From an uncultured Eubacteriales bacterium (lineage in GTDB: Bacteria; Acidobacteriota; Aminicenantia; Aminicenantales; Aminicenantaceae): DNA of 54,240 nucleotides. The stretch is from the NCBI GenBank assembly GCA_964435925.1, contig CAYTBG010000004.1, positions 1,792 through 56,031 on the forward strand, read 5' to 3'. Below are positions 1 to 54,240 of this stretch, one piece after another. The number at the start of each line of letters is the position of its first letter. Within the stretch, counting starts at the first letter, position 1. The notes under the pieces are model-generated. The model ran no database searches and was not told where the DNA came from. It was given only the letters and a program-made list of their open reading frames with translations. The position numbers and the translations under genes were made by a program.

Positions 1-1
1 T

Positions 2-1885
2 GAGGTATGTCGCCCGACCAATAAGCTTGAGATTACTCGGGCTGACGTTGGTCATCGTGTTTCCGATGACCTTTCCCAGACGCGCCATGACCCCTGTTGA
101 ATGAGCGTTAAGCAGGATCTTGAGGGCGATCCGCTGATTGATGCCCAGTGGGTCGTTTGTCGTCTCGATGTTCACAACGATGAGGGAATTTTTCCTTTCA
201 TCTCCGAAATCAGGTATCTTCCGGATGAGTCTTGATATTTTCCTCGATGATTTGTCAGTTATAAGAACAACGGCTACCCTCGCCCCGTTTTTCGAGAAGA
301 GATCGATGAATTTTCGGAAATCAGAATTCTTCTTTCCAAGCTCACCCTCTTCGGGACTAATAAATACCGCAACTCCCAGGTCACCCTGTGTGGGCTCTCG
401 ATTTTTCAGGTTGAAATCAGCGAAAGAAAAATCGTACAGAAACTGCTGGTCGTTTCCTGCGTTTTTAAGGCTTTCCAGTGCTGCTTTTTTTAAATAGGCG
501 TCATCTATTTCATCTTCAAATGGCTTTCTGTAGAATTCGGGGGAGAGTCCTCTGAATGACCTTCCGAGAAATGCTTGCCAGGCATCCTGGAGATTGGCGG
601 CGGGGGTCCAGACCTGAATCCAGCTTTCTCTTTTTGCTTGCCTGACTGTGTCCAGGGGAAAAAGGCGAAACGTTGGGCTTCTTTCAGTGCTGTCGATAAA
701 GACTGTTATCAAGCCTTTTTGGGCAAAATAGGTAGAGAAATTCTCTGTCTTATAAGTTTGGGCTTCAAGCTGTGTGAATTTGGCTATGGCCGAAAGGTTT
801 GCTTTGACCTGTTTCAGAATATAAGAAAATTCCTTTAGCTTGTCTTCAAGACGAAGTTCACTTTTAAATCCGAGGGCTGCCATCTCTTTTTTAGAGAGGA
901 ATTTTCTTAGAGAGCGATCAAGCGCTTGCTGTAGAATATTCCCGACGACAAAAGTTTCGATTGTTGTAGCCTGCATCCGGGTTGAGCCTGTTATCGACTG
1001 AGGCCCTGTTGTGAGATTTATTTTTGTGATTCCGGGCTCTTCAAGGACTCTTCGACTTCTATCAAAGGGGCGAAGCTTTTCGTCAGGGTTGTTGTAAATA
1101 AAATAGAGCTTCTTTTTTGTCTCTTCCAGGTCATAAGACTCGGCTTTTCTCCACTGGTCTAAAGCGGCTAAAATCGTTCCGATAACAGAGGAAGTCTCAC
1201 CTCCTTCAGTCACACAGATAACCACATCCCCTTTCTCGACCTTTCTGTCCTCAAGCTGAAGACGTCCTATAAGCAGCAGGTCTTCAAATCCTTCAAGGGA
1301 ACTGATAAGGGCTCGGTCTCCACCGGTCATCTCTCCTATGAGCTGATCCTCGATGGAATCCCCAAGATGGAGTTGGATCTTTGACCAGATCCTTCTCTTT
1401 TTTCTGGCTTTTTGCCAGAAAGGGCGCCAGAAAGTGCTTTCCATCTGTTTGGCCAGACGGCCTGTGGCACCGCAGCCGTAGATGTATATTTTTTGCCTGG
1501 AGAGGAGAGCTTGTTCTATAGCCTGAACAGCTTGTTCCAAGGTTTCTTTTTCTCTGACCAGTGCTTTAAGTTTTTCCACAATATCTTCATCTACGGAGAA
1601 AAGTAGACGAAGGCCGCTCTCGCAGTCCTTCTGTATTCTTTCGCTTAAATCCCAGGTTTTTTTATGACGTTGTTCAGTAAGAAGTGTATGAAGCTGAAAT
1701 TGAGTTTTATTCTGGACATAATCTATGGATTCAGAAGAAGGGCTGATCCTCAGAAGATTAAGGATGCTGGCCTTGGTTGTAGAGACTACTTGCGTTTCCT
1801 GTTGGCAGATGGAAAAAACCTGAAACCCCAGCAGGAGAGATACCAGTGCGAGGAGAAAGGCAAAGAAAATTAGGCGCGAGCTCAT
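2..1885 (-). CDS. MurQ/glucokinase-regulatory-protein-like SIS protein with N-terminal hydrophobic segment (partial, runs off left edge, >=628 aa)
   Basis: Not in ORF track; translated by hand. GGAGG RBS then ATG at 1885 (MSSRLIFFAFLLALVSLLLGF). Same frame contains YIYGCGATGRLA, GGDRALISSLEGFED, GPQSITGSTRMQA and LKILLNAHSTGVMARLGKVIGNTMTNVSPSNLKL, all MurQ/GKRP-type motifs. Confidence 0.8.
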   Translation of the reverse strand, partial: MSSRLIFFAFLLALVSLLLGFQVFSICQQETQVVSTTKASILNLLRISPSSESIDYVQNKTQFQLHTLLTEQRHKKTWDLSERIQKDCESGLRLLFSVDEDIVEKLKALVREKETLEQAVQAIEQALLSRQKIYIYGCGATGRLAKQMESTFWRPFWQKARKKRRIWSKIQLHLGDSIEDQLIGEMTGGDRALISSLEGFEDLLLIGRLQLEDRKVEKGDVVICVTEGGETSSVIGTILAALDQWRKAESYDLEETKKKLYFIYNNPDEKLRPFDRSRRVLEEPGITKINLTTGPQSITGSTRMQATTIETFVVGNILQQALDRSLRKFLSKKEMAALGFKSELRLEDKLKEFSYILKQVKANLSAIAKFTQLEAQTYKTENFSTYFAQKGLITVFIDSTERSPTFRLFPLDTVRQAKRESWIQVWTPAANLQDAWQAFLGRSFRGLSPEFYRKPFEDEIDDAYLKKAALESLKNAGNDQQFLYDFSFADFNLKNREPTQGDLGVAVFISPEEGELGKKNSDFRKFIDLFSKNGARVAVVLITDKSSRKISRLIRKIPDFGDERKNSLIVVNIETTNDPLGINQRIALKILLNAHSTGVMARLGKVIGNTMTNVSPSNLKLIGRATYL

Positions 1886-1950
1886 ATTAAATCCTCCGTA
1901 TGTATTCGAATATCATTCTGCAAATAGCTGCAGAAGATATTTAAATCATC

Positions 1951-2460
1951 TTAACCATATTGGTGGCTATCATCGAGAATATCGCCTTCCTGCCAATCCT
2001 TAATCCAGTCGCTTATACGGAAAATTTTCATTTTACCATCTGCTGTAGAGCAGATTACACGGTTAAGGCCGGCATTTATAATCATTTTCTTGCAGATATA
2101 ACAGGGGAAAGCATCTATTGTTTTATCTTTTCCGAAAACATTGCCGTAAATATACATGTCTCCTCCCAGGAGGCTGACTCCAGCCCGGGCAGCGTTGATG
2201 ATAGCGTTTTGTTCTGCATGGACGCTTCGGCAAAGCTCATAGCGCTGGCCGTGGGGTATTTTCAACTTATCCCTGAGGCAGAAGCCGTGTTCGAGGCTGT
2301 CCTTGGTTTTCCTTGGGGCCCCCACGTATCCTGTGGAGATGATCTGGTCATCACGGATGATGATGGCCCCTATGGATCGACGCCAGCAGGTGCTGCGCCG
2401 TCCAACTTCTTCTGCGATCCCCAAATAGTATTCGTCTTTGGAAATTCTTTTCTTTTTCAC
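1951..2460 (-). CDS. dCMP deaminase (ComEB/cytidine deaminase family)
   Basis: RSTC..R.IGAII, TGYVGAP, HAEQNAI and PCYICKK zinc-deaminase motifs. Confidence 0.9.
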   Translation of the reverse strand: MKKKRISKDEYYLGIAEEVGRRSTCWRRSIGAIIIRDDQIISTGYVGAPRKTKDSLEHGFCLRDKLKIPHGQRYELCRSVHAEQNAIINAARAGVSLLGGDMYIYGNVFGKDKTIDAFPCYICKKMIINAGLNRVICSTADGKMKIFRISDWIKDWQEGDILDDSHQYG

Positions 2461-2996
2461 AACAATTCCTCCAGTTTTCGGTGCAAATCTTTGAGGGAAC
2501 CATCATTGATCACGAGGAAATCTGCCATCTTCATGCAGTTATGAAGCTGCTGTCCTTTTTCAAGGTCTGTCATCTCTTCTGCCTCTTTTTTTATAAACTC
2601 CTCAAGAGTTGAGGCTGACTCCGCTCTTCCTCTCTGTTTCGCTCTCTCATATCTTAAATCCACAGGCGCATCAACGGCCAGGAGGATAAAGTTTTTTTGA
2701 GCTCTCAAGTATTCAACTTCTCTGGGATTACGAATGCTGTCTATTACAGATTTATCCTTAACCTTTTCCATAACAAGCCTAGCCAGGATATCATGACCGC
2801 CTTTTTCTCTCAACTCGTTTCCCATTTTTATCAAGTTGTCCCTGGTCTCTTCTTTTCCAATTTTTCGGAGTTCTTCACGAATCAGGTCGGAAAGAGAGAA
2901 ATAGGTGTAGCCTTTTTTTTCAAAGAAAGAAGCCACCTCTCCTTTTCCAGCGCTGTTTGTGCCTGTTAAGCCTATAAGCTTTGCTTCTTTTTTCAT
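2457..2996 (-). CDS. P-loop nucleotide-kinase-like protein (dephospho-CoA/NMP kinase fold)
   Basis: GLTGTNSAGKG Walker A, IDSIRNPREV, ADFLVINDG; overlaps the deaminase start by 4 nt. Confidence 0.8.
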   Translation of the reverse strand: MKKEAKLIGLTGTNSAGKGEVASFFEKKGYTYFSLSDLIREELRKIGKEETRDNLIKMGNELREKGGHDILARLVMEKVKDKSVIDSIRNPREVEYLRAQKNFILLAVDAPVDLRYERAKQRGRAESASTLEEFIKKEAEEMTDLEKGQQLHNCMKMADFLVINDGSLKDLHRKLEELL

Positions 2997-4636
2997 TTTC
3001 TCAAGACTCTGGGGATACTTTTTATGAAATTAAGAATCGGACTTCCAGCCTTTATCAGCGACCAATAAGGTATGAGAGAAAAGGCGGCCTTAATTTTTTT
3101 AAAAAGCCGATCGTGATAAAAAAGGACAAAAGATTTATCCAGCACCTTTGGCCAGTTTGAGCTGTAGGGATACCACCATAGTTGGGTCTTTTTTTTAGCA
3201 AGGTCCAGACTGACATATTTGATATTCATAAGTTTCTGAAGGCCGAATTGTCCATGGGTCCGCCCTTTTCCGGTTTGCTTCACTCCTCCCCATATAGCTC
3301 CTGGCTCTATAAAAGAAAACATGTGATCGTTCACTGTTATGGTACCTGCTTCGATTCTCTCAGCCATCCAGGATGCCGTTTTCTTGCTTCTTGTCCAGAT
3401 AGAAGCAGTCAAACCGAAGCGGGAATCGTTTGCCAGGGAAACAGCCTCCTCTGGTTCAGAAAAGGGCATGATGGGAAGGACTGGACCGAAGGTTTCATCC
3501 TGCATGACTTTCATCGAGTGGTTGACCTCCGAGAGAACGGTCGGTTGGAAAAAGTAACCAGGGAGGTTTTCTATCTTTTCTCCTCCCCACAGCACTTTAG
3601 CTCCTTTTCTTACTGCATCCCCTATCTGTTCTTCAACAACTTTTAGTTGACTGAGAGTGGCCATAGGCCCCAGGTCGACTTCAGGCTCCAGGGGATTACC
3701 CACCTTTAACTTTTTGGTGTGACTCAAAACTTTCTCGATAAATTCGTCTGCAATCTCTCGAGCAATATAGACCCTCTCAACAGAAGCGCAGCTTTGGCCA
3801 GTATTCATGAAAGCGCCCCAGACTGCTCCCCTGGATGCTCTTTCCAGATCTGCGTCCTTGAGAACGATCATGGGATCTTTTCCTCCCAGCTCCAGAACAA
3901 TATTATGCAGATTTTGGCTGGCGAGCTCCATAATTCTTTTTCCCGTGGGAACGCTCCCGGTAAACATGACTGTCTCAACATCCTGGCTCAGTATTAAATC
4001 TTCTGCTTGTGCTACTTTGCAGTTGACGATATTCAACACGCCGGGAGGGAGACCGGCCTTTAATAAGATTTCGCCGATCAGAAGCCCCATTAAAGGCGTT
4101 GATGTCGACGGCCTGAAGACTACAGTGTTCCCTGCAGCAAGGGCAGCAATGATATCGTAAAAAGGAATCAGAAAAGGAAAATTCCAAGGGGAGATGACGA
4201 GTGTTACTCCTAATGGCTGGAAATGAAAGGAACTTTTTTTGTGGAAAAAAAGAACGACGTGATGTTTCGTCTTCTTCGACTTTAACGATTTCTTCAAATT
4301 CTTGCTGTAGTAGTCCAGGAGTTCGAGGACTCCCATGACTTCTCCTGATAAAGACTCTGGAAGGGGAGAGCCTTTTTCGAGGGTTAAAAGTCGGGCCGCC
4401 TCGCTGCTTCTCTGGAGAAGGATCTTTTTTGCCCTCTGGAAAATCTCTCTTTTTTTCTCGCAGGAAAGTCCTTTCCAGAGAGGATAAGCTCTCTTCGCTG
4501 CTTGAATCGCCTCCTGGCATTCTGCGGCAGAGGCGAGGCAGACTTCACCCACAGATTCCAGAGTGGCAGGGTTAAAGGATTTAATTTTCTCTTTGGTTTC
4601 CACCCGGTTGTTTTCGATTATGAGTCTTCCGTCCAT
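2993..4636 (-). CDS. Aldehyde dehydrogenase family protein
   Basis: ISPWNFP, FTGS, ELGGKDP, GQSCAS, ETFGPV, WGGVKQTG. ATG at 4636 preferred over the GTG at 4672 that overlaps the upstream gene. Confidence 0.92.
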   Translation of the reverse strand: MDGRLIIENNRVETKEKIKSFNPATLESVGEVCLASAAECQEAIQAAKRAYPLWKGLSCEKKREIFQRAKKILLQRSSEAARLLTLEKGSPLPESLSGEVMGVLELLDYYSKNLKKSLKSKKTKHHVVLFFHKKSSFHFQPLGVTLVISPWNFPFLIPFYDIIAALAAGNTVVFRPSTSTPLMGLLIGEILLKAGLPPGVLNIVNCKVAQAEDLILSQDVETVMFTGSVPTGKRIMELASQNLHNIVLELGGKDPMIVLKDADLERASRGAVWGAFMNTGQSCASVERVYIAREIADEFIEKVLSHTKKLKVGNPLEPEVDLGPMATLSQLKVVEEQIGDAVRKGAKVLWGGEKIENLPGYFFQPTVLSEVNHSMKVMQDETFGPVLPIMPFSEPEEAVSLANDSRFGLTASIWTRSKKTASWMAERIEAGTITVNDHMFSFIEPGAIWGGVKQTGKGRTHGQFGLQKLMNIKYVSLDLAKKKTQLWWYPYSSNWPKVLDKSFVLFYHDRLFKKIKAAFSLIPYWSLIKAGSPILNFIKSIPRVLRK

Positions 4637-4641
4637 GGATC

Positions 4642-5925
4642 TTACAACCTGCCTTTGATCAGTCTTTTGCACCAGGAAATAAAAAGGAAAAAATAGGCAT
4701 CCATGATAAGATCAAACCTGAAAAGGGGATTGAGAATTCCAGCTTTTAAGAAGAACCAGAGGACGAGGTCTTTGTGCCTTGGCGGGCAGCCTCTGATCTT
4801 TCTTAGCTTTCGAGCTTTAACTTTTCCCTGGATTCCAGAACAGGTGCCGATAACCATCACTCGGGAAGCTGAGACATCCCCTGAATGCCGACCTATGACA
4901 ACTGTCCACGGAGGAAGATTTTTCCAGAGTTCAGGCTTTCTGTCTTTAAACATGTATAGCCAGTCCAAGAAAATACCGTGACATCCGCCAGGGCAATAAG
5001 GTTCGCCAACAATTGTTTTTATATTGCAATCAACCTTGTCCACTTTAACCACCCCGAGGTCCCAATTTTTTGTTTTTTGCCTGATTTCTTCGAGGGATAT
5101 ATCCCCTTCGATTTCGATCTCATCGAGGCTGAGGGAGCCGTAGCCTCTTTCATGGGCAATGCGGAGATATTGAATGTGCTGAGGATCAAGGTGAAGGATA
5201 TGAGAACAGACAACGTCGTGGGCAACAGGGTCTGTAGCCATCAGGATTATCCCTAAGTGCCTTCCGTGTTGAGTGAGTTGATTTCCTCCCAGGGAAATTT
5301 CAATAGCATCCGTGGCGATAAAATCCGGGAAACCTACTTCCAGGAGATCAACTATTTTCTTGTCCAGGTTAAAATTGTGATTCCACAATCTTTTTTTGTC
5401 CAGGAGGAGTCCCATGTTGAGCTTAACGGCCGCTGTCAGGCCCTGGCACAACACATTGCTCTTAAGTTTTGGTGCATAGACGAGAAAGTCATTATCCACA
5501 ATTTCTCGGGCTGTGGTCACTTCCTGATGGATTTCTCCTTTTTGAAGGCGTACTGTTTTCTTTCTGGATTCCTCTATCGGAAGGAGCTTAATCCTGTATT
5601 TTTTTTTTAGATCGTAGTACCCAGCTCGTCTGAACATCCTGGTGGTAGGAAGCCCTGCTCCGGCTTTTTCAGCGAGAACGATTTTCGAATCATCTTTTTT
5701 CCCCTCCGTCAAGGCACCTAGGAGACCGTCGAGAAATTCTGGGCGGGTGAAGGCTGAAGGAGCGATCTTATGATGAGCCATGACCACATTAGGTTTGATG
5801 GTGATTTTTTCCTTTGTTTTCGAACTAAGGCCGAATTCGCTCAGGCCTTCCTGAACGATTTTTTTGATAATTTCTGGATTGTAATCGGGAGACCTGCGGA
5901 TAATGACTTTCTCTTTTTTCCTCAT
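4642..5925 (-). CDS. DUF362 domain-containing (putative Fe-S) protein
   Basis: IKPNVV, PKLKSN, LTAAVKLNMG, DPVAHDVVC, C-terminal CPGGC/GTC/GCPP ligands. Confidence 0.75.
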   Translation of the reverse strand: MRKKEKVIIRRSPDYNPEIIKKIVQEGLSEFGLSSKTKEKITIKPNVVMAHHKIAPSAFTRPEFLDGLLGALTEGKKDDSKIVLAEKAGAGLPTTRMFRRAGYYDLKKKYRIKLLPIEESRKKTVRLQKGEIHQEVTTAREIVDNDFLVYAPKLKSNVLCQGLTAAVKLNMGLLLDKKRLWNHNFNLDKKIVDLLEVGFPDFIATDAIEISLGGNQLTQHGRHLGIILMATDPVAHDVVCSHILHLDPQHIQYLRIAHERGYGSLSLDEIEIEGDISLEEIRQKTKNWDLGVVKVDKVDCNIKTIVGEPYCPGGCHGIFLDWLYMFKDRKPELWKNLPPWTVVIGRHSGDVSASRVMVIGTCSGIQGKVKARKLRKIRGCPPRHKDLVLWFFLKAGILNPLFRFDLIMDAYFFLFISWCKRLIKGRL

Positions 5926-5948
5926 TCTCTCATCTATCAATCATTCAT

Positions 5949-6731
5949 TTACCCGGCTAAGTCTTCTTCGGCTTTTTTCCGTTCTTTCTTTCTCCTTTTT
6001 TCTGAAAAGAAGGCAATCAGAATACTCAAGCCGTAAAGGGCTAACATGGGGCCAGCGATGATACTTTGAGTGATCATGTCTGGAGTGGGAGTGATGATAG
6101 CAGCAATGATAAAAATAGCCAAGACTGCATACTTGAAATTTTTTACCATCCATCTGGAGGTAATAATTCCCATACGTGAGAGGAAGAAAACGAGAGTGGG
6201 TAATTCAAAAACCAGAGCGATCCCCAAGAGCACCCGGAGAGCCAGGCTGAAATATTGTTTAACGGTAATGACGGGCCGAAAGTCAGCTCCCATACCTATG
6301 AAAAATCGGCAGGCCCAGGGGAAGACCACAAGGTAGCCGAAGAGACCTCCCAGGATAAAAAAGAACGATGTTAAAAAAACAAAGGGAATAACATATTTTT
6401 TTTCTTTCTGGTAGAGGCCAGGGGCAGTAAACAACCAGAATTGAAGAAAAATAAAGGGTGAAGTGGCAAAAATTGCAGTCAAAAACGAGACCTTGATGTA
6501 GAGCATAAAGGGTTCGGTCAGTGATGTGAAAGCTAACATCTCCCCTTCAGGAAGGAACTGGGTGACCGGGACAGCCAGGATTCCGAAGATTTCCTTACTG
6601 AAAAACCAGGCTGGGATGACAGCGAGGATGATGACAATGAAGGAGAGAAATATCCTTTTTCTGAGGTCTTCGAGATGTTCGAGGAAGGTCATACGGTCAG
6701 GAGTCTTTTTTCCCTTCCTCATTTCCTTCAA
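5949..6731 (-). CDS. tatC: Twin-arginine translocase subunit TatC
   Basis: MTFLEHLEDLRKR, FELP, IITPTPD motifs; multiple TM segments. Confidence 0.96.
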   Translation of the reverse strand: MKEMRKGKKTPDRMTFLEHLEDLRKRIFLSFIVIILAVIPAWFFSKEIFGILAVPVTQFLPEGEMLAFTSLTEPFMLYIKVSFLTAIFATSPFIFLQFWLFTAPGLYQKEKKYVIPFVFLTSFFFILGGLFGYLVVFPWACRFFIGMGADFRPVITVKQYFSLALRVLLGIALVFELPTLVFFLSRMGIITSRWMVKNFKYAVLAIFIIAAIITPTPDMITQSIIAGPMLALYGLSILIAFFSEKRRKKERKKAEEDLAG

Positions 6732-6942
6732 TATCCTTTTTAAACTCTTCCTTTATGTCTCTAAACTCGTCAACTTGGATCTCTTCTTCAATCTTTTCTT
6801 TGATTTCGTCAGATGTCCTTCTGAATTCTCGGAGGGCTTTACCTATAGACCTTCCTACCTCAGGGAGTTTTTTGGGCCCAAAGATGAGAAGGGCAACGGC
6901 GAGAATGATGAATAATTCAGGGAGTCCTATGTTTCCGAACAT
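6697..6942 (-). CDS. tatA: Twin-arginine translocase TatA/TatB subunit
   Basis: MFGNIGLPELFIILAVALLIFGPKKLPEVGRSIGKALREFRR; start reassigned to ATG 6942. Confidence 0.92.
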   Translation of the reverse strand: MFGNIGLPELFIILAVALLIFGPKKLPEVGRSIGKALREFRRTSDEIKEKIEEEIQVDEFRDIKEEFKKDIEGNEEGKKDS

Positions 6943-7045
6943 TTCTTTCTTTTCTTTAGAGACCTGAAAGCTTATAAAAATATAGCCGTTCAACCGGATT
7001 AAGTCAAGTTAGCACCTCCAAATCCATGATTGAGAAAAAATGGTG

Positions 7046-7140
7046 AGAAAAAATGGGGCCAGGCCCCATTTTCTGCTGTTATGTCCTCAAGTTGAGAATG
7101 TCCTCTTTCTTACAAAATGGGGCCTGGCCCCATTTTTTCT
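7046..7140. repeat. Inverted REP doublet (REPIN-like), GGGGCCAGGCCCC core
   Basis: 27 bp arm 7046-7072 AGAAAAAATGGGGCCAGGCCCCATTTT and its exact reverse complement at 7114-7140; each arm is itself a hairpin. Confidence 0.85.
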
Positions 7141-7245
7141 TGAACATAGCAACCAGTTATCACGGAAAAAAGAGGCGTCCCTAACTCTACAAGAACTTTA
7201 CAAGAACAAGAGGCTCTGGTAGTATTTGAGTGGACTGAAACAGGA

Positions 7246-8811
7246 ATGAAAAGAAAAATATCTTTACTATTTGCTTTGATCTTTGTGCTCGTCCTTGTTC
7301 CTGCTCGGAATGAGGATATCTGGAGTTCATATTTTGAGAAAGTATCCTCCATTGCTTCCCTCATAGAAGAAAGCTATTTTCGGGACATTGACCAGGAGGA
7401 GCTTGCCTATTCCTCTATAAAAGGGATGCTTCAGACTTTGGATCCGCATTCTTATTTTCTTGATCCAAGTCATTTCTCTCGTTTGAGAGAAGAACACGTG
7501 GGGAAATATCACGGCCTGGGAATCCTAATCCAGAAGCAGGAACAGCGTTTGGTTGTAATCTCTCCTATAGAAGGAGGGCCTGCATACAGGTTGGGAATTC
7601 AGGCTGGAGATGTTATTTCTCATATCAGCGGCGAGAGCACAAAGCCAATAACGAGTTACGAAGCAATGCTAAAGTTAAGGGGCGTTAAGGGAACCAAGGT
7701 CAAGATAACAATTGTCCGCGAGGGGATGGAAAAGCCTTTTGAGATGACCATAGTGAGGGAGGAGATACCTCTTTACAGCGTTCCCTATTCCTTTCTGCTT
7801 CAAGACGAAATTGGATACATTTTCATCCGAAATTTTGGTGGAACCACGACCAAGGAATTTGAAGAAAAAATGGAGTCGTTAGTCAAGCAAGGAATGAAGA
7901 GCCTCATCCTTGATATGAGGACGAATGGTGGCGGCACTTTTATTCAATCAATAGAGATTTCGGATGAATTTCTATCAAGAGGCACTCTTATTGTTTCAAT
8001 GAAAGGGAAGAAAAAGGAATACAATAGAGAATTCCGAGCTTTATACGACAATCAATATGAAAAAATTCCCCTTGTAATACTGATAAATCGAGGAAGTGCC
8101 AGCGCTCCTGAAATCGTAAGCGGAGCCATAAAGGATAACGACAGAGGTTTTATCGTGGGTGAAACCTCCTTTGGAAAAGGGCTGGTTCAGACAGTTCATC
8201 CCCTTTCTATGAATGCTGCGGTTGCCCTGACGACTGCAAAATATTTTACGCCGAGCGGCAGGTCAATCCAGAGAGATTATACTCACATTGAAGATTATAG
8301 GTTCACCACAAGAATCCAAGAAGCAGAAAGAGAAGTGAGGTATACTTCGGGAGGAAGAAAGGTCCTGGGCCAGGGAGGAATATCTCCTGATTATGAAGTG
8401 AAATTCTCTTTTCAGACTGTTACGGCACAGCTGCTGATTAAGGGAGCATTTTTCTCCTATGCTCAAAAGTTCTCGCATAATAATACTCCTCTGTCGAAAA
8501 GAATCAGCTTTCCCCCTAAAAGCCAGACACGGGTTAAAGATTCTGGCAGAAAAAAAGTTGTGGGAAGAGATTTTATCGTTGGTTCTCTGGTTATGAAAGA
8601 TTTCAAGGACTATCTTCGGGTAAGTAAAATTGATTATGACTTAGATCAATTTGAAGAGGCGAAAGAAGAAATAAAAAGAGAACTGGAAAGAGAGATATTT
8701 TCTTCACTCTGGGGCATTGAGGAAGGAGTAAAGGTTTATCGGAGTAGCGATCCTGTTGTTTTAAAAGCTATAGACGTCTTACCCGAAGCTTCAACCCTCA
8801 TAGAAAAATAA
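7246..8811 (+). CDS. S41 family C-terminal processing peptidase (CtpA/Prc-like)
   Basis: LDPHS, PDZ region, LILDMRTNGGG, SASAPEIVSGA, SFGKGLVQ, YFTPSGRSIQ; N-terminal signal. Confidence 0.93.
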   Translation: MKRKISLLFALIFVLVLVPARNEDIWSSYFEKVSSIASLIEESYFRDIDQEELAYSSIKGMLQTLDPHSYFLDPSHFSRLREEHVGKYHGLGILIQKQEQRLVVISPIEGGPAYRLGIQAGDVISHISGESTKPITSYEAMLKLRGVKGTKVKITIVREGMEKPFEMTIVREEIPLYSVPYSFLLQDEIGYIFIRNFGGTTTKEFEEKMESLVKQGMKSLILDMRTNGGGTFIQSIEISDEFLSRGTLIVSMKGKKKEYNREFRALYDNQYEKIPLVILINRGSASAPEIVSGAIKDNDRGFIVGETSFGKGLVQTVHPLSMNAAVALTTAKYFTPSGRSIQRDYTHIEDYRFTTRIQEAEREVRYTSGGRKVLGQGGISPDYEVKFSFQTVTAQLLIKGAFFSYAQKFSHNNTPLSKRISFPPKSQTRVKDSGRKKVVGRDFIVGSLVMKDFKDYLRVSKIDYDLDQFEEAKEEIKRELEREIFSSLWGIEEGVKVYRSSDPVVLKAIDVLPEASTLIEK

Positions 8812-8848
8812 AATGGGGCCAAATAAAATGGGGCCAGGCCCCATTATT
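8810..8848 (+). repeat. REP-like palindrome (one partial + one full copy)
   Basis: AAAATGGGGCC 8810-8820, then AAAATGGGGCCAGGCCCCATT from 8825. Confidence 0.8.
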
Positions 8849-8864
8849 CCCACGTCTATTAATT

Positions 8865-9835
8865 GTTAGGCCGGATAAAACCCTATCACAGGCAACGCCG
8901 TACAGGATGAAGGGGCCATGTGATTCCGAAAATGATTCGTCTTGGAGGACGGTATGCAACGACGACTGGTAGCTAGAAAGAGAGTCACGATTTTCTTGGT
9001 CACAATGTTCTCTTTCACGGCGATCGTTCTGGTGATGATGTCCGTGAGCGATGTTTTCGAGGCCATGGGATTCTTTGCCCTCGGATGGTCACCAGCGGCC
9101 GCAGCGTTTGTGACCATCCTCGTTACCGGCGGCAAGTTGACTGACCTTGGATTCCGGAAATCGCGGCCTCGATTTCTATTGCTCAGCATCGGTCTTGCTT
9201 GGTTCCTTGTCGTAACCGTCTACGGAACGGCGTGGCTCACCGGACTCGGTGGTTTCTATGATCAGTCGTTCGTCACGAATGCTCGCGACACCTTCAACAT
9301 CACCGCTGCTTCACCCCTTCAGGTCATCGCCATAAGTGGTGGCCTCTACGGGACGGTTGGCATTCTGTTCGCCAGTGTCCTAGCGCTCGGTGAAGAAATC
9401 GGATGGCGCGGTCTGCTGGTTCAAGAGCTCGCGAGGTTCAATTCGTTTACGAAAACGGCGCTCCTGAGTGGCGGCGTCTGGGCGCTATGGCATTTCCCGG
9501 TAATCTTGTTTTTTGGATACCACTCAAAGGCACCAGTTTGGTACGGCTTAGCGTGTGCCTCGACTGCTATGGTCTTGGTGAGCTTTCCATATGCTTGGTT
9601 GCGCCTGATGTCAGGTAGCGTTTGGACCGCCGCACTCTTGCATGGCGCCCACAACGTGCTGTTCCAAGAGATCTTCCATCCGTTGACCGTTGATACCGGT
9701 GCCACAGAATATGTCGTAGGCGAGTTCGGAGCCCTCGTGATACTCCCCGTGGCCTTCATCGTTTGGTTGGTTTGCCGCTACCGCGACCGAATTCCAAATC
9801 TTGCGTCAGAGGCGGACTAACAACTGGCTCAAGCG
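8865..9835 (+). mobile_element. Integron-gene-cassette-like unit with truncated attC
   Basis: GTTAGGC (GTTRRRY core) at 8865-8871. The gene stop lies inside GACTAAC (9815-9821), followed by AACTGGCTCAAGCG, resembling an attC left half; the rest is missing. Confidence 0.55.
8942..9820 (+). CDS. CPBP (CAAX/Abi) intramembrane glutamic endopeptidase
   Basis: LGEEIGWRG, WALWHFP, AALLHGAHN; visibly more GC-rich than its neighbours. Confidence 0.9.
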   Translation: MEDGMQRRLVARKRVTIFLVTMFSFTAIVLVMMSVSDVFEAMGFFALGWSPAAAAFVTILVTGGKLTDLGFRKSRPRFLLLSIGLAWFLVVTVYGTAWLTGLGGFYDQSFVTNARDTFNITAASPLQVIAISGGLYGTVGILFASVLALGEEIGWRGLLVQELARFNSFTKTALLSGGVWALWHFPVILFFGYHSKAPVWYGLACASTAMVLVSFPYAWLRLMSGSVWTAALLHGAHNVLFQEIFHPLTVDTGATEYVVGEFGALVILPVAFIVWLVCRYRDRIPNLASEAD

Positions 9836-9840
9836 TGATT

Positions 9841-9865
9841 AAAATGGGGCCAGGCCCCATTTTCT
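9841..9865 (+). repeat. REP-like palindrome
   Basis: AAAATGGGGCCAGGCCCCATTTTCT, same orientation as the 8825 copy. Confidence 0.85.
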
Positions 9866-9913
9866 AAAAAAAGGATTCTTCTTTTATTTACTTTTTTTTG
9901 TGAGATTTTTCTT

Positions 9914-9989
9914 GTAGGGGCTTGATTCATCAAGCCCACCTTTCTGATCTTAATAATTTATTAGTATGTTTGATAAATCAAACACCTAC
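9914..9989. repeat. GTAG-type REP inverted doublet (second REP family)
   Basis: GTAGGGGCTTGATTCATCAAGCCC at 9914-9937 and GTTTGATAAATCAAACACCTAC at 9968-9989 (reverse complement GTAGGTGTTTGATTTATCAAAC). Confidence 0.7.
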
Positions 9990-10098
9990 ACAAATAAAAG
10001 GAATCCAAACACAGATTCCCTTTTTTCAAGACAATCTTGTGTTTAACACTCTTTAAAATATTGTTATAATGACAAATCAATAATTAGAGGAGGAGTAA

Positions 10099-10548
10099 GT
10101 GAAAATTGCCACAGCCTCGGATCACGCAGGGTATGAGCTTAAGAAGGGAATCACAGCCTATCTTTCAGAGAAAGGAATAAAACACGAGGATTTTGGCTGC
10201 GGTCCAGGTGAAAAGGTTGATTATGTTGATTATGCGGAGAAAGCCATTAAAAGGGTCTCTTCAGGTGAGTATGACCGGGCAATCCTTGTTTGCGGTACAG
10301 GCCTTGGAATGGCTATCGTCGCCAACAAGCACAAAGGGATAAGAGCAACTTCCTGTTTGGATGAATATACGGCAGAAATGAGCCGCAGACACAACGATTC
10401 AAACTGTCTTACTTTAGGAGGGAGGATTGTTCCCCTGGATGAGGCCTTAAGCGTTGTCCGGATATGGCTTGAAACAGAGTTTGAGGGTGAACGGCATCAA
10501 AGAAGAATCGATAAAATTATTGATATAGAAGAGAGAAATTTTAAATAA
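10099..10548 (+). CDS. rpiB: Ribose-5-phosphate isomerase B
   Basis: ASDHAGYELK, CGTGLGM, HNDSNCLTLG, FEGERHQRR; GGAGG RBS, GTG start. Confidence 0.95.
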   Translation: MKIATASDHAGYELKKGITAYLSEKGIKHEDFGCGPGEKVDYVDYAEKAIKRVSSGEYDRAILVCGTGLGMAIVANKHKGIRATSCLDEYTAEMSRRHNDSNCLTLGGRIVPLDEALSVVRIWLETEFEGERHQRRIDKIIDIEERNFK

Positions 10549-10568
10549 ATAAGAGAGGAGTAAGAACA

Positions 10569-12005
10569 ATGTCTTCATTTTATGAAAAAATCCAAAATTT
10601 ATCTCAAAAGATAATAGAGAATAATAATTGGAGGCAGAGGGAATCTTTCAACCTCATTCCCTCTGAAACGACTCCTTCGACTCTGGTGAAGATGTGCGAG
10701 ATATCTGATCCCTCTGGCCGTTATGCTGAACACAGGACTATGAAAGGAGAAGAAATCTATTTTTACCAGGGAATAGATTTCATAAGGGATGTTGAAGAGG
10801 AAGCACGGCGCGAGTTCCAGCGCTTCTTTGATTGCACAGAAGTGGAATTACGAACAATAAGCGGCCAGATGGCCAACGAAGTCGTATTCAAAGGTTTGGT
10901 CCGCTTTCTCAATCGCGACCGCCCTCAAGGACAGCCGACGCGGAAGATGAAGCTGGTCATGAATAATGCGCTGACAAAAGGAGGACATCTCAGCTCTCAG
11001 CCCATGGGAGCGCTTTTCAACTTCGTGCAGGAGAATCCAGAAACAGGAAAGGAAAATGTCATCAATTTTCCTGTTTTAAGCGAAAATCAGTACAAGCCTG
11101 ACCTTGCCAAACTCGGAGAAATTTTAGACCGGCACAAGCCTGAGCTCATGGTGTTTGGCAAGAGCATGTTTCTCTACCAGGAGCCTGTCAAATTTGTTCA
11201 TGATATTGTTAAAGACTGGGAGGTGCCGCCCGTTATCATGTTTGATATGGCTCATGTTTTGGGGATATATGGTGCTTTTCAGGCGCCCTTAAGCGAAGGG
11301 GCTAATGTTATAACCGGAAGCACTCATAAAACCTTTTTCGGTCCTCAGAGAGGGATAGTAGCAGGCAACTTTCCCAAAGGGAGTCCGCTTCGAAAATTAT
11401 GGCTGGATATCAAAGGCCGTGCTTTTCCTGGTTCAACCAGCAACCATCATTTGGGAACGCTCCTTGCTCTGTTGATGGCTGTTTATGAAATGAATGAGTT
11501 TAAAGAAGAGTACCAGAAACAGGTCAGAGCCAATGCCAAAGCTTTTGCCCGGGCTTTGAAAGATACGAAAATTCAGGTAGAGGGAGATGAAAAAGATGGG
11601 TTTACAGAGACTCATCAAGTTGTTATCCGCATCAAAGCCCACGGCGACGGCCAGGAAATTGCCCGCCGTCTGGAAGAAAACAATATTGTAACCAATTATC
11701 AGGCGCTGCCAGATGATGAGACCTTTCTCAAAGCGAGTGGAATCCGAATGGGCGTCCAGGAAATGACCCGCTTCGGGATGAAAGAGAAAGATTTTGCCCA
11801 GCTTTCAGGTTTTATAGCAGATGTTATTATCAGGAACAAAAAGGTTAAGGAAGAGGTGAAAAAATATCGCGCCAACTTCCTCCAGATGAAGTACTGCCTT
11901 TCTCCCCAGGAAGCCCTCCCTATCGCAGCGAAAATAATTAAAAGCATCTTTCCCTACCCTGATTTTGCTGATTTGTTCATAGAAAACTTAGAGAAAAATA
12001 TCTAA
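10569..12005 (+). CDS. glyA: Serine hydroxymethyltransferase, archaeal-like/divergent type
   Basis: NLIPSE, SGQMAN, GGHLS, FDMAHV, STHKTFFGPQRG (PLP Lys), FPGSTSNHHL, SGIRMGVQEMTRFG. Confidence 0.85.
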   Translation: MSSFYEKIQNLSQKIIENNNWRQRESFNLIPSETTPSTLVKMCEISDPSGRYAEHRTMKGEEIYFYQGIDFIRDVEEEARREFQRFFDCTEVELRTISGQMANEVVFKGLVRFLNRDRPQGQPTRKMKLVMNNALTKGGHLSSQPMGALFNFVQENPETGKENVINFPVLSENQYKPDLAKLGEILDRHKPELMVFGKSMFLYQEPVKFVHDIVKDWEVPPVIMFDMAHVLGIYGAFQAPLSEGANVITGSTHKTFFGPQRGIVAGNFPKGSPLRKLWLDIKGRAFPGSTSNHHLGTLLALLMAVYEMNEFKEEYQKQVRANAKAFARALKDTKIQVEGDEKDGFTETHQVVIRIKAHGDGQEIARRLEENNIVTNYQALPDDETFLKASGIRMGVQEMTRFGMKEKDFAQLSGFIADVIIRNKKVKEEVKKYRANFLQMKYCLSPQEALPIAAKIIKSIFPYPDFADLFIENLEKNI

Positions 12006-12009
12006 AAGG

Positions 12010-12094
12010 GAGAAAAAGGGGACAGGCTACTTTTTCTGATGTTCTATCCACGAGTAGCGACTACGGAGAAAAAGTAGCCTGTCCCCTTTTTCTC
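12010..12094. repeat. Inverted REP doublet, GGGGACAGGCTAC core
   Basis: GAGAAAAAGGGGACAGGCTACTTTTTCT 12010-12037 and its reverse complement 12067-12094. Confidence 0.85.
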
Positions 12095-12155
12095 TTTTAT
12101 TGACGGATAGAGCCTTTTTTGTCAGAATGATTCAAAAAATAACGAGAGAGTCAAG

Positions 12156-13436
12156 ATGAAGATTTTAGTTATTGGTTCAGGCGGGAGAGAGCATGCCCTT
12201 GCCTGGAAAATATCCGAGAGCCCCCACCTTGAGAAACTCTTCTGCGCACCCGGAAATCCAGGCACGATGAGCATTGCTGAAAATGTCGCTATCGATTCCT
12301 CTGATATCAAGGGACTAACTGATTTTGCCGCACAGGAGAAAATTGGGTTGACAGTCGTAGGACCCGAGCTTCCTTTGACACAAGGCATAGTTGATGAGTT
12401 TGAAGAGAGAGGCTTAAAGATATTCGGGCCGAATAAAAACACCGCACAGCTCGAAGGAAGCAAAGTATTCGCCAAGCAATTTATGGAACGCCACAAAATA
12501 CCAACCGCCAGGTCCAAGATCGCAGAGTCCCCGGAGGCGGCAGTAGAAATCTTGAATTCAGGAGAATTTTCTTTTCCTGTGGTTGTAAAGGCAGACGGAT
12601 TGGCTGCGGGAAAGGGAGTCATAATCTGCAAAAACCTGAAAGAAGCAGAGGAAGTTGTCCGCCTAATCATGGTTGAGAGAAAATTCGGTGAGGCAGGAAG
12701 AAGAGTTCTCGTTGAAGAATGCTTGAGGGGAAAAGAGACTTCCTTCATAGTCCTATCAGATGGGAAAGAAGTAGTGCCGCTGGTCACGACCATGGACCAT
12801 AAACCTGTTTATGATGGCGATAAGGGCCCGAATACAGGAGGAATGGGAGCAATTTCCCCTTCTCCTTTTATTGACAAAGAGCTATTTGCAGAAATAATGA
12901 GGTCCATTGTGCTCCCGACAGTGACCCACATGCGTGAAGAGGGAAGAAAATATAAGGGTGTTCTTTATGTAGGATTGATGCTGACAGAGGAGGGGCCTAA
13001 GGTGCTCGAGTACAACTGCCGTTTTGGAGACCCGGAGACTCAACCTCAGGTGTTGAGGATGGAGAGCGACCTTGTGGATATTCTCCTGGCCATAATAGGA
13101 GAAGATGCGCAAGGAAAGGAAATACAATGGAGCCCTAACGCTTCTGGCTGCGTGGTCTTGGCTTCAGGGGGTTATCCGCTTGCCTACGAGAAAGGAAAGC
13201 GCATTGAAGGCCTGAAGCGGGCCTCAGAGATACCGGGCATCGCTGTCTTCCATGCAGGCACAAAGTTCGAAGAGGGAGAATATTACACAAATGGTGGTAG
13301 AGTGATAGGTGTTTGTGCTTCAGAGGAAAATTTAGGTGAAACCATGGAAAAGATATACAATGCCATTTCCGGGATATCTTTTGAAGGCATGCATTTCCGG
13401 AGAGATATCGGTGCATTAAGGGAGGAAGAGGGATGA
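12156..13436 (+). CDS. purD: Phosphoribosylamine-glycine ligase
   Basis: GSGGREHAL, LEGSKVFAK, VVKADGLAAGKGV, GPNTGGMG, NCRFGDPETQ. Confidence 0.97.
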   Translation: MKILVIGSGGREHALAWKISESPHLEKLFCAPGNPGTMSIAENVAIDSSDIKGLTDFAAQEKIGLTVVGPELPLTQGIVDEFEERGLKIFGPNKNTAQLEGSKVFAKQFMERHKIPTARSKIAESPEAAVEILNSGEFSFPVVVKADGLAAGKGVIICKNLKEAEEVVRLIMVERKFGEAGRRVLVEECLRGKETSFIVLSDGKEVVPLVTTMDHKPVYDGDKGPNTGGMGAISPSPFIDKELFAEIMRSIVLPTVTHMREEGRKYKGVLYVGLMLTEEGPKVLEYNCRFGDPETQPQVLRMESDLVDILLAIIGEDAQGKEIQWSPNASGCVVLASGGYPLAYEKGKRIEGLKRASEIPGIAVFHAGTKFEEGEYYTNGGRVIGVCASEENLGETMEKIYNAISGISFEGMHFRRDIGALREEEG

Positions 13437-13924
13437 AAGTTACAATATTCTTAGGAAGTGATTCGGATTATGACGTTGTAAAGGATGCTCAGGCAATACT
13501 CAAAGAATTTAAAGTGCCGTTCGCCCTGGAGGTCACATCTGCCCACCGTTCTCCTGCCAGAACCCTCAAACTCATAAAAGATTATGAAGAGAAAGGAGTC
13601 GAGGTTTTCATCGCTGTCGCAGGTAAAGCTGCTCATTTAGCGGGCATTGTGGCTGCGCACACAGTCAAGCCTGTTATTGGAGTTCCGGTGGAGAGTTCTT
13701 CCTTAGATGGTCTCGATGCTCTTCTCTCCACAGTTCAGATGCCAAAAGGAGTGCCAGTGGCAACTATGGGCCTGGGCAAATCAGGCGCTTCAAACTCAGC
13801 CCTCCTGGCCATCCAGATCTTGAGCCTCAATGACTCTTCCCTTGTGAAAAAATTGGAGGAATATCGGGAGAAAATGGCCGCCCGGATTGAGGCTAAGTCA
13901 AAAAAAATTCAGCAGAAATCATGA
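13433..13924 (+). CDS. purE: N5-CAIR mutase
   Basis: GSDSD, SAHRSP, AGKAAHLAG, QMPKGVPVA. Confidence 0.97.
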   Translation: MKVTIFLGSDSDYDVVKDAQAILKEFKVPFALEVTSAHRSPARTLKLIKDYEEKGVEVFIAVAGKAAHLAGIVAAHTVKPVIGVPVESSSLDGLDALLSTVQMPKGVPVATMGLGKSGASNSALLAIQILSLNDSSLVKKLEEYREKMAARIEAKSKKIQQKS

Positions 13925-15177
13925 TATCCTTTTCGATTCAAACCTTTGGCTGCCGTTCGAATCAAGCTGAGGCTTTTTTATGGGCATATGAGTTTCAGAA
14001 GCACGGGCTGAAGTATGAAAAAGATTTTTCCCGAAGCGACTTAGTCGTAGTTAACTCCTGTACACTTACCAGTCGAGCGGACAGCGACGCAAGAAGTTTT
14101 ATTAGAAAAGTTTCGCGCGTAAACCCAAAGGCAAGATTGATCGTTACCGGATGCTATGCCCAGCGTGCCCCTGAGGAATTGAGAGACATGCCCCAGGTCT
14201 CATGCCTTTTGCCCAACACAGAAAAGAAAAACTTAGAAGCAAAAGTCCTCTCTTTTGCTGGCCCGGGGAAGGAAGGGCCAATTTCACCTTTCCGTTCTCG
14301 CGCCTCTGTTAAAATTCAGGATGGGTGCAATTTCCGCTGCACTTTTTGTATCATTCCCAGCGTCAGGGGGAGAAGTGTAAGCTTTAAAAAGAGAGAAATC
14401 CTCGACCGAATCAAAGAATTCATAAGCCAGGGCTACAGGGAGATTGTTCTGACAGGAATTCATCTTTGTTCTTATGGTCTTGATCTTAACACCAGGAGCT
14501 CGCTGCTCGAGTTGCTCCAGGAAATAGAAAGCTTAAAAGGGCTCCGCAAATTAAGGTTGAGCTCTCTTGACCCTCGGTTTTTAAGCCCTTCTTTGATGGA
14601 GCACATCATAGAAAGCGGGAAAGTATGCCCTCATTTTCATCTTTCTTTACAGAGCGGATCCGATGATATACTGCATCGTATGGGTCGCAAGATAAAAATC
14701 GAGGATTACAAAAAAATTCTCACTTATTTGCGTGAGAAGTCTCCCCAGGCATCTTTGGGAGCAGACATTATCGTGGGATTCCCAGGAGAAACCGGGGAAG
14801 ATTTCAGCCAGACTTACCGCTTCCTGGAACAGTCACCTCTGACCTATCTTCATGTATTCTCCTATTCTCCTCGCCCCGGGACTGCTGCTGCTTCCTGGCA
14901 GCAGGTTAACAGCAAGGTAAAGAAGGAGAGGGCGGGACTTTTAAGGGATTTATCCAGCAGGAAGAATACGAACTTTCGCCGGCTTTTTGTAGGGAAGGAA
15001 TTCGAGGCAATTGTTATAAAAAAGGAAGAAGCCGGGGCTGAAGTTTTGACATCCAATTATTTTAAAGTTTTCGTTCCTTCCTGTCCTCACGATGAAAGAA
15101 ACGAAGTAAGAGTGAAAATCAGAAAAGTAGATACTGGAAAAACAACAGGACAAATTGTCAATTTACTAAGCTCCTAA
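13921..15177 (+). CDS. mtaB: tRNA methylthiotransferase MtaB (radical SAM)
   Basis: TFGCRSN, NSCT, QDGCNFRCTFCIIP, HVFSYSPRPGT. Confidence 0.9.
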   Translation: MISFSIQTFGCRSNQAEAFLWAYEFQKHGLKYEKDFSRSDLVVVNSCTLTSRADSDARSFIRKVSRVNPKARLIVTGCYAQRAPEELRDMPQVSCLLPNTEKKNLEAKVLSFAGPGKEGPISPFRSRASVKIQDGCNFRCTFCIIPSVRGRSVSFKKREILDRIKEFISQGYREIVLTGIHLCSYGLDLNTRSSLLELLQEIESLKGLRKLRLSSLDPRFLSPSLMEHIIESGKVCPHFHLSLQSGSDDILHRMGRKIKIEDYKKILTYLREKSPQASLGADIIVGFPGETGEDFSQTYRFLEQSPLTYLHVFSYSPRPGTAAASWQQVNSKVKKERAGLLRDLSSRKNTNFRRLFVGKEFEAIVIKKEEAGAEVLTSNYFKVFVPSCPHDERNEVRVKIRKVDTGKTTGQIVNLLSS

Positions 15178-15302
15178 GAAATTATGTAGCCATCTCCAAA
15201 AAATATTTCTGGATTTCATTTAAATCCATATTTCCCATATTAAGTGTTAAATAAATGATACACATTTTTTGAAATGAGTGTGAATATCCCCTTGGATAAT
15301 TT

Positions 15303-15318
15303 TGGCATGTTTAATGCT
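15303..15318 (+). promoter_or_regulatory. Putative sigma-54 -24/-12 promoter
   Basis: TGGCAT-GTTTA-ATGCT; GG and GC 12 nt apart, upstream of an RBS at 15345. Confidence 0.5.
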
Positions 15319-15354
15319 ATTAATATCTATAGCGGATATTAATTGGAGGAAATC

Positions 15355-15504
15355 ATGCCGAAATTCATGACCCGCAATGAAGATTGGTACATTATTTGCG
15401 TTACAAAATGGGGAATACGCGGTAATTCAAACTATTTGCCTTCTGATACGTATATTTGTTACGTAAGCGATTACTTAATTATGTTCGATCAAAGAACAAA
15501 ATAA
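15355..15504 (+). CDS. Small ORF (49 aa), unknown
   Basis: GGAGG RBS; MPKFMTRNEDWYIICVTKWG...QRTK*; stop abuts the RBS/ATG of the MFP gene. Confidence 0.35.
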   Translation: MPKFMTRNEDWYIICVTKWGIRGNSNYLPSDTYICYVSDYLIMFDQRTK

Positions 15505-15507
15505 GGA

Positions 15508-16785
15508 ATGAAGATGGTTATGTCAAAGAAAAAAATTATTATTGGATCAATTATAATCCTGGTAATTGGGGTAATGATTATTTTAATTTCGACGAGAAAT
15601 AAAGGTGATCAAGGAATTTCGGTGGAAACTGCAAAAGTTGAACGACAAAAAATTGTGGAAACGGTTACTGCGACAGGAAGAATTCAGCCCAAAACAAAGG
15701 TCAAGATAAGCGCTGATGTTGCCGCGAAAATTACCGACTTGAATGTAAAAGAAGGTGAATGGGTTGAGAAGGGCAATTTTCTTGTTCAATTGGATCGGGA
15801 GCGTTTTTTAGCTGCAATGGAAAGCGCAGAAGCAAATTTGAAGGCAAGCGAGTCTAATGCTACGTTGGCAAAGGAAAATATGCTCAAAGCTGAAAAGGAT
15901 TATGTTCGAATCAAAGAATTATTCGAACAAAATCTGGAAACCCAGGCAAATTTAGACCAAACTTATGCGGCTGACAGAGCGGAAAAAGCACGTTACAATT
16001 CTGCGTTACAGCAGGTAGAGCAGGCAAAGGCTGTACTTAAACAAGCAAAAGATGATCTGTCCAAGACCACTATCTATGCTCCAATGTCCGGAACTATCAG
16101 TGAACTCAACAAAGAAGTAGGTGAAATTGCTCTTGGTTCTCAATTTCAAGAAGATGTGATCATGATTATTTCCAAGCTTTCCGGAATGGAAACATTGGTG
16201 AATGTTGATGAGAACGATGTTGTTTCTGTGGCTGTGGGAGACAGTGCAACAATAGAAGTGGATGCATTGCCAGATCAAGTTTTCCATGGTGTAGTAAGCG
16301 AAATTGCCAGCAGTGCAACAATCACTGGATCAGGTACCATGGACCAAAAAACCGAATTTGAGGTTAAAATTTCTATCACCAATCCTGGCAGAGAGTTAAG
16401 ACCTGGCATGACTGCAAGTAGTGATATTATTACAGAAACCAGGGAAGATGCGCTTGGTATCCCCATTCAATGTGTCACTGTTAGAACTCCGGAGCAGTTA
16501 AAAAAGAAAAAACCAAATGCTGGTGGTGTTGCTATTGATGACAGTTCATCCGAAGAAAATTACGTTCCAGATAAAGATGGCTTTGTAGAAGTGGTTTTTA
16601 TCGTAGAAGATGGCATTGCTAAGGCAAAACAGGTGAAAACCGGCATCCAGAGTGAAACTCACATTGAAATTATCGAAGGATTATCTGAAGGTGAAAAAAT
16701 TGTTACTGGAAGTTATCGTGCGATAAGTCAAACATTGCAAAATCAATCCCAGGTAGAAGTAAAAAAAGTGGATCAGCAAAAATAA
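15508..16785 (+). CDS. Efflux periplasmic adaptor (MFP, MacA/HlyD family)
   Basis: N-terminal TM, VTATGRIQP, coiled coil, TIYAPMSGTI, VNVDENDV, LRPGMTA. Confidence 0.92.
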   Translation: MKMVMSKKKIIIGSIIILVIGVMIILISTRNKGDQGISVETAKVERQKIVETVTATGRIQPKTKVKISADVAAKITDLNVKEGEWVEKGNFLVQLDRERFLAAMESAEANLKASESNATLAKENMLKAEKDYVRIKELFEQNLETQANLDQTYAADRAEKARYNSALQQVEQAKAVLKQAKDDLSKTTIYAPMSGTISELNKEVGEIALGSQFQEDVIMIISKLSGMETLVNVDENDVVSVAVGDSATIEVDALPDQVFHGVVSEIASSATITGSGTMDQKTEFEVKISITNPGRELRPGMTASSDIITETREDALGIPIQCVTVRTPEQLKKKKPNAGGVAIDDSSSEENYVPDKDGFVEVVFIVEDGIAKAKQVKTGIQSETHIEIIEGLSEGEKIVTGSYRAISQTLQNQSQVEVKKVDQQK

Positions 16786-16799
16786 TATAGGTTTCTTTT

Positions 16800-18035
16800 A
16801 TGCGATCAATTTATGAAAAAATTGAATCTTTTAAAATAGCTCTTTCAGCTATAAAGGAAAATAAAACCAGGGGCATCCTCACAGCGCTTGGAATCATTAT
16901 CGGAATTTTAGCAGTTATTACAACAATGACAGTGGCAAACGGGTTGGGGAATAATTTTAAAGAAAGCATATCTGCTATTGGCTCCGATGTACTCTATGTG
17001 TCAAGAATGCCCTGGATCATCACCGGCAACTTTTTCGAGTATCGGAACCGGCCGAATTTAACATTCAAGCAGAGTGAAAAATTAGAGCGTAGTTTAAAAA
17101 GCTCCCGAGCGGTAAATCCATCAACCAGCACAATAAATAATGTTAAATACCGCTCCAATGTGCTGGAAGGGATTCCTATCATTGGAACGACTGAGGATCA
17201 GATTGTCGTTTCAACCTCACTGCCGGATTTTGGCAGGTTTTTGACTTCAGTCGATGTGCAGAATAAAAAATTTGCCTGTGTTATTGGCACTGAAATAAAA
17301 GATCATCTTTTTAAAGATATTGATCCGATAAACAAAAAGATGAAGATCGGTCGCTATAATTTCCGTGTAGTTGGCATTATGGAAAAACAGGGGAGCTCCG
17401 GTTTTTTTGGCGGACCTAATTTTGACAGGCAGATTTTTGTTCCAATCAGTACTTTTATGAAAGCGTTTGGCAGCAGAAACCGTCAATTTGATATCGCTGT
17501 GAAAGCTCCGAGTCAGGAATCCATGCAAGATTTCAGGTATGAAATTATTGGTGAAATGCGAAAAATAAGAAAATTGAAGCCAACTGAAAAGGATAATTTC
17601 TCCATAAATTCCATGGATACATTGATGAACGCTTATAATAATGTCATGGGTGTGGTGATTCTGATCGGTCTGGTGGTTACGAGTATATCCCTGTTTGTCG
17701 GCGGAATCGGGGTGATGAATATCATGTTCATTTCTGTGACGGAAAGAACCAGGGAGATCGGTATCCGAAAAGCGCTTGGTGCAAAACGAAGAGTAATTCT
17801 TTCACAATTTCTATTTGAAGCTTCTGCGATTTGTTTAACCGGGGGATTATTGGGATTAATAGTTTCTTTTGGTGTGACCTCTCTTATTAACAAGTTTGTG
17901 CTGCCGGCTGCTGTCTCAATGCCGATTGCAATTATAGCCTTACTGATTTCTATTCTTGTTGGTGTTTTGTCCGGGATCATCCCGGCGTTTAGAGCTTCCC
18001 GATTAAACCCAATTGAGGCATTGAGGTATGAGTAA
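16800..18035 (+). CDS. MacB-type ABC permease (FtsX domain)
   Basis: LTALGIIIG, GGIGVMNIMFISVTERTREIGIRKALGA, NPIEALRYE. Confidence 0.93.
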   Translation: MRSIYEKIESFKIALSAIKENKTRGILTALGIIIGILAVITTMTVANGLGNNFKESISAIGSDVLYVSRMPWIITGNFFEYRNRPNLTFKQSEKLERSLKSSRAVNPSTSTINNVKYRSNVLEGIPIIGTTEDQIVVSTSLPDFGRFLTSVDVQNKKFACVIGTEIKDHLFKDIDPINKKMKIGRYNFRVVGIMEKQGSSGFFGGPNFDRQIFVPISTFMKAFGSRNRQFDIAVKAPSQESMQDFRYEIIGEMRKIRKLKPTEKDNFSINSMDTLMNAYNNVMGVVILIGLVVTSISLFVGGIGVMNIMFISVTERTREIGIRKALGAKRRVILSQFLFEASAICLTGGLLGLIVSFGVTSLINKFVLPAAVSMPIAIIALLISILVGVLSGIIPAFRASRLNPIEALRYE

Positions 18036-18092
18036 AAAAATGTTTAAAGTGAACTAAAATTTCTGCAATAAGGCGAAAAAAAAGGATTAAAA

Positions 18093-19343
18093 ATGTATAT
18101 CCTTGAAGCATTTAAAATGGCAATTACAGCCATCATGTCTCATAAATTAAGATCTTTTCTTACTTTAATAGGAATTATCGCTGGCGTTGCTTCAATTATT
18201 GCCGTTATGACGGGCATTTCTGTAATTCAGACAACTATTGAGAAAGAAATAAGTGTCTTAGGTACCCAGACGTTTCAGGTGCAAAAATGGGCTGCAGCCG
18301 GTCCAATCAGTCAAGAAGAAATGCGAAAAATTATGAGAAGAAGACCGACTACGATTGAACATGCCAACGCGATCAGGGATAGAGTTAAAACAGTTGACCT
18401 GGTAGGTTCGGAATTGTGGAGTCAAAACATACACGTCGCAAAATACAGAGATATAGCAACAAATCCAAATCTGACCATTTGCGGCGGTACGCCGGAATAT
18501 CCGGAGAACAATACACATTACGTTGAAATTGGATTAAATATCACCAACGAAGATGTAAAGATAGGTAGAAGTGTGGTGGTGCTTGGTCATGCTGTTGCCG
18601 AAAAACTATTTCCGTGGACTGATCCTCTGCAAAAAATAATAAAAATTGATGGCAGGAAATACCGGGTCATTGGCGTAATGGAAGAAAAGAAATCAGCATT
18701 TGGTGGTAATTTCGATAATTACCTGCTGATACCGATTACTAAATTTAAGCGAATATATGGAATGCGAGATAATCAGGGAAGAGATCGTTCTGTTAATATA
18801 ACTGTTCGGGCAAAATCACCTGGCTTGCTTCAAGAAGCCATCACGGAAACACGGGCAGTAATGAGAATGGAAAGAGGTCTCAAACCACACGAGGAAGACG
18901 ACTTTACCATTTTTACAAATGACAGTAACATTAAAATATTCAATGAGACCACGGCAGGAATAAAAGTCGGCGCTTTTGTCATTGGAATTGTTGCACTAAT
19001 TGTTGCTGGAATCGGAATTATGAACATTATGTTCGTATCGGTTACGGAACGAACCAGGGAAATAGGAATCAGGAAGGCGTTAGGAGCGAAAAGAAAGAAT
19101 ATTCTGATGCAATTTCTGTTGGAAGCACTAATCCTGAGTAATATTGGAGGTGTTTTTGGTGTTGCAGTGGGATTTGGACTGGGTAATATTGTAAGTATGC
19201 TTACTAACTTTCCGGCTAATGTGCCGCTTCAGTGGGCAATTGTGGGAGTTGTATTTTGTACCAGCGTGGGACTCACTTTTGGCTTCTGGCCTGCATTTAG
19301 GGCATCAAAACTAGATCCGATTATCGCTTTGCGGTACGAATAA
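18093..19343 (+). CDS. MacB-type ABC permease (FtsX domain)
   Basis: RSFLTLIGIIAG, GIGIMNIMFVSVTERTREIG, LDPIIALRYE. Confidence 0.93.
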   Translation: MYILEAFKMAITAIMSHKLRSFLTLIGIIAGVASIIAVMTGISVIQTTIEKEISVLGTQTFQVQKWAAAGPISQEEMRKIMRRRPTTIEHANAIRDRVKTVDLVGSELWSQNIHVAKYRDIATNPNLTICGGTPEYPENNTHYVEIGLNITNEDVKIGRSVVVLGHAVAEKLFPWTDPLQKIIKIDGRKYRVIGVMEEKKSAFGGNFDNYLLIPITKFKRIYGMRDNQGRDRSVNITVRAKSPGLLQEAITETRAVMRMERGLKPHEEDDFTIFTNDSNIKIFNETTAGIKVGAFVIGIVALIVAGIGIMNIMFVSVTERTREIGIRKALGAKRKNILMQFLLEALILSNIGGVFGVAVGFGLGNIVSMLTNFPANVPLQWAIVGVVFCTSVGLTFGFWPAFRASKLDPIIALRYE

Positions 19344-19421
19344 TTTTAAATTCGAATTATAGATTTTAAATCTTGTTAGTTTTCTTCCTTATATAGAAAT
19401 TAAAAAAGAATTGTCTTTAAA

Positions 19422-20099
19422 ATGATACTCCCTGTTTCATTCTATTCCCGCCCGACCCTTAAAGTCCTGGAAGACCTGATCGGAATGGTCCTGGTCAGGA
19501 AGTCAGAAGATGGCTTGACCTCAGGAGTTATCGTAGAGGCTGAGGCTTATACGGGGGAAGATGATCCGCCCTCTTATGCCTTTAGAGGAAGAACGAAGAG
19601 AAGTGAAATAATGTACGGTCCGCCGGGCAGGGCGTTCGTCCACTTTACTTACGGTATGCATCATATGCTCAATCTGGTAACAGAAAGAGAAGAATTCCCG
19701 GCCGCAATTCTAATCCGGGCCCTCGAACCTCGTGAGGGGATTTCGTTGATGAAGAAAAGGCGAAAGACCGAGGAGCTTATTAACTTGTGCTCAGGACCAG
19801 CCAAGATATGCCAGGCTTTTGCTATAGACCGCTCTCTCCACGGTGTCTCGCTTTTTTCTTCAAGGTCTCCACTTTTCATTAAAGAGGGAGAGAAAAGACA
19901 GAAACAAGAGAGGAAAACGGCAGAAGAGAGGGGACAGAAGCGAGAGAGAAGAAAGGAAGGAGAAAAACCAGGGGAAGGAGAGAGCAGAAAGGAAGAAAGA
20001 AAAGGGCTAATCTGGACTTCAAGGATCGGAATTAAGGAAGGAAAGGAGCGGCTGTGGCGAGCCTGTCTTAAAGGGAGCCCTTTTATCTCAGTCAAATAA
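19422..20099 (+). CDS. mpg: DNA-3-methyladenine glycosylase (AAG/MPG family) with charged insertion
   Basis: IVEAEAY, YGPPGRAFVHFTYGMH, AILIRALEP, GPAKICQAF, SRIGI. Confidence 0.9.
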   Translation: MILPVSFYSRPTLKVLEDLIGMVLVRKSEDGLTSGVIVEAEAYTGEDDPPSYAFRGRTKRSEIMYGPPGRAFVHFTYGMHHMLNLVTEREEFPAAILIRALEPREGISLMKKRRKTEELINLCSGPAKICQAFAIDRSLHGVSLFSSRSPLFIKEGEKRQKQERKTAEERGQKRERRKEGEKPGEGESRKEERKGLIWTSRIGIKEGKERLWRACLKGSPFISVK

Positions 20100-20250
20100 G
20101 AAGCCTTAACTCATAAATGTCTTTGCGGGCATAATACTCACAGAGTGTTGCTATAATCATCCGATATTTCTGTTCGAAAACGGACATTAACTGTTTATAA
20201 ATGATACATGTATGTATCATAAGTGTCAGAAAATCCCAGGAAGATGAAAT

Positions 20251-20266
20251 TGGCACGTTATTTGCT
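20251..20266 (+). promoter_or_regulatory. Sigma-54 -24/-12 promoter with upstream candidate activator sites
   Basis: Exact TGGCAC-N5-TTGCT. TGT-N10-ACA at 20171-20186 and palindrome ATGATACAT-GT-ATGTATCAT at 20201-20220. Confidence 0.7.
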
Positions 20267-20363
20267 TCTAATATCAATATAACTTTAAATTAGTTAAAGT
20301 AACAAACATGGAATTCATTGAAATTTCGCAAAAACTCTCAAATAGCCAAAAAAAGGAGCAGAT

Positions 20364-20705
20364 ATGGTAATTCTCACCAAGCAAGAAGAATTATTCATGC
20401 TCGCCGTACTCCATCTCAGAGAGCCAGCCTACCTGGTCAACCTACGCAATTTTTTGCTTGAGCACACAGGCAAAGACTGGGCATTTGGTTCTTTGTATAT
20501 CACCCTGGACAAGTTGAGAAAGAAAGGATTCGTGGAAACGTATACGGGCAAACCCAAACACACCCGAGGAGGCAAAGCAATCCAATATTACAGGCTGACG
20601 GAAGAAGGCCTCCGGGCTTTAGGTGAAGCCAAGAGACTCCATGATGTCATGTGGAAAGGATTTTCCTCTCCGCTCTCTAAGAGAACGGCTGCCAATGAAA
20701 AATAA
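20364..20705 (+). CDS. PadR family transcriptional regulator
   Basis: GSLYITLDKLRKKGFV, RGGKAIQYYRLTEEG. Confidence 0.9.
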   Translation: MVILTKQEELFMLAVLHLREPAYLVNLRNFLLEHTGKDWAFGSLYITLDKLRKKGFVETYTGKPKHTRGGKAIQYYRLTEEGLRALGEAKRLHDVMWKGFSSPLSKRTAANEK

Positions 20706-23250
20706 ACCAACGCCTCCCCGGCCGGCCTGGTGGTTCTTCCAGAGGTTTATCCCTCCAGAAGAGCGGAAATACCTGCGGGAGGCCATGCTGGAAGTCTTTG
20801 AGGAGCTTTACACCAATCACAGCAAAGGAGCGGCATGGCTGTGGTTCTGGGGTCAATTGTTTCGCTCCTTACCCGCTTTATTATCAAACTCTTTTTATTG
20901 GAGTGTTCAAATGATTAAAAATTATACGAAAATCACTTTAAGAAACCTCAAAAAGCATAAATTTTATTCATTTATTAACATCGCTGGCTTGGCCATCGGC
21001 ATAGCGTGTTGTCTCATCATTTTTCTATGGGTTCAGAATGAGCTCGGTTATGACAGGTTCCACGAGAATGCGGGAGAGCTCTACAGGATTTTCCAGGAAT
21101 CTCCTCAAGGAGAAAAGGTTTTCCGTTTCACGTCAACTCCTTCTGGCCTTGGACCGTTACTGAAAGAACAATACCCCGAGATCGTCCGTACAGCACGACA
21201 CACTCCTACCCGTTGGGATATAGGAAGGGAGGAAATTCATTTTAGGGAAAGCGTAGCCCTGGTGGACGAATCCTTCCTTCAGATGTTCTCTTTCCCTTTG
21301 CTTGAGGGCACTCCTCAGGCTGCCCTGAAGGATCCCTATTCCATAGTCATTTCAGAAGAAATGAAGAAGAAGTATTTTGCCGGAGAAGACCCTGTGGGCA
21401 AGACTCTGCGTGTGGGAGAAAGCCTCGATTTGAATGTGACCGGTGTCCTTCAGGATATTCCCAAAGACTCTCATTTACAATTTGAGTGCCTTGTCCCGTT
21501 CAAATTACTCGGCGAATTCGGTTATAACATGGAAGACTGGGGAAATAACAATTACTGGACGTATATCCAGCTCACAGAAAACTCATCATCTCAAGAGGTG
21601 GAAGCGAAAATATCCGGTATAATCCAGGAACATGTCCCGAGATCGAGCTCAGTCCTCCATCTGCAGCCGCTTGTCAGGATTCATCTGTACGCCCTCGGTG
21701 GCGGTGGCCTAATAACCTACATTTACATCTTTTCGGGTATGGCTATCTTTATTCTCCTCATCGCCTGCATTAATTATATGAATCTCTCCACAGCCCGATC
21801 GGCGAACCGAGCCCGAGAAGTAGGCATAAGGCAGGTTGTGGGAGCGAACCGGATCCAGCTCATCAAGCAATTTATGGGAGAGTCCATTCTCTACGCTTTT
21901 ATTGCCTTGATTATTGGCCTGACCATACTCCATTTAGCCCTCCCCATATCCAGTCAACTGGCAGGAAAACCGCTCAGGATGGACTATACAGTCAGCATCA
22001 TTCTGGTCCTGATCGGGCTGACTCTCTTCACAGGCCTTCTCGCCGGCATCTATCCAGCATTTGTACTTTCCTCATTCCAGGCAATTCGCGCATTGAAAGG
22101 AGCTCTAAAATCCAGAGGCGGGCGTGCCCTTTTCAGGAAAATCCTGGTTGTCACCCAGTTCTCGCTCTCCATATTTTTGATTATCGGCACTCTGATTGTT
22201 TTCCGCCAGATGAATTTCATGATGAATATGGAATTGGGGTACGACAAGGAAAACATTCTCTGTGTGCCCATGAGGGGTCAACTCGCCAGAAACTATCAAG
22301 TATTCAAAACCAAGCTTCTGGAAAACCCGAGCATCATAGGCTTGGCCCGGGCCAATACTACGCCCGATATCAAACAAAGTTCCATTGCCGATTACGATAT
22401 CACCTGGGATGGAAGAGAAGAGGGCGATAATTTTCCAGGCATCAACATTATGGGCGTCGATGCGGATTATCTGAAGACATTTAAAATGGAAATGGCCGAA
22501 GGACGGTTTTTTTCTGAGGAATTTCCGACAGATTCAACAGATAGCTGGGTGATTAACGAGGCCGCGGCTGCGGCCATGGGATTGGATTCCCCCCTGGGAA
22601 CAGGAATCTATTGGGATGATAAAAAAGGGAAAATCATCGGCGTGATCAAGGATTTTCATTTCAGCTCTCTTCATGAGGAGATCGAACCTCTTTTAATGAG
22701 AATGAATCTGTGGATGGATAACATCCTCGTTCGCATTCGTTCCGATAACATCCCGGCGACCATCGGTTTTATGCAGAAGACTCTGAAAGACCTTCTCCCT
22801 CACTATACCTTTGAGTATGAATTTCTCGATACACGAATTGATAACCTCTACCGCGCAGAGCAACGTATGGAGAAGATTCTTATATTTTCGACAATTATTG
22901 CCATCTTCATCTCCTGCCTGGGACTGCTGGGTTTGGCTTCATTCACTGCTGAGCAAAGAACAAAAGAGATCGGGATCAGGAAAGTCCTGGGATCGACAGT
23001 TGGTGGTGTCGTGTTTCTTCTTTCCAAGGAATTCATAAAGTGGGTGCTTCTGGCCAACCTGATAGCCTGGCCTGCGGCTTATTTTGCCGTTCACAACTGG
23101 CTGCAGAATTTTGCTATCCGGACAAACATCGGATGGCCGATATTCCTGCTCTCCGGAAGCCTGGCTCTGGCCGTTTCACTTCTTACAGTCTGCTACCAGT
23201 CAATAAAGGCGGCCGTAGCGAACCCGGTGGATTCACTGCGGTATGAATGA
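20695..23250 (+). CDS. Duplicated-domain ABC permease (ADOP-like)
   Basis: Start reassigned to ATG 20695 (MKNKPTPP); YSFINIAGLAIG, ACINYMNL, EIGIRKVLG, ANPVDSLRYE. Confidence 0.92.
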   Translation: MKNKPTPPRPAWWFFQRFIPPEERKYLREAMLEVFEELYTNHSKGAAWLWFWGQLFRSLPALLSNSFYWSVQMIKNYTKITLRNLKKHKFYSFINIAGLAIGIACCLIIFLWVQNELGYDRFHENAGELYRIFQESPQGEKVFRFTSTPSGLGPLLKEQYPEIVRTARHTPTRWDIGREEIHFRESVALVDESFLQMFSFPLLEGTPQAALKDPYSIVISEEMKKKYFAGEDPVGKTLRVGESLDLNVTGVLQDIPKDSHLQFECLVPFKLLGEFGYNMEDWGNNNYWTYIQLTENSSSQEVEAKISGIIQEHVPRSSSVLHLQPLVRIHLYALGGGGLITYIYIFSGMAIFILLIACINYMNLSTARSANRAREVGIRQVVGANRIQLIKQFMGESILYAFIALIIGLTILHLALPISSQLAGKPLRMDYTVSIILVLIGLTLFTGLLAGIYPAFVLSSFQAIRALKGALKSRGGRALFRKILVVTQFSLSIFLIIGTLIVFRQMNFMMNMELGYDKENILCVPMRGQLARNYQVFKTKLLENPSIIGLARANTTPDIKQSSIADYDITWDGREEGDNFPGINIMGVDADYLKTFKMEMAEGRFFSEEFPTDSTDSWVINEAAAAAMGLDSPLGTGIYWDDKKGKIIGVIKDFHFSSLHEEIEPLLMRMNLWMDNILVRIRSDNIPATIGFMQKTLKDLLPHYTFEYEFLDTRIDNLYRAEQRMEKILIFSTIIAIFISCLGLLGLASFTAEQRTKEIGIRKVLGSTVGGVVFLLSKEFIKWVLLANLIAWPAAYFAVHNWLQNFAIRTNIGWPIFLLSGSLALAVSLLTVCYQSIKAAVANPVDSLRYE

Positions 23251-23361
23251 AAATTGGGTGGCCCATCTGTTTTTCTAATTAGCGTGGTAATGGCTTTTTA
23301 CAAAATGCAATCATAATTTTTATGTAGTCATCGGATTAAAATAAGGATAAAATAAAATCCG

Positions 23362-25083
23362 ATGAAAAAAATAATCCTTCTTCCACCTGAAATATCCCAG
23401 AAAATTGCTGCCGGTGAGGTCATCGAGAGGCCTTTTTCTGTTGTCAAAGAGTTAGTGGAGAACTCTCTGGATGCCAATGCTTCAGAGATAAAAGTCGAGC
23501 TTCTTTCCGGAGGAAAAAAACTGGTAAGAGTTACGGACAATGGCCATGGAATGAGGCGAGAAGATGCCAGGCTGTGTTTTGAACGGCATTCAACCAGCAA
23601 GATTCAAAGTGTTGAAGACCTCAGCCTGATAGAAACCCTGGGTTTTAGAGGAGAGGCTCTGCCCAGTATTTCTGCTGTCTCCAGGGTTGTTTTAAAGACA
23701 TCCGATGGCAAAGAGGAGAAAGGTACTCTGATTGAAAAAGAAGGAGAGAAGATAATCCAAACTTCAGATATCGCTTTTCCCCTGGGAACAGCCGTTGAGG
23801 TCAGAGATCTATTCTTTAATTTACCTGCAAGGGAGAAATTTCTCCGCACAGATAGATCTGAACTTAACTTGATCGTGAAATTCTTGACCTTTGTTTCCGT
23901 AGCCTACCCCGAAGTGAGGTTTTCTTTAATCCACGGAAAAAGGCAGGTCTTTGATTATCCACCCGTAAGCAGTCTCAAGGAAAGGATTTTTCAGGTTTTC
24001 GGGAAATCCCTTTTAGAACGACTCCTGGAGATTGATTACAGGGAAGATGATAGGCAGCTTTATGGATATGCCTCTCTCCCGCCAGCAGGGCATCGAGATA
24101 GAACCCTCCAGCTCTTTTATGTGAACAAAAGACCGGTAAGAGATCGAACTCTCCTGGCTGCCCTGAATCAAGCCTACAGAGGCTTTTTAGAAAAAGATAG
24201 CTATGCCGAAGCTTTCCTCTTTCTCTCCTATCCCTATACTGAGGTCGATATAAATGTCCATCCAGCCAAAGCAGAAGTCAGGTTTAAAGATTCCCGCCCT
24301 GTTTTTCAGCTTGTAAACCGGAGTATAGAGCAGGCCATTCTCAAGGAGAAGGGAGTAAAAAAGATCTATCCTACTAAAGAAGGAGAAATGGGTTTCAGGA
24401 TGGAGGAAAAAAGGAGCTTCAGGATAGAAGAAGAAAGAGGCGCGCCTGCTTTTATGAGAGGCAAAGAACGGCAACGAGAATGGAAAGATTTGTTCACTCC
24501 CTTGGCAAAACAGGAAGAGACATACCCGCACGTCCTGGGTCAGTATCTGGATATGTATATAGTTGCCTGTTCTGAAGAGGGCATTATAATCGTCGATCAG
24601 CACAATGCCCATGAGAGGATTCTTTTTGAAAAATATGAAGAAATAGATAAAGAAAAGAAATGGCCTCGAAAATTAGCTCTTCTTCCTATTCTTTTCGAGT
24701 TCTCTCCATCCCAGCTGTTAAGTTTTGAAAATAATCAAGCCCTGCTGGAGGAAGCAGGATTCAGGGTGGAAGCCATGGGAGGGCAGAGTTTTGCTTTAAA
24801 AGAGTACCCTGATATATTTAAAGAAGAGGAAGCAAAGGATATATTTATATCTCTTCTTGAAGAAAAGAAGGGAGAGCAAATTGAGGATAAAAAAAAGAGA
24901 CTGTTAGCCACATTAGCCTGTAAGACTGCTATAAAAGCAGGCCAGGTTTTATCGTTCGAAAAGATGAATTATCTGGTGGAAGAACTTTTCAAAACATCAA
25001 ATTCATCACTCTGCCCTCATGGAAGGCCCATCATCGTCAAGATAGAGAGGAAGGAAATAGAGCGAGGTTTAAAAAGGAACTGA
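23362..25083 (+). CDS. mutL: DNA mismatch repair endonuclease MutL
   Basis: IAAGEVIERP, KELVENSLDA, GFRGEAL, DQHNAHER, ACK, CPHGRP. Confidence 0.97.
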   Translation: MKKIILLPPEISQKIAAGEVIERPFSVVKELVENSLDANASEIKVELLSGGKKLVRVTDNGHGMRREDARLCFERHSTSKIQSVEDLSLIETLGFRGEALPSISAVSRVVLKTSDGKEEKGTLIEKEGEKIIQTSDIAFPLGTAVEVRDLFFNLPAREKFLRTDRSELNLIVKFLTFVSVAYPEVRFSLIHGKRQVFDYPPVSSLKERIFQVFGKSLLERLLEIDYREDDRQLYGYASLPPAGHRDRTLQLFYVNKRPVRDRTLLAALNQAYRGFLEKDSYAEAFLFLSYPYTEVDINVHPAKAEVRFKDSRPVFQLVNRSIEQAILKEKGVKKIYPTKEGEMGFRMEEKRSFRIEEERGAPAFMRGKERQREWKDLFTPLAKQEETYPHVLGQYLDMYIVACSEEGIIIVDQHNAHERILFEKYEEIDKEKKWPRKLALLPILFEFSPSQLLSFENNQALLEEAGFRVEAMGGQSFALKEYPDIFKEEEAKDIFISLLEEKKGEQIEDKKKRLLATLACKTAIKAGQVLSFEKMNYLVEELFKTSNSSLCPHGRPIIVKIERKEIERGLKRN

Positions 25084-25085
25084 AA

Positions 25086-25114
25086 TTGACAACTTTTCTC
25101 TGCTTTGCTAAGAT
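25086..25114 (+). promoter_or_regulatory. Sigma-70 promoter for the tRNA operon
   Basis: TTGACA-N17-TAAGAT. Confidence 0.6.
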
Positions 25115-25141
25115 TAACGGGGCCAAAAGCCAGGGCAAGAA

Positions 25142-25190
25142 CGGGGACTGTCCCCATTTTTTTTATAAAATGGAGACTGTCCCCTTTATT
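25142..25190 (+). repeat. Two REP-like copies (GGGGACTGTCCCC core) in the tRNA leader
   Basis: CGGGGACTGTCCCCATTTT and AAAATGGAGACTGTCCCCTTT. Confidence 0.65.
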
Positions 25191-25222
25191 TTGCTTGGAA
25201 TACATGCTCGTTTTACAAGTCT

Positions 25223-25297
25223 CGGGGAGTAGCGTAGCCTGGTTAGCGCGCCTGCTTTGGGAGCAGGAGGTCGTCGGTTCGAATCCGATCTCCCCGA
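25223..25297 (+). tRNA. tRNA-Pro(TGG)
   Basis: CGGGGAG/CTCCCCG acceptor, CCTGC-TTTGGGA-GCAGG anticodon arm, GTTCGAATC; CCA not encoded. Confidence 0.95.
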
Positions 25298-25366
25298 TTA
25301 AAGCTTAAAACGGATAAAGCAGCAATCGGATATAGAAGCCGATTGAGATAGAAAAATATCAAAAAT

Positions 25367-25444
25367 GCGCCTGTAGCTCAGTCAGGATAGAGCAGCTGCC
25401 TTCTAAGCAGCGGGTCGGAGGTTCGAGTCCTTCCAGGCGCGCCA
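25367..25444 (+). tRNA. tRNA-Arg(TCT)
   Basis: GCGCCTG/CAGGCGC acceptor, GCTGC-CTTCTAA-GCAGC arm, GTTCGAGTC, GCCA end. Confidence 0.95.
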
Positions 25445-25454
25445 CCCTTTCCCC

Positions 25455-25546
25455 TTTTTTTTCAATAGTTTTCCTCAGAGTGCAGTTTAGCCATATTTAG
25501 TTATTTTGGGTAATTTTGAGCCCAAAGTGGCAAATGAGTGGCTAAT
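25455..25546 (+). repeat. att-like flank copy A
   Basis: Follows tRNA-Arg; aligns by eye with 26647-26738 (TTTTTCAATAG...CTCAG...GTTATTTT...GCAAATGAGTGG). Confidence 0.65.
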
Positions 25547-25625
25547 CTCTACCCCATATTAATGGGATTTGAGTGGCAAATCAGAGTTGAATATTCAGAT
25601 GTTGAAACTTGATTTATGATCGTCG

Positions 25626-25691
25626 GACGCACTGGACTCAAAATCCATCGGAACATTTCGTTCCATGTGGATTCGAATCCCTCCTCCGGCA
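25626..25691 (+). pseudogene. tRNA-Leu(CAA) 3' remnant
   Basis: GACGCACTGGA-CTCAAAA-TCCA anticodon arm, GGAAC/GTTCC variable arm, TTCGAATCC, CTCCGGCA; 5' acceptor strand absent. Confidence 0.7.
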
Positions 25692-25823
25692 TACAATTTC
25701 CCTTGATAATTCCTAGGCCTTCCATTATCTTTATTTTCAGCATATTCCATTGAACTAATAATCATTTTTAGATAAGATAAGTAAAAACCGGGAAAATAAC
25801 AAAGTAATAGTTTCCAGAACAAA

Positions 25824-26483
25824 ATGAATACTAGAAAGAAAAAAAATATACTGCATATAATTCTTTCCATATTCGCGATGCTCATAGGGTTTGCCTTATT
25901 TGCTTTTATTATTTGGGGAGCGTACAGAGTTACTTCATATTTATTTCAAATATTTTCAACTCTTGAACCAGATATTGCAATTGCAATAATTGCAGGCTCG
26001 ACTACCATAATCGCATCTACTCTAGCTATTGTTTTAGGGAGGTATTTTGAAGCAAAAAAAGAAAGAGAAGTTGCCCATCGTGATAAAAAGGTTATACTCT
26101 ACGATGAGTTCTTAAAAAAACTATTTGACCTCTTCTTAGGCCATGAAGAAGATAGACCAAGACAAGAAGAGTTCGTTCCTTTTCTCAGGGATATACAGAG
26201 AAAAATCATACTGTGGTCTGGTCCTAAAGTTATAAAATCATATTCAAAGTGGCATAAGGAGCTAACATCACAACCTCAACGACCAAAAGCCAAGTCAATG
26301 ATAAAAATGATAGACTTTTTCTTAGCCTTAAGAAATGACCTTGGGCATAGCAATAAAGGAATCAAACGTGAATATCTAGTGAGATTTATGCTAAAAAAAC
26401 CTGACCTTTTTATGCGAATGTTTAGAGAAAAGCCAGAAGTTACGTTAGACGAAATTGCCGAGGCTGAGGAAAAACTGAATTAA
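25824..26483 (+). CDS. Hypothetical membrane protein (2 N-terminal TM)
   Basis: 219 aa AT-rich ORF; two hydrophobic segments then a helical soluble part. Confidence 0.75.
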   Translation: MNTRKKKNILHIILSIFAMLIGFALFAFIIWGAYRVTSYLFQIFSTLEPDIAIAIIAGSTTIIASTLAIVLGRYFEAKKEREVAHRDKKVILYDEFLKKLFDLFLGHEEDRPRQEEFVPFLRDIQRKIILWSGPKVIKSYSKWHKELTSQPQRPKAKSMIKMIDFFLALRNDLGHSNKGIKREYLVRFMLKKPDLFMRMFREKPEVTLDEIAEAEEKLN

Positions 26484-26586
26484 TTTAGCCGAATCACTTA
26501 AATTGAGTCATCTTAGGTCAATTTGTCCATACTGTGTCCACACAGATTTTAAGCAAGGTCTATTTCTGCATAAGTATATAGACTAT

Positions 26587-26635
26587 CTGATTGTTAAGCA
26601 GAAGGTCGAGGTTTCAAATCCCATCGTCCGCTCCA
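26587..26635 (+). pseudogene. Degenerate tRNA 3' half (Thr-like)
   Basis: CTGATTGTTAAGCAGAAGGTCGAGGTTTCAAATCCCATCGTCCGCTCCA resembles anticodon arm, T-arm and GCTCCA end. Confidence 0.5.
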
Positions 26636-26646
26636 GATAACCTCTT

Positions 26647-26738
26647 TATTTTTCAATAGATTTGCTCAGGGTATAGTTCTAGCTATAGTTTGTTATTTTA
26701 GGTTATTTTTGCCACAAAATAGCAAATGAGTGGAAAAT
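26647..26738 (+). repeat. att-like flank copy B
   Basis: Follows the tRNA remnant; roughly 70% identical to copy A by eye. Confidence 0.65.
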
Positions 26739-26854
26739 CTGTGTTTAGCTTTTAGAAAGTAATGTCTTTATCGATAAAGATTATAGGTAAATAGAATCTT
26801 TAAGATGAAGTTTAGCTAAGATTTTTGTATAATATTCTCAAAACATACTTGTTG

Positions 26855-28084
26855 ATGATGGACAAGAAAATATTAATAATAGGGGCAAGAGATTTTCCCA
26901 AAGTTGATTGTTTTCGCTGGGACGAGGAAAACCTTCCCAATATTGCTGATTATGACATAGTAATTTTGAATGTGGTTTCATTATTAAATTACAAAGCCAG
27001 AGCCAGCACTCAACCAAAAGTTAAAAATGGTTTAGAAATATTATTAAATTCTGGGGGATGTTTAATAGCAATTGGTTGTCCACTAAAAGATGTGGAGGTT
27101 CGGACTTTTCCGTTTGGGGATAAGGATATTGGTTCTCAAAGCAATTATGCGTGGTGCCCTTTTCAAATAGGGATAAAAAATGAATCTGGAGATACTGTTG
27201 AGTTTCAGGATGACACTTTTAAAGAATATTTTAAATATGTAAAGAAGTGGACATATTTTTTTGATTTGCGAGACAGCAATCTTTCAATAGATAACTCGGT
27301 GAATAATAGATATGGAAAGCTGCTTGCTGGAACAATCGTAAGGATTACTTCCAAAGGGAGAACTGGAGAGCTAGTTTTTTTACCTTGCCCAACTGAAATT
27401 TCAGACATTGAAGCAGTAAATTTTATTCTTGAAAAATTCTTCAGAGTTTATCAAAAAACTCCTCCACCTGATTGGACAAAATTAGTTGAAGTACCAGGTT
27501 TAAAAACTGTTCAAAAAAACATAGAAACAAATCTCCAAAAGATTAAACAATTATCTAAAAAAAATGAAAAATTTAGGGAAACAGAATCTGAATTAATTAG
27601 CTATAGAGAATTGCTTTATGAAACGGGGACTGCACTTGAATGGGTTGTGAGAAAGGTTTTTACAAAACTTGGATTTAAACCAAAACCACCTGTTTATAAA
27701 GAAGAATATATAATTGAGTACGATAAAAAAGTAGGGATTATTGAATGTAAGGGAAACGAAAAAAGCATAAAAAGAGATGATTTTCGACAGTTGTTTGAAC
27801 AAACAAAGGAATATGAGTTAGTTGGCAAAGTTGAACATAAAGGTATCTTAATTGGGAATGCTTGGAGATTAAAGCCGCTTGAAGAAAGAGACAAGAGCGG
27901 TACTCCTATATTCCCAAAAGGCAAAGATGGAGTCACTGATATTGCCGCAAGACATGATATAGCTCTTGTATAAACAACAGATTTATTCAAAACATTTTGC
28001 AAATTTTTAGAAGGGAGAATAGAAGCTAACGGTATTATGAAAAAAATTTTTAGTGCAAAAGGGACAGTAAATTTTTACAAGTAA
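26855..28084 (+). pseudogene. Hypothetical protein with C-terminal PD-(D/E)xK-like segment, in-frame TAA at 27971
   Basis: GIIECKG motif. After DIALV* the same frame continues TTDLFKTFCKFLEGRIEANGIMKKIFSAKGTVNFYK* to 28084. Confidence 0.6.
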
Positions 28085-28137
28085 TTTTATCTGAATATTA
28101 CTTGAAAATTCAAATAGCTATTATAAAGAAAAAGTGA

Positions 28138-28626
28138 ATGCAAATTACTAATATGGAAAGTTTGAATTTAGCTCTTGAAACGGTAAAAAATAAGCACGAA
28201 TCAACTATTGCAAATATACGTAGTCTTGATATTAAATCTTCTATTATTTTAGCTCTCTTTGGAGTGTTGCTAATACCGTCACTAGAAATTCTTCAATGGA
28301 CAGTTAGAATAAATTCTCAATATTTCTTGAAGTTGATTCCTATTTGTATAACATCAGCAGGGATTATTTTTTGTTTATTAACTATAGTGCCCCATAAGTA
28401 TAAAACAACTCCAAGTTTGTCTTCTTTAAAGAATGCCTTAGAAAATAATATGGATGTGAATTTAATTAAAGCTCAATTATACTCAAATATATCTAGAGCA
28501 ATTATTTTCAATAGAAAGATAGCAAAGAGGAAAGCAATTTTTAATGTTGTTTCTTCTTGGCTATCATTAATTGTCTTTTTATTAATAATTACATTATTTT
28601 TGCTGAAAGGAGTCATTGATGGTTGA
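28138..28626 (+). CDS. Membrane protein, Pycsar-effector/DUF5706-like pattern
   Basis: IRSLDIKSSIILALFG, three hydrophobic segments, NRKIAKRK before the last TM; family call tentative. Confidence 0.55.
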   Translation: MQITNMESLNLALETVKNKHESTIANIRSLDIKSSIILALFGVLLIPSLEILQWTVRINSQYFLKLIPICITSAGIIFCLLTIVPHKYKTTPSLSSLKNALENNMDVNLIKAQLYSNISRAIIFNRKIAKRKAIFNVVSSWLSLIVFLLIITLFLLKGVIDG

Positions 28627-28771
28627 AGAAAATGAAACAAAACCTAAGGATGAGCAAGAATCAGAGCCTGAGAAACCTATCATAATTCCAGAACCAAATG
28701 ATGATTGGGATGACTTTCTAACGGAAGAAGCTCCACCACCAAAGGAGAAGAAAAAGAAGAAAAGAAGTTAA
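28619..28771 (+). CDS. Small acidic/Pro-rich protein with Lys tail (50 aa)
   Basis: MVEENETKPKDEQESEPEKPIIIPEPNDDWDDFLTEEAPPPKEKKKKKRS*; overlaps the upstream stop by 8 nt; GGAG upstream. Confidence 0.6.
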   Translation: MVEENETKPKDEQESEPEKPIIIPEPNDDWDDFLTEEAPPPKEKKKKKRS

Positions 28772-28859
28772 TTCAGTAGGAAGCTAAAGAACTCAGCGCT
28801 GGAGTTACTCACAAAAAAGATTGAAGGGTGTACTTCATAGCTTTTAAATAAATTAAAAT

Positions 28860-29300
28860 TTGATGACGGTGGGGATTGAAATGGAGATTATCGGGAAAAA
28901 AATTATTAAGAACGCTTTACAAGAAATTAAATTAGATATTCAGAAAGCTAGAGAAAATGCAAAAATTCCATTTGTTAAGGCAGGAATAGACGGTACAAAT
29001 TTTAGTGAGGGAAAAATACAAGGAATAAAAGAAGCAGAAAACATAATAAAAAGAGGTCTGGATAAGATAGAAACTCAAACATGCCATCTTTTTTTTAGCA
29101 GAGCTGATTTTAAACCAGAAGGAATAGAACATCTTTGGAGAAACCTTGCTATTGAAGAGGATAAGAAGAACTACTTTGAAAAAATATGTCTAAATATTGT
29201 TGGGGTGAAAGTTTATCTTAAATTTCCTGAGAAGGAAGAAATGTTAGTCTGCATCACTTCAGAAGATGGAAGTTTGAAAGTTATTGGGATTGTTGATTAA
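28860..29300 (+). CDS. Hypothetical protein
   Basis: 146 aa ORF, no recognised motif. Confidence 0.6.
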   Translation: MMTVGIEMEIIGKKIIKNALQEIKLDIQKARENAKIPFVKAGIDGTNFSEGKIQGIKEAENIIKRGLDKIETQTCHLFFSRADFKPEGIEHLWRNLAIEEDKKNYFEKICLNIVGVKVYLKFPEKEEMLVCITSEDGSLKVIGIVD

Positions 29301-29382
29301 GAATAGATCATGTTTATCTTATAAATTTTGGATTAAATAAGACAGATACGAAAAAAATAGAAAATAATATTGTGAGCCAAGC

Positions 29383-29440
29383 GGAAGCCAAAAACCTTAG
29401 AACCTTGGCATTCCTAGATTGACAAAAGACGCTGAGCGAG
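29383..29440 (+). repeat. Intergenic repeat R1 (58 bp)
   Basis: GGAAGCCAAAAACCTTAGAACCTTGGCATTCCTAGATTGACAAAAGACGCTGAGCGAG; 49/58 identical to R2. Confidence 0.9.
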
Positions 29441-29502
29441 ATCAGGTCCTCATAGCTAAAGAGGAGTAAGGAAAAAAGTGAATTTTTAAGTAAAGGGTAA
29501 AA

Positions 29503-29685
29503 ATGAATTTTGAAGAGAAGCTGAAGTCTCAGAGAATAATAATTGCTATTGCTTTGATATTGATGTCCTTGATTTCATTTAATTTCGCGATACAAAGTAC
29601 TCTCACAATTATTTCTTTTATTATAGGTCTTGCTTTTTTAGGGATGGCGTTTTTTCTCTTGTTTGGATTAAAGAAGAAACGTTGA
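29503..29685 (+). CDS. Small 2-TM hypothetical protein (60 aa)
   Basis: Two hydrophobic helices, basic termini; lies between R1 and R2. Confidence 0.7.
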   Translation: MNFEEKLKSQRIIIAIALILMSLISFNFAIQSTLTIISFIIGLAFLGMAFFLLFGLKKKR

Positions 29686-29692
29686 GGCGATT

Positions 29693-29757
29693 GGAAGCCA
29701 AAAACCCTAAAGCCTTGGCTTCCCTGGATTGAAAAAGGACGCTGAACGAGTTAGAAT
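29693..29757 (+). repeat. Intergenic repeat R2 (hairpin + sigma-70 promoter)
   Basis: GGAAGCCAA...TTGGCTTCC 9 bp stem; TTGAAA(29729)-N17-TAGAAT(29752). Confidence 0.9.
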
Positions 29758-29776
29758 TCTTATAAGTGGGGGCGAA

Positions 29777-30901
29777 ATGAAAAGCAAAACTAAGGTCATT
29801 TCAATCGTTTTGTTTCTTTCACTCTTCATAATGCTTACTTCCTGTCAGAAACAAAATTCTGAATGGAAAGGGACAATAGAGGAAGAAGATGGAGTCATAG
29901 TCGTTAAGAATCCGAAAGAGCCGATGTATAGTGAAGATGTCTGTAGTATAAAAGAGGAACTATCCATTGGGGAAGCAGATGGGAGAGAAGAATATATGTT
30001 TTCTCAAATAATTGATGTGGGAATTGATGATGAGGAGAATATATATATTCTTGATTTTTTAGAAGCCCATATTAAGGTATTTAACAAAAGCGGTGAACAC
30101 TTAAGAACTATAGGAAGAAGAGGTCAGGGTCCTGGGGAAATACAACGAGCAGTAAACATATATATCACGCCTTCGAATGAAATCCTTATCAATGACCGAG
30201 GTGCTCGATATTTTCATTTCTTTACATTAGGCGAGGAATATATAAGGTCAGTATATCAAAGCAGATTATCTCGTCCACGGGTTGATACACAAAATAACAT
30301 AGTTGCGAGGTCTACTATTATGGATAGGGCTGAAGTCCGTTTTGTTTTAAAAAAATTTGATTCTGAACTAAATGAGCTATATACAATTTTTTCTTACAGA
30401 AGTGAAATCACTCCTAAAATTTATAATGTTTATCCTGCACAGTGTTTTTGGGATGTTAGACGTGATGATAGCATAGTTTGGGGATATGCTGATAAATATG
30501 AGTTTCATATCCTTGACAGGAGCGGACAAGTTATTCGAAAGATAATCAAAGATTATGAACCTGTAGAAATAACAGAAGAAGAAAAACAGAATTGGGTTAA
30601 GAATATTTTTGGAGATAACGGTGTTCCTCCAGACGTAAAGGTGAACTGGGATAAATATCATAATGCATTCCAGTTTTTGAACATTGATGATGTAGGGAGA
30701 ATTTTCGTTCATACATATGAAAAGACAACTGAGGGAGGGAGTTATTATTATGATGTCTTTAATTCGGAAGGAAAATACATAACAAAAGTTCCCCTTAAAA
30801 CCAGACCTCAGGTTTTCAAAAAGAGCAGGCTTTACACCATAGAAGAAGACGAGGAAGGATTTCAATTTGTTAAAAAATATAAAATAACTTGGAAATATTA
30901 A
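29777..30901 (+). CDS. 6-bladed beta-propeller-type lipoprotein
   Basis: Lipobox LTSC, GRRGQGPGEI, IYILDFLEAHIKVF, YYDVFNSEGKYI; start reassigned to ATG 29777. Confidence 0.8.
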   Translation: MKSKTKVISIVLFLSLFIMLTSCQKQNSEWKGTIEEEDGVIVVKNPKEPMYSEDVCSIKEELSIGEADGREEYMFSQIIDVGIDDEENIYILDFLEAHIKVFNKSGEHLRTIGRRGQGPGEIQRAVNIYITPSNEILINDRGARYFHFFTLGEEYIRSVYQSRLSRPRVDTQNNIVARSTIMDRAEVRFVLKKFDSELNELYTIFSYRSEITPKIYNVYPAQCFWDVRRDDSIVWGYADKYEFHILDRSGQVIRKIIKDYEPVEITEEEKQNWVKNIFGDNGVPPDVKVNWDKYHNAFQFLNIDDVGRIFVHTYEKTTEGGSYYYDVFNSEGKYITKVPLKTRPQVFKKSRLYTIEEDEEGFQFVKKYKITWKY

Positions 30902-30907
30902 CGGATT

Positions 30908-30960
30908 AGAAGCCAAATCCCCTAAAGCCCTAGCATCCCGATTCTGAAAAAGCCAGCTCT
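30908..30960 (+). repeat. Intergenic repeat R3 (diverged)
   Basis: AGAAGCCAAATCCCCTAAAGCCCTAGCATCCCGATTCTGAAAAAGCC, directly after the propeller stop. Confidence 0.75.
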
Positions 30961-31045
30961 TGAATTTTATGTTTAACCAATGAAGCCTAGCCTCATATCT
31001 CAATAATCAATCCTCCCAGCTTCCCCTATCCCCAGGCGTAAGATT

Positions 31046-31126
31046 GCGTCGCATTACTATTATTATGTCGACCCGTAAGCTCTAGGTTATTGATTATCAA
31101 GAAATCAGAAAAATAAAGACATTTAA
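31046..31126 (+). other. dif-like (11-6-11) site plus conserved AT-rich flank, copy D1
   Basis: GCGTCGCATTA-CTATTA-TTATGTCGACC versus E. coli dif GGTGCGCATAA-TGTATA-TTATGTTAAAT. Confidence 0.55.
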
Positions 31127-31363
31127 AAACAAGGAAATTAGCATAGTGAGGTCAAGATTTGATATTTATTGAAGTAGCAAAAGTTTGAATGTTCATGAAA
31201 AATGAACAATGCGAATTATTGAACATTATACTTTCTAAGGATATTTAATTCTTAAAGATTATGGCAAATATTCAAAAAATATTGACATTTGTACATTATT
31301 TTGTTATGTTCACAAATATTGTACAACTAACATAATTGTACATACAGAGGAGTGTGATTATCA

Positions 31364-32404
31364 ATGAACATGAAAATTATAGAGAAGGAGATTTTGAATG
31401 GAGCGCTACAAAAGTTTCGTGAAAATACAAGACTTGCTGTTGAGATAGTTGAGATTGAGGGGAAGGCAGTTAATGCAGGCCACATTCATGACGCAATAAT
31501 CAAAATTAAATGGAAAGATTTGGATTACTTTTTTGCGGTTGAAGTTAAAAACATTATCGCGCGGGCGACACTTGGAGGAGCTATACAGAAGTTTCATTTA
31601 TTTAAGGAAAAAGGGATGCTCGTTGCAAGGTATATTACTCCTCAAATGGCAGACGAGCTAAAAAAAATGGACATTCCTTTCATCGATGTCACTGGAAATG
31701 CATATATAAATGAACCACCTTTGCTGATATTTATAAAAGGGAATAAGCCTACTGATAAATATCACTTAGAACAGCCAGCGCGCACTTTTCGACCGGCAGG
31801 ACTACAAGTTATTTTTGCACTTTTGTGTAATCCAGGACTGGAAACTGCTCCTTTAAGAGAAATAGCTAATAAAGCAACTGTTGCCTTAGGAACAGTCGGC
31901 TGGGTAATGTATGATCTAAGGAGAACGAATTATCTGATAGAGCTACATCCACGAAATCGACGATTGATTCGCAAAGAAAATTTGTTGAATAGATGGGCTG
32001 CTGCATATCCTGAGCAATTGCGACGGAAAAAGACGTTAGGTCGCTTTCGTGCAGATAAGCAGGATTGGCAGAAATATGCCCAACTAAAAGATATTAAAGG
32101 TCTGTGGGGTGGCGAATTTGCTGCAAATATATTGACAAAATATCTGAAGCCACAAATTTATACGATTTATGCAAAACTCCCTATTGGTAGGTTTCTGCTG
32201 AGAAACAAGCTTAAGAAGGACATCAATGGAGATATAGAAATTCTCAATATATTTTGGGAGTTTGGACCTAAACGGCTAAATAAGGGATTAGTGCCTCCCC
32301 TCTTGATTTACGCGGACCTTCTTGCAACGGGTGATGCCCGAAATATTGAAACTGCGAGGATTATTTATGAAAGGGAGCTTACTGGACATATCGGGGAAGA
32401 TTGA
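31364..32404 (+). CDS. Type IV TA antitoxin, AbiEi-like
   Basis: IPFIDVTGNAYI, LREIANKATVALGTV HTH, VPPLLIYADLL..GDARNIETA. Confidence 0.85.
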   Translation: MNMKIIEKEILNGALQKFRENTRLAVEIVEIEGKAVNAGHIHDAIIKIKWKDLDYFFAVEVKNIIARATLGGAIQKFHLFKEKGMLVARYITPQMADELKKMDIPFIDVTGNAYINEPPLLIFIKGNKPTDKYHLEQPARTFRPAGLQVIFALLCNPGLETAPLREIANKATVALGTVGWVMYDLRRTNYLIELHPRNRRLIRKENLLNRWAAAYPEQLRRKKTLGRFRADKQDWQKYAQLKDIKGLWGGEFAANILTKYLKPQIYTIYAKLPIGRFLLRNKLKKDINGDIEILNIFWEFGPKRLNKGLVPPLLIYADLLATGDARNIETARIIYERELTGHIGED

Positions 32405-33230
32405 TAGAGTAAGACTGCTAGCTTTGGAGAAAGTTACCAAGATAGCAGAATCTCTAGGCATCCCAATCTTTATGATAGGTGCTGCAGCTAGGGATTTGAT
32501 ACTCACGAATGGCCATAACATACCTACTATCAGAGCTACCCTTGATATTGATTTTGGCGTCCAAGTTCCGAGTTGGGATGAATATTTGAAACTTAAACAA
32601 GGCTTAGTTAAGACGGGTGAATTTACTGAAGCTGATGATGTCCAAAGGTTGATGTTTCAAAACAGTCTAAGAATAGATTTAATTCCATTCGGACCGATTG
32701 CAGATAAAACTCATACTATTAAATGGCCGCCCGATCAGGAGATAATGATGAGTATTCTTGGCTTCGAGGAAGCGTTCCGTCATTCACAAACTATTAGACT
32801 AAGTTCAAATCCTAACCTTGATATAAAAATAGTAACACTAGCTGGATTAGCGGCTATGAAAATAATCTCTTGGAAAGATAGATACCCAGAACGCGATAGA
32901 GATGCAATCGATCTAGCATTAATTATTCGAAATTATACAGAGGCAGGAAATTTTGAGCGCATTTTTAATGAAGCATCAGACTTAGCAGACTCTGAAGATT
33001 TTGATTCTGTAACTGTTGGAGCGAGATTATTGGGTCGAGATATTGCTGTGGTTCTTTCAACTGATGCCATGGCCGTAGTTTTGGAAATATTGAATAATGA
33101 AACAGGAAAACAAGATCGTTATAGACTTATAGAAGATATGATGCGGAGTGATGTATTGATTAGCGATGATTTTGAAGATGTGCTCAGGTGGCTTGAGGAA
33201 GTGAAAACAGGAATCTTAGAGGGGATTTAA
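32367..33230 (+). CDS. Type IV TA toxin, AbiEii-like nucleotidyltransferase
   Basis: MIGAAARD, RATLDIDFG, IDLIPFG, MKIISW.DR..RDRDAIDL; start reassigned to ATG 32367. Confidence 0.85.
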   Translation: MKGSLLDISGKIDRVRLLALEKVTKIAESLGIPIFMIGAAARDLILTNGHNIPTIRATLDIDFGVQVPSWDEYLKLKQGLVKTGEFTEADDVQRLMFQNSLRIDLIPFGPIADKTHTIKWPPDQEIMMSILGFEEAFRHSQTIRLSSNPNLDIKIVTLAGLAAMKIISWKDRYPERDRDAIDLALIIRNYTEAGNFERIFNEASDLADSEDFDSVTVGARLLGRDIAVVLSTDAMAVVLEILNNETGKQDRYRLIEDMMRSDVLISDDFEDVLRWLEEVKTGILEGI

Positions 33231-33313
33231 GTGGAACTAATGAATAATGAATCTTTTGAGATGATGGAATTTTTAATGCAAAATGCGCATATCTAACGTA
33301 ATTCATAAAATCT

Positions 33314-33389
33314 GCGTCGCCTAACTTCATGTAAACTCATAAACTCTGTGCTGTAGATATCAGTAAATAAGAAGAATAACGACATTTAA
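33314..33389 (+). other. Degenerate dif-like site plus flank, copy D2
   Basis: GCGTCGCCTAA-CT-TCATGTAAACT (spacer shortened); the next ~52 nt match the D1 flank at about 40/53. Confidence 0.5.
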
Positions 33390-33567
33390 GAGCCCATCCC
33401 ATAGATAATTATATGAAAGCGGGGGGCTGTCTTGATACTTCCGCAATTTTTCCGTGGAAAAAGGATTCTCTGCTTCTTGGGCTTTATTTTACTGACGGGC
33501 CACCCCATAAACAACTTGACATTTTTTTATCTGGATGATATACATGTATTACGTTTAGGAGGAAAAA

Positions 33568-33786
33568 ATGCTTGCCATAAGGCTTCCAGACGAGATTGAA
33601 AAACGTCTTGAGAAATTAGCAAAAAAAACCGGGCGAACAAAAAGTTATTATGTTCGTCAGGCAATCCTTGAATATCTGGAAGACATGGAGGATTATTATC
33701 TTGCTGAGGAGCGGTTGAAATCCTTTAATGAGGCTAAAACTATTCCTCTTGAAGAAATAATGAAGCGATATGGCCTGGAAGATTGA
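33568..33786 (+). CDS. Type II antitoxin, RHH (RelB/CopG-like)
   Basis: MLAIRLPDEIEKRLEKLAKKTGRTKSYYVRQAI, EDMEDYYLA; GGAGG RBS. Confidence 0.9.
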   Translation: MLAIRLPDEIEKRLEKLAKKTGRTKSYYVRQAILEYLEDMEDYYLAEERLKSFNEAKTIPLEEIMKRYGLED

Positions 33787-34039
33787 ATTTTTGCCTGAAG
33801 CAGAAAAAGATCTGAGGGAAATAGACCCTCCAGTTGTCCAACGTATTTTAAGGTTCTTGTATGAAAGAGTAAGACTTCTGGAAGATCCGCGAAAGATCGG
33901 AGAAGCTTTGAAAGGCCCTAAACTTGGAAAATATTGGAAGTACAGGGTTGGCGATTATCGGATAATCTGCCAGATAAGAGAGACAGAGATAACCATTCTT
34001 GTGGTGAGAGTAGGACAACGAAAAAATGTCTATCGTTGA
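33770..34039 (+). CDS. RelE/ParE family toxin
   Basis: WKIEFLPEAEKDL, WKYRVGDYRIIC, VVRVGQRKNVYR. Confidence 0.92.
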   Translation: MAWKIEFLPEAEKDLREIDPPVVQRILRFLYERVRLLEDPRKIGEALKGPKLGKYWKYRVGDYRIICQIRETEITILVVRVGQRKNVYR

Positions 34040-34061
34040 TTCACAGACCAGTCAAAAATTT

Positions 34062-34178
34062 TCCTATAGGGGAGAGGCTCGTAAAATACTCACTCATAAC
34101 GAAGCGCAGGTAGATGCAGAGACCGGAGAGGTTATCCAAAAAAAGAAGTCTTGGTGGGCATTCTTGGTATCAGAGTAA
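34062..34178 (+). pseudogene. Orphan C-terminal gene fragment (PepSY-like VDAETGEV...WWAFL)
   Basis: SYRGEARKILTHNEAQVDAETGEVIQKKKSWWAFLVSE*; no start codon. Confidence 0.5.
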
Positions 34179-34319
34179 CCACAATATTTAAAAAACAAGT
34201 GCAACCAGGCAGTTTTGGTCTATTTTGTCATGTTTTCGTCCCTGATACGTCCCCAGAATTAAAATGGATTCTCTTCATAAGTGCCAGTTCTTTTCAGTAT
34301 AAGGAGTCTTATTCTATTT

Positions 34320-36905
34320 TCATTCATTCCGCAAAGAGTACACCGGATTTGCTGCTGCGGCTTTTATGGATTGGTAACTAACTATAAGCATGGCAATAAT
34401 CAAGGCCAGCGCTGCTGAAAGGATAAACGTCCACAGCCTGATGCTGGTCCGATAAGCAAAGCTCTGGAGCCACATGTGCATCACAAAATACGCAACCGGC
34501 CATGCAATCACATTTGCCAGCAATACCCATTTTGTGAATTCCTTAGACAGCATGGCTGTAATCCCCAAAATTGAGGCTCCCAACACTTTCCGGATACCGA
34601 TTTCTTTGGTCTTCTGCTCAGCGACAAAAGCAGCCAGGCCATACAGGCCGAGACAGGCGATAAAGATGGCAAGGCAAGTGAAATAACCGAAGATCTTTCC
34701 TAGACGTTGTTCATCCCAGTAAAGTCTGTCAAAATCCTCATCCAGAAAATGGTAATCGAATGGGTATTCAGGATTAATCCTGTTCCATACACCCTCCAAA
34801 TACTTTATGGCTGATACATAATTCTCAGATGGAATTCGTGTGATGATATAGGTATAGGGCATAGCCTTAGGAGTTAAAATTAGTGGTTTTATTTCCGTGC
34901 GAAGAGGCTTGAAATTGAAGTCCTTGACGACTCCGATAATCTTTCCTTCCATATCCCACATACTAAATCTTTTCCCGACGGGATCATTTAAACTCATTTC
35001 GTTTATCGCTGTCTCGTTCAGGATGAAATTCGAAGTATCAGAAATGATTTCTCTTGAGAAATTTCTACCCTGAGCCATTTCCATCCGGAAGGTTTCAATA
35101 AAGTCAAAATCAACAGACGCATAATTGTATACAGCATCAAGTTTTGGATCTTTTCCTTCCCAATCCAATCCTCCGGCACCGGTGTCCAAAAAAGACGGTA
35201 ATGCATTGCTGGCTGTGATATTCAAGACATTGGGACTTTGCACTATTTCATTCTTTAAAAGCTGGTATTTATTTTGAGTCTCGCCCTGGAGCGGGAGATA
35301 GATGAGATTTTCTTTGTTATAGCCTAAGTCCCTTTTGCGAATGTATTCGAGCTGGGAATATATGACAACCGTCCCGATGATGAAAATTATGGAAAGCGAA
35401 AATTGGGCAACGACCAGCGCTCTTCGAAACAGCGGTCTCTTCGAACCTGAGCTTAACGATCCTTTTATAATCCCAATTGTCCTGAATGAAGAAAGAAACA
35501 GGGCTGGATAAATGGCTGATAAACATCCGGTTAAGACGGTTATGCCAAGCAGTTCCAATAACAGGGATAGATCAAAGGAATCTGTAAAAGATAATGGTTT
35601 TCCTGAAAGGGTGTTAAAAGCAGGAAGAAATAGAAAAGCTAGGAGAACAGCCACTCCAGACGAAACCAATGATAACATGAGAGATTCACCAAAAAACTGT
35701 TTGACAATATCTCCTTTCTGGGCTCCAACGACTTTTCTCATCCCAATCTCTTTTGATCTCTTACTTGAGTAAGCCGTGGTCAGGTTCATGAAATTGATGC
35801 AGGCTATCATCAAGACGACAAAAGCGATGATCGAAAAAATGGTCAAATATTTGACAACTGTATTGCTGCCATTAATTGGAAACAGATAAATCTTGTAAAG
35901 AGGTTGCATCATTAACATCCACCTGGTACCTGATTTAACCTCCTTCAAAAAACCGGAGATCTTCTGTTCAACATCCAGATTGGACGATGATTCCTGGAGA
36001 AGCACATAGGTGTGTACGTACGTTGCCCCCCAGGAATTAAGGCCACTGGCATCCCACTCTTGTCGAAGTCTTTCTCTGTCTAAATTCTCTAAAATTGCGC
36101 TCGGTACCAAGAAATCAAACTGAATATGGGAATTGGATGGCAAGTTTTTCATCACGCCAGTGACAATGAAATCTCTTTTAACATTTACGGACATAGTTTT
36201 TCCGATGGGATCCTTATTGCCAAAATATTTTTGTGCCATATCTTCAGTGATGACAATAGAATTGGTACTGGATAATGCTGTTTCAGGATTGCCGCTTACG
36301 AGAGGAAATGTAAACATCTCGAAAAATGAAGGATCTGTAAAGTAAAATCGATCTTCATTAAAGGCATGAGATCCATAACTAACCAGGACCTTAGCCTCAA
36401 AAATTCTGGTTGCATTCACAATGTCCGGGTAACTTTCTTTTAAGGCGGGTGCTAAAGGAAATTGAGTGTGTGAAAACGGTTCGATTCTGCCATTAGACCG
36501 ATGTGACTCGATGGTAACTTTGAAAATCCGCTCTCCCTTTTCGTGAAACCGGTCGAAACTCAATTCATTGCGGATCCACATCAGGATCAGGATGCAGCAG
36601 GCCAAACCCACAGCAAGTCCGGTGATGTTGATAAATGAATATCCCTTATACCGTTTTATGATTCTCAATGCGATTTTTAGATAGTTTTTAAACATTTCAA
36701 AACTCCAATAAATAGTTGTTAGGATAAATAACGGCAGGGGCTGAAAAATTTGCCAGGCATACCACATATCCGCCCTGAATTGACTCTTTTCCATTAGGAT
36801 CATACGGTATTCTTCTTCCGTGTCGCCTAGGATGCCGATTTTTCTTGAGGAGGAAAGGATGCTGAGAATTCTTTCAGCGAATTTTGGAGGTTTTGTTCTT
36901 TTCAT
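34320..36905 (-). CDS. Duplicated-domain ABC permease (ADOP-like)
   Basis: Start reassigned to ATG 36905 (MKRTKPPKF); YSFINITGLAVG, ACINFMNL, EIGIRKVLGA, ANPVYSLRNE. Confidence 0.92.
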   Translation of the reverse strand: MKRTKPPKFAERILSILSSSRKIGILGDTEEEYRMILMEKSQFRADMWYAWQIFQPLPLFILTTIYWSFEMFKNYLKIALRIIKRYKGYSFINITGLAVGLACCILILMWIRNELSFDRFHEKGERIFKVTIESHRSNGRIEPFSHTQFPLAPALKESYPDIVNATRIFEAKVLVSYGSHAFNEDRFYFTDPSFFEMFTFPLVSGNPETALSSTNSIVITEDMAQKYFGNKDPIGKTMSVNVKRDFIVTGVMKNLPSNSHIQFDFLVPSAILENLDRERLRQEWDASGLNSWGATYVHTYVLLQESSSNLDVEQKISGFLKEVKSGTRWMLMMQPLYKIYLFPINGSNTVVKYLTIFSIIAFVVLMIACINFMNLTTAYSSKRSKEIGMRKVVGAQKGDIVKQFFGESLMLSLVSSGVAVLLAFLFLPAFNTLSGKPLSFTDSFDLSLLLELLGITVLTGCLSAIYPALFLSSFRTIGIIKGSLSSGSKRPLFRRALVVAQFSLSIIFIIGTVVIYSQLEYIRKRDLGYNKENLIYLPLQGETQNKYQLLKNEIVQSPNVLNITASNALPSFLDTGAGGLDWEGKDPKLDAVYNYASVDFDFIETFRMEMAQGRNFSREIISDTSNFILNETAINEMSLNDPVGKRFSMWDMEGKIIGVVKDFNFKPLRTEIKPLILTPKAMPYTYIITRIPSENYVSAIKYLEGVWNRINPEYPFDYHFLDEDFDRLYWDEQRLGKIFGYFTCLAIFIACLGLYGLAAFVAEQKTKEIGIRKVLGASILGITAMLSKEFTKWVLLANVIAWPVAYFVMHMWLQSFAYRTSIRLWTFILSAALALIIAMLIVSYQSIKAAAANPVYSLRNE

Positions 36906-37237
36906 CTGCCGGTCTTCACGTCCCAGGTCAGCTCTGCATATCCATTCCATATTTTTTGTTGCATCTCAAAGGCATGTTTTAGAGCCAGGTTTCCCTCAGA
37001 TGTGAGAGCATAATAGATTCGACTCCGGCCTCCCCGTTCAGGTTTGGATTCCCCTGTGAAACGTTTGACATATCCCTTTTTGGTTAGTTGTTCCAGGATA
37101 AAATAGAGTGTGCCGTAGGGTAGGGCTTTGCCTGTGTTTTTTTGGATGTGTCGTTTGATGGCCACTCCGTAGGCAATGTCTTTAAGCTGCAGGATGGTTA
37201 AAAGCAGTGTTTCTTCAGCTTTGGTCAGTTCTTTCAT
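36902..37237 (-). CDS. PadR family transcriptional regulator
   Basis: AYGVAIKRHI, GTLYFILEQLTKKGYV, RGGRSRIYYALTSEG. Confidence 0.92.
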   Translation of the reverse strand: MKELTKAEETLLLTILQLKDIAYGVAIKRHIQKNTGKALPYGTLYFILEQLTKKGYVKRFTGESKPERGGRSRIYYALTSEGNLALKHAFEMQQKIWNGYAELTWDVKTGR

Positions 37238-37467
37238 ATAAAATCCTTTTTCGTAAGATTACAAGAAACTTGTAGATATTCATATTATTTAGACGAGTTA
37301 ATAGCAAAAAAGGTTGCTTTATTTATTTTTAAAATTTTAGGAATGGATATTTGATATTCTCTGGTGTTCCCACATGCCTTGGATTTAAAATCCCTCGCAG
37401 GTTCGCCCACGTGCCGGGTCTAGTCCAGCCCTCGTCCTTCTGCAATTTTTCTGCGGGAATAGGTCTG

Positions 37468-37985
37468 AAAATGGCGCCTGTCCCCATTTCTCTAAACTTG
37501 ACTTCACGGACACCTGAGAGTAAAATCTCCCCACAACCAAAATGGAGGAGATTAAGCTCCCCACGCTTCAGGATGTAAAAAAAGATGATATGTAAACATT
37601 GTCTCAAAGAAGTGACGCAATATGCTCCTCTTGGCTACTGTGCTCAGTGTGGCGTATGGTACAAAGCCGAAGGCGAAGAAATAAAGGGCGTATACATGCT
37701 CTGTTCTACAAAAAAAGACAATCCAGAAAAGTGCAATCTGGTAGTTCAAGGCCTGTTCATAGGGGCTGAAGAATTGCCAGAAAGTGGAGAAACACCTATT
37801 GCTACAACAAGAATGCCCAACGTTCGTAAAGCCGATAAGATCTGTGTCTCTTGTGCGGATAAACACTTTGTTTTGTAGCTTTTTAATTAGACCTTAGAGC
37901 GGTCAGATTCATGGCCGTTTTTTTTAAAACCAGCCTGTCCCCTTTTCCCAACTTGGTGTGAAAATGGGGCCTGTCCCCATTTCTC
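37468..37985 (+). repeat. Direct REP pair (24/25 identical) plus a partial third copy
   Basis: AAAATGGCGCCTGTCCCCATTTCTC 37468-37492; AAAATGGGGCCTGTCCCCATTTCTC 37961-37985; partial CAGCCTGTCCCCTTTT near 37931. Confidence 0.8.
37585..37878 (+). CDS. Small Cys-rich (putative zinc-binding) protein
   Basis: CKHC, CAQC, C..C pair and CVSC in 97 aa. Confidence 0.55.
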   Translation: MICKHCLKEVTQYAPLGYCAQCGVWYKAEGEEIKGVYMLCSTKKDNPEKCNLVVQGLFIGAEELPESGETPIATTRMPNVRKADKICVSCADKHFVL

Positions 37986-38300
37986 AACCTATTTCACAAA
38001 AGAAAACTATGGAATCTCAATTTTAAGGGTGGTTTTTGGCTTGTACGCATCCTCGACTGCGGTGAACTCTTTAGCCTTTTCAGGTGAGGGAATGAATGCA
38101 AAATTCACCTTTCATATCCTCTCTACTGATGATTGACAGTATGAGAGTACTCTGCAAGTATATGAGTTTGCGGTGACTAACCTGTGGATACTATTTGATG
38201 AAACTGTTTTTGGGAAGAAGAGAAAAATAACTTGCAGTGACCGTCTATTATCTATGAATTATTTGAGAGCTGTTTTAAGAAAGGCAAACTTGAAAAGAGT

Positions 38301-38315
38301 TGACAAATATTGTCA
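38301..38315. promoter_or_regulatory. TGACA-N5-TGTCA palindrome upstream of pilB
   Basis: TGACA-AATAT-TGTCA; the same motif lies upstream of the pilin. Confidence 0.45.
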
Positions 38316-38352
38316 AATTGTTTATTTTAAGGGAATTCCATAAGGAGCAATA

Positions 38353-40116
38353 ATGGGATCAAACCTTGGCGAACTTCTTATCCGGGAAAAAGTCATAAAT
38401 CAAGACCAACTGAAGACTGCTTCTGATTATGAGAAGAAGAATAAAGTTTCTATCGGAAATGCTCTGGTAACCTTAGGTCATATTTCAGAAGAAGAAATGG
38501 CCCAGGCATTAAGCCGCCAGCTGGGATATCCTTATATTGACCTTAGTCAATTCGAAGTCTACCCCGATGTCATCAATCTTATCCCTGTGGACATCGCCAA
38601 AAAACACATGATTATGCCTATTCATAGAATTCGGTCTTTTTTAACGATGGCCATGGTCGACCCAACAGATTTGGATGTCATCGAAAATGTCAGGTTTCGT
38701 ACGAGCTTGAGCATCCAGCCTGTTATCGCCTCAGAGTCCGGGATTAATGATGCCATAACCAAATACTACGGTGCTTCTGATTCCGTACGTGTTAAAGAAA
38801 TACTGGACGAATTCGAGCATGATGATGGTGGAGCAGTAGACGTAGTTGAGGATGAAGGGGACGAGTATAGTATGGAAGAGCTTCTTCACTCCACAGAAGA
38901 GGCTCCTGTCATCACTCTTGTGAATACGATATTTATGGATGCCATAAGAAAAGGAGCCAGTGATGTCCATTTTGAGCCGTATGAGCGCTCCTTCCGAGTG
39001 AGATACCGCATTGACGGCGTACTTCATGAAATGATGGATCTAGCCATGAAGTTCAAAAACCCGGTGCTCTCACGGGTGAAGATCCTCTCTGCCATGGATA
39101 TAGCAGAAAAGAGGTTGCCTCAGGACGGACGGATAAAAATGAGAGTAAAATGGGGGGAGAACAATCGCAAAGAAGTTGATATGAGAGTCTCTGCTATACC
39201 AACGATGTTTGGGGAGAAAATTGTTTCCCGTATTCTTGACCGCGAAATGTTGAAGTTAGATCTTACGAAATTAGGTTTTGAGAGGGAGTCTCTTGACGTT
39301 TTTGAGAAAGCTATCGCCAGACCCTGGGGAATTATTCTGGTTACTGGGCCTACAGGAAGCGGGAAGACAAATACTCTGTATTCCGCTATCTCCACTATAA
39401 ACGCCCATGAAAAGAACATCATGACGGCTGAAGATCCTGTAGAGTTTTATATGCCTGGTATAAACCAGGTTAATATAAAGGAAGAAATTGGCTTAAATTT
39501 TGCCGCTTCTCTTAGATCTTTCTTAAGACAGGACCCTGATATCATGCTTGTCGGTGAGATGAGGGATTATGAGACTGTTGATATTGCTATAAAAGCCGCG
39601 CTAACTGGCCATCTTGTCTTTTCCACTGTTCATACCAACGATGCAGCAGGCACCATTGTCAGGCTTGTGAACATGGATATCGAGCCCTTTTTGATATCAG
39701 ATTCTCTCGCTCTAATCGTAGCCCAAAGGCTCGTAAGACGTCTCTGCCAAAAATGCCGTGAAGAACAAGAGCTTGCTCCTGAAGCCCTTATTGACATCGG
39801 CTTTTCCCCAGAAGAAGCCAACAAAGTGTCCGTCTTTAAAAACAAGGGCTGTGCTGCTTGCAATGACACAGGCTTCAAGGGAAGGACCGGGCTTTTTGAA
39901 GTCATGGAAATAAATGATGCTATAAGAGATATTATTTTAAAAAAGGGACAACCCAGGGAAATAAAAGCGGTAGCTATGGAGCAGGGAATGGTTACCTTGC
40001 GTCAAAGCGGGTTGATTAAGATAAAAGAGGGAGTAACCTCAGTCGAGGAAGTCTTAAGAGAAACCGTAAAAGACGGGGAGAGAAAGGATGACAAAAACAA
40101 TCCAGGAAATGCTTAA
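38353..40116 (+). CDS. pilB: Type IV pilus assembly ATPase
   Basis: GASDVHFEP, EKRLPQDGR, GPTGSGKT, LRQDPD, TVHTND, CxxC..CxxC. Confidence 0.96.
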   Translation: MGSNLGELLIREKVINQDQLKTASDYEKKNKVSIGNALVTLGHISEEEMAQALSRQLGYPYIDLSQFEVYPDVINLIPVDIAKKHMIMPIHRIRSFLTMAMVDPTDLDVIENVRFRTSLSIQPVIASESGINDAITKYYGASDSVRVKEILDEFEHDDGGAVDVVEDEGDEYSMEELLHSTEEAPVITLVNTIFMDAIRKGASDVHFEPYERSFRVRYRIDGVLHEMMDLAMKFKNPVLSRVKILSAMDIAEKRLPQDGRIKMRVKWGENNRKEVDMRVSAIPTMFGEKIVSRILDREMLKLDLTKLGFERESLDVFEKAIARPWGIILVTGPTGSGKTNTLYSAISTINAHEKNIMTAEDPVEFYMPGINQVNIKEEIGLNFAASLRSFLRQDPDIMLVGEMRDYETVDIAIKAALTGHLVFSTVHTNDAAGTIVRLVNMDIEPFLISDSLALIVAQRLVRRLCQKCREEQELAPEALIDIGFSPEEANKVSVFKNKGCAACNDTGFKGRTGLFEVMEINDAIRDIILKKGQPREIKAVAMEQGMVTLRQSGLIKIKEGVTSVEEVLRETVKDGERKDDKNNPGNA

Positions 40117-41206
40117 AATTGCCTCCGACAGGGACGCCAGTGATTTACACATAACAACCAGCATCCCCCCCAGAATCAGAGTCCATGGCAGATTGATCTC
40201 GCTCGACCATCCAGCTTTAACTGCTGTTGAAACCAAGAATCTTATCTACAGTTTATTAACAGATAAGCAGAAGAAAACGTTTGAAGAGAAACTGGAGCTT
40301 GATTTCTCCTTTGGTATAAAAGATGTGGGACGCTTTCGGGCGAATGTCTTCATGCAGAGAGGAGCAGTTGCAGCAGCCTTTCGGAGATTTCTTAGCCAGA
40401 TGTGGAGCTTTCCTAAGTTGGGCGTTCCGCCGAGAGTTGCCCAGCTCTGCTATCTGCCCCGGGGATTGGTCTTGGTGACGGGGCCAACAGGCTGTGGGAA
40501 GTCAACAACTCTAGCTTGCATGATTGAACATATCAATGCAGAAAGAGGCGTTCATATAGTAACCATAGAAGATCCTATTGAATATTTTTTCGCTCCTGGT
40601 AAGTCCATGATCAACCAAAGGGAACTCGGTTCTGATACATTGTCTTACCCCAACGCCCTTCGTTCTGTTTTGAGAGAAGATCCAGATGTTGTTTTTGTCG
40701 GGGAAATGAGAGATTTACCAACTGTAGAATCCACCTTGCACGTGGCCGAAACCGGGCATCTCACTCTTTCAACCCTTCATACTAATTCAGCGTCTGAGAC
40801 GGTTTCAAGGATTGTCGATATTTTCCCCGCTCAGTACCAGGCTCAAATAAGAATCACACTTTCCATGTGCTTGGAAGCGGTGTTGACTCAGGCCCTCTTG
40901 CCTCGAGCGGGAGGAATTGGAAGAGTTCTGGCCATGGAGATCCTCATCCCTAATGCAGCAATCAGGAATCTCATAAGAGAAAATAAGCTCCACCAGATAT
41001 ACTCCGCCATGCAAATGGGCCAAGAGAAATATGGGATGCTAACCTTTAACCAATCTTTAGCCAGCCTTTATAACAGAGGACAAATCACCCTCGAGACCGC
41101 CATGAGAGTCTCCTACAAACCGGAGGAATTGACAGAGATTATTGAAAGAGGAGGAGTACGCAAAGTGGCAACTGAAGGCTATTCTCCAGCTAATTCGAGA
41201 AAATAA
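40088..41206 (+). CDS. pilT: Twitching motility ATPase
   Basis: ASDLHI, GPTGCGKSTT, TIEDPIE, LREDPD, AETGHL, AIRNLIRE. Confidence 0.96.
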   Translation: MTKTIQEMLKIASDRDASDLHITTSIPPRIRVHGRLISLDHPALTAVETKNLIYSLLTDKQKKTFEEKLELDFSFGIKDVGRFRANVFMQRGAVAAAFRRFLSQMWSFPKLGVPPRVAQLCYLPRGLVLVTGPTGCGKSTTLACMIEHINAERGVHIVTIEDPIEYFFAPGKSMINQRELGSDTLSYPNALRSVLREDPDVVFVGEMRDLPTVESTLHVAETGHLTLSTLHTNSASETVSRIVDIFPAQYQAQIRITLSMCLEAVLTQALLPRAGGIGRVLAMEILIPNAAIRNLIRENKLHQIYSAMQMGQEKYGMLTFNQSLASLYNRGQITLETAMRVSYKPEELTEIIERGGVRKVATEGYSPANSRK

Positions 41207-41219
41207 AAGGAGGAATGAA

Positions 41220-42422
41220 ATGGCTGTTTTTGTCTGGAAAGGTAAAAATCGTTATGGAGATGTTGTCGATGGAGAGCGTGTTGCTAAATCCCTCGCAGAC
41301 TTGACAAGAACCCTGAAGAGAGAGCAGATAACCGTCTTTGATGTCTCAAAGAAAAAAGTTGAGATAAAGATCCCCTTTCTTAAAAGAGAAAAGGTCAATC
41401 TCAAAGAATTAGCGGTCTACAGCAGGCAAATTTCTGTTTTGGTAGACGCAGATCTTCCTTTGATTCAAAGCTTGACCATGCTGGCCGATCAGACAAAGAA
41501 CATATATTTTAAAACTGTAATTCAAACCATCAGGAAAGATGTTGAGGCTGGTTCCACTTTAAATGAGGCCAAAAGGAAATATCCCAAGGTCTTTGATAAC
41601 CTCTACTGCAATCTTGTGGCCTCAGGAGAGCAGAGCGGTTCGCTTGATGTTATGCTGCGGCGCTTAGCCGAGTATTTGGAAAGTGTTGTCAAGTTAAAGG
41701 CCCAGATCAAACAGGCAATGACATACCCTGTGGCTGTCTTGGTTTTTTCTATTGTAGTTACGATTTTCATGATGTGGAAGGTTGTTCCGGTCTTTTCTAA
41801 TATTTTTATCGAGCTGGGAGCAGATATGCCCCTCCTTACAGTGATCGTTCTAATTATCAGTAATTTTGTCCAGAGCTATATATTGTTCATTTTTCTCGGG
41901 ATTATAGGCTCTGTTTTTCTTTTCAGGTATTTTAAGAAAACAAGGACGGGAAGAAGGATCATTGATCAATCGATGCTTAAAATGCCTCTTTTTGGACCAT
42001 TGTTCCGGAAGGTTGCCTTCTCTCGAATAACACGAACTTTAGCCACACTCCTTTCTGGAGGTGTGCCCATGCTGGAGAGTCTTAAAATCACCTCCACTAC
42101 GGCTGGAAATGTTATCTTAGAAGATCGTATTATGGCGGCCCGAACCCTGGTCTCCGAGGGAGGAAATCTTACAGATGCCCTTAGAGAAAAAGCCTTTTTT
42201 CCATTAATGATAACTCAGATGGTAAGTGTGGGCGAAGCCACGGGAAATCTGGATTCAATGTTGGGCAAGGTAGCCGATTTTTATGATGATGAGGTTGAAA
42301 CTGCAGTTGGGTCCCTTCTTTCTATATTGGAGCCCATTCTTCTTATCTTCATCGGAGGGTTAATCGGATCGATCGTTATTTCCATGTACCTGCCTGTCTT
42401 CAGTCTGATGCAACAGTTTTAA
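41220..42422 (+). CDS. pilC: Type IV pilus platform protein (GspF family)
   Basis: AGGAGG RBS, ATG 41220 (MAVFVWKG); GEQSGSLD, YPVAV, VGEATGNLD, MYLPVF. Confidence 0.95.
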   Translation: MAVFVWKGKNRYGDVVDGERVAKSLADLTRTLKREQITVFDVSKKKVEIKIPFLKREKVNLKELAVYSRQISVLVDADLPLIQSLTMLADQTKNIYFKTVIQTIRKDVEAGSTLNEAKRKYPKVFDNLYCNLVASGEQSGSLDVMLRRLAEYLESVVKLKAQIKQAMTYPVAVLVFSIVVTIFMMWKVVPVFSNIFIELGADMPLLTVIVLIISNFVQSYILFIFLGIIGSVFLFRYFKKTRTGRRIIDQSMLKMPLFGPLFRKVAFSRITRTLATLLSGGVPMLESLKITSTTAGNVILEDRIMAARTLVSEGGNLTDALREKAFFPLMITQMVSVGEATGNLDSMLGKVADFYDDEVETAVGSLLSILEPILLIFIGGLIGSIVISMYLPVFSLMQQF

Positions 42423-42496
42423 GGAGTAGAGAGGCAGAAGACAAAGATAACTTTCGCAAGACAGGGGGTCGAAAAGAATCAAGAAGAGCACCCAAA

Positions 42497-43840
42497 ATGC
42501 AAAAAAGACAGGAAACTGAAGAGATAGATACAAAAAAAAAAGATATCTTCTGGCTAATTCTTCTTCGTTTAATCATAGTCACGTCTCTTGTAGTTTCAGC
42601 CGTTATAATTCAATACAGCACATCAGTCTTTCTCCCGCTTAATTCCTTTTACTACTTAGTCCTCTTGTTCTACGTTCTCTCTTTCATCTATTTCATTTTT
42701 TATATCTGGGGAAAATATCTCACCCTCCAGGCATACTTGCAAATATTTTTCGACCTCCTTTTGATTACGGCCCTTGTCTATATTTCTGGAGGATTACAAG
42801 GGTCTTTTTACTTCCTTTATATTCTTGGAATAATTGCAGCAAGCATCGTTCTTTCAAAGCGTGCTGCCTATCTGACCGCAGCCCTCTCTGCCATCTTTTT
42901 TGGTTATCTTGTGGTTTTGATGTACCGGAGAATCATTCCTTCTTTTGCTCCCGAGGAAATTCCGGAGATTTCTCTGGGTCTTGTTATAAACAATATTTTT
43001 ATTGCCTGGAGTGCCTTTTTCCTCGTGGCCTTTTTAATGAATTACCTGACCGGGAGTTTACAGAAGACGAGGGACGAGCTTCGCCTGATTCAAAAAGAGC
43101 TTGAAGTAAAAAAACGGCTGGCAGTGGCTGGAGAGGTCTCAGCCCAACTGGCTCATGAAATCCGGAATCCCCTGGCAGCAATCTCAGGCTCTGTTCAGGT
43201 CCTGAAAGACGAATTAGGCCTGCGCGAAGAGCAAAAAGATCTGATGAATATCATCGTTAAAGAATCAGGGAGAGTTTCCCGATCCATTGAGCAATTCCTG
43301 AATTTAGCTTCCCCGGTCAAGCAAGCCTTCTCCTCTATCGATCTCTCAGCTATTTTAGAAGAAACCGTGGTCTTGCTTCAAAGCGGCGGCGAGCTAAACG
43401 GTGATTTTCGGGTCGAGGGGAACTTTAAATCAGTCCATGTTCGATATTTTGGAAGCGGCAGCCAGTTCAAGCAGCTTTTCTGGAATATCATTAAGAATTC
43501 GCTCAGAGCCATGCCCGATGGCGGGACGTTGACTGTTGATTTTAACCAGGAGAAAAAGGATGAAATCCAATTAAGGATGGCCGATACCGGAAAGGGCATG
43601 ACCGAAGAAGAAAAAGAAAGGATTTTTGAACCTTTCTATTCTGGTTTTGAGGGTGGGCAGGGAATTGGGATGGCTGTTGTTCACCGGATTGTGGACGACT
43701 ATAAAGGGGAAATCAAGATTGACTCTGAGCTTAATAAAGGAACAGAGGTCGTCATAACTCTTCCCCTGGGGGGACCTGGAAATCCACGAATACTGAAAAG
43801 TGTAAAGAAAAAGAAAGATGGAAAAAATACTCATAATTGA
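42497..43840 (+). CDS. pilS: Sensor histidine kinase PilS-like
   Basis: 6-TM N-terminus, LAHEIRNPL, DTGKG, GIGM. Confidence 0.85.
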   Translation: MQKRQETEEIDTKKKDIFWLILLRLIIVTSLVVSAVIIQYSTSVFLPLNSFYYLVLLFYVLSFIYFIFYIWGKYLTLQAYLQIFFDLLLITALVYISGGLQGSFYFLYILGIIAASIVLSKRAAYLTAALSAIFFGYLVVLMYRRIIPSFAPEEIPEISLGLVINNIFIAWSAFFLVAFLMNYLTGSLQKTRDELRLIQKELEVKKRLAVAGEVSAQLAHEIRNPLAAISGSVQVLKDELGLREEQKDLMNIIVKESGRVSRSIEQFLNLASPVKQAFSSIDLSAILEETVVLLQSGGELNGDFRVEGNFKSVHVRYFGSGSQFKQLFWNIIKNSLRAMPDGGTLTVDFNQEKKDEIQLRMADTGKGMTEEEKERIFEPFYSGFEGGQGIGMAVVHRIVDDYKGEIKIDSELNKGTEVVITLPLGGPGNPRILKSVKKKKDGKNTHN

Positions 43841-45185
43841 CGATGAAAAGAGCGTTCTCGATATGCTCAACGTAGTCTTTAAAAAGGAAGGCTACAGAGT
43901 AAAGAAATCCCTTTCTGCCCAAAAAGCCCTTGAATTGATAGATGAAGAAGACTTTGACCTTATCCTCTCCGATATAAGGCTTCCCCAGATAAGCGGAATG
44001 GAGCTTCTCCGGAAGGTCAAAGAGAAAAAGCCCGGGATTCCTGTCATCATGATAACAGCTTACGGGACGATCAAGCAGGCGGTGGAGGCTTTTAAAGCAG
44101 GGGCCATAGATTATGTGGTGAAGCCTTTTGACGTGGAAGAGCTGAAAATCATTGTTTCTCAAGGACTGGAAAAGATAAGGCTTAAAGAAGAGAATATTCT
44201 TCTTAAAAAAGAACTCAAGGAGAAATACAGTTTCAAGAACATGGTAGGCAAGAGCAAGAAAATGAAGGAGATATACAGCTTGATTGAAAAGCTTGCAGCA
44301 ACAGATTCCACCGTACTTATAACCGGAGAAAGCGGTACGGGAAAAGAGATGGCTGCCAGAGCGGTTCATCTTCTCAGCCAGCGCTGGGATAATCCGTTTG
44401 TCTCCCTAAACTGCGGCGCTCTTCCCGAAAATCTACTGGAGAGCGAGCTTTTTGGCCATGTGAAGGGGTCTTTTACAGGCGCAGTGGTTAATAAAAAAGG
44501 CATGTTCGAAGTGGCAGAGAAAGGAGTTTTATTTTTAGACGAGGTGGGAGAGATGTCTCCCTGGACTCAGGTGAAGCTCCTTGGGGCTATCCAGGATAAG
44601 AAAGTAAGAAGAGTGGGTGGGACTGAGGAAATTCCGGTTGATGTCCGGATCATAGCCGCTACCAATCAAAATTTAAAGAAGAAAATCGAGGAAGAGAAAT
44701 TCAGGGAAGACCTCTTTTATCGCCTGAATGTCATTTCTTTTGAAATGCCCCCTTTAAGAGAGAAAAAAGAAGACCTGCCGCTCCTTGTCTCTCATTTCCT
44801 CAAGAAATACTGCAAGAAGATGGAAAAAAAGATAAAAAGAATTGTTCCCGAAGTGATGAATATCTTCGAATCCTACCCTTGGCCAGGGAATGTCAGGGAG
44901 CTCGAGAACCTTATAGAAAGAATCGTCGCCATTGAGGATAGGGGGACAATAACAGAAGATAGCCTTCCTGAAGAGCTTTTAAAACCCCGTAAAAAGCCAG
45001 AAACCAACCTCCTTTTTCAGCAGGGTTTTAACCTCAATTCACATCTTGATGAAATTGCCCAAGATTATATCAAAGAGGCTCGCCAGGCTGCGAACGGTAA
45101 CCTCAAGGAAACAGCTTCTCTTCTTGGCGTCAGCTACCGCACATTGCGGTACCTCATCGATAAATACGGCTTAAAATCTTCCTGA
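43818..45185 (+). CDS. pilR: Sigma-54 response regulator PilR-like
   Basis: REC domain, GESGTGKE, ESELFGHVKGSFTGA, WPGNVREL, HTH. Confidence 0.88.
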   Translation: MEKILIIDDEKSVLDMLNVVFKKEGYRVKKSLSAQKALELIDEEDFDLILSDIRLPQISGMELLRKVKEKKPGIPVIMITAYGTIKQAVEAFKAGAIDYVVKPFDVEELKIIVSQGLEKIRLKEENILLKKELKEKYSFKNMVGKSKKMKEIYSLIEKLAATDSTVLITGESGTGKEMAARAVHLLSQRWDNPFVSLNCGALPENLLESELFGHVKGSFTGAVVNKKGMFEVAEKGVLFLDEVGEMSPWTQVKLLGAIQDKKVRRVGGTEEIPVDVRIIAATNQNLKKKIEEEKFREDLFYRLNVISFEMPPLREKKEDLPLLVSHFLKKYCKKMEKKIKRIVPEVMNIFESYPWPGNVRELENLIERIVAIEDRGTITEDSLPEELLKPRKKPETNLLFQQGFNLNSHLDEIAQDYIKEARQAANGNLKETASLLGVSYRTLRYLIDKYGLKSS

Positions 45186-45238
45186 AAAACTCCATAAGAA
45201 GGAAAATTAAAGGAAATAATGGAATTTTGCCTGATAGG

Positions 45239-45361
45239 TGACATATTTTGTCAAAAAAGAGACAAAAGATGTCATTTTGGAGTGAGAAAATTGAGATTTT
45301 AAATATAACTTAATTATTTTCAATAAGTTAATATTTTTTTTAATTTGGCACAGAAATTGCT
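45239..45361 (+). promoter_or_regulatory. Sigma-54 pilin promoter with activator sites and IHF-like site
   Basis: TGGCAC-AGAAA-TTGCT at 45346-45361; TGACA-N5-TGTCA at 45239 and AGACA-N5-TGTCA at 45260; TTTCAATAAGTTA near 45318. Confidence 0.8.
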
Positions 45362-45448
45362 AAATAAAGAGTGCACATTAAATAATGTCAAATTTAACAT
45401 TTTCTGGCGGACTAGAACAATAAAGTCGCCAGAGCCAAGGAGGTTTTA

Positions 45449-45982
45449 ATGTTAAAAAAAGTAAGAGGTTTTACACTGATTGAGCTGCTTATCGTTGTTG
45501 CTATCCTCGGAATTCTTGCCGCCCTTCTCATCCCCAACGCTATTACCGCCATTCAGAAAGCGAAGCAGAAAAGCACCATGAAGGACATCACCGTCATTTC
45601 CACAGCTGTCACAGATTATGTTACTGATAACGGAATCACTCCCACTCAAAATGGTACTTACACAGCCAGCTCTGCCTTTTATACCGGGCTTTCCCCCTTC
45701 TACGTCAAAGTTCTTCCCCTTACCGACCAGTGGGGTACTTTTTATAATGCTTACTGTGGAACTGCTGTAGATGGAAATTATGGAATTACTGGAGCAGCTG
45801 GAGATGATTTCGTAATTGCTTCCTATGGACGTGCTGGAGTCGCAGAAAGTTTTACCTTCAGTGCTGCCAACCCAGAAGCTGGGTTGTATGTGGTCAGCCA
45901 GTCAGATCATTTCAACCGTGATTTAGTAATGTGGAATGGTTCCTGGATTCGTGCGCCAAGGACTGCTGCAGCAGGTACCTAA
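45449..45982 (+). CDS. Type IV major pilin (GspG-like)
   Basis: RG|FTLIELLIVV prepilin site, DQWG, ASYGRAG; AAGGAGG RBS. Confidence 0.9.
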   Translation: MLKKVRGFTLIELLIVVAILGILAALLIPNAITAIQKAKQKSTMKDITVISTAVTDYVTDNGITPTQNGTYTASSAFYTGLSPFYVKVLPLTDQWGTFYNAYCGTAVDGNYGITGAAGDDFVIASYGRAGVAESFTFSAANPEAGLYVVSQSDHFNRDLVMWNGSWIRAPRTAAAGT

Positions 45983-46021
45983 TTTCAAGCTAGCACTCGC
46001 TAAAGTGTTTTCCAAACTTGG

Positions 46022-46057
46022 AAGAGGGCGATACATCAAGCAGTGTATCGCCCTCTT
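46022..46057 (+). terminator. Intrinsic terminator
   Basis: 14 bp stem AAGAGGGCGATACA/TGTATCGCCCTCTT followed by a T-rich tract. Confidence 0.8.
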
Positions 46058-46122
46058 CTTTTATCTAGTAACTAAATGGAGTATAATTTTATCTCTGGAT
46101 TTGCTCCAAAAAGAGGATTCAA

Positions 46123-46680
46123 ATGTTGAAAAAAGCAAGGGGTTTCACATTGGTTGAATTACTCATCGTTGTTGCTATCATCGGGATCCTCTCAGCGCTT
46201 GTCATCCCCAATGCCGTAGTCGCTATACAGAAAGCTCGACAAAAAGAAACTATGAAGCAAATTGTCCACCTGGCCACCGCCTGTGCAGATTATGTAACTA
46301 CGGTTGGATACGCCCCTGATTCTGGAAATCAATCAGGCGCTCTTCAAGTCGACAGCAATTTCTTAAGTTCTATTTCCCCCATGTTTTTAAGAGTTTGCCC
46401 TATAAATGATCAATGGGGGAATCCTTTTCGAGTTTATACTGGCACAGCCGTAAGCTCGGTTTACGGTATTCCTGCAGAAGATATAGCTAGTGATGACTTT
46501 TTAATTGTATCCTTAGGACGAGACGGAGAGGATGGCGGAGATGAAAGCTTTACTTATAATGCCGCTAATCCTGCAGCCGGCATGTATCAGATAGAATCTA
46601 TTGCGGATTTCGATAATGATTTGATCAATTTGAGTGGATCTTGGCTTCATGCTCCACGAATAATGTTTCGTGGCTCATGA
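46123..46680 (+). CDS. Second pilin paralog (GspG-like)
   Basis: RG|FTLVELLIVV, DQWGNPF, SLGRDG. Confidence 0.88.
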   Translation: MLKKARGFTLVELLIVVAIIGILSALVIPNAVVAIQKARQKETMKQIVHLATACADYVTTVGYAPDSGNQSGALQVDSNFLSSISPMFLRVCPINDQWGNPFRVYTGTAVSSVYGIPAEDIASDDFLIVSLGRDGEDGGDESFTYNAANPAAGMYQIESIADFDNDLINLSGSWLHAPRIMFRGS

Positions 46681-46810
46681 TTTAAATAATTTTTAGCCAT
46701 GCAGTGCGGTACATTACCTAATGTGTCGCTTTTTTTTCGCCCTTCCATACTTAACTGATCCCCGCTCTCCCTTTATTCAAGGACTTATGTTATAATCTCA
46801 GCAACAAGGA

Positions 46811-47506
46811 ATGCGAACAATTGTCCTCTTGATCATTTATACTCTTCTGACGATTCTTCTCATTCCCCTTCTTCTTTTCTGCTACCCGCTAAAGTTTGCT
46901 CAGCCTATTGTCTTGATCGCCAAGTGGGCTTTTTGGGTCGGGCAGAAAATATTGGGGATTCGCCTTGATGCTTCCGGAATTGAGAGAATAGATAAAAGAG
47001 TGCCCTATGTTTTTATGGCTAACCATCTGAGTTTAATCGACGGGCCTTTGCTTTTTATGCTCATTCCTCAATTTGTTAGAGTTCTCCTGAAAAAAGAAGC
47101 TTTCAGGATTCCTATTATCGGCCAGGCTATGAGGCAGGTGGGTTTTGTTTCTGTTGATAGAAAAGGTTTAAAGGGAGGAAAAAAGAGCATAGATCGAGCC
47201 ACTCGCATGATAAAAGAGAAGGGCATATCCTTCCTGATATTTCCCGAAGGCACGAGGAGTCGAGACGGGAAACTCCAGCCATTCAAGCGGGGAGGATTCT
47301 TCCTGGCGGTCAACAGCCAGGTCCCCATATTTCCTGTGAGCATAAAGGGAAGCTACGCACTCATGCCCAAGGGTTCTTTTTTTGCAAAAAAAGGAACAGT
47401 GGGCGTGATATTTCATCCGCCAGTTTCTGTTCAGGGATTTGACAGGAACAACCTCTTTCAGCTTATGGGTAAAGTCAGAAGCGTCATACAGAGTGGATTA
47501 GATTGA
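46811..47506 (+). CDS. plsC: 1-acyl-sn-glycerol-3-phosphate acyltransferase family
   Basis: NHLSLID, FPEGTRS. Confidence 0.88.
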   Translation: MRTIVLLIIYTLLTILLIPLLLFCYPLKFAQPIVLIAKWAFWVGQKILGIRLDASGIERIDKRVPYVFMANHLSLIDGPLLFMLIPQFVRVLLKKEAFRIPIIGQAMRQVGFVSVDRKGLKGGKKSIDRATRMIKEKGISFLIFPEGTRSRDGKLQPFKRGGFFLAVNSQVPIFPVSIKGSYALMPKGSFFAKKGTVGVIFHPPVSVQGFDRNNLFQLMGKVRSVIQSGLD

Positions 47507-47544
47507 TAATTTTCAAGAAACTTTATTATTAGCCAGGAGGGAAG

Positions 47545-48105
47545 ATGGATTATCAAAATGTTATCGAGGAATGGAGACAAATTGCCGAGGATTTTTTTGT
47601 AGCCAGGGGTGATCTTTTCGAAAAAGTTGCGAGCCTCACAGTCGAAAAGCTAAGAGCCGGCCATAAGATTCTGATTTTTGGGAACGGTGGGAGCGCTGCC
47701 CAGGCTCAACATTTTTCTGCAGAGCTTGTGAATAAATTTCTAAAGGAAAGGGCTCCTATTCGAGCGATATCCTTAACCACAGACACTTCTTCCCTCACGT
47801 CTATCGCCAATGATATATCTTACGACCATGTATTCAGCCGCCAGATAGAAGCCCTTGGGGATAAGAAGGATATTGCCCTGGGCCTTTCCACAAGTGGAAA
47901 CTCACCCAATGTGATGAAGGCCATGAAAGTTGCTAAAGAGAGAGGATTGCTCACCGTGGCCTTCACCGGAAGAGGAGGAGGAAAGCTCAGCTCACTCGTT
48001 GATTATCTCCTTGACGTGTCTTCAGGGAGCACTCCCAGGATTCAGGAGGTTCATCTTCTCCTCCTTCATCTTTTAGCTCAGGAGATAGAAAAAAGGTTGG
48101 AATAA
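47545..48105 (+). CDS. gmhA: D-sedoheptulose-7-phosphate isomerase
   Basis: GNGGSAAQAQHFSAEL, FSRQIEALG, STSGNSPNV, RIQEVH. Confidence 0.92.
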   Translation: MDYQNVIEEWRQIAEDFFVARGDLFEKVASLTVEKLRAGHKILIFGNGGSAAQAQHFSAELVNKFLKERAPIRAISLTTDTSSLTSIANDISYDHVFSRQIEALGDKKDIALGLSTSGNSPNVMKAMKVAKERGLLTVAFTGRGGGKLSSLVDYLLDVSSGSTPRIQEVHLLLLHLLAQEIEKRLE

Positions 48106-48111
48106 AATTCT

Positions 48112-49944
48112 TTACCGGGACCGCCAGAACCTCTCCCTGCGCGGTCTGGATTTGGATTCCCTGATAATGACAGGTTTCTCCTCCGCAGCCGGGCTTTCAG
48201 GCACAGCTTCCCTTTCTTCTTTTTCACTTTTGTCGATGCGGAAGGATCTCTCTGTTGCATAGAGAATTTCTTCTCTGAGTCCTTCAGAGGAAACTTCCTC
48301 CGTAAACTTCCGTCTGCCTGCCACTAAATCTTTGATATAGTGCTGAATCTGCTCCTCAGAGTAGAAGTTGCGGAGAGCGTATTCATCGAGGCTTTTTCCT
48401 TCGCAGACCCTTATTTCCTTGGTTCCCAGCAGTCCTTTCTCATAGTGGTTGGTTCCTCTTAAATCGCCCCTCTGGATTTGAGCCATAAGATTGATGGGAA
48501 CACGGCTCACCTTACGCACCAATCTTTTTTTTGTTTGACCGTTTTCTTCATGAGTTTCGATAATCTCTCCAACCCCCCCTGTGTTGTACTGCATGAATTT
48601 AACTTTTTCTGGGTAGTTGCTAACCAGGGTCATGATTATTTCATAGAAGCGGTTGATTTTTTTAGCCCTGGGCCCGACGATGAAGGGATCGGTTCCGACG
48701 ATGCGCACTGATTCACCGGCTTTGAGGGGCTGGCTGGCATAGCTGTGGGTGCTTTCTCCCCAGAGATAAGCAAGCACAGCTTGTTCTGGGGTCAACTGCT
48801 GGGCAAAACTCATTATCGTGTTCCTTCGGGTGATGAAAGCAAAGATAAGCCCGTCAAGTTCTTCAAGAGGAGGGAGGTTGATAGATTTAGAGTAGAGGCC
48901 AACTGTTTTTCCCTTTATCTTGACCTTGAGTTTATCGCGCCTCAGAACTGCCCTTCCGTTCGCTGTAAGAGTTTCATCGAGAAAATCGACTTCCCCATCG
49001 GCTTTGATCATGACGTTTTCAAACAGCGCAGATTTGTCGGTTAGAGCGTTGTACATCGCTTCCTGGCCTTCTTGTTCAACATCTGTTTTCACAAAGAAGT
49101 TGTTTTCTGTCCCCAGGGCAGATCCATCAGTCTTCAAGAAAACAATATCATCCTGGGTAACTATGGTCTTTTCGCCTTTATCATAATCAAGCCCGAGTTT
49201 GTGGCAGGACCAGGTGGATTTTCCCGTTGCTGTCAGGCCAAACAGAAATACTCCGTAGGTTTTGAGCTTGTTGTTGGAGTCTCTGACCGTAACCAGCTTT
49301 GTTCCGGCGTGAAGACCGAGCATGCCCAGCTCATCAGCAGACCACATAGCCTGGCGGAGAAAACCTTTTTTATCTTCTCCCAAGTAATCAGTCCCCAGAG
49401 CGATATTAATTTTTTCTTCAGGCAAAGCAAGAACTTGCTGCCGCAGAAGATGCTCTTCCGGAATATGAATCATGATGAACTCGGGGCCAGGACGCTTTCC
49501 TGGTTTGAACATGGTGTGTCCCCACATAAATCCGATGCGGTAGTTCACAAGATCTGCTTCGGAAACATAAAGATTGCAGATGGGGTTGTAGGAATCATTT
49601 TCTCCCATCTGTCTCCGGATGTGGTAGAAGGGAAGAGTTCGCAGAAGATGGAGCACCTTGTCCAGCTCCTTCGGTGCCCTGGCGATGAGAGTTTGCTGTT
49701 CTGCTGCGGGAGATGGAAGCTGGACTGCTTCACTCCCTAAGTAAACAGTTTTCGGAGCAATGCGGCTTGATATGGCTGCCCGCCAGCCGTAAGATCCGAA
49801 CTTTGTTTTCACTCCTGTGGCTTTGGCTTTTGGCTCGAGCCATTTGAGGTCTACAGCTCTGATGTTCGGTCCCTTCAAGACTCGAAGGAGTTCCTCCTTA
49901 AATTTATTGTAGGCTTCCTGGTTAAATATTCCTTTGTTATTCAT
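48112..49944 (-). CDS. pckA: Phosphoenolpyruvate carboxykinase (ATP-type-like), divergent
   Basis: YLGEDKKG, LHAG, FGLTATGKST, QDDIV, NGRA, YNTG map onto the PEPCK catalytic motifs. Confidence 0.8.
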   Translation of the reverse strand: MNNKGIFNQEAYNKFKEELLRVLKGPNIRAVDLKWLEPKAKATGVKTKFGSYGWRAAISSRIAPKTVYLGSEAVQLPSPAAEQQTLIARAPKELDKVLHLLRTLPFYHIRRQMGENDSYNPICNLYVSEADLVNYRIGFMWGHTMFKPGKRPGPEFIMIHIPEEHLLRQQVLALPEEKINIALGTDYLGEDKKGFLRQAMWSADELGMLGLHAGTKLVTVRDSNNKLKTYGVFLFGLTATGKSTWSCHKLGLDYDKGEKTIVTQDDIVFLKTDGSALGTENNFFVKTDVEQEGQEAMYNALTDKSALFENVMIKADGEVDFLDETLTANGRAVLRRDKLKVKIKGKTVGLYSKSINLPPLEELDGLIFAFITRRNTIMSFAQQLTPEQAVLAYLWGESTHSYASQPLKAGESVRIVGTDPFIVGPRAKKINRFYEIIMTLVSNYPEKVKFMQYNTGGVGEIIETHEENGQTKKRLVRKVSRVPINLMAQIQRGDLRGTNHYEKGLLGTKEIRVCEGKSLDEYALRNFYSEEQIQHYIKDLVAGRRKFTEEVSSEGLREEILYATERSFRIDKSEKEEREAVPESPAAEEKPVIIRESKSRPRRERFWRSR

Positions 49945-50060
49945 CGGAATTATGCATTTTCTTTTATTAATACAAACGCAATATATATTTTTACAATGTC
50001 AAGCGAAGAAATCTTCTTCGCTTGTCGCGATGACACTGGAATAATTGCATTTGCATTAGA

Positions 50061-52412
50061 TTATTCTGTTTTTGGCTCTCCTGTCACAATTTTTTTGAGG
50101 TCATCGACTGAGGCCTTTCCGCTGTTAAAGAGGTAACAGGAAGTGCTCTCGAGAAGACGCTCGAAAAAATTCCTCTGGAGCTCCATCTTTTCAGGGGTTG
50201 TGAGCAAAAGATGGGGATTGAAAAAAGGCTGGCTTTTAGAGGGACTGAGACCGCGCGTTAATCCCAGACTCTGTCCAGACTCGAGAAGGCGCAGGGCATC
50301 CTCAACTTGGACCTCCACTACTGGAGGAGAGACAGTATCATAGCGGAGAATAAATACCCAGCGAAGAGAAGTGCGCTTAACGTGCTTTGTTGGTCCCTCG
50401 ATCCAATAAGGATCAAGAAGAGCGTGGGAATCTTTGGAGGCTTTATAGCAATAGGGGGAGCCGCGGTCAAGACGGCAGTCGTCTATGCGAAGGCATTCGG
50501 CGTCCTGGCAGTCTTCCTTGAGCGTAATTACATTTTCACATTTACTTGAGTCGAAAAGAGGAGCTAAACGAGGATAGGATTCAACAGTGTTTGTCGGGAA
50601 AAAAAGCTTTCTTTCGACAGAATCAGCCAGGGCTGTGCCTCCTGCCAAGCGGACGAAGATGATGTCGTTGGAGTGCAAGCGGAGTCCTTTATCTTGAAGA
50701 AGAGCGAAGAAAAATTCAGTCTTTTTTGTTCCTTTTGGCCCGATCAGGGCGAGACCGCTTCCGTCAATATCAGCCGACATTCCCCGGATAGTGTGGACAT
50801 TAAATAGCTTTTCGGAGACGTCCATGACAAGACCAAGAGCCAGACTGCGCAGAGAAACGTAATTGTCTGTGTTGACGAGCACGCCTGTGTTTGTTTCTGA
50901 GTTATAGAAAGAGTGCGGTTCGCGTCCTGTTATTCCGTCGACAGCATATATGATGCCATGGGGTTCCAGGTCTGCTTCAAGTTGAGCCGGGTACCAGTTT
51001 TCGATCCAGAAATCATTGAGGTGGGAGACATTTGTGCGCAGCTGAACAATGACGCCGTTGATGTTGGCGTTCCATTCAAAATAGTTTTCGTAGCTGAGAT
51101 GGCTTTCCATTTCAGCGATCAGAGCATCCTTCATTTTGACAGAGATTGTGGAATCTACGGGCACTGATTTTTTTCTTCGTGTTATCGTATTGTCTAAAGA
51201 TATGCGCTTGATTTTTTTGGCTGTCTTAAGGTTTGAGAGAGCCTCTGTGATCCTGTCCATACCTTTTTCCAGGTTTTCCATGGAAGTGGCGTATGAAATG
51301 CGGATATAATCATCGGCACCAAAGGAATCTCCTGGGACTATAGCTACTAAGGCCTCTTTTAGAAGATAATAAGCCATGCCGTAAGAGTTTCGAATCTGGA
51401 CATTGTTGAATTCTTTATCATAATAAGAGGAGAGATTAGGAAAAAGATAAAATGCTCCCTGTGGTTTAAAACAGGAGAGATGAGGGATTCTCTGAAGCCT
51501 CATCAAGAGATAATTTCTCCGTCTCTGAAACTCAGATGTCATTTTGGAAACTTCATACTGGGGACCGGTCAAGGCTTCTAAACTCGCTTTTTGAGAGATC
51601 GAGCAGGCATTGGAGGTAGTGTGGCTCTGGATTTTGGCCATGCCATTGATTATTTCTGCGGGGCCGGCTGCATATCCAATTCGCCATCCTGTCATGGAGT
51701 AAGATTTTGAGACCCCGCTTATGATAGCTGTTTTCTTTTTTATTTCCTCTCCCAGGGAAGCGAAGCTAACAAAACGAAAGCCATCATAGACGATTTTTTC
51801 ATAGATTTCATCAGCGATAACAAAGATATCTTCTTCCATTACTACGTCCGCCAGGGCTTCAAGATCGCGTTTCTCGTATGCTGCTCCTGTAGGATTGGAG
51901 GGATTGTTCAGTATCAAAGCCTTGGTGGCAGGGGAGATGGCAGACTTTAGCTGATCTGGCGTCAGAAGAAATCCATTTTCTTCCTTGGTAGGGATTATTA
52001 CAACTTTGCCTTTAGCCAGTGAGACTGAATGGGGATAGGTTACCCAGTAGGGAGCCGGGATGATTACTTCTTCGCCTTCATCAATCAGCGCTTGAACAAG
52101 GTGGTAAAGCGCGCTCTTAGCTCCTGAAGAGACAATGATTTCATCCAGAGCATACGTGAGGCCAAAATCTTGTTTCAGGCGGTTTATAATCGCTTCTTTT
52201 AGCGCTGGAATTCCATCGTTTGCTGTATACTTGGTAAAATTTTGCTCAATGGCCTGGATACCAGCCGCTTTTACATTATCAGGAGTGGGAAAGTCTGGCT
52301 CTCCCACACTGAGGTCAACAACGTCTATTCCCTCAGCCTTCATTGCTTTAGCTTTGGTTGTTACTTTAAGGGTGGGAGATATGCCGATTTGACTTGCTTT
52401 TTCTGATATCAT
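50061..52412 (-). CDS. Fusion: class I PLP aspartate-type aminotransferase + C-terminal degenerate PEPCK-like P-loop domain
   Basis: N-terminal ~395 aa: GEPDF, NNPSNPTG, DEIYE, SKSYSMTGWRIG, GAFYLF. C-terminal ~385 aa: HTIRGMSADIDGSGLALIGPKGTKKT, LHSNDIIFVR, Cys cluster, FFNPH. Confidence 0.85.
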   Translation of the reverse strand: MISEKASQIGISPTLKVTTKAKAMKAEGIDVVDLSVGEPDFPTPDNVKAAGIQAIEQNFTKYTANDGIPALKEAIINRLKQDFGLTYALDEIIVSSGAKSALYHLVQALIDEGEEVIIPAPYWVTYPHSVSLAKGKVVIIPTKEENGFLLTPDQLKSAISPATKALILNNPSNPTGAAYEKRDLEALADVVMEEDIFVIADEIYEKIVYDGFRFVSFASLGEEIKKKTAIISGVSKSYSMTGWRIGYAAGPAEIINGMAKIQSHTTSNACSISQKASLEALTGPQYEVSKMTSEFQRRRNYLLMRLQRIPHLSCFKPQGAFYLFPNLSSYYDKEFNNVQIRNSYGMAYYLLKEALVAIVPGDSFGADDYIRISYATSMENLEKGMDRITEALSNLKTAKKIKRISLDNTITRRKKSVPVDSTISVKMKDALIAEMESHLSYENYFEWNANINGVIVQLRTNVSHLNDFWIENWYPAQLEADLEPHGIIYAVDGITGREPHSFYNSETNTGVLVNTDNYVSLRSLALGLVMDVSEKLFNVHTIRGMSADIDGSGLALIGPKGTKKTEFFFALLQDKGLRLHSNDIIFVRLAGGTALADSVERKLFFPTNTVESYPRLAPLFDSSKCENVITLKEDCQDAECLRIDDCRLDRGSPYCYKASKDSHALLDPYWIEGPTKHVKRTSLRWVFILRYDTVSPPVVEVQVEDALRLLESGQSLGLTRGLSPSKSQPFFNPHLLLTTPEKMELQRNFFERLLESTSCYLFNSGKASVDDLKKIVTGEPKTE

Positions 52413-52439
52413 GACTGACCTACTTTTCCTGGGGAATGA

Positions 52440-53846
52440 TTATTCTTCTTCTTTCTCGTCAGGCGTGAGTTTTTCTTTGAGATATTTCTTCAGGTCAACC
52501 CCTGTCAGGGATTTGACAACCTCTGGCATTTGAGCCAGGACTTCTGCTACCTGGCCGGTGATTTTTGAAGTACCCAGGCCTTTATCGCCTCCGACCATCA
52601 CAATTTTATCAACCTTGGAAAGAGGTTCGGAGACGGCCTTGGCCAAGTCAGGGAGGACTTTAAGATAGCTATCAAAGAGAGCGGCATGGTCGTACTTTTC
52701 CCAGGCCTGGGCTTTTTTCAGCATTGATTCAGCCTCGGCTAAGCCTCGTTGCTTGAGCTCTTCGGCTGCAGCAGCACCTTCGAGTTTTGTCGCTTCTGAT
52801 TTTCCCCTGGCTTCAGCAAGGATGCGGTATTCCTCTGCCTCTGCTTCTGCTTTTAGCTGGTATTTGCGGGCGTCAGAAGGTTTGATAACACTGGACTCAA
52901 GCTCTTTTTGTTTACGTCCGATTTCTAAATCCTCTATCTTTATGGATTGTTCCTTTTCTATGATCTTTACCTTGGCTTCTTCCTTTTTTATTTCCTGGTC
53001 GATACGGAAGCGCTCAAGTTCGTAGGAGAGGTCTGCTTGGGCTTTTTTCTGGTTGACCAGAGCCTGCGACTCGGCCTTTTTTCCTTCGTTTTCCCACTCG
53101 GCTTTGGCGATGAGGGCTTCGGCACCGAGGCGCGACACCTCTCCTTCTTTTCGTGCTTCTGAAGATTTGATCATGGCTTGCTTCTCTGTTTCTGCTTCTG
53201 CGATCGCAGCGTCCCGTTTGGCTGCGGCTATCTGTGGTTTTCCGAGGGCATCGAGGTATCCCTGGGTGTCGCTTATGTCTTTAAGGGCATAGGACATCAT
53301 GGTCAAGCCCATCAGGGCAAAGTCTTTATGGGCAGCCTGGATCACTTTATCTGAAAATTCGTGTCTTCCTGTATAGATTTCCTCCACGGTCATGGCACCT
53401 ATAACCTCTCTCATCTTTCCCTCGAGGATGGTCGAGGAGACACTCTTGATGCCTTCTTTTCCCAGTCCCAAAAATTGCTCTGCGGCCAAGCGAATAGAGT
53501 GGTCAGAGGAATCTATCTTGACCTGAGCAGTGGATTCAGCCAGGAGGGGAACTCCTCCTCGGGTGAGAACTTCTGGAGTTTTGATATTCAAGGTGATCAC
53601 TTCCATAGGCAAGATGTCGACAGTTTCGATGAAGGGCAAAACAAGAGTACCTCCTCCCAGACGATAGCGATAGCCGACTTTTCTCTTGGTTCCATCAGGG
53701 GCGATTACTGCTCTCTTTCTTCCTCCAGAAATAATAAGAGCTTGATTGGGACCGACTTTTCGATACTGTTTGGCCATAAGAAGAATTATTAAGGCTAAGA
53801 AAATAAGTATTATGCCCAATATGATCAGCTTGGGTATGATGGTCAT
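52440..53846 (-). CDS. Flotillin (SPFH domain) protein
   Basis: N-terminal TM, GGGTLVLP, LEGKMREVIGAMTVEEI, AEA-rich coiled coil, VDKIVMV. Confidence 0.93.
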   Translation of the reverse strand: MTIIPKLIILGIILIFLALIILLMAKQYRKVGPNQALIISGGRKRAVIAPDGTKRKVGYRYRLGGGTLVLPFIETVDILPMEVITLNIKTPEVLTRGGVPLLAESTAQVKIDSSDHSIRLAAEQFLGLGKEGIKSVSSTILEGKMREVIGAMTVEEIYTGRHEFSDKVIQAAHKDFALMGLTMMSYALKDISDTQGYLDALGKPQIAAAKRDAAIAEAETEKQAMIKSSEARKEGEVSRLGAEALIAKAEWENEGKKAESQALVNQKKAQADLSYELERFRIDQEIKKEEAKVKIIEKEQSIKIEDLEIGRKQKELESSVIKPSDARKYQLKAEAEAEEYRILAEARGKSEATKLEGAAAAEELKQRGLAEAESMLKKAQAWEKYDHAALFDSYLKVLPDLAKAVSEPLSKVDKIVMVGGDKGLGTSKITGQVAEVLAQMPEVVKSLTGVDLKKYLKEKLTPDEKEEE

Positions 53847-54034
53847 AATAACCTCCTTGGAATTAAGCCTCTCAAGGTAAGGCAGGATTTTGATGAATTA
53901 TTCATAATTATAAATACTTGCCAGTTTTTCTTAAAATCCTCTGATAGCGGAAATGTTATAGTGAAGAGTTATTATTGTCAAGAAGGCACTCTCTTAAGTA
54001 GGCATTTCCAATTTCGTTATTAGGAACGGTGAGT

Positions 54035-54087
54035 ATGGGGAACGTCCCCATTAACTGGCATTCCTCGGGATAAGGTCTGACCCTTTG
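54035..54087. repeat. REP-like palindromes
   Basis: ATGGGGAACGTCCCCAT 54035-54051 and AAGGTCTGACCCTTT near 54072. Confidence 0.55.
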
Positions 54088-54130
54088 ATCAAACTTCGCA
54101 AAGTAATATTTGTTCCTGATAAAAGGGGAG

Positions 54131-54238
54131 CTATTTTTTGTTAAGGTCCAGTCTTTCTCTAAAGTAGCCGATGGTTTTAAGCAGCCCCTCCTCTAAACCT
54201 ATTTTTGGCTGCCAGCCGAGTTTTTCTTTGGCTAATGA
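54131..54238 (-). CDS. NAD-dependent epimerase/dehydratase C-terminus (partial, from right edge)
   Basis: SLAKEKLGWQPKIGLEEGLLKTIGYFRERL...*. Confidence 0.75.
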   Translation of the reverse strand, partial: SLAKEKLGWQPKIGLEEGLLKTIGYFRERLDLNKK

Positions 54239-54240
54239 GA

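Follow-up and report, generated by a model that had tools for sequence, protein, structure and literature searches.

The window analysed here is a 54,240-nt stretch from an uncultured Aminicenantaceae bacterium, in which a gene for a CPBP-type intramembrane protease lies between two conserved neighbours, an S41 peptidase gene and rpiB (Table 1). The S41 gene has orthologues with 85–91% amino acid identity in five genomes of the same genus. The protease gene is flanked by two short hairpins of the REP type, with the core AAAATGGGGCCAGGCCCCATT at 8825–8845 and 9841–9863. Because the loop base, A, is identical in both, the two flanking REPs are direct repeats. The 19-nt hairpin pattern occurs six times in the window and not once in 100 shuffles. 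The stop codon of the CPBP open reading frame (TAA, 9818–9820) lies inside the motif GACTAAC, which is followed by AACTGGCTCAAGCG, and the five nucleotides TGATT separate the attC remnant from the second REP. GC content is 0.51–0.59 over positions 8900–9800 versus 0.36–0.46 in the flanks. The REPs, the GTTAGGC core site, the GC-richer CPBP gene, the TAA in GACTAAC and the 5-nt gap had all been described in a first-pass annotation of this DNA and lie where it placed them; the annotation did not mention the half-arm AAAATGGGGCC directly 5′ of the left REP.

An Rfam scan of positions 6500–10500 gave sub-threshold noise on the REPs only and no match to the attC family; attC identity here rests on direct homology to complete attCs. 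The T-rich filler that follows the second REP has no second copy in the genome. Transcription of the CPBP gene probably reads through from the S41 gene and probably terminates at the right-hand REP; a consensus scan of this REP gave no terminator call on the + strand.

Table 1. Features of the S41–rpiB region, in window coordinates
Feature	Position	Strand	Basis or remark
REPIN-type doublet, two convergent REPs 64 nt apart, 5′ of the S41 gene	7046–7140		inverted pair, 27 nt, 100% complementary
S41 (Ctp-type) PDZ peptidase gene, conserved left flank	7246–8811	+	Pfam Peptidase_S41, 1.6e-46
Half REP (duplicated left arm AAAATGGGGCC), overlapping the S41 stop codon	8810–8820	+	
Resident REP hairpin with ancestral 3′ flank TATTCCCA	8825–8852	+	REP+TTCCCA, no insert, in G002 and G005
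Donor upstream-junction 12 nt CGTCTATTAATT, left end of the transferred 983-bp fragment	8853–8864	+	
GTTAGGC core site (R′), canonical 5′ cassette boundary G/TT	8865–8871	+	
Remnant of ancestral 5′ coding region, old ATG now out of frame	8907–8953	+	alignment with longer homologues L009 and L016
GGAGGA ribosome-binding site	8944–8949		
CPBP / Rce1-like intramembrane protease ORF, 288 codons, intact, read from ATG	8954–9820	+	Pfam PF02517, 1.8e-13
attC remnant, right end of the 983-bp fragment	9815–9835	+	homology to sister copies
attC remnant: R″ GACTAAC	9815–9821	+	
attC remnant: spacer AACTG	9822–9826	+	
attC remnant: first 9 nt of L″, GCTCAAGCG	9827–9835	+	
TGATT and second REP hairpin, oriented as the first	9836–9863	+	
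T-rich unique filler	9864–9911	+	extra relative to G002
Second palindromic repeat family, TTGTAGGGGCTTGATTCATCAAGCCCACC; ancestral spacer resumes	9912–9940		directly 3′ of the REP in G002, G004, G005 and G006
rpiB, conserved right flank	10099–10548	+	Pfam LacAB_rpiB, 2.6e-54

The CPBP gene and its copies in sister strains

The 983 bp between the two breakpoints recur in sister-strain contigs with 95–97% identity, at a different locus, where they run on into a complete attC of 100–135 nt. In blastn comparisons, positions 3400–4382 of contig L017 matched window positions 8853–9835 at 95.2%, and contig L021 matched at 96.6%, whereas the host genes that flank the cassette were only 86–94% identical. 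In six contigs (L017, L018, L021, L051, L052 and L082) the gene is preceded by GTTAGGCC (GTTGGGCC in L082 and L083), and downstream of it stands a full attC, GACTAAC-AACTC-GCTCAAGCGGAC...GTCCGCTTAGC...GTTATGC, whose R and L boxes pair. This attC begins at precisely the window's GACTAAC, and past the window's right end the sister copies continue through GACCGC...GTCCGCTTAGC...GTTATGC; the attC of L021 folds with R-box and L-box stems. The core site stands at the same position in every sister copy, in the variant form GTTGGGC in L082 and L083. As expected of a cassette, the unit has one ORF, which points toward the attC, and occurs in three contexts: between S41 and rpiB in the window, in an rSAM-PK_C context (L017, L021, L051, L052 and L081), and flanked by a repeat of about 380 nt (L082 and L083). 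Homology to these near-identical copies identifies the CPBP gene as an integron cassette, as the first-pass annotation had proposed. All copies are intact, with nucleotide identities of 94.6–97.2% overall and 95.5–97.2% between the window and the sister copies, and dN/dS among them is 0.13–0.6.

The window itself contains no intI, again as annotated; the genome (G000) carries one on contig C18 (6529–7470; TIGR02249, 463.9 bits against a cut-off of 265). The cassette arrays of C18 are attC-bounded and of mosaic GC content, and their attCs are alike (for example, GCATAACAAACCGCTCAAGCTG...) and resemble the remnant in the window; they were read by eye, as a simple genome-wide finder, noisy yet strict, missed obvious ones. 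In the related genome G005, intI carries one stop codon. We found no REPs inside the C18 array or the G005 integron region, and no intermediate, such as a REP-interrupted attC that keeps its distal half, in the arrays of either.

The ends of the fragment do not coincide with those of a cassette. On the left, the first sequence shared with the sister copies is CGTCTATTAATT, which places the breakpoint 12 nt upstream of the G/TT crossover; L017, L021, L051, L052 and L082 have this sequence in common, as the last part of the 225-nt AT-rich region before their cassette. On the right, homology stops after GCTCAAGCG, and the window keeps the attC only as far as nt 21, which takes in R″, the spacer and the beginning of L″; TGATT and the REP follow, in keeping with an earlier suggestion that the attC had been clipped next to a REP. 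The window therefore has a partial 3′ site in place of the complete R″-L″...L′-R′ arrangement of the sister copies. No match to the donor's AT-rich upstream region, or to the distal half of its attC, occurs anywhere in this genome. Because neither end lies at the G/TT crossover, the fragment was not placed by the canonical integrase reaction, and we infer a non-canonical route of arrival, by illegitimate or REP-associated recombination and not by attC × att exchange. Because L′, R′ and the hairpin tip have been lost, the remnant should be unable to fold or be excised, so that integrase excision of the window cassette would no longer be possible.

The S41–rpiB spacer and its REP hairpins

The 983-bp fragment is absent from all six other representatives of the genus, whose S41–rpiB spacers lack the CPBP gene and hold one or two REPs only. 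An empty site with a single REP, which the first-pass annotation had proposed to look for in relatives, was thus seen on comparison. In G002 the spacer reads S41-TAAA-REP-TTCCCA-TCTTGTAGGGGC...rpiB, with G004, G005 and G006 alike, and the S41 gene adjoins rpiB in G002, G005, G007 and G010. The form with one and a half REPs at the S41 end also occurs in G004, which is cassette-free. There is no second REP at the corresponding position in G002, G004 or G006; G005 has one, but it is preceded by ATTAAA. Cassette-free relatives have the left REP together with its 5′ flank and 8 nt of the sequence 3′ of it. These parts are hence ancestral, and this comparison identifies the left REP as resident and not brought by the insert.

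The genome is a 172-contig metagenome-assembled genome, 88% complete and with about 100 REP copies, and its contigs could have been mis-joined at REPs, in which case the gene would not truly lie between S41 and rpiB. However, the REPs, at about 23 nt, are below usual assembly k-mers, the left junction lies in unique sequence 8 nt past the REP, and two JGI contigs, L053 and L054, show the same arrangement; we regard an assembly artefact as highly improbable. These contigs, which come from two neighbouring samples, are the only others with the S41–CPBP–rpiB arrangement. Because of that proximity, and because L053 matches the window at 100% identity across 3.8 kb, they are probably the window's own population and not independent of it.

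The REP hairpin is present in 102–110 copies in the 2.84-Mb genome, which also contains 15 convergent REP doublets with a spacing of 49–73 nt; a 5′ half-arm accompanies 23 of 102 REPs. REP-in-REP nestings were seen in the genome. Direct REP pairs also surround single genes that have no cassette marks, at 37468–37985 of the window and on contig C93. A RAYT ORF of 220 aa (G000:C36; L080:1302–1964, minus strand) matches Pfam Y1_Tnp at 58.4 bits and the NCBIfam model REP_Tyr_transpos at 74.2 bits, slightly below the cut-off of 80, and is flanked by REPs at L080 positions 1270 and 2220/2246. The hairpins in the window are genuine members of a REP/REPIN family with its RAYT gene, which agrees with their first description as REPs.

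Possible routes of arrival and fixation

A second cassette in this genome, PEMT, is unrelated to CPBP and lies on contig C66, where its attC is cut off 22 nt past R″, next to a REP at a spacing identical to that of CPBP. Its counterpart on contig L068 belongs to a true array consisting of intI (431.9 bits), a methyltransferase cassette, an attC and then GTTATGCC-PEMT-GCCATAACATCGCCTTCAACTCG, with GGCTGCC... continuing beyond the point of clipping; the clipped cassette is homologous to this array copy from the canonical boundary, GTTATGCC, onward. In C66, L066 and L067 the junction consists of ...CAACTCG joined to CCAAAAA-REP, and the ruvB–queA sites are empty in G001, G004 and G006, with one REP each. 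The half-arm GGCCCCATTTTC is on opposite sides of the PEMT cassette in C66 and L066.

The CPBP and PEMT junctions both fit the pattern TAAC-N7-TCAA-N9-AAATGGGGCC, a shared clipping position that rests on n = 2 cassettes. Beyond these two, the pattern had no true match in 96 family genomes; a match in G074 lies inside a coding region and was set aside as chance. Two metagenome-collection scans returned 0 matches, and also missed the JGI contigs that contain the pattern. It is the PEMT cassette, cut at the same attC position and adjoining a REP, that suggests a role for REPs in the clipping. A REP-linked mechanism of clipping or relocation is possible, and there is a hint here of an undescribed route by which cassettes become fixed in chromosomes.

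We also considered a 'REP-tipped hybrid attC', in which a circularised cassette would bring R″-L″-REP-L′-R′ together as one site. When the halves are joined, pairing in the predicted fold is limited to the R box, the REP stem and 4 bp (CGTG/CACG) for CPBP or 3 bp for PEMT. The idea was rejected as stated because no proper L box forms in either cassette and because the left 12 nt of the CPBP fragment belong to the upstream neighbour and not to the cassette's own attC.

Canonical integrase activity could still account for the locus if a circular cassette had inserted at an attG-like secondary site and the distal attC had been lost later, through REP insertion or replication slippage from one hairpin to another. 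Insertion of cassettes outside integrons, giving single-attC loci (SALINs), is known (bioRxiv 10.1101/2022.09.11.507474), intI is present in the genome, and the PEMT homology does begin at the canonical boundary. However, a circular cassette should show its own attC 3′ end or the target sequence upstream of G/TT, and the 12 nt found there in CPBP are those of the sister-strain donor locus and not of the S41–rpiB target, next to an attC that is incomplete at the other end. Secondary-site insertion would in addition require two independent deletions, with ends within 1 nt of each other, in different attCs, and we consider it quite unlikely.

The first-pass annotation had favoured another account, in which the cassette is cargo carried between REPs. 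A REP–gene–REP composite moved by the RAYT/HuH enzyme, or REP × REP recombination through a circle, would fit several observations: the flanking REPs are direct repeats of the same polarity at both cassette loci, the genome has a RAYT gene, the right REP and the filler are extra relative to G002, and two unrelated cassettes adjoin a REP at the same attC position. The half-arm of PEMT changes sides between C66 and L066 as if a circularised unit had opened at a REP, and the REP-in-REP nestings point to the landing of REPs within or beside one another. Against this, the left REP and both of its flanks are ancestral, and therefore two REPs did not arrive with the unit. The REP–gene–REP unit is single-copy in the genome and occupies one locus, as opposed to what would be expected of a transposon-like unit, and its left breakpoint is 12 nt upstream of GTTAGGC, at neither a REP nor the integrase crossover. 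REP pairs around genes free of cassette marks are what intergenic repeats would be expected to give, and, to our knowledge, no RAYT has ever been shown to move kilobase cargo. We therefore think REP-bounded cargo an unlikely explanation; this part of the earlier interpretation is not supported as it was put, whereas the cassette, the clipped attC, the empty site and the true REPs stand.

Overall, positions 8853–9835 of the window are probably a 983-bp piece of a cassette locus that was stranded in the S41–rpiB spacer of one Aminicenantes species by a non-canonical route and is now fixed. In this proposed history, the piece would have been taken from an integron cassette locus with 12 nt of donor junction, GTTAGGC, a short leader, the CPBP gene and 21 nt of attC. 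It would then have been joined 8 nt beyond the resident left REP by illegitimate or REP-associated recombination, and the CPBP gene would thereafter have been fixed in the chromosome under purifying selection. A more specific proposal is that REP/RAYT activity or REP × REP recombination cuts folded attCs at one fixed position just past the R″-L″ boxes to which the integrase binds (about 21–22 nt after AAC), with a REP replacing the rest and the cassettes being moved from integrons or SALINs to REP-marked intergenic spacers; this we hold to be doubtful.

Cassettes have mostly been studied while mobile, and their conversion to ordinary chromosomal genes is poorly documented, notably beyond clinical Proteobacteria. 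Here, three stages can be followed in one uncultured lineage: an ordinary chromosomal gene (in another lineage), a cassette that has its attC complete (in sister strains) and the clipped copy in the window. If the shared cut reflects a mechanism, integrons and REP/RAYT systems, both of which act on folded single-stranded DNA, would be linked and REPs would gain a role in gene fixation. Should the doubtful proposal of REP-directed cutting be true, there would be a dedicated route from mobile cassettes to permanent chromosomal genes. If the shared cut is coincidental, this locus nonetheless documents cassette domestication in a clean and datable form. Finders based on attC miss clipped-cassette fossils such as this one.

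Relation to known systems

Cassette insertion outside integrons gives rise to SALINs, and imprecise cassette excision can alter flanking DNA (Loot et al., bioRxiv 10.1101/2022.09.11.507474). The window locus resembles a SALIN or a small CALIN in being a lone cassette outside an integron, in a genome with present or past access to integrase. The likeness is full at the sister loci (L017, L021 and others), which have one ORF, one complete attC and no intI nearby, whereas the window has an attC of only 21 nt and a left end 12 nt upstream of the crossover. For these two reasons the window locus would go undetected as a SALIN and, in its present form, cannot be the product of a clean attC × attG exchange.

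Class 1 integrons provide examples of cassettes fixed by loss of attC, among them fused cassettes and the qacEdelta1 gene of the 3′ conserved segment. As in the qacEdelta1 type, the cassette gene in the window has been immobilised by a DNA event that truncated its downstream recombination site. However, the qacEdelta1-type cases are found within integrons and arose when sul1 or IS elements inserted, whereas the window cassette sits in a housekeeping spacer and adjoins a REP, and a second cassette, PEMT, shares its attC cut position.

The REPIN concept is reportedly due to Bertels and Rainey, and we know of no part played by REPs or RAYTs in gene capture or attC processing. The family described here shares with characterised REP/REPIN and RAYT systems a short palindrome that is GC-rich and has A/T shoulders, some 100 copies between genes, convergent doublets and one REP-flanked Y1/HuH gene (Corneloup et al., PMC8266576). 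In that work, integrons appear only as an analogy, as systems whose enzymes also recognise folded single-stranded DNA (PMC8266576).

The locus also invites comparison with hairpin-targeting elements, for which attC and REP hairpins serve as specific insertion targets. IS1111-attC elements and group IIC-attC introns target attC, and IS1397/ISKpn1 and IS621-type members of the IS110 family target REPs. In the window, unlike at the sites of such elements, the distal attC is gone and not displaced, and what adjoins the remnant is a 23-nt REP only; IS and intron sequences are absent. If a REP-family element were to insert at one fixed position in attC, this would nevertheless be kin to the insertion of IS1111-attC elements and IIC-attC introns.

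The CPBP gene as an integron cassette

The elements recorded by the first-pass annotation, namely two direct REPs, a GTTAGGC core, a TAA stop within GACTAAC and a GC-richer CPBP gene, were confirmed at their positions. The ORF lies between an S41 PDZ-peptidase gene and rpiB and encodes a CPBP/Rce1-like intramembrane protease (PF02517, 1.8e-13), with a GC content of 0.51-0.59 inside the gene and 0.36-0.46 outside it. Its likely start is ATG 8954, preceded by a GGAGGA ribosome-binding site; an older ATG, at 8907, is out of frame when set against longer homologues. Because the ORF is unbroken in every copy, with dN/dS of 0.13-0.6, we regard CPBP as a working gene.

Coordinates of cassette, REP and integron features (window positions unless a contig or locus is named; G000 is the host genome)
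Feature	Position	Remarks
Half-arm AAAATGGGGCC	8810-8820	overlaps the S41 peptidase stop codon
REP hairpins AAAATGGGGCCAGGCCCCATT	8825-8845; 9841-9863	loop base A in both (direct repeats)
GTTAGGC core	8865-8871	
CPBP stop TAA	9818-9820	inside GACTAAC-AACTG-GCTCAAGCG (9815-9835), 5 nt before the second hairpin
Chromosomal CPBP homologues	L009:4001-4963; L015:4001-4732; L016:3337-4293	compared with 8907-9811
PEMT cassette fossil	G000:C66:7200-8110 (L064 1200-2110)	gene 7385-7945
intI region	G000:C18:6150-7730 (L065)	intI 6415-7476 (+)
intI-like fragment	G000:C18:15919-16023	minus strand, 35 residues
Y1/HuH ORF with its bracketing REPs	G000:C36:10069-11061 (L080 1270-2262)	ORF of 220 aa
Convergent REP doublet	7046-7140	REPIN-like
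Nested REPs or half-arms	G000:C84:12439; G000:C56:4139; 8810-8845	
REP variants (GGGGCCTGTCCCC type)	37468-37985	direct pair
Second palindromic family	9912-9940; 9962-9990	TTGTAGGGGCTTGATTCATCAAGCCCACC and GGTGGGTTTGATAAATCAAACCCCTACA variants

Through the 90%-identity cluster of the CPBP protein we found further copies on metagenome contigs of sister strains (L017, L018, L021, L051, L052, L081 and L082), whose housekeeping genes are 86-94% identical to those of the host at the DNA level. There the gene is preceded by GTTAGGCC (by GTTGGGCC in L082 and in another contig, L083), and after it comes a complete 100-135-nt attC (GACTAAC-AACTC-GCTCAAGCGGAC...GTCCGCTTAGC-TCGATACT-GTTATGC) that folds with its R and L boxes paired. 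We take these complete attCs, proposed beforehand as a test of the homologues, as decisive: judged by sequence, the CPBP gene is an integron cassette. The sister copies are flanked by a radical-SAM gene and a PK_C-domain gene, and in the relatives G003 and G004 the corresponding interval is empty, with a length of about 90 nt; L082 and L083 differ, their cassettes being bordered by copies of a repeat of roughly 380 nt.

These two short Logan contigs (L082:1-1493, L083:1-1474) hold an AT-rich leader, the cassette and its full attC between parts of that repeat, and their ends nearly overlap, as for a circle or tandem array. The repeat has several copies in the host genome (C7, C25, C2 and other contigs). 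Directly upstream of the AT-rich leader, a ~380-bp insertion differs between sister strains (L017:2886-3171 versus L021); host contig C116 ends within this inserted element, and the adjacent radical-SAM gene is absent from the host genome.

As the first-pass annotation stated, the window holds no intI; the genome's integron integrase is on contig C18 (TIGR02249 score 463.9 bits; cut-off 265). Its neighbours are single-ORF units of alternating GC separated by classic attCs (for example, GCATAACAAACCGCTCAAGCTGACAGG...CAGCTTAGCGCCATCGTTAGAC), and the 3' end of the CPBP gene resembles the first third of an attC of this type. The C18 intI stands between inverted copies of a ~190-nt attI/Pc-like region, each terminating in GGCTGTATAATATATGTTA, and arrays with attCs extend outward from it both ways, a double-attI arrangement that would be unusual; an intI-like fragment lies on the same contig.

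CPBP homologues at 82-89% amino acid identity (L009-L016) occupy ordinary chromosomal settings of another lineage, beside Tricorn/PD40 proteins, a hydrolase and MacB, and the genes around them share only 30-46% identity with those of the host. Similarity to them at the DNA level extends from near 8907 to about 9811, stopping 3-4 nt before R'', and they have nine extra C-terminal codons where the cassette has its attC. By this comparison they look like a form of the gene that predates, or possibly postdates, its time as a cassette; the order could be either. The comparison may offer a view of cassette birth or of cassette domestication.

Insertion at S41-rpiB and the ends of the segment

A 983-bp segment carrying the gene is lacking in the genomes that represent the other six species of the genus. 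Their S41-rpiB spacers contain one REP (G002, G006), 1.5 REPs (G004) or two (G005), followed by the palindromic repeat TTGTAGGGGCTTGATTCATCAAGCCCACC, so the empty site anticipated in relatives was found. The G002 spacer reads ...TAAA-REP-TTCCCA-TCTTGTAGGGGC... and that of the window ...REP-TATTCCCA / 983 bp / TGATTAAA-REP-TTTCTAAAAAAAGG...(unique T-rich filler)...TTTTC-TTGTAGGGGC. From this comparison the left REP and 8 nt of its 3' flank are resident, the right REP and T-rich filler are additional to what G002 has, and the CPBP segment is, on the spacer alignment, an insertion. The S41-CPBP-rpiB arrangement occurs elsewhere only on contigs L053 and L054; as these come from two neighbouring JGI samples and L053 is identical to the window, they probably represent the same population.

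By blastn, window 8853-9835 matches L017 3400-4382 at 95.2% and L021 at 96.6%. On the right, homology to the sister strains ends after GCTCAAGCG, so that what is left of the attC is R'', the spacer of 5 nt and the first 9 nt of L''; nothing in the host genome matches the distal attC half. The original suggestion that the cassette's attC had been clipped at a REP was right, the sister copies having the full attC and the window copy being cut beside a REP. On the left, homology starts at CGTCTATTAATT, 12 nt upstream of GTTAGGC; in sister strains this stretch closes a 225-nt AT-rich, promoter-bearing region that is missing from the host genome.

A junction made by an integrase would break exactly at G/TT and leave the whole attC behind, and a circular cassette would have, upstream of G/TT, the 3' end of its own attC. 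The window shows neither. Because the ends are of neither type, we infer that the fragment moved by non-canonical recombination from a locus resembling that of the sister strains. The window cassette would now be past excision, and the locus is best classed as a fossilised cassette. A REP serving as the tip of a hybrid attC was unsupported by folding, and a search of the C18 array and the G005 integron region for an attC split by a REP but still retaining its distal half found none.

A second clipped cassette

Contig C66 of the host carries, between ruvB and queA, a 186-aa PEMT/ICMT-like gene between two direct REPs; in G001, G004 and G006 this interval is empty, with one REP. On locus L068, an 88%-identical homologue occupies the second cassette position after an integron integrase (431.9 bits); an attC stands on each side of it, and the sequence reads ...GTTATGCC-PEMT-GCCATAAC-ATCGC-CTTCAACTCG/GGCTGCCAAT..., where the slash marks the clip point in C66. 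C66 and the related metagenome contigs L066 and L067 read ...CTTCAACTCG/CCAAAAA-REP.

The clip points of the two unrelated cassettes, CPBP and PEMT, lie 21 and 22 nt past the AAC of R'', adjoin a REP of the same polarity and fit TAAC-N7-TCAA-N9-AAATGGGGCC. For endpoints placed at random in attCs 70-135 nt long, two would fall within 1 nt of each other with a probability of a few percent; the shared position is suggestive, but n=2. Among 96 family genomes the geometry occurred only at these two junctions and in one chance match in a coding region. Metagenome scans for the junction pattern gave 0 matches in a collection apparently without the JGI contigs known to contain it. The first-pass annotation had the cassette carried as cargo between REPs, linking HuH mobility to cassettes. 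As stated this is unsupported, given a resident left REP and a single-copy unit, but the link persists in a weaker form because a second cassette is clipped identically.

Half-arm GGCCCCATTTTC stands on opposite sides of the PEMT cassette in C66 and L066, as would follow from a circular permutation of the unit through its REP. Ahead of the cassette, C66 has a second, diverged copy (95 bp) of the start of queA with its upstream region, absent from L066 and L067, which looks like the integration of a circle carrying queA homology. Both fossils encode membrane enzymes, a Rce1-like protease and an ICMT/PEMT-like methyltransferase, from the two families that take their names from CAAX processing in eukaryotes; this pairing may be coincidence.

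The REP family and relation to known cassette loci

The hairpin pattern has 6 copies in the window and none in shuffles, and about 100-110 across the genome (a 172-contig MAG of 2.84 Mb, 41.7% GC); the window hairpins are genuine REPs. There are fifteen convergent doublets, their members spaced 49-73 nt apart. Oriented by loop base, 23 copies have an extra left arm 5' and only 8 an extra right arm 3'. In a few cases one complete REP seems to sit inside another, separating its two arms. Half-arms and nesting suggest arm duplication, or REP insertion into REPs, with a strand bias.

The C36 ORF, with REPs on both sides, scores 58 bits for Pfam Y1_Tnp and 74 bits for the NCBIfam REP-associated tyrosine transposase (RAYT; cut-off 80), and carries HFHLV and Y..Q motifs. 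RAYT-type genes are present in each of the seven genus genomes, at one to four per genome. Direct REP pairs also surround single genes without cassette marks on contig C93, and a 97-aa Cys-rich ORF in the window (37468-37985), where no core site or attC remnant was seen. A second palindromic family, unrelated to REPs, occupies many intergenic spacers beside them, and its copy number differs between species.

The sister-strain loci, with one attC and no integrase nearby, match the concept of the SALIN, a single-attC locus without an integrase (Loot et al., bioRxiv 10.1101/2022.09.11.507474). Isolated or immobilised cassettes are known; what is new is that the clip lies at a fixed point of the attC, beside a REP.

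Follow-up and report, generated by a model that had tools for sequence, protein, structure and literature searches.

The GAAGCC element, a strand-specific intergenic repeat that marks single-gene arrays of variable content in Aminicenantes

Single-gene units in genomes of the Aminicenantaceae are punctuated by a strand-specific intergenic module that is conserved in sequence, and the genes lying between its copies differ and change order among close relatives. We name this repeat family the GAAGCC element (consensus TTGAGGCGAGTGGAAGCCAAAGACCCTAAAGCCCTGGCTTCCCTGGATTGAAAAAGACAGCTGAGCGAATTAG). It is represented by three co-oriented copies, R1, R2 and R3 (approximately 29373-29443, 29683-752 and 30902-967), in the window, that is, the whole stretch of 54,240 nucleotides analysed here, which comes from one contig of an uncultured member of the family. 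The conserved core of the element spans ~70 nt, and some of its subtypes extend to ~130-170 nt; the unit length of ~58 bp given in an earlier note on this DNA was, therefore, too short. A search of the literature found no account of the element, and it is apparently previously undescribed. The best explanation overall, to which we assign a probability of roughly 0.4, is that it is a portable, protein-recognised boundary and promoter module where units recombine.

The features of the window that bear on this are the following:

25222-25444, + strand: tRNA-Pro and tRNA-Arg, the left border of a low-GC variable island (ARAGORN, Rfam).
29373-29443, + strand: R1, repeat copy with TTGACA at a -35-like position (repeat search; nhmmer E 1.8e-14; sequence model 53.7 bits).
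29503-29685, + strand: gene for a 60-aa two-helix membrane protein, the 'cassette' between R1 and R2 (ORF list).
29683-29752, + strand: R2, the copy nearest to the consensus (nhmmer E 7.6e-19; promoter scan 10/12; fold -18 kcal/mol, z-score -1.24).
29777-30901, + strand: gene for a DUF5128 six-bladed beta-propeller lipoprotein (Pfam PF17170, E 4.6e-9).
30902-30967, + strand: R3, diverged repeat copy that has lost the hairpin (nhmmer E 1.5e-15; fold z-score +0.9).
30968-31047, + strand: 3' extension of R3, which aligns with contigs C8 and C14 of the same genome and with loci L021 and L023 of relatives.
31048-31072, + strand: D1, dif-like XerCD-type core GTCGCATTA-CTATTA-TTATGTCGAC (match to the canonical dif of the family).
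31364-33230, + strand: AbiEi/AbiEii toxin-antitoxin module between D1 and D2 (Pfam PF09952, E 2.8e-38; PF08843, E 7.6e-8).
33316-33336, + strand: D2, degenerate dif-like site GTCGCCTAACT-TCATGTAAAC (read from the sequence).

The ORF list and Pfam bear out the arrangement described in the earlier note, in which R1, the 60-aa gene, R2, the lipoprotein gene and R3 follow one another, although a Pfam search with the 60-aa membrane protein gave no match. The likeness of the first two repeats, put there at 49 of 58 positions, also holds: R1 and R2 are 81% identical over 68 nt, and the three copies together align at 78% over 49 nt. A 26-nt degenerate core pattern matches exactly the R1, R2 and R3 sites and nothing else, with no match in 100 shuffles. 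Moreover, the second and third repeats do start near the preceding stop codon, as had been claimed: the opening bases of R2 contain the TGA of the 60-aa gene, and R3 begins 3 nt past the TAA of the lipoprotein gene.

Other copies do exist beyond the window. A profile search with nhmmer finds about 12 copies in the genome as a whole, and a sequence model detects the element in 45 of 81 genomes of the family, distributed over 25 of 39 genera, with 0-29 copies per genome; the copy number is patchy, even inside genera. The architecture is that of two 8-bp inverted half-sites separated by a conserved 15-nt spacer and followed by TTGAAAAAG. The spacer is conserved as strongly as the half-sites, single-base indels are common in the alignment, and the motif TTGAAAAA is near-invariant, although the copies had been anchored on it. 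Mean pairwise identity is 72-74% whether copies are compared within an array, a genome or a genus or between genera, and no two copies are more than 93.4% identical; this flat value of ~73%, together with the lack of any closer pair, speaks against both a recent burst of transposition and homogenisation specific to single arrays. The retention of the same consensus across 25 genera implies selection rather than decay. Orientation relative to genes is strongly biased: of 111 copies, 99 have a co-oriented gene upstream, 91 have one downstream and 81 have them on both sides, whereas 12 point into a convergent gene. Conservation does not fall off in the copies that end an array and are followed by no gene (41.1 bits, versus 41.9 for internal ones). 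Within the window, only the two tRNAs reach the Rfam gathering thresholds, and nothing credible appears between 29250 and 31400 at E values up to 5; in a collection of viral contigs, there was no exact match to the element core. The repeat is, therefore, not a known Rfam family. The earlier note had named identity with a known MITE end as fatal to its proposal, and the repeat gives no sign of being a recently active MITE.

The GAAGCC element is conserved in sequence, not in structure. The hairpin reported for it earlier is present in part: R2 holds a perfect 9-bp stem (GGAAGCCAA/TTGGCTTCC) and the stem of R1 carries one bulged base, but R3 forms no hairpin (fold z-score +0.9), and the stem is not conserved as a structure. 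The main stem lacks covariation, with pairing in 78.4% of cells against 79.0% in shuffles; RNAalifold gives no consensus structure for either the core or the long 'leader' subtype, and fold z-scores are ordinary (-1.2 to +0.9). A scan for terminator-like sites found none and thus gives no support to the suggestion that each unit brings a terminator-like stem. Two further candidates in this region were rejected. The reading frame remains open for 19 codons past the TGA in R2 (GDWKPKTLKPWLPWIEKGR), but a coding tail or read-through peptide was discarded because, of 95 upstream genes, only ~6 use that TGA as their stop and because single-base indels are frequent; a selenocysteine insertion hairpin after the TGA encounters the same two observations, as well as the lack of covariation in the stem.

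The claim that each unit carries a promoter fits some copies and not others. In R2, TTGAAA-17-TAGAAT, with a spacing inside the 16-18 nt of a sigma-70 promoter, scores 10 of 12 as such in the promoter scan, and R1 has TTGACA at the same place; yet a TAnnnT -10 at the right spacing behind the conserved TTGAAA is found in only 27 of 85 copies, R2 being the best case. Promoter activity cannot, therefore, be the general function, and the copies that point into a convergent gene (12/111) would make no sense for a pure promoter. From the motifs, we infer that part of the copies, R2 included, supply a sigma-70 promoter to the next gene. A sigma-54 promoter in TGGCTTCCCTGGATTGA was rejected, as the spacing from the GG to the TTG motif (TTGC in the reference), judged by eye, is two bases too long.

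Arrays of co-oriented single-gene units are found in the genus of the window and in five other genera. They may hold n+1 sites for n single-gene units, as do R1-R3 around their two genes, and many of them end in a repeat copy. The 90 genes that follow copies represent 55 unrelated families, with the DUF5128 six-bladed beta-propeller family contributing 28 of the genes. An enrichment of secreted proteins among them was considered and rejected, as it vanishes after paralogues are collapsed (19 of 55 families against a background of 36%, using a crude rule). The expectation of the earlier note that genes between repeats vary and reorder was checked across congeners, and both content and order differ among close relatives whose flanks are 92-95% identical. 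The element flanks homologues of the 60-aa gene in two congeners (L023 15011-15193 and L021 ~14400), this unit has different neighbours in three genomes, and genome G004 has the propeller unit and the 60-aa unit in the opposite order. At a second locus, the flank is 94.5% identical between two congeners as far as codon 1 of the core gene, and the entire array, last repeat included, differs. Homology breakpoints around the element are variable in position; tests of which neighbouring gene, upstream or downstream, the element is inherited with had a mixed outcome, from only seven copy sets. In sum, copies do sit in cassette-like arrays of variable content, which accords with the integron-like capture array proposed in the earlier note, but no fixed crossover is seen in the repeat, and the variable breakpoints also speak against that proposal.

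The repeats of the window lie in a variable island; from 25.5 to 34 kb, the GC content is down from ~0.44 to 0.30-0.39. In a congener (L022), homology at the syntenic locus stops at 25475. The island interior bears no relation to that of a congener with flanks 92% identical. A tRNA attachment-site duplication delimiting the island was searched for, and none was found. A congener carries an AbiE module in another context (L023 10535-12894), and the two modules are 88% identical.

Sharp site-specific exchange in such islands appears to map to dif-like XerC/XerD-type cores, which resemble the site of chromosome-dimer resolution, rather than to the repeat. The canonical dif of the family is GTCGCATAA-GGTATA-TTATGTAAAC; it is single in most genomes, with two matches in the genome of the window, where the canonical dif is at contig C24:4306-4330, and 24 in that of one relative (G005, Ca. 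Aminicenantes HyVt-373), which also has 28 copies of the repeat, and a reversed control pattern gives almost zero matches. D1 has the 11-6-11 geometry and arms that match the lineage's own dif, which is not the case for R1 or R2. R3 and 12 of 58 other copies in the first set run on into a dif-like site of this type, so that about one-fifth of the element copies in the genus are fused to one, whereas the pattern was found in none of 20 loci from other genera. One 10-kb array holds eight co-oriented dif-like sites, four of them directly behind a repeat copy. Homology to congener locus L021 breaks within the right arm of D1, and that of the AbiE module to L023 stops just past the left arm of D2. 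The host encodes XerD (TIGR02225, 375.7 bits; cut-off 329.6) and XerC (TIGR02224, 348.6 bits; cut-off 335.15), and these are likely to be the recombinases for the dif-like sites. Our literature search found no report of chromosomal arrays of directly oriented dif-like sites.

How, then, do the arrays relate to integrons? The earlier note held that the repeat is not attC, and we concur: RYYYAAC/GTTRRRY cores are absent from the consensus and from all three window copies, the fold is not conserved, and a direct comparison is available within the same genome, in which contig C18 encodes a true integron integrase (463.9 bits; cut-off 265) with cassettes whose classical attC sites have RYYYAAC and GTTRRRY cores and long imperfect palindromes, unlike the GAAGCC element. 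What the arrays have in common with attC arrays are co-oriented single-gene cassettes with strain-variable content; what they lack are the cores, the conserved palindrome, and the integrase or array-specific likeness. We found no description of integrons in Aminicenantes in the literature. The absence of a recombinase, also asserted earlier, is true of the window, and there is no tyrosine recombinase gene on its contig, but the genome encodes XerC, XerD and the integron integrase. Looking for a co-occurring recombinase revealed no such gene consistently beside the arrays, and no integrase beside those examined. That the repeat is an atypical attC used by the C18 integrase is extremely improbable: the integrase is intact and the arrays do resemble integrase-less attC clusters, yet classical attC sites adjoin it, C18 has no repeat copy, the repeat has neither cores nor a conserved fold, and five of seven genomes in the genus have the repeat and no integrase above the cut-off. 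The alternative of a dedicated cassette-capture system, integron-like in its circular excision and insertion at resident copies and using the repeat as its sequence-defined recombination site, is doubtful, albeit with more in its favour. The n+1 co-oriented sites for n units, the frequent termination of arrays in a repeat, the equal conservation of the copies at array ends, the variation in content and order among close relatives, and the position of the last repeat in the variable array rather than in the conserved flank are all consistent with it, as are illegitimate junctions inside the repeat involving an IS91-like transposase fragment, a C-terminal integrase fragment (L052) and a tRNA 3' fragment (L030), and a copy on contig C142 that has a truncated tyrosine recombinase gene 320 nt downstream of it. 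It is opposed by the lack of a consistent neighbouring recombinase gene and by the distribution of the integron integrase, which is found in just two of the seven genus genomes and sits with classical attC there. Additionally, tyrosine and small serine recombinases have core sites of a geometry other than that of 8-bp arms with 15 conserved bases between them, homology breakpoints are variable, and near-identical copies are absent.

The copies might be non-autonomous transposable elements of a MITE-like or REP-like type that are old and decaying and lie between genes by chance, and their dispersed, multi-copy occurrence and patchy numbers even in genera would agree with this, as would a short inverted match, in one subtype, between TGAGGCG at the 5' end and CGCCTCA ~73 nt downstream. 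We regard it as improbable, given that no pair exceeds 93.4% identity and similarity within genomes is not above that between genera, that so strong an orientation bias relative to genes is unexpected for a MITE, that the consensus kept across 25 genera implies selection, that no target-site duplications were seen among the copies read by eye, and that a search confined to types other than the REP-associated one found no associated transposase. The end of an IS91-like element was rejected separately: the copy on C8 adjoins an IS91-like transposase fragment, but complete copies of that element on C7 and C23 lack the repeat. Alternatively, the element might act at the RNA level, either in the 3'-UTR of the upstream gene or between cistrons (in processing, stability or factor-dependent termination), or as the 5' leader of the downstream gene. 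Its fixed orientation relative to transcription (99/111 upstream and 91/111 downstream genes co-oriented), its start near the upstream stop codon, a loop region rich in C and poor in G, and the extra conserved leader of some subtypes, which ends in AATTCTCA right before the ribosome-binding site, would suit such a role, and a 3-bp mini-hairpin gives a weak hint of covariation (0.156 versus 0.099; 9 of 500 shuffles reach the score). We consider this distinctly unlikely, given that covariation is absent from the main stem, that a consensus structure is lacking in the core and in the long subtype alike, that folding energies are ordinary, and that neither an Rfam match nor a terminator-like site was found.

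The reading that we prefer, and hold tentatively, is that the GAAGCC element would be a portable boundary and promoter module, recognised by a protein, that travels with accessory genes and marks single-gene units in fast-turnover arrays. A DNA-binding protein probably recognises the element, and, as it is the only sequence common to otherwise unrelated units, it is probably where these are joined, lost, duplicated and reordered, though no fixed crossover is seen within it. In the copies fused to dif-like sites, host XerC and XerD would likely act at the dif-like core. The repeat family, its distribution and orientation, the variable genes, the missing structural conservation and the dif-like sites with their internal breakpoints are observed; that the element binds a protein, acts as a promoter and is itself a place of recombination is what we infer here. 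Against this reading stands the spacer, which is as conserved as the half-sites on either side of it, an unusual trait in an operator. At 72-74% identity, two copies have few long stretches of perfect match in common, and RecA-type recombination between them would be inefficient, leaving room for a dedicated recombinase.

Integrons are the textbook route by which bacteria stockpile and shuffle single genes. A bolder extension, which we consider fairly unlikely, is that Aminicenantes carry an integrase-free chromosomal cassette system, in which the element would be the 3' boundary of a cassette and an accessory sequence that, alone or with dif-like cores, directs a host recombinase (XerC/XerD or another) to capture, excise and reorder single-gene cassettes at hotspots, and that drives expression of the next cassette. 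If this is true, the problem solved by integrons would have been solved a second time and independently. The arrays add a further type of punctuated single-gene array to that of integrons; they come from an uncultured phylum, the genome of the window contains a classical integron as well, and their mark is conserved in sequence and not in fold. Should the element or the dif-like cores mediate capture, cassette systems would have evolved more than once and could run on housekeeping recombinases. Even the modest reading provides a handle on the expression and exchange of accessory genes in Aminicenantes, and the sequence model of the element detects such arrays in metagenomes.

Among known systems, integron arrays and CALINs (IntegronFinder, PMC4889954) are alike in their co-oriented, mostly single-gene and compact units, in a recurring site directly after the stop codon, and in content that varies among close relatives. 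The GAAGCC element differs in lacking RYYYAAC/GTTRRRY cores and a bottom-strand fold, and in being conserved in sequence rather than structure; the arrays have no neighbouring integrase, two copies from one array resemble each other no more than copies from different genera do, and the classical integron in the same genome uses quite different sites. The pdif/dif modules of Acinetobacter (PMC7399989, PMC12907356) and mobile elements that exploit Xer, among them the CTX and TLC phages (PMC9226527), resemble the present case in that extra dif-like sites flank small cargo, here AbiE, that a dedicated recombinase is absent and host XerC and XerD are present, and that homology breaks inside the cores. 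The sites described here, however, are chromosomal and form directly oriented arrays, as many as 24 occurring in the genome of one relative. Many of these sites are joined by their XerC-arm side to the GAAGCC element, most copies of which, R1 and R2 included, are without a dif-like core. In the plasmid Xer sites cer and psi, accessory sequence adjoins a 28-nt core. The composite copies would be comparable, with ~100-150 nt of conserved, palindrome-containing sequence beside the XerC-side arm, but the GAAGCC element has no known accessory protein and also occurs alone throughout the family. Correia, ERIC, BOX and REP sequences are short multi-copy intergenic repeats, some of which create promoters or affect neighbouring transcripts. 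In contrast to these, the element shows neither terminal inverted repeats nor target duplications in any obvious form, has no near-identical copies, is strongly orientation-biased, and reaches just tens of copies per genome. Finally, putative mobile promoters (PMC3575422) likewise place highly similar upstream regions before non-homologous genes, both within and between genomes; the GAAGCC element is set apart from them in that a recognisable -10 is confined to a subset of its copies, that copies also stand after the last gene of an array, and that it is tied to cassette-like arrays in variable islands.

The three repeat copies in the window belong to one family, termed here the GAAGCC element, and all face the same way:

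~29373-29443: R1, repeat copy, co-oriented with R2 and R3
29683-29752: R2, repeat copy, co-oriented with R1 and R3
30902-30967: R3, repeat copy, co-oriented with R1 and R2

R1 and R2 are 81% identical across 68 nt, and all three copies can be aligned across 49 nt (78% identity); moreover, a degenerate 26-nt core pattern matches the window at these three sites only, with no match in 100 shuffles, which bears out the earlier note's claim of three copies of one repeat between single genes. The intervening genes encode a 60-aa membrane protein, whose stop codon lies within R2, and a DUF5128 six-bladed-propeller lipoprotein, whose stop codon is followed after 3 nt by R3. Past its TGA, the 60-aa gene's reading frame continues without a stop for 19 codons through R2 (GDWKPKTLKPWLPWIEKGR; window 29683-29745) up to a second TGA, and the corresponding frame is likewise open in a copy on contig C8; a coding reading of this frame is unsupported by the other copies.

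The repeats lie within a low-GC island (0.30-0.39 versus approximately 0.44) that starts directly past tRNA-Pro and tRNA-Arg and also contains an AbiEi/AbiEii pair, an ADOP-type permease and a weak SLATT-like match under the Pfam cut-off. Against the syntenic region in a congener (L022), the window is 92% identical up to the tRNAs and again from position ~37.4 kb onward. Because the interior between these matching flanks is unrelated to the window except for the repeat copies, the island is, by this comparison, a hypervariable hotspot.

Mere local duplication does not account for the repeat. A profile search of the genome itself (88% complete) found nine strong and three weaker copies, and BLAST gave matches to the repeat in each of the genus's seven genomes. 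With a sequence-only covariance model, the repeat was detected in 45 of the family's 81 genomes, from 25 of its 39 genera, at 0-29 copies per genome, the copy number being patchy even within genera. Exact matches to the core in public records are labelled Candidatus Aminicenantes, and a viral contig collection gave no exact match to it. In the relatives, the copies form co-oriented arrays, typically with one gene per interval, and comparable arrays occur in five other genera; examples are:

L021: array of seven copies in 7 kb
L029: array of five copies
L031: array of four copies

Co-oriented genes flank both sides of 81 of 111 copies; a further 12 lie behind the last gene of an array, facing a convergent gene, and seven lie ahead of the first. 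The median distance from the upstream stop codon to the element is ~40 nt, and that from the element to the next start codon is 61 nt.

The genes between the repeats vary and reorder, as the earlier note had proposed to check. The 60-aa unit is repeat-flanked in three genomes with different neighbours in each, and the propeller unit precedes it in G004, a relative, whereas it follows it in the window. Two genomes share a 494-aa gene (97% identity); behind it, the repeat leads to the 60-aa gene in one genome and to a DsrE-like gene in the other. At a second hotspot (L063, G065:C7; L069, G016:C2), the flank shared by two congeners is 94.5% identical as far as the start codon of a core gene, by eye a SpoU/TrmH-like RNA methyltransferase; the arrays directly upstream of it are wholly different, the last repeat included, with four repeats versus two and three cassettes versus one. 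The 90 genes that lie downstream of repeat copies group into 55 families; propeller lipoproteins account for 28 of the genes, and there are 50 singletons. Tests of which neighbour the repeat is inherited with gave mixed answers: the upstream one in the case of the 494-aa gene and one propeller gene, neither in the case of a 74-aa gene, and no clear pattern for the 60-aa gene. Variable breakpoints fit this better than a fixed crossover, albeit in a small sample.

Foreign DNA joins within the repeat at fragments of an IS91-like transposase, an integrase and a tRNA 3' end. In the window's own genome, the IS91-like transposase gene occurs as fragments and full copies (C8:23430-23560, C7:39957-40081 and C23:8014-8132), and the fragment on C8 is joined without a gap to a repeat copy's 5' part. 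On C142, a repeat copy is followed after 320 nt by the N-terminus of a truncated tyrosine recombinase. At L030 (G005:C111, ~13253-13302, minus strand), the 3' part of the repeat is replaced by a tRNA 3' half (GGTCGTAGGTTCGAATCC...), resembling the scar that an integrative element would leave on attaching inside the repeat.

The terminator-like hairpin claimed for each unit did not survive. In an alignment of 51 copies, pairing within the 9-bp stem holds for 78.4% of cells versus 79.0% for shuffles, and compensatory changes are not in excess; RNAalifold predicted no structure for either the core or the long subtype, fold z-scores were unremarkable (R3, at +0.9, does not fold), no terminator-like site is present in the repeat and an Rfam search gave no match for it. 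Conservation of the 'loop' CCCTAAAGCC equals that of the arms. The claim of a promoter in each unit held in part: R2, with its perfect 9-bp stem, carries TTGAAA-17-TAGAAT (promoter score 10/12), and promoter activity is plausible for it and its subtype, but this cannot be the element's general role, since a TAnnnT hexamer lies 16-18 nt beyond TTGAAAAA in only 27 of 85 copies, 11 of these being the TAGAAT of the R2 subtype. TTGAAAAA is near-invariant, with the caveat that this motif served to anchor the copies. Array-end copies that lack a downstream gene to express match internal copies in their degree of conservation.

That the repeat is not attC is borne out by a classical integron elsewhere in the same genome:

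C18:1-16100: classical integron, outside the window
C18:6415-7476, plus strand: integron integrase gene
C18:15919-16023, minus strand: C-terminal fragment of a second integrase

The integrase is intact (463.9 bits; cut-off 265), and minus-strand cassettes lie on both sides of it with classical attC sites between them (e.g. GCATAAC...GTTATGC), none similar to the repeat. The profile search found no repeat copies on C18, and within the genus an integrase scores above the cut-off in only two genomes out of seven, the repeat being present in all. The literature searched yielded no report of integrons in Aminicenantes. Chromosomal-integron attC sites typically show array-specific homogeneity; here, mean pairwise identity is 72-74% alike within an array, genome or genus and between genera, and the closest pair reaches 93.4%, which argues against both such homogeneity and a recent transposition burst, and suggests either that each copy is under constraint or that the family draws on a common pool of units.

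We tentatively consider the element to be a portable, strand-specific boundary module for accessory-gene units; it is conserved at the sequence level and is most likely recognised by a protein; some copies may supply promoter function, and the element would provide common homology where units are exchanged. As judged by sequence comparison, apparent precise site-specific exchange is seen at dif-like cores only. A dedicated recombination system with the repeat itself as its site seems less likely. As to the dif-like cores, these accompany certain of the several subtypes of the element's 3' side. R3 and 12 of the 58 other copies of a first set (own genome and relatives' loci, chiefly from within the genus) continue through a conserved linker into a 25-nt site, GTCGCAnnA-N6-TTATGTCAAC. 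By pattern search, most family genomes have exactly one such site, the highly conserved GTCGCATAA-GGTATA-TTATGTAAAC, and a reversed control pattern gave almost no matches; this sequence, which resembles E. coli dif, is evidently the family's own dif. G005 has 24 dif-like sites, G070 six and the present genome, which encodes both XerD and XerC, two:

Window 31048-31072: D1, dif-like site behind R3
C24:4306-4330, minus strand: GTCGCATAACGGTTATTATGTCAAC, likely the genome's true chromosomal dif; an identical site occurs in the congener G001

The AbiE module between D1 and D2, a degenerate dif-like site, is 88% identical to a copy in another context in G001, and the homology ends just past D2's left arm. 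D1 and its counterpart in G004 are homologous across the left arm and spacer, the break falling within the right arm. Beyond D2 (window 33568-34039), a two-gene pair looks by eye like a putative ribbon-helix-helix antitoxin (72 aa) followed by an overlapping RelE/ParE-like toxin (89 aa). In other genera, 20 loci screened with the pattern yielded no dif-like core. In G005 (Ca. Aminicenantes HyVt-373), many directly oriented dif-like sites bound modules of one or a few genes (e.g. L029, G005:C96:14000-30000), and one 10-kb array has eight co-oriented sites, of which four immediately follow copies of the repeat; these arrays look like a chromosomal counterpart of the pdif modules of Acinetobacter.

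Follow-up and report, generated by a model that had tools for sequence, protein, structure and literature searches.

The window analysed here, meaning the whole stretch of 54,240 nt, contains an accessory island in which a two-gene toxin-antitoxin (TA) operon was found between two dif-like sites, named D1 and D2. The GC content of the island is 29-40% compared to 41-46% in the flanks. The region is variable: in the congener G003 (contig C89) the mutL-tRNA flank and the MacB flank are the same, but only ~2 kb separates them. The annotated features are as follows.

25475-34231: variable, low-GC accessory island between tRNA-Arg and a MacB-like gene; holds the cassette
30905-31045, plus strand: left flank on the XerC-arm side, a conserved hairpin 'punctuation' element and ~100 nt ending ...CCCTATCCCCAGGCGTAAGATT
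31046-31073, plus strand: D1 (attL-like), intact 11-6-11 dif-like core composed of GCGTCGCATTA (31046-31056), CTATTA (31057-31062) and TTATGTCGACC (31063-31073)
31074-31130, plus strand: right-flank copy 1 on the XerD-arm side, containing the TTGATTATCAA palindrome and homologous to the D2 flank
31282-31310, plus strand: operon promoter from a promoter scan, TTGACA-17-TATGTT with TG
31282-31345, plus strand: span of the promoter and the three TTGTACA repeats that overlap it; the repeats are candidate AbiEi operators read from the sequence
31364-32404, plus strand: abiEi, 346 aa, predicted antitoxin/regulator (PF09952 AbiEi_2, E 2.8e-38, residues 200-339)
32367-33230, plus strand: abiEii, 287 aa, predicted nucleotidyltransferase toxin (PF08843, 33 bits, cut-off 22.5)
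33231-33313, plus strand: right end of the module ending ...AATTCATAAAATCT; identity of ~88-90% with G001, L109 and L112 extends as far as the core
33314-33337, plus strand: D2 (attR-like), dif-like core with the spacer collapsed to 2 nt, composed of GCGTCGCCTAA (33314-33324), CT (33325-33326) and TCATGTAAACT (33327-33337)
33338-33392, plus strand: right-flank copy 2, whose nearest relative is the attL flank of G001 (79.5% over 88 nt)
33568-33786, plus strand: RelB-like gene, forming with a RelE/ParE-like gene (33770-34039) a neighbouring TA pair that is a separate unit

The promoter, abiEi and abiEii are the only features in the interior between D1 and D2, as the earlier note had claimed, and no recombinase gene was found inside the module nor an integrase gene inside the island. 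The two genes overlap by 38 nt, and abiEii was likewise called at 287 aa in the L106 copy. The stretch containing the promoter and repeats is ~90% conserved in G001. The operon resembles known AbiE systems (AbiEi plus AbiEii) in having an AbiEi_2 protein, an overlapping gene of the AbiEii nucleotidyltransferase family and promoter repeats suited to autoregulation, but differs from typical members in the weak AbiEii match, which is seen both with PF08843 and with the PADLOC AbiEii model (E 8.7e-5). The AbiEii translation contains a GAAARD...DID motif, and no NCBIfam matches were found for the pair. Judged from these matches the pair is a distant AbiE member with predicted toxin and antitoxin roles. 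The RelB/RelE-like pair (NF048017, 111 bits; TIGR02385, 39 bits; PF05016) is missing from G003 and occurs in L110 on the opposite side of the AbiE operon; a degenerate-site scan of the window found no dif-like site bounding it on the right.

D1 and D2 are both on the plus strand, in direct orientation, with an offset of 2268 nt. Sites of the dif type consist of 11-bp inverted arms around a 6-8-bp central region; D1 has this geometry while D2, with its 2-nt spacer, does not. The two regions align from ~31037-31126 to ~33305-33389 with a similarity of ~70-78%, and the gaps are the 4 nt in the D2 spacer and one of 1 nt. Local alignment of the two intergenic regions gives a score of 50, compared to 21.1 +/- 2.8 for shuffled sequences (maximum 38, n=1000), and this score was reached by one out of 924 random segments of the window, probably owing to the hairpin repeat of the left region, which also occurs near 29373 and 29690. 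The earlier note had described D1 as an 11-6-11 site, D2 as having matching arms around a collapsed spacer and both as sharing a ~52-nt downstream flank. The coordinates bear out each of these descriptions, with the flanks homologous over ~55 nt. No third full copy of the repeat was found by blastn-short in the draft genome to which the window belongs (G000; 2.84 Mb, 172 contigs), and the search for more degenerate dif-like sites in the window returned D1 and D2 only.

Both sites are letter-identical in two assemblies obtained independently from other samples (JGI 3300028837, 99.8% identical; SRR3085585, 99.95%), so the 2-nt spacer of D2 is not an assembly error. D2 is unchanged in L106 and L107, its short spacer recurs in a 97%-related strain, and its counterpart in L109 reads GCGTCGCCTAA-CT-TTATGTCAACT. 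By these comparisons the short spacer is real and old.

The native dif of the lineage was found to be GTGTCGCATAA-N6-TTATGTCAACT, which in G000 occurs as GTGTCGCATAA-CGGTTA-TTATGTCAACT (G000:C24:4305-4332). The search pattern GYGTCGCATWA-N6-TTATGTCAACY, with up to 3 mismatches allowed, had matches in 236 of the 301 genomes of the class, in nearly all of them once, against ~10 matches in total for a reversed control. D1 has one mismatch to this pattern, and position 8 of its XerD arm is G instead of the A found at nearly all other sites. In closed relatives the native dif lies at 57% (G025), 54% (G027) and ~48% (G039) of the chromosome from dnaA, and across the order it adjoins the same ParA/ParB-like pair. 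Its identity is thus supported by single copy, synteny and position opposite dnaA. The assignment was based on these properties instead of on GC skew, which within ±100 kb of the candidate in two closed relatives gave a weak, noisy signal and did not switch clearly; gene orientation at the site is convergent in G025, although not clearly so in G027. A perfect-match site in the congener and sister species G005 (G005:C103:20813) was rejected as its native dif since it is not ParAB-linked, and the native dif of G005 was not located.

Both D1 and D2 share 18 of 22 arm positions with the native dif, each with two mismatches per arm. The comparison proposed in the earlier note could have revealed a dissimilar native dif; the arms proved very similar. 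The genome encodes XerD (TIGR02225, 375.7 bits, cut-off 329.6) and XerC (TIGR02224, 348.6 bits, cut-off 335.15). The native dif, with its ParAB neighbours, lies on contig C24 and not at the cassette locus, for which the usual FtsK-activated septal reaction therefore cannot simply be assumed.

The sequences flanking the cores recur elsewhere. Copies of the left element stand before dif-like cores at G000:C14, G001:C180 (twice), G004:C14 and G005:C83, and the only site after the G000:C8 copy is degenerate beyond recognition. Homologues of right-flank copy 1 are found in the flank at G001:C180:1880 and in two site flanks of G005:C83, and families of right flanks recur beside different cargo. A structured RNA or tRNA-like attachment gene was considered and rejected, as there were no Rfam matches across 28-35 kb (E up to 1) and RNAalifold gave no conserved fold in the left flanking element. 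A minus-strand mini-ORF starting at the reverse complement of GCGTCGCAT was also discarded because its copies differ by 1-nt and 9-nt indels.

Scanning for further modules bounded by the motif recovered arrays in G005, other cassettes, and other AbiE copies that are homologous only up to the cores. In four independent contexts the homology of the module ends either within a 28-nt core or at its edge. The G001 copy is ~90% identical up to 33326 and unrelated beyond, and its attR is without any right-flank homology. In L112 the identity includes the XerD arm of D2 and gives way to different sequence, the homology stopping at 33338. In L118 the sequence left of D1 differs while the core is the same, and L109 has exactly the 28 nt of D1 in common with the window, followed by other DNA. 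A different cassette shared by G000:C14, G003 and G005 shows the same behaviour, with identity jumping from ~30% to ~90% inside the core; this cassette and L109 have a site boundary on one side only. A total of 28 sites were found in G005, where they form direct arrays with a spacing of 0.2-6 kb and small genes in between.

Each copy in which both flanking sites are readable has one defective site, and the lesions differ, among them a 2-nt spacer in the window and in L109, a 3-nt spacer in L112 and a degenerate XerD arm at the attR of G001. A 3-nt spacer also occurs at the attL of L111/L113, where attR was not found. Spacers of 2-3 nt were thus seen independently at four junctions. One defective site per readable copy would be the expected pattern if excision removes those cassettes that have two good direct sites.

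Other copies show a different picture. In L110 the same operon (window 31241-33270) follows a copy of tRNA-Arg and no dif-like site was found around it, and the 68-70%-identical copies (G020, L114-L116) also have none. The operon therefore also moves by non-Xer means, and on the evidence of L110 Xer recombination is not its sole route of movement. Neither a circular form nor a single-site contig of the module was found among 33 metagenome loci. A clean empty site was not found either, as G003 is without the whole island, and in the candidate from G005 the right-hand gene of G001 is present but non-homologous DNA lies between this gene and the site.

Taken together, we consider it fairly probable that the unit spanning D1 to D2 (2.27 kb) is a cassette without its own recombinase that was inserted by host Xer recombination and is now fixed. 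The cassette would have entered a secondary dif-like site in the tRNA-Arg-linked accessory island by site-specific recombination between this resident site and a site on a presumed circular form of the cassette. The catalyst would be the housekeeping XerC/XerD of the host, as suggested by the sites and their native-dif likeness, the xerC/xerD genes and the breakpoints. Such an insertion would leave one site per side in direct orientation, with D1 keeping its 11-6-11 arrangement. Tyrosine recombinases require a 6-8-bp central region between the cleavage points. Since D2 has 2 nt at this position, having lost 4 nt of the central region, excision by recombination of D1 with D2 should be blocked and the cassette would stay in place. 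The earlier proposal of a Xer-mobilised TA module thus gains support from the native-dif-like sites, the encoded XerC and XerD, the absence of an own recombinase and the breakpoints in the cores. Its further suggestion, that the damaged D2 now locks the module in, agrees with the persistence of the 2-nt spacer in three assemblies and in the 97%-related strain.

Homologous recombination between the ~100-150-nt left element and the ~55-nt right flank, perhaps after uptake of foreign DNA, would make the cores mere passengers in a repeated 'punctuation' element. It could explain the left side, because the window and G001 have the same element left of attL, and this element is common to G000:C14, G000:C8, G004 and G005 as well; the right-flank families beside different cargo and the cassettes bounded by a site on one side only, such as L109 and the C14 cassette, are also in its favour. 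However, the breakpoints fall in or at the edge of the 28-nt core and are not spread over the 100-150-nt repeats, L118 combines another left flank with the same core, and the attR of G001 lacks any right-flank homology. Homologous recombination alone would furthermore leave the clear paralogy of the cores with the native dif unexplained, and we regard it as unlikely.

Another recombinase may have made the junctions, either the integron integrase of contig C18 (an IntI-family gene at G000:C18:6415-7476, TIGR02249, 463.8 bits) or an integrase of the tRNA-Arg island, considering that the island holds tRNA 3' fragments and att-like repeats and that the L110 operon adjoins a tRNA-Arg copy. Direct reading of both boundaries on either strand, however, gave no GTTRRRY of the attC type, the cores have the geometry and arms of dif, and in the island, which is without an integrase gene, the tRNA-linked repeats lie away from the cassette boundaries; this origin appears very improbable. 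The least credible reading is that the likeness of D1 and D2 stems from a local duplication or from chance and is unrelated to mobility. It could draw on the presence of only two copies in the own genome that are only ~70-78% alike, but their alignment score is ~10 standard deviations over the shuffles, and in other genomes and in metagenomes the module is bounded by the same cores amid different surroundings. The comparative data already contradict this reading.

The Xer-inserted cassette resembles several known systems. Modules bounded by dif sites have been described in Acinetobacter as pdif/xrs modules on Rep_3 plasmids and as chromosomal 'dif module islands', and they often carry TA pairs such as higBA, relBE and brnT (PMC12907356, PMC13141974, PMC6449649). 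The cassette is likewise small and without a recombinase, with 28-bp boundaries of the XerC/XerD type, TA cargo and an arrangement in rows. In both cases conservation is higher in the XerD arm than in the XerC arm, the central regions vary, and one and the same module recurs in different surroundings with its boundaries at the sites (G001, L112, L118, L109). The Acinetobacter flanking sites alternate in orientation, C/D and then D/C (PMC12907356), whereas the sites are direct here, both in the window and in the G005 arrays. Further differences are the uncultured Aminicenantes host, the chromosomal location and the long conserved flanks on both sides of the cores.

IMEXs are phages or large islands that use the XerC/XerD of the host to integrate at the native dif, and some of them encode a Xer activation factor. 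The cassette has in common with them the flanking direct dif-like repeats, of which one is imperfect (as is often so in IMEXs), the lack of an own recombinase and the ability to stack in arrays. Examples of IMEXs are TLC-phi, VGJ-phi and CTX-phi of Vibrio cholerae and the gonococcal genetic island (PMC9226527). In contrast to these, the cassette occupies a secondary site rather than the ParAB-linked native dif, spans 2.27 kb, carries the TA operon only and has no XafT-like gene. Integron cassettes are similar in their one-orientation arrays, one- or two-gene units, frequent TA cargo and a presumed single-site circular intermediate, but they differ from the units described here, which have duplex dif-like cores instead of folded attC sites, XerC/XerD instead of IntI as the presumed enzyme, and promoters of their own. 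The cer and psi sites for plasmid Xer recombination also have ~100-150 nt of conserved non-core sequence on the XerC-arm side, a likeness that is positional only; for their ArgR/PepA-type accessory proteins and topological selectivity no counterpart is evidenced here.

More tentatively, the genus may run an integron-like cassette system wholly on housekeeping XerC/XerD, in which extended dif-like sites would capture promoter-bearing cassettes of one or two genes into direct arrays. The conserved flanks (XerC side, ~100-150 nt; XerD side, ~55-210 nt) could then act as accessory sequences that allow recombination away from the terminus, and fixation would occur when slippage shortens the central region. 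To our knowledge, good documentation of recombinase-less shuffling at Xer sites is limited to the dif modules of Acinetobacter and to phage-type IMEXs located at dif, and the mechanism by which dif modules move is still unsettled. The cassette would extend this style of shuffling to a new, uncultured and distantly related lineage, the Aminicenantes, with a different architecture of direct repeats, integron-like arrays and long conserved flanks. As the natural variants differ precisely in the central region, they provide a comparative handle on what permits or blocks the movement of Xer cassettes. Housekeeping Xer systems may thus be a more general platform for the exchange of accessory and defence genes than the published record shows.

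Two dif-like sites, D1 on the left (attL-like) and D2 on the right (attR-like), bracket the AbiE cassette. Direct reading of the window places both where the earlier note had put them, on the + strand, and the promoter, abiEi and abiEii alone were found between them, as it had claimed.

31046-31073, + strand: D1, GCGTCGCATTA-CTATTA-TTATGTCGACC
31282-31310: sigma-70-type promoter, between D1 and D2
31364-32404: abiEi (PF09952, E 2.8e-38)
32367-33230: abiEii, overlapping abiEi (PF08843, 33 bits against a cut-off of 22.5)
33314-33337, + strand: D2, GCGTCGCCTAA-CT-TCATGTAAACT

The common downstream flank described in the same note was also recovered, as approximately 55 nt are homologous after each site (31074-31126 and 33338-33389). 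The pairwise alignment of D1 and D2 has a 4-nt gap in the D2 spacer and one further 1-nt gap. Contigs from two other samples (identity to the window 99.8% and 99.95%) carry letter-identical copies of both sites, which rules out an assembly artefact as the source of the short D2 spacer.

The MAG to which the window belongs, as contig C4, comprises 2.84 Mb in 172 contigs with 41.7% GC. The native dif was searched for with the pattern GYGTCGCATWA-N6-TTATGTCAACY, allowing up to three mismatches. Matches were found in 36 of 41 close relatives and in 236 of the 301 genomes of the class, nearly all of them with exactly one, compared with about ten matches in total for the reversed pattern used as a control.

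Position of the dif candidate relative to dnaA in three closed relatives
G025: dnaA 1,627,277; site 3,947,811; length 4,072,281; separation 57%
G027: dnaA 504,097; site 2,827,007; length 4,309,361; separation 54%
G039: dnaA 2,658,078; site 1,060,368; length about 3.3 Mb; separation about 48%

One flank of the candidate is syntenic across the order and contains a second ParA/ParB-like pair (a different ParB gene lies some 50 kb from dnaA), while the other flank is variable. GC skew is weak and uninformative in the closed relatives; gene orientation is convergent at the site in G025. Based on the match count and single copy, the position with respect to dnaA and the one-sided synteny, we take GTGTCGCATAA-N6-TTATGT(C/A)AACT to be the lineage's native dif. 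In the window's own genome it lies at G000:C24:4305-4332 (GTGTCGCATAACGGTTATTATGTCAACT) and is identical in G001, whose contig C180 corresponds to SOIV01000051 of a Candidatus Aminicenantes MAG, the nearest named relative. The anticipated resemblance to the native site was borne out, as each arm of D1 and of D2 differs from it at two positions. The genes for XerD (contig C169; TIGR02225, 375.7 bits) and XerC (contig C36; TIGR02224, 348.6 bits) are both present. The genome also encodes an integron integrase (G000:C18:6415-7476; TIGR02249, 463.8 bits) and hence has an IntI system besides the dif-like cassettes.

The ParA/ParB-like pair adjoins the native dif directly (G000:C24:2805-4374, outside the window) and the same pair is found order-wide (G025:C1:~3,946,985, G027:C1:~2,827,571 and G039:C1:~1,059,578); at its 3' tail the ParB-like reading frame overlaps the native dif. 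A ParAB pair linked to the terminus is unusual. On the variable side, the gene nearest the native dif (G000:C24:4463-5245, minus strand) encodes a 261-aa protein that may, from its R-x4-H motif, be a HEPN-type defence protein.

Genomes of this genus contain several dif-like sites each, against one in most genomes of the class. The congener G005 has 28, the highest number among the 301 genomes scanned, and two of its contigs carry arrays.

G005:C96, 14642-23710: eight sites on one strand within 9 kb
G005:C103, 236-6960: four sites on one strand within 7 kb

The sites in these arrays are 0.2-3 kb apart and are separated by small genes (lipoproteins, HTH proteins and proteins of unknown function). 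Among them the XerD arm hardly varies and the XerC arm is less strict; no two central regions are alike. Most cores sit inside longer conserved sequence: on the XerC side a hairpin 'punctuation' element is followed by ...TTTCCCCGAGAAGACT or ...CCCTATCCCCAGGCGTAAGATT, and the native dif too has ...GAAGACT at this position; on the XerD side a few flank families recur, some of which are promoter-like. The right flank of D1 belongs to a family shared with G001:C180:1880 and two G005:C83 sites, and that of D2 is closest to the flank of the G001 attL. A hairpin is repeated in the window at 29373-29440, 29690-29760 and 30905-30960 (GGAAGCCAAA-N-CCTAAAGCC-N-TTGGCTTCC, then GATTGAAAAAG); it occurs in many loci of the genus, often but not always 70-130 nt upstream of a dif-like core.

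The expectation that other modules are bounded by the motif held for an unrelated cassette and for other AbiE copies (those at metagenome or other loci carry L-numbers), whose homology with the window breaks at the cores. The G001 module is about 90% identical to the window from about 31140 to 33326, and identity drops to background directly after GCGTCGC(C/A)TA; its right site is GCGTCGCATAT-CTATTA-CTACGGAATAT and its right flank has no homology to the window. In L112 (87% aa) the entire D2 core is covered by the identity, which ends just past the XerD arm; a different cassette follows. In L118 (87% aa) the DNA to the left of the attL core bears no relation to the window except for a short motif by the XerC arm, and identity begins at the core. 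L109 (97% aa) shares exactly the 28 nt of D1, then has 2.15 kb of other DNA and rejoins the window at 31199. Finally, pairwise identity among the three copies of the unrelated cassette of about 500 nt (G000:C14, G003:C127 and G005:C161) climbs within the core from about 30% to about 90%, and the left flanks differ in all three genomes. In total, homology breaks independently at five points, all of them inside a 28-nt core or directly next to one.

We consider it probable that the cassette was inserted by the host XerC/XerD at a secondary dif-like site and was later fixed by loss of the attR spacer. A circular cassette carrying one dif-like site would recombine with a resident secondary site, leaving direct attL and attR sites, and the subsequent 4-nt loss in attR would fix it. 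The central regions in G001 are GATGCA in attL and CTATTA in attR, the latter being that of unoccupied sites of this type, and these junctions fit an exchange at the border between XerC arm and central region. Homologous exchange via the long flanks could also place such cassettes and is the foremost alternative, but an unlikely one, as breakpoints of this pattern would not be expected from flanking repeats of 100-150 nt. The action of a different recombinase (IntI or a tRNA-island integrase, for instance) is more doubtful still. Least credible of all is a duplication without meaning: aligned locally, the two intergenic regions score 50, against 21.1 ± 2.8 (maximum 38) in 1000 shuffles, and the single one of 924 random window segments that equalled it probably did so due to the hairpin repeat of the left region, present at two other places in the window.

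Defective sites also occur in the relatives. L109 also has a 2-nt spacer, in GCGTCGCCTAA-CT-TTATGTCAACT with arms even nearer the consensus, so that the D2 loss predates the split between the window and L109 strains. The attL of L111 and L113 has a 3-nt spacer (CTATTATTATG to CTATTATG, one TTA unit fewer), as does the attR of L112, whereas the G001 attR has a degenerate XerD arm. Where both flanking sites are readable, one is damaged in every copy and the lesions differ between copies. Tyrosine recombinases require a central region of 6-8 bp, and short-spacer sites should therefore be inert. The pattern fits survivorship, in which cassettes with two good direct sites would excise and be lost. 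The toxin gene abiEii is deleted in L109 (3386-3507) and has a 330-nt internal deletion in L111 (1714) and L113 (2908), with abiEi retained in all three; judging from these deletions, the cassette's toxin gene is undergoing decay in some relatives.

Two known systems come nearest to the cassette: Acinetobacter dif modules, which include toxin-antitoxin modules and chromosomal dif-module islands (PMC12907356, PMC13141974, PMC6449649), and IMEXs, for example TLC-phi (PMC9226527). Like both, the cassette has dif-like sites and no recombinase gene, features that speak for reliance on the host Xer system. However, sites alternate in orientation in the Acinetobacter modules and IMEXs occupy the native dif, whereas here the sites are direct and lie elsewhere. 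The full-text literature, searched without Aminicenantes or Acidobacteriota by name, gave no Xer-bounded cassettes outside Acinetobacter and phage-type IMEXs.

The cassette forms the right-hand end of a low-GC island of 8.8 kb (25475-34231), which is bordered by mutL-tRNA-Pro-tRNA-Arg on one side and by a MacB-like gene on the other. The same position holds only about 2 kb in the congener G003 and a different 13-kb island with dif-like sites in G005. Two tRNA 3'-end fragments (near 25625-25690 and 26590-26640) lie after the tRNA-Arg (25367-25444), and each is followed by a repeat of about 90 nt (TTTCAATAG...GCAAATGAGTGG; window 25460-25560 and 26650-26750); together these resemble a stack of att remnants from integrative elements. 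A 162-aa membrane protein (28138-28626) matched PADLOC PycTM weakly (E 4.9e-6); no cyclase gene adjoins it.

AbiE homologues with 47% aa identity in three Desulfobacterales MAG loci (L014, L018 and L019) are flanked by their own direct repeats of 90-125 nt, about 90% identical mutually and unrelated to dif. In other phyla, too, the module apparently moves as a cassette bounded by repeats. In L110 (Ga0209427_10024661) a full extra tRNA-Arg-like copy (1040-1130) lies between a RelBE pair and the AbiE operon; RelBE is on the opposite side of the operon, with the order of the toxin-antitoxin units reversed with respect to the window. L110 (93% aa) has the operon alone (window 31241-33270) after this tRNA-Arg copy, without a dif-like site, and no dif-like sites were found at the more distant AbiE copies. 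The toxin-antitoxin operon is therefore a promiscuous cargo, for which Xer sites are one vehicle among others.
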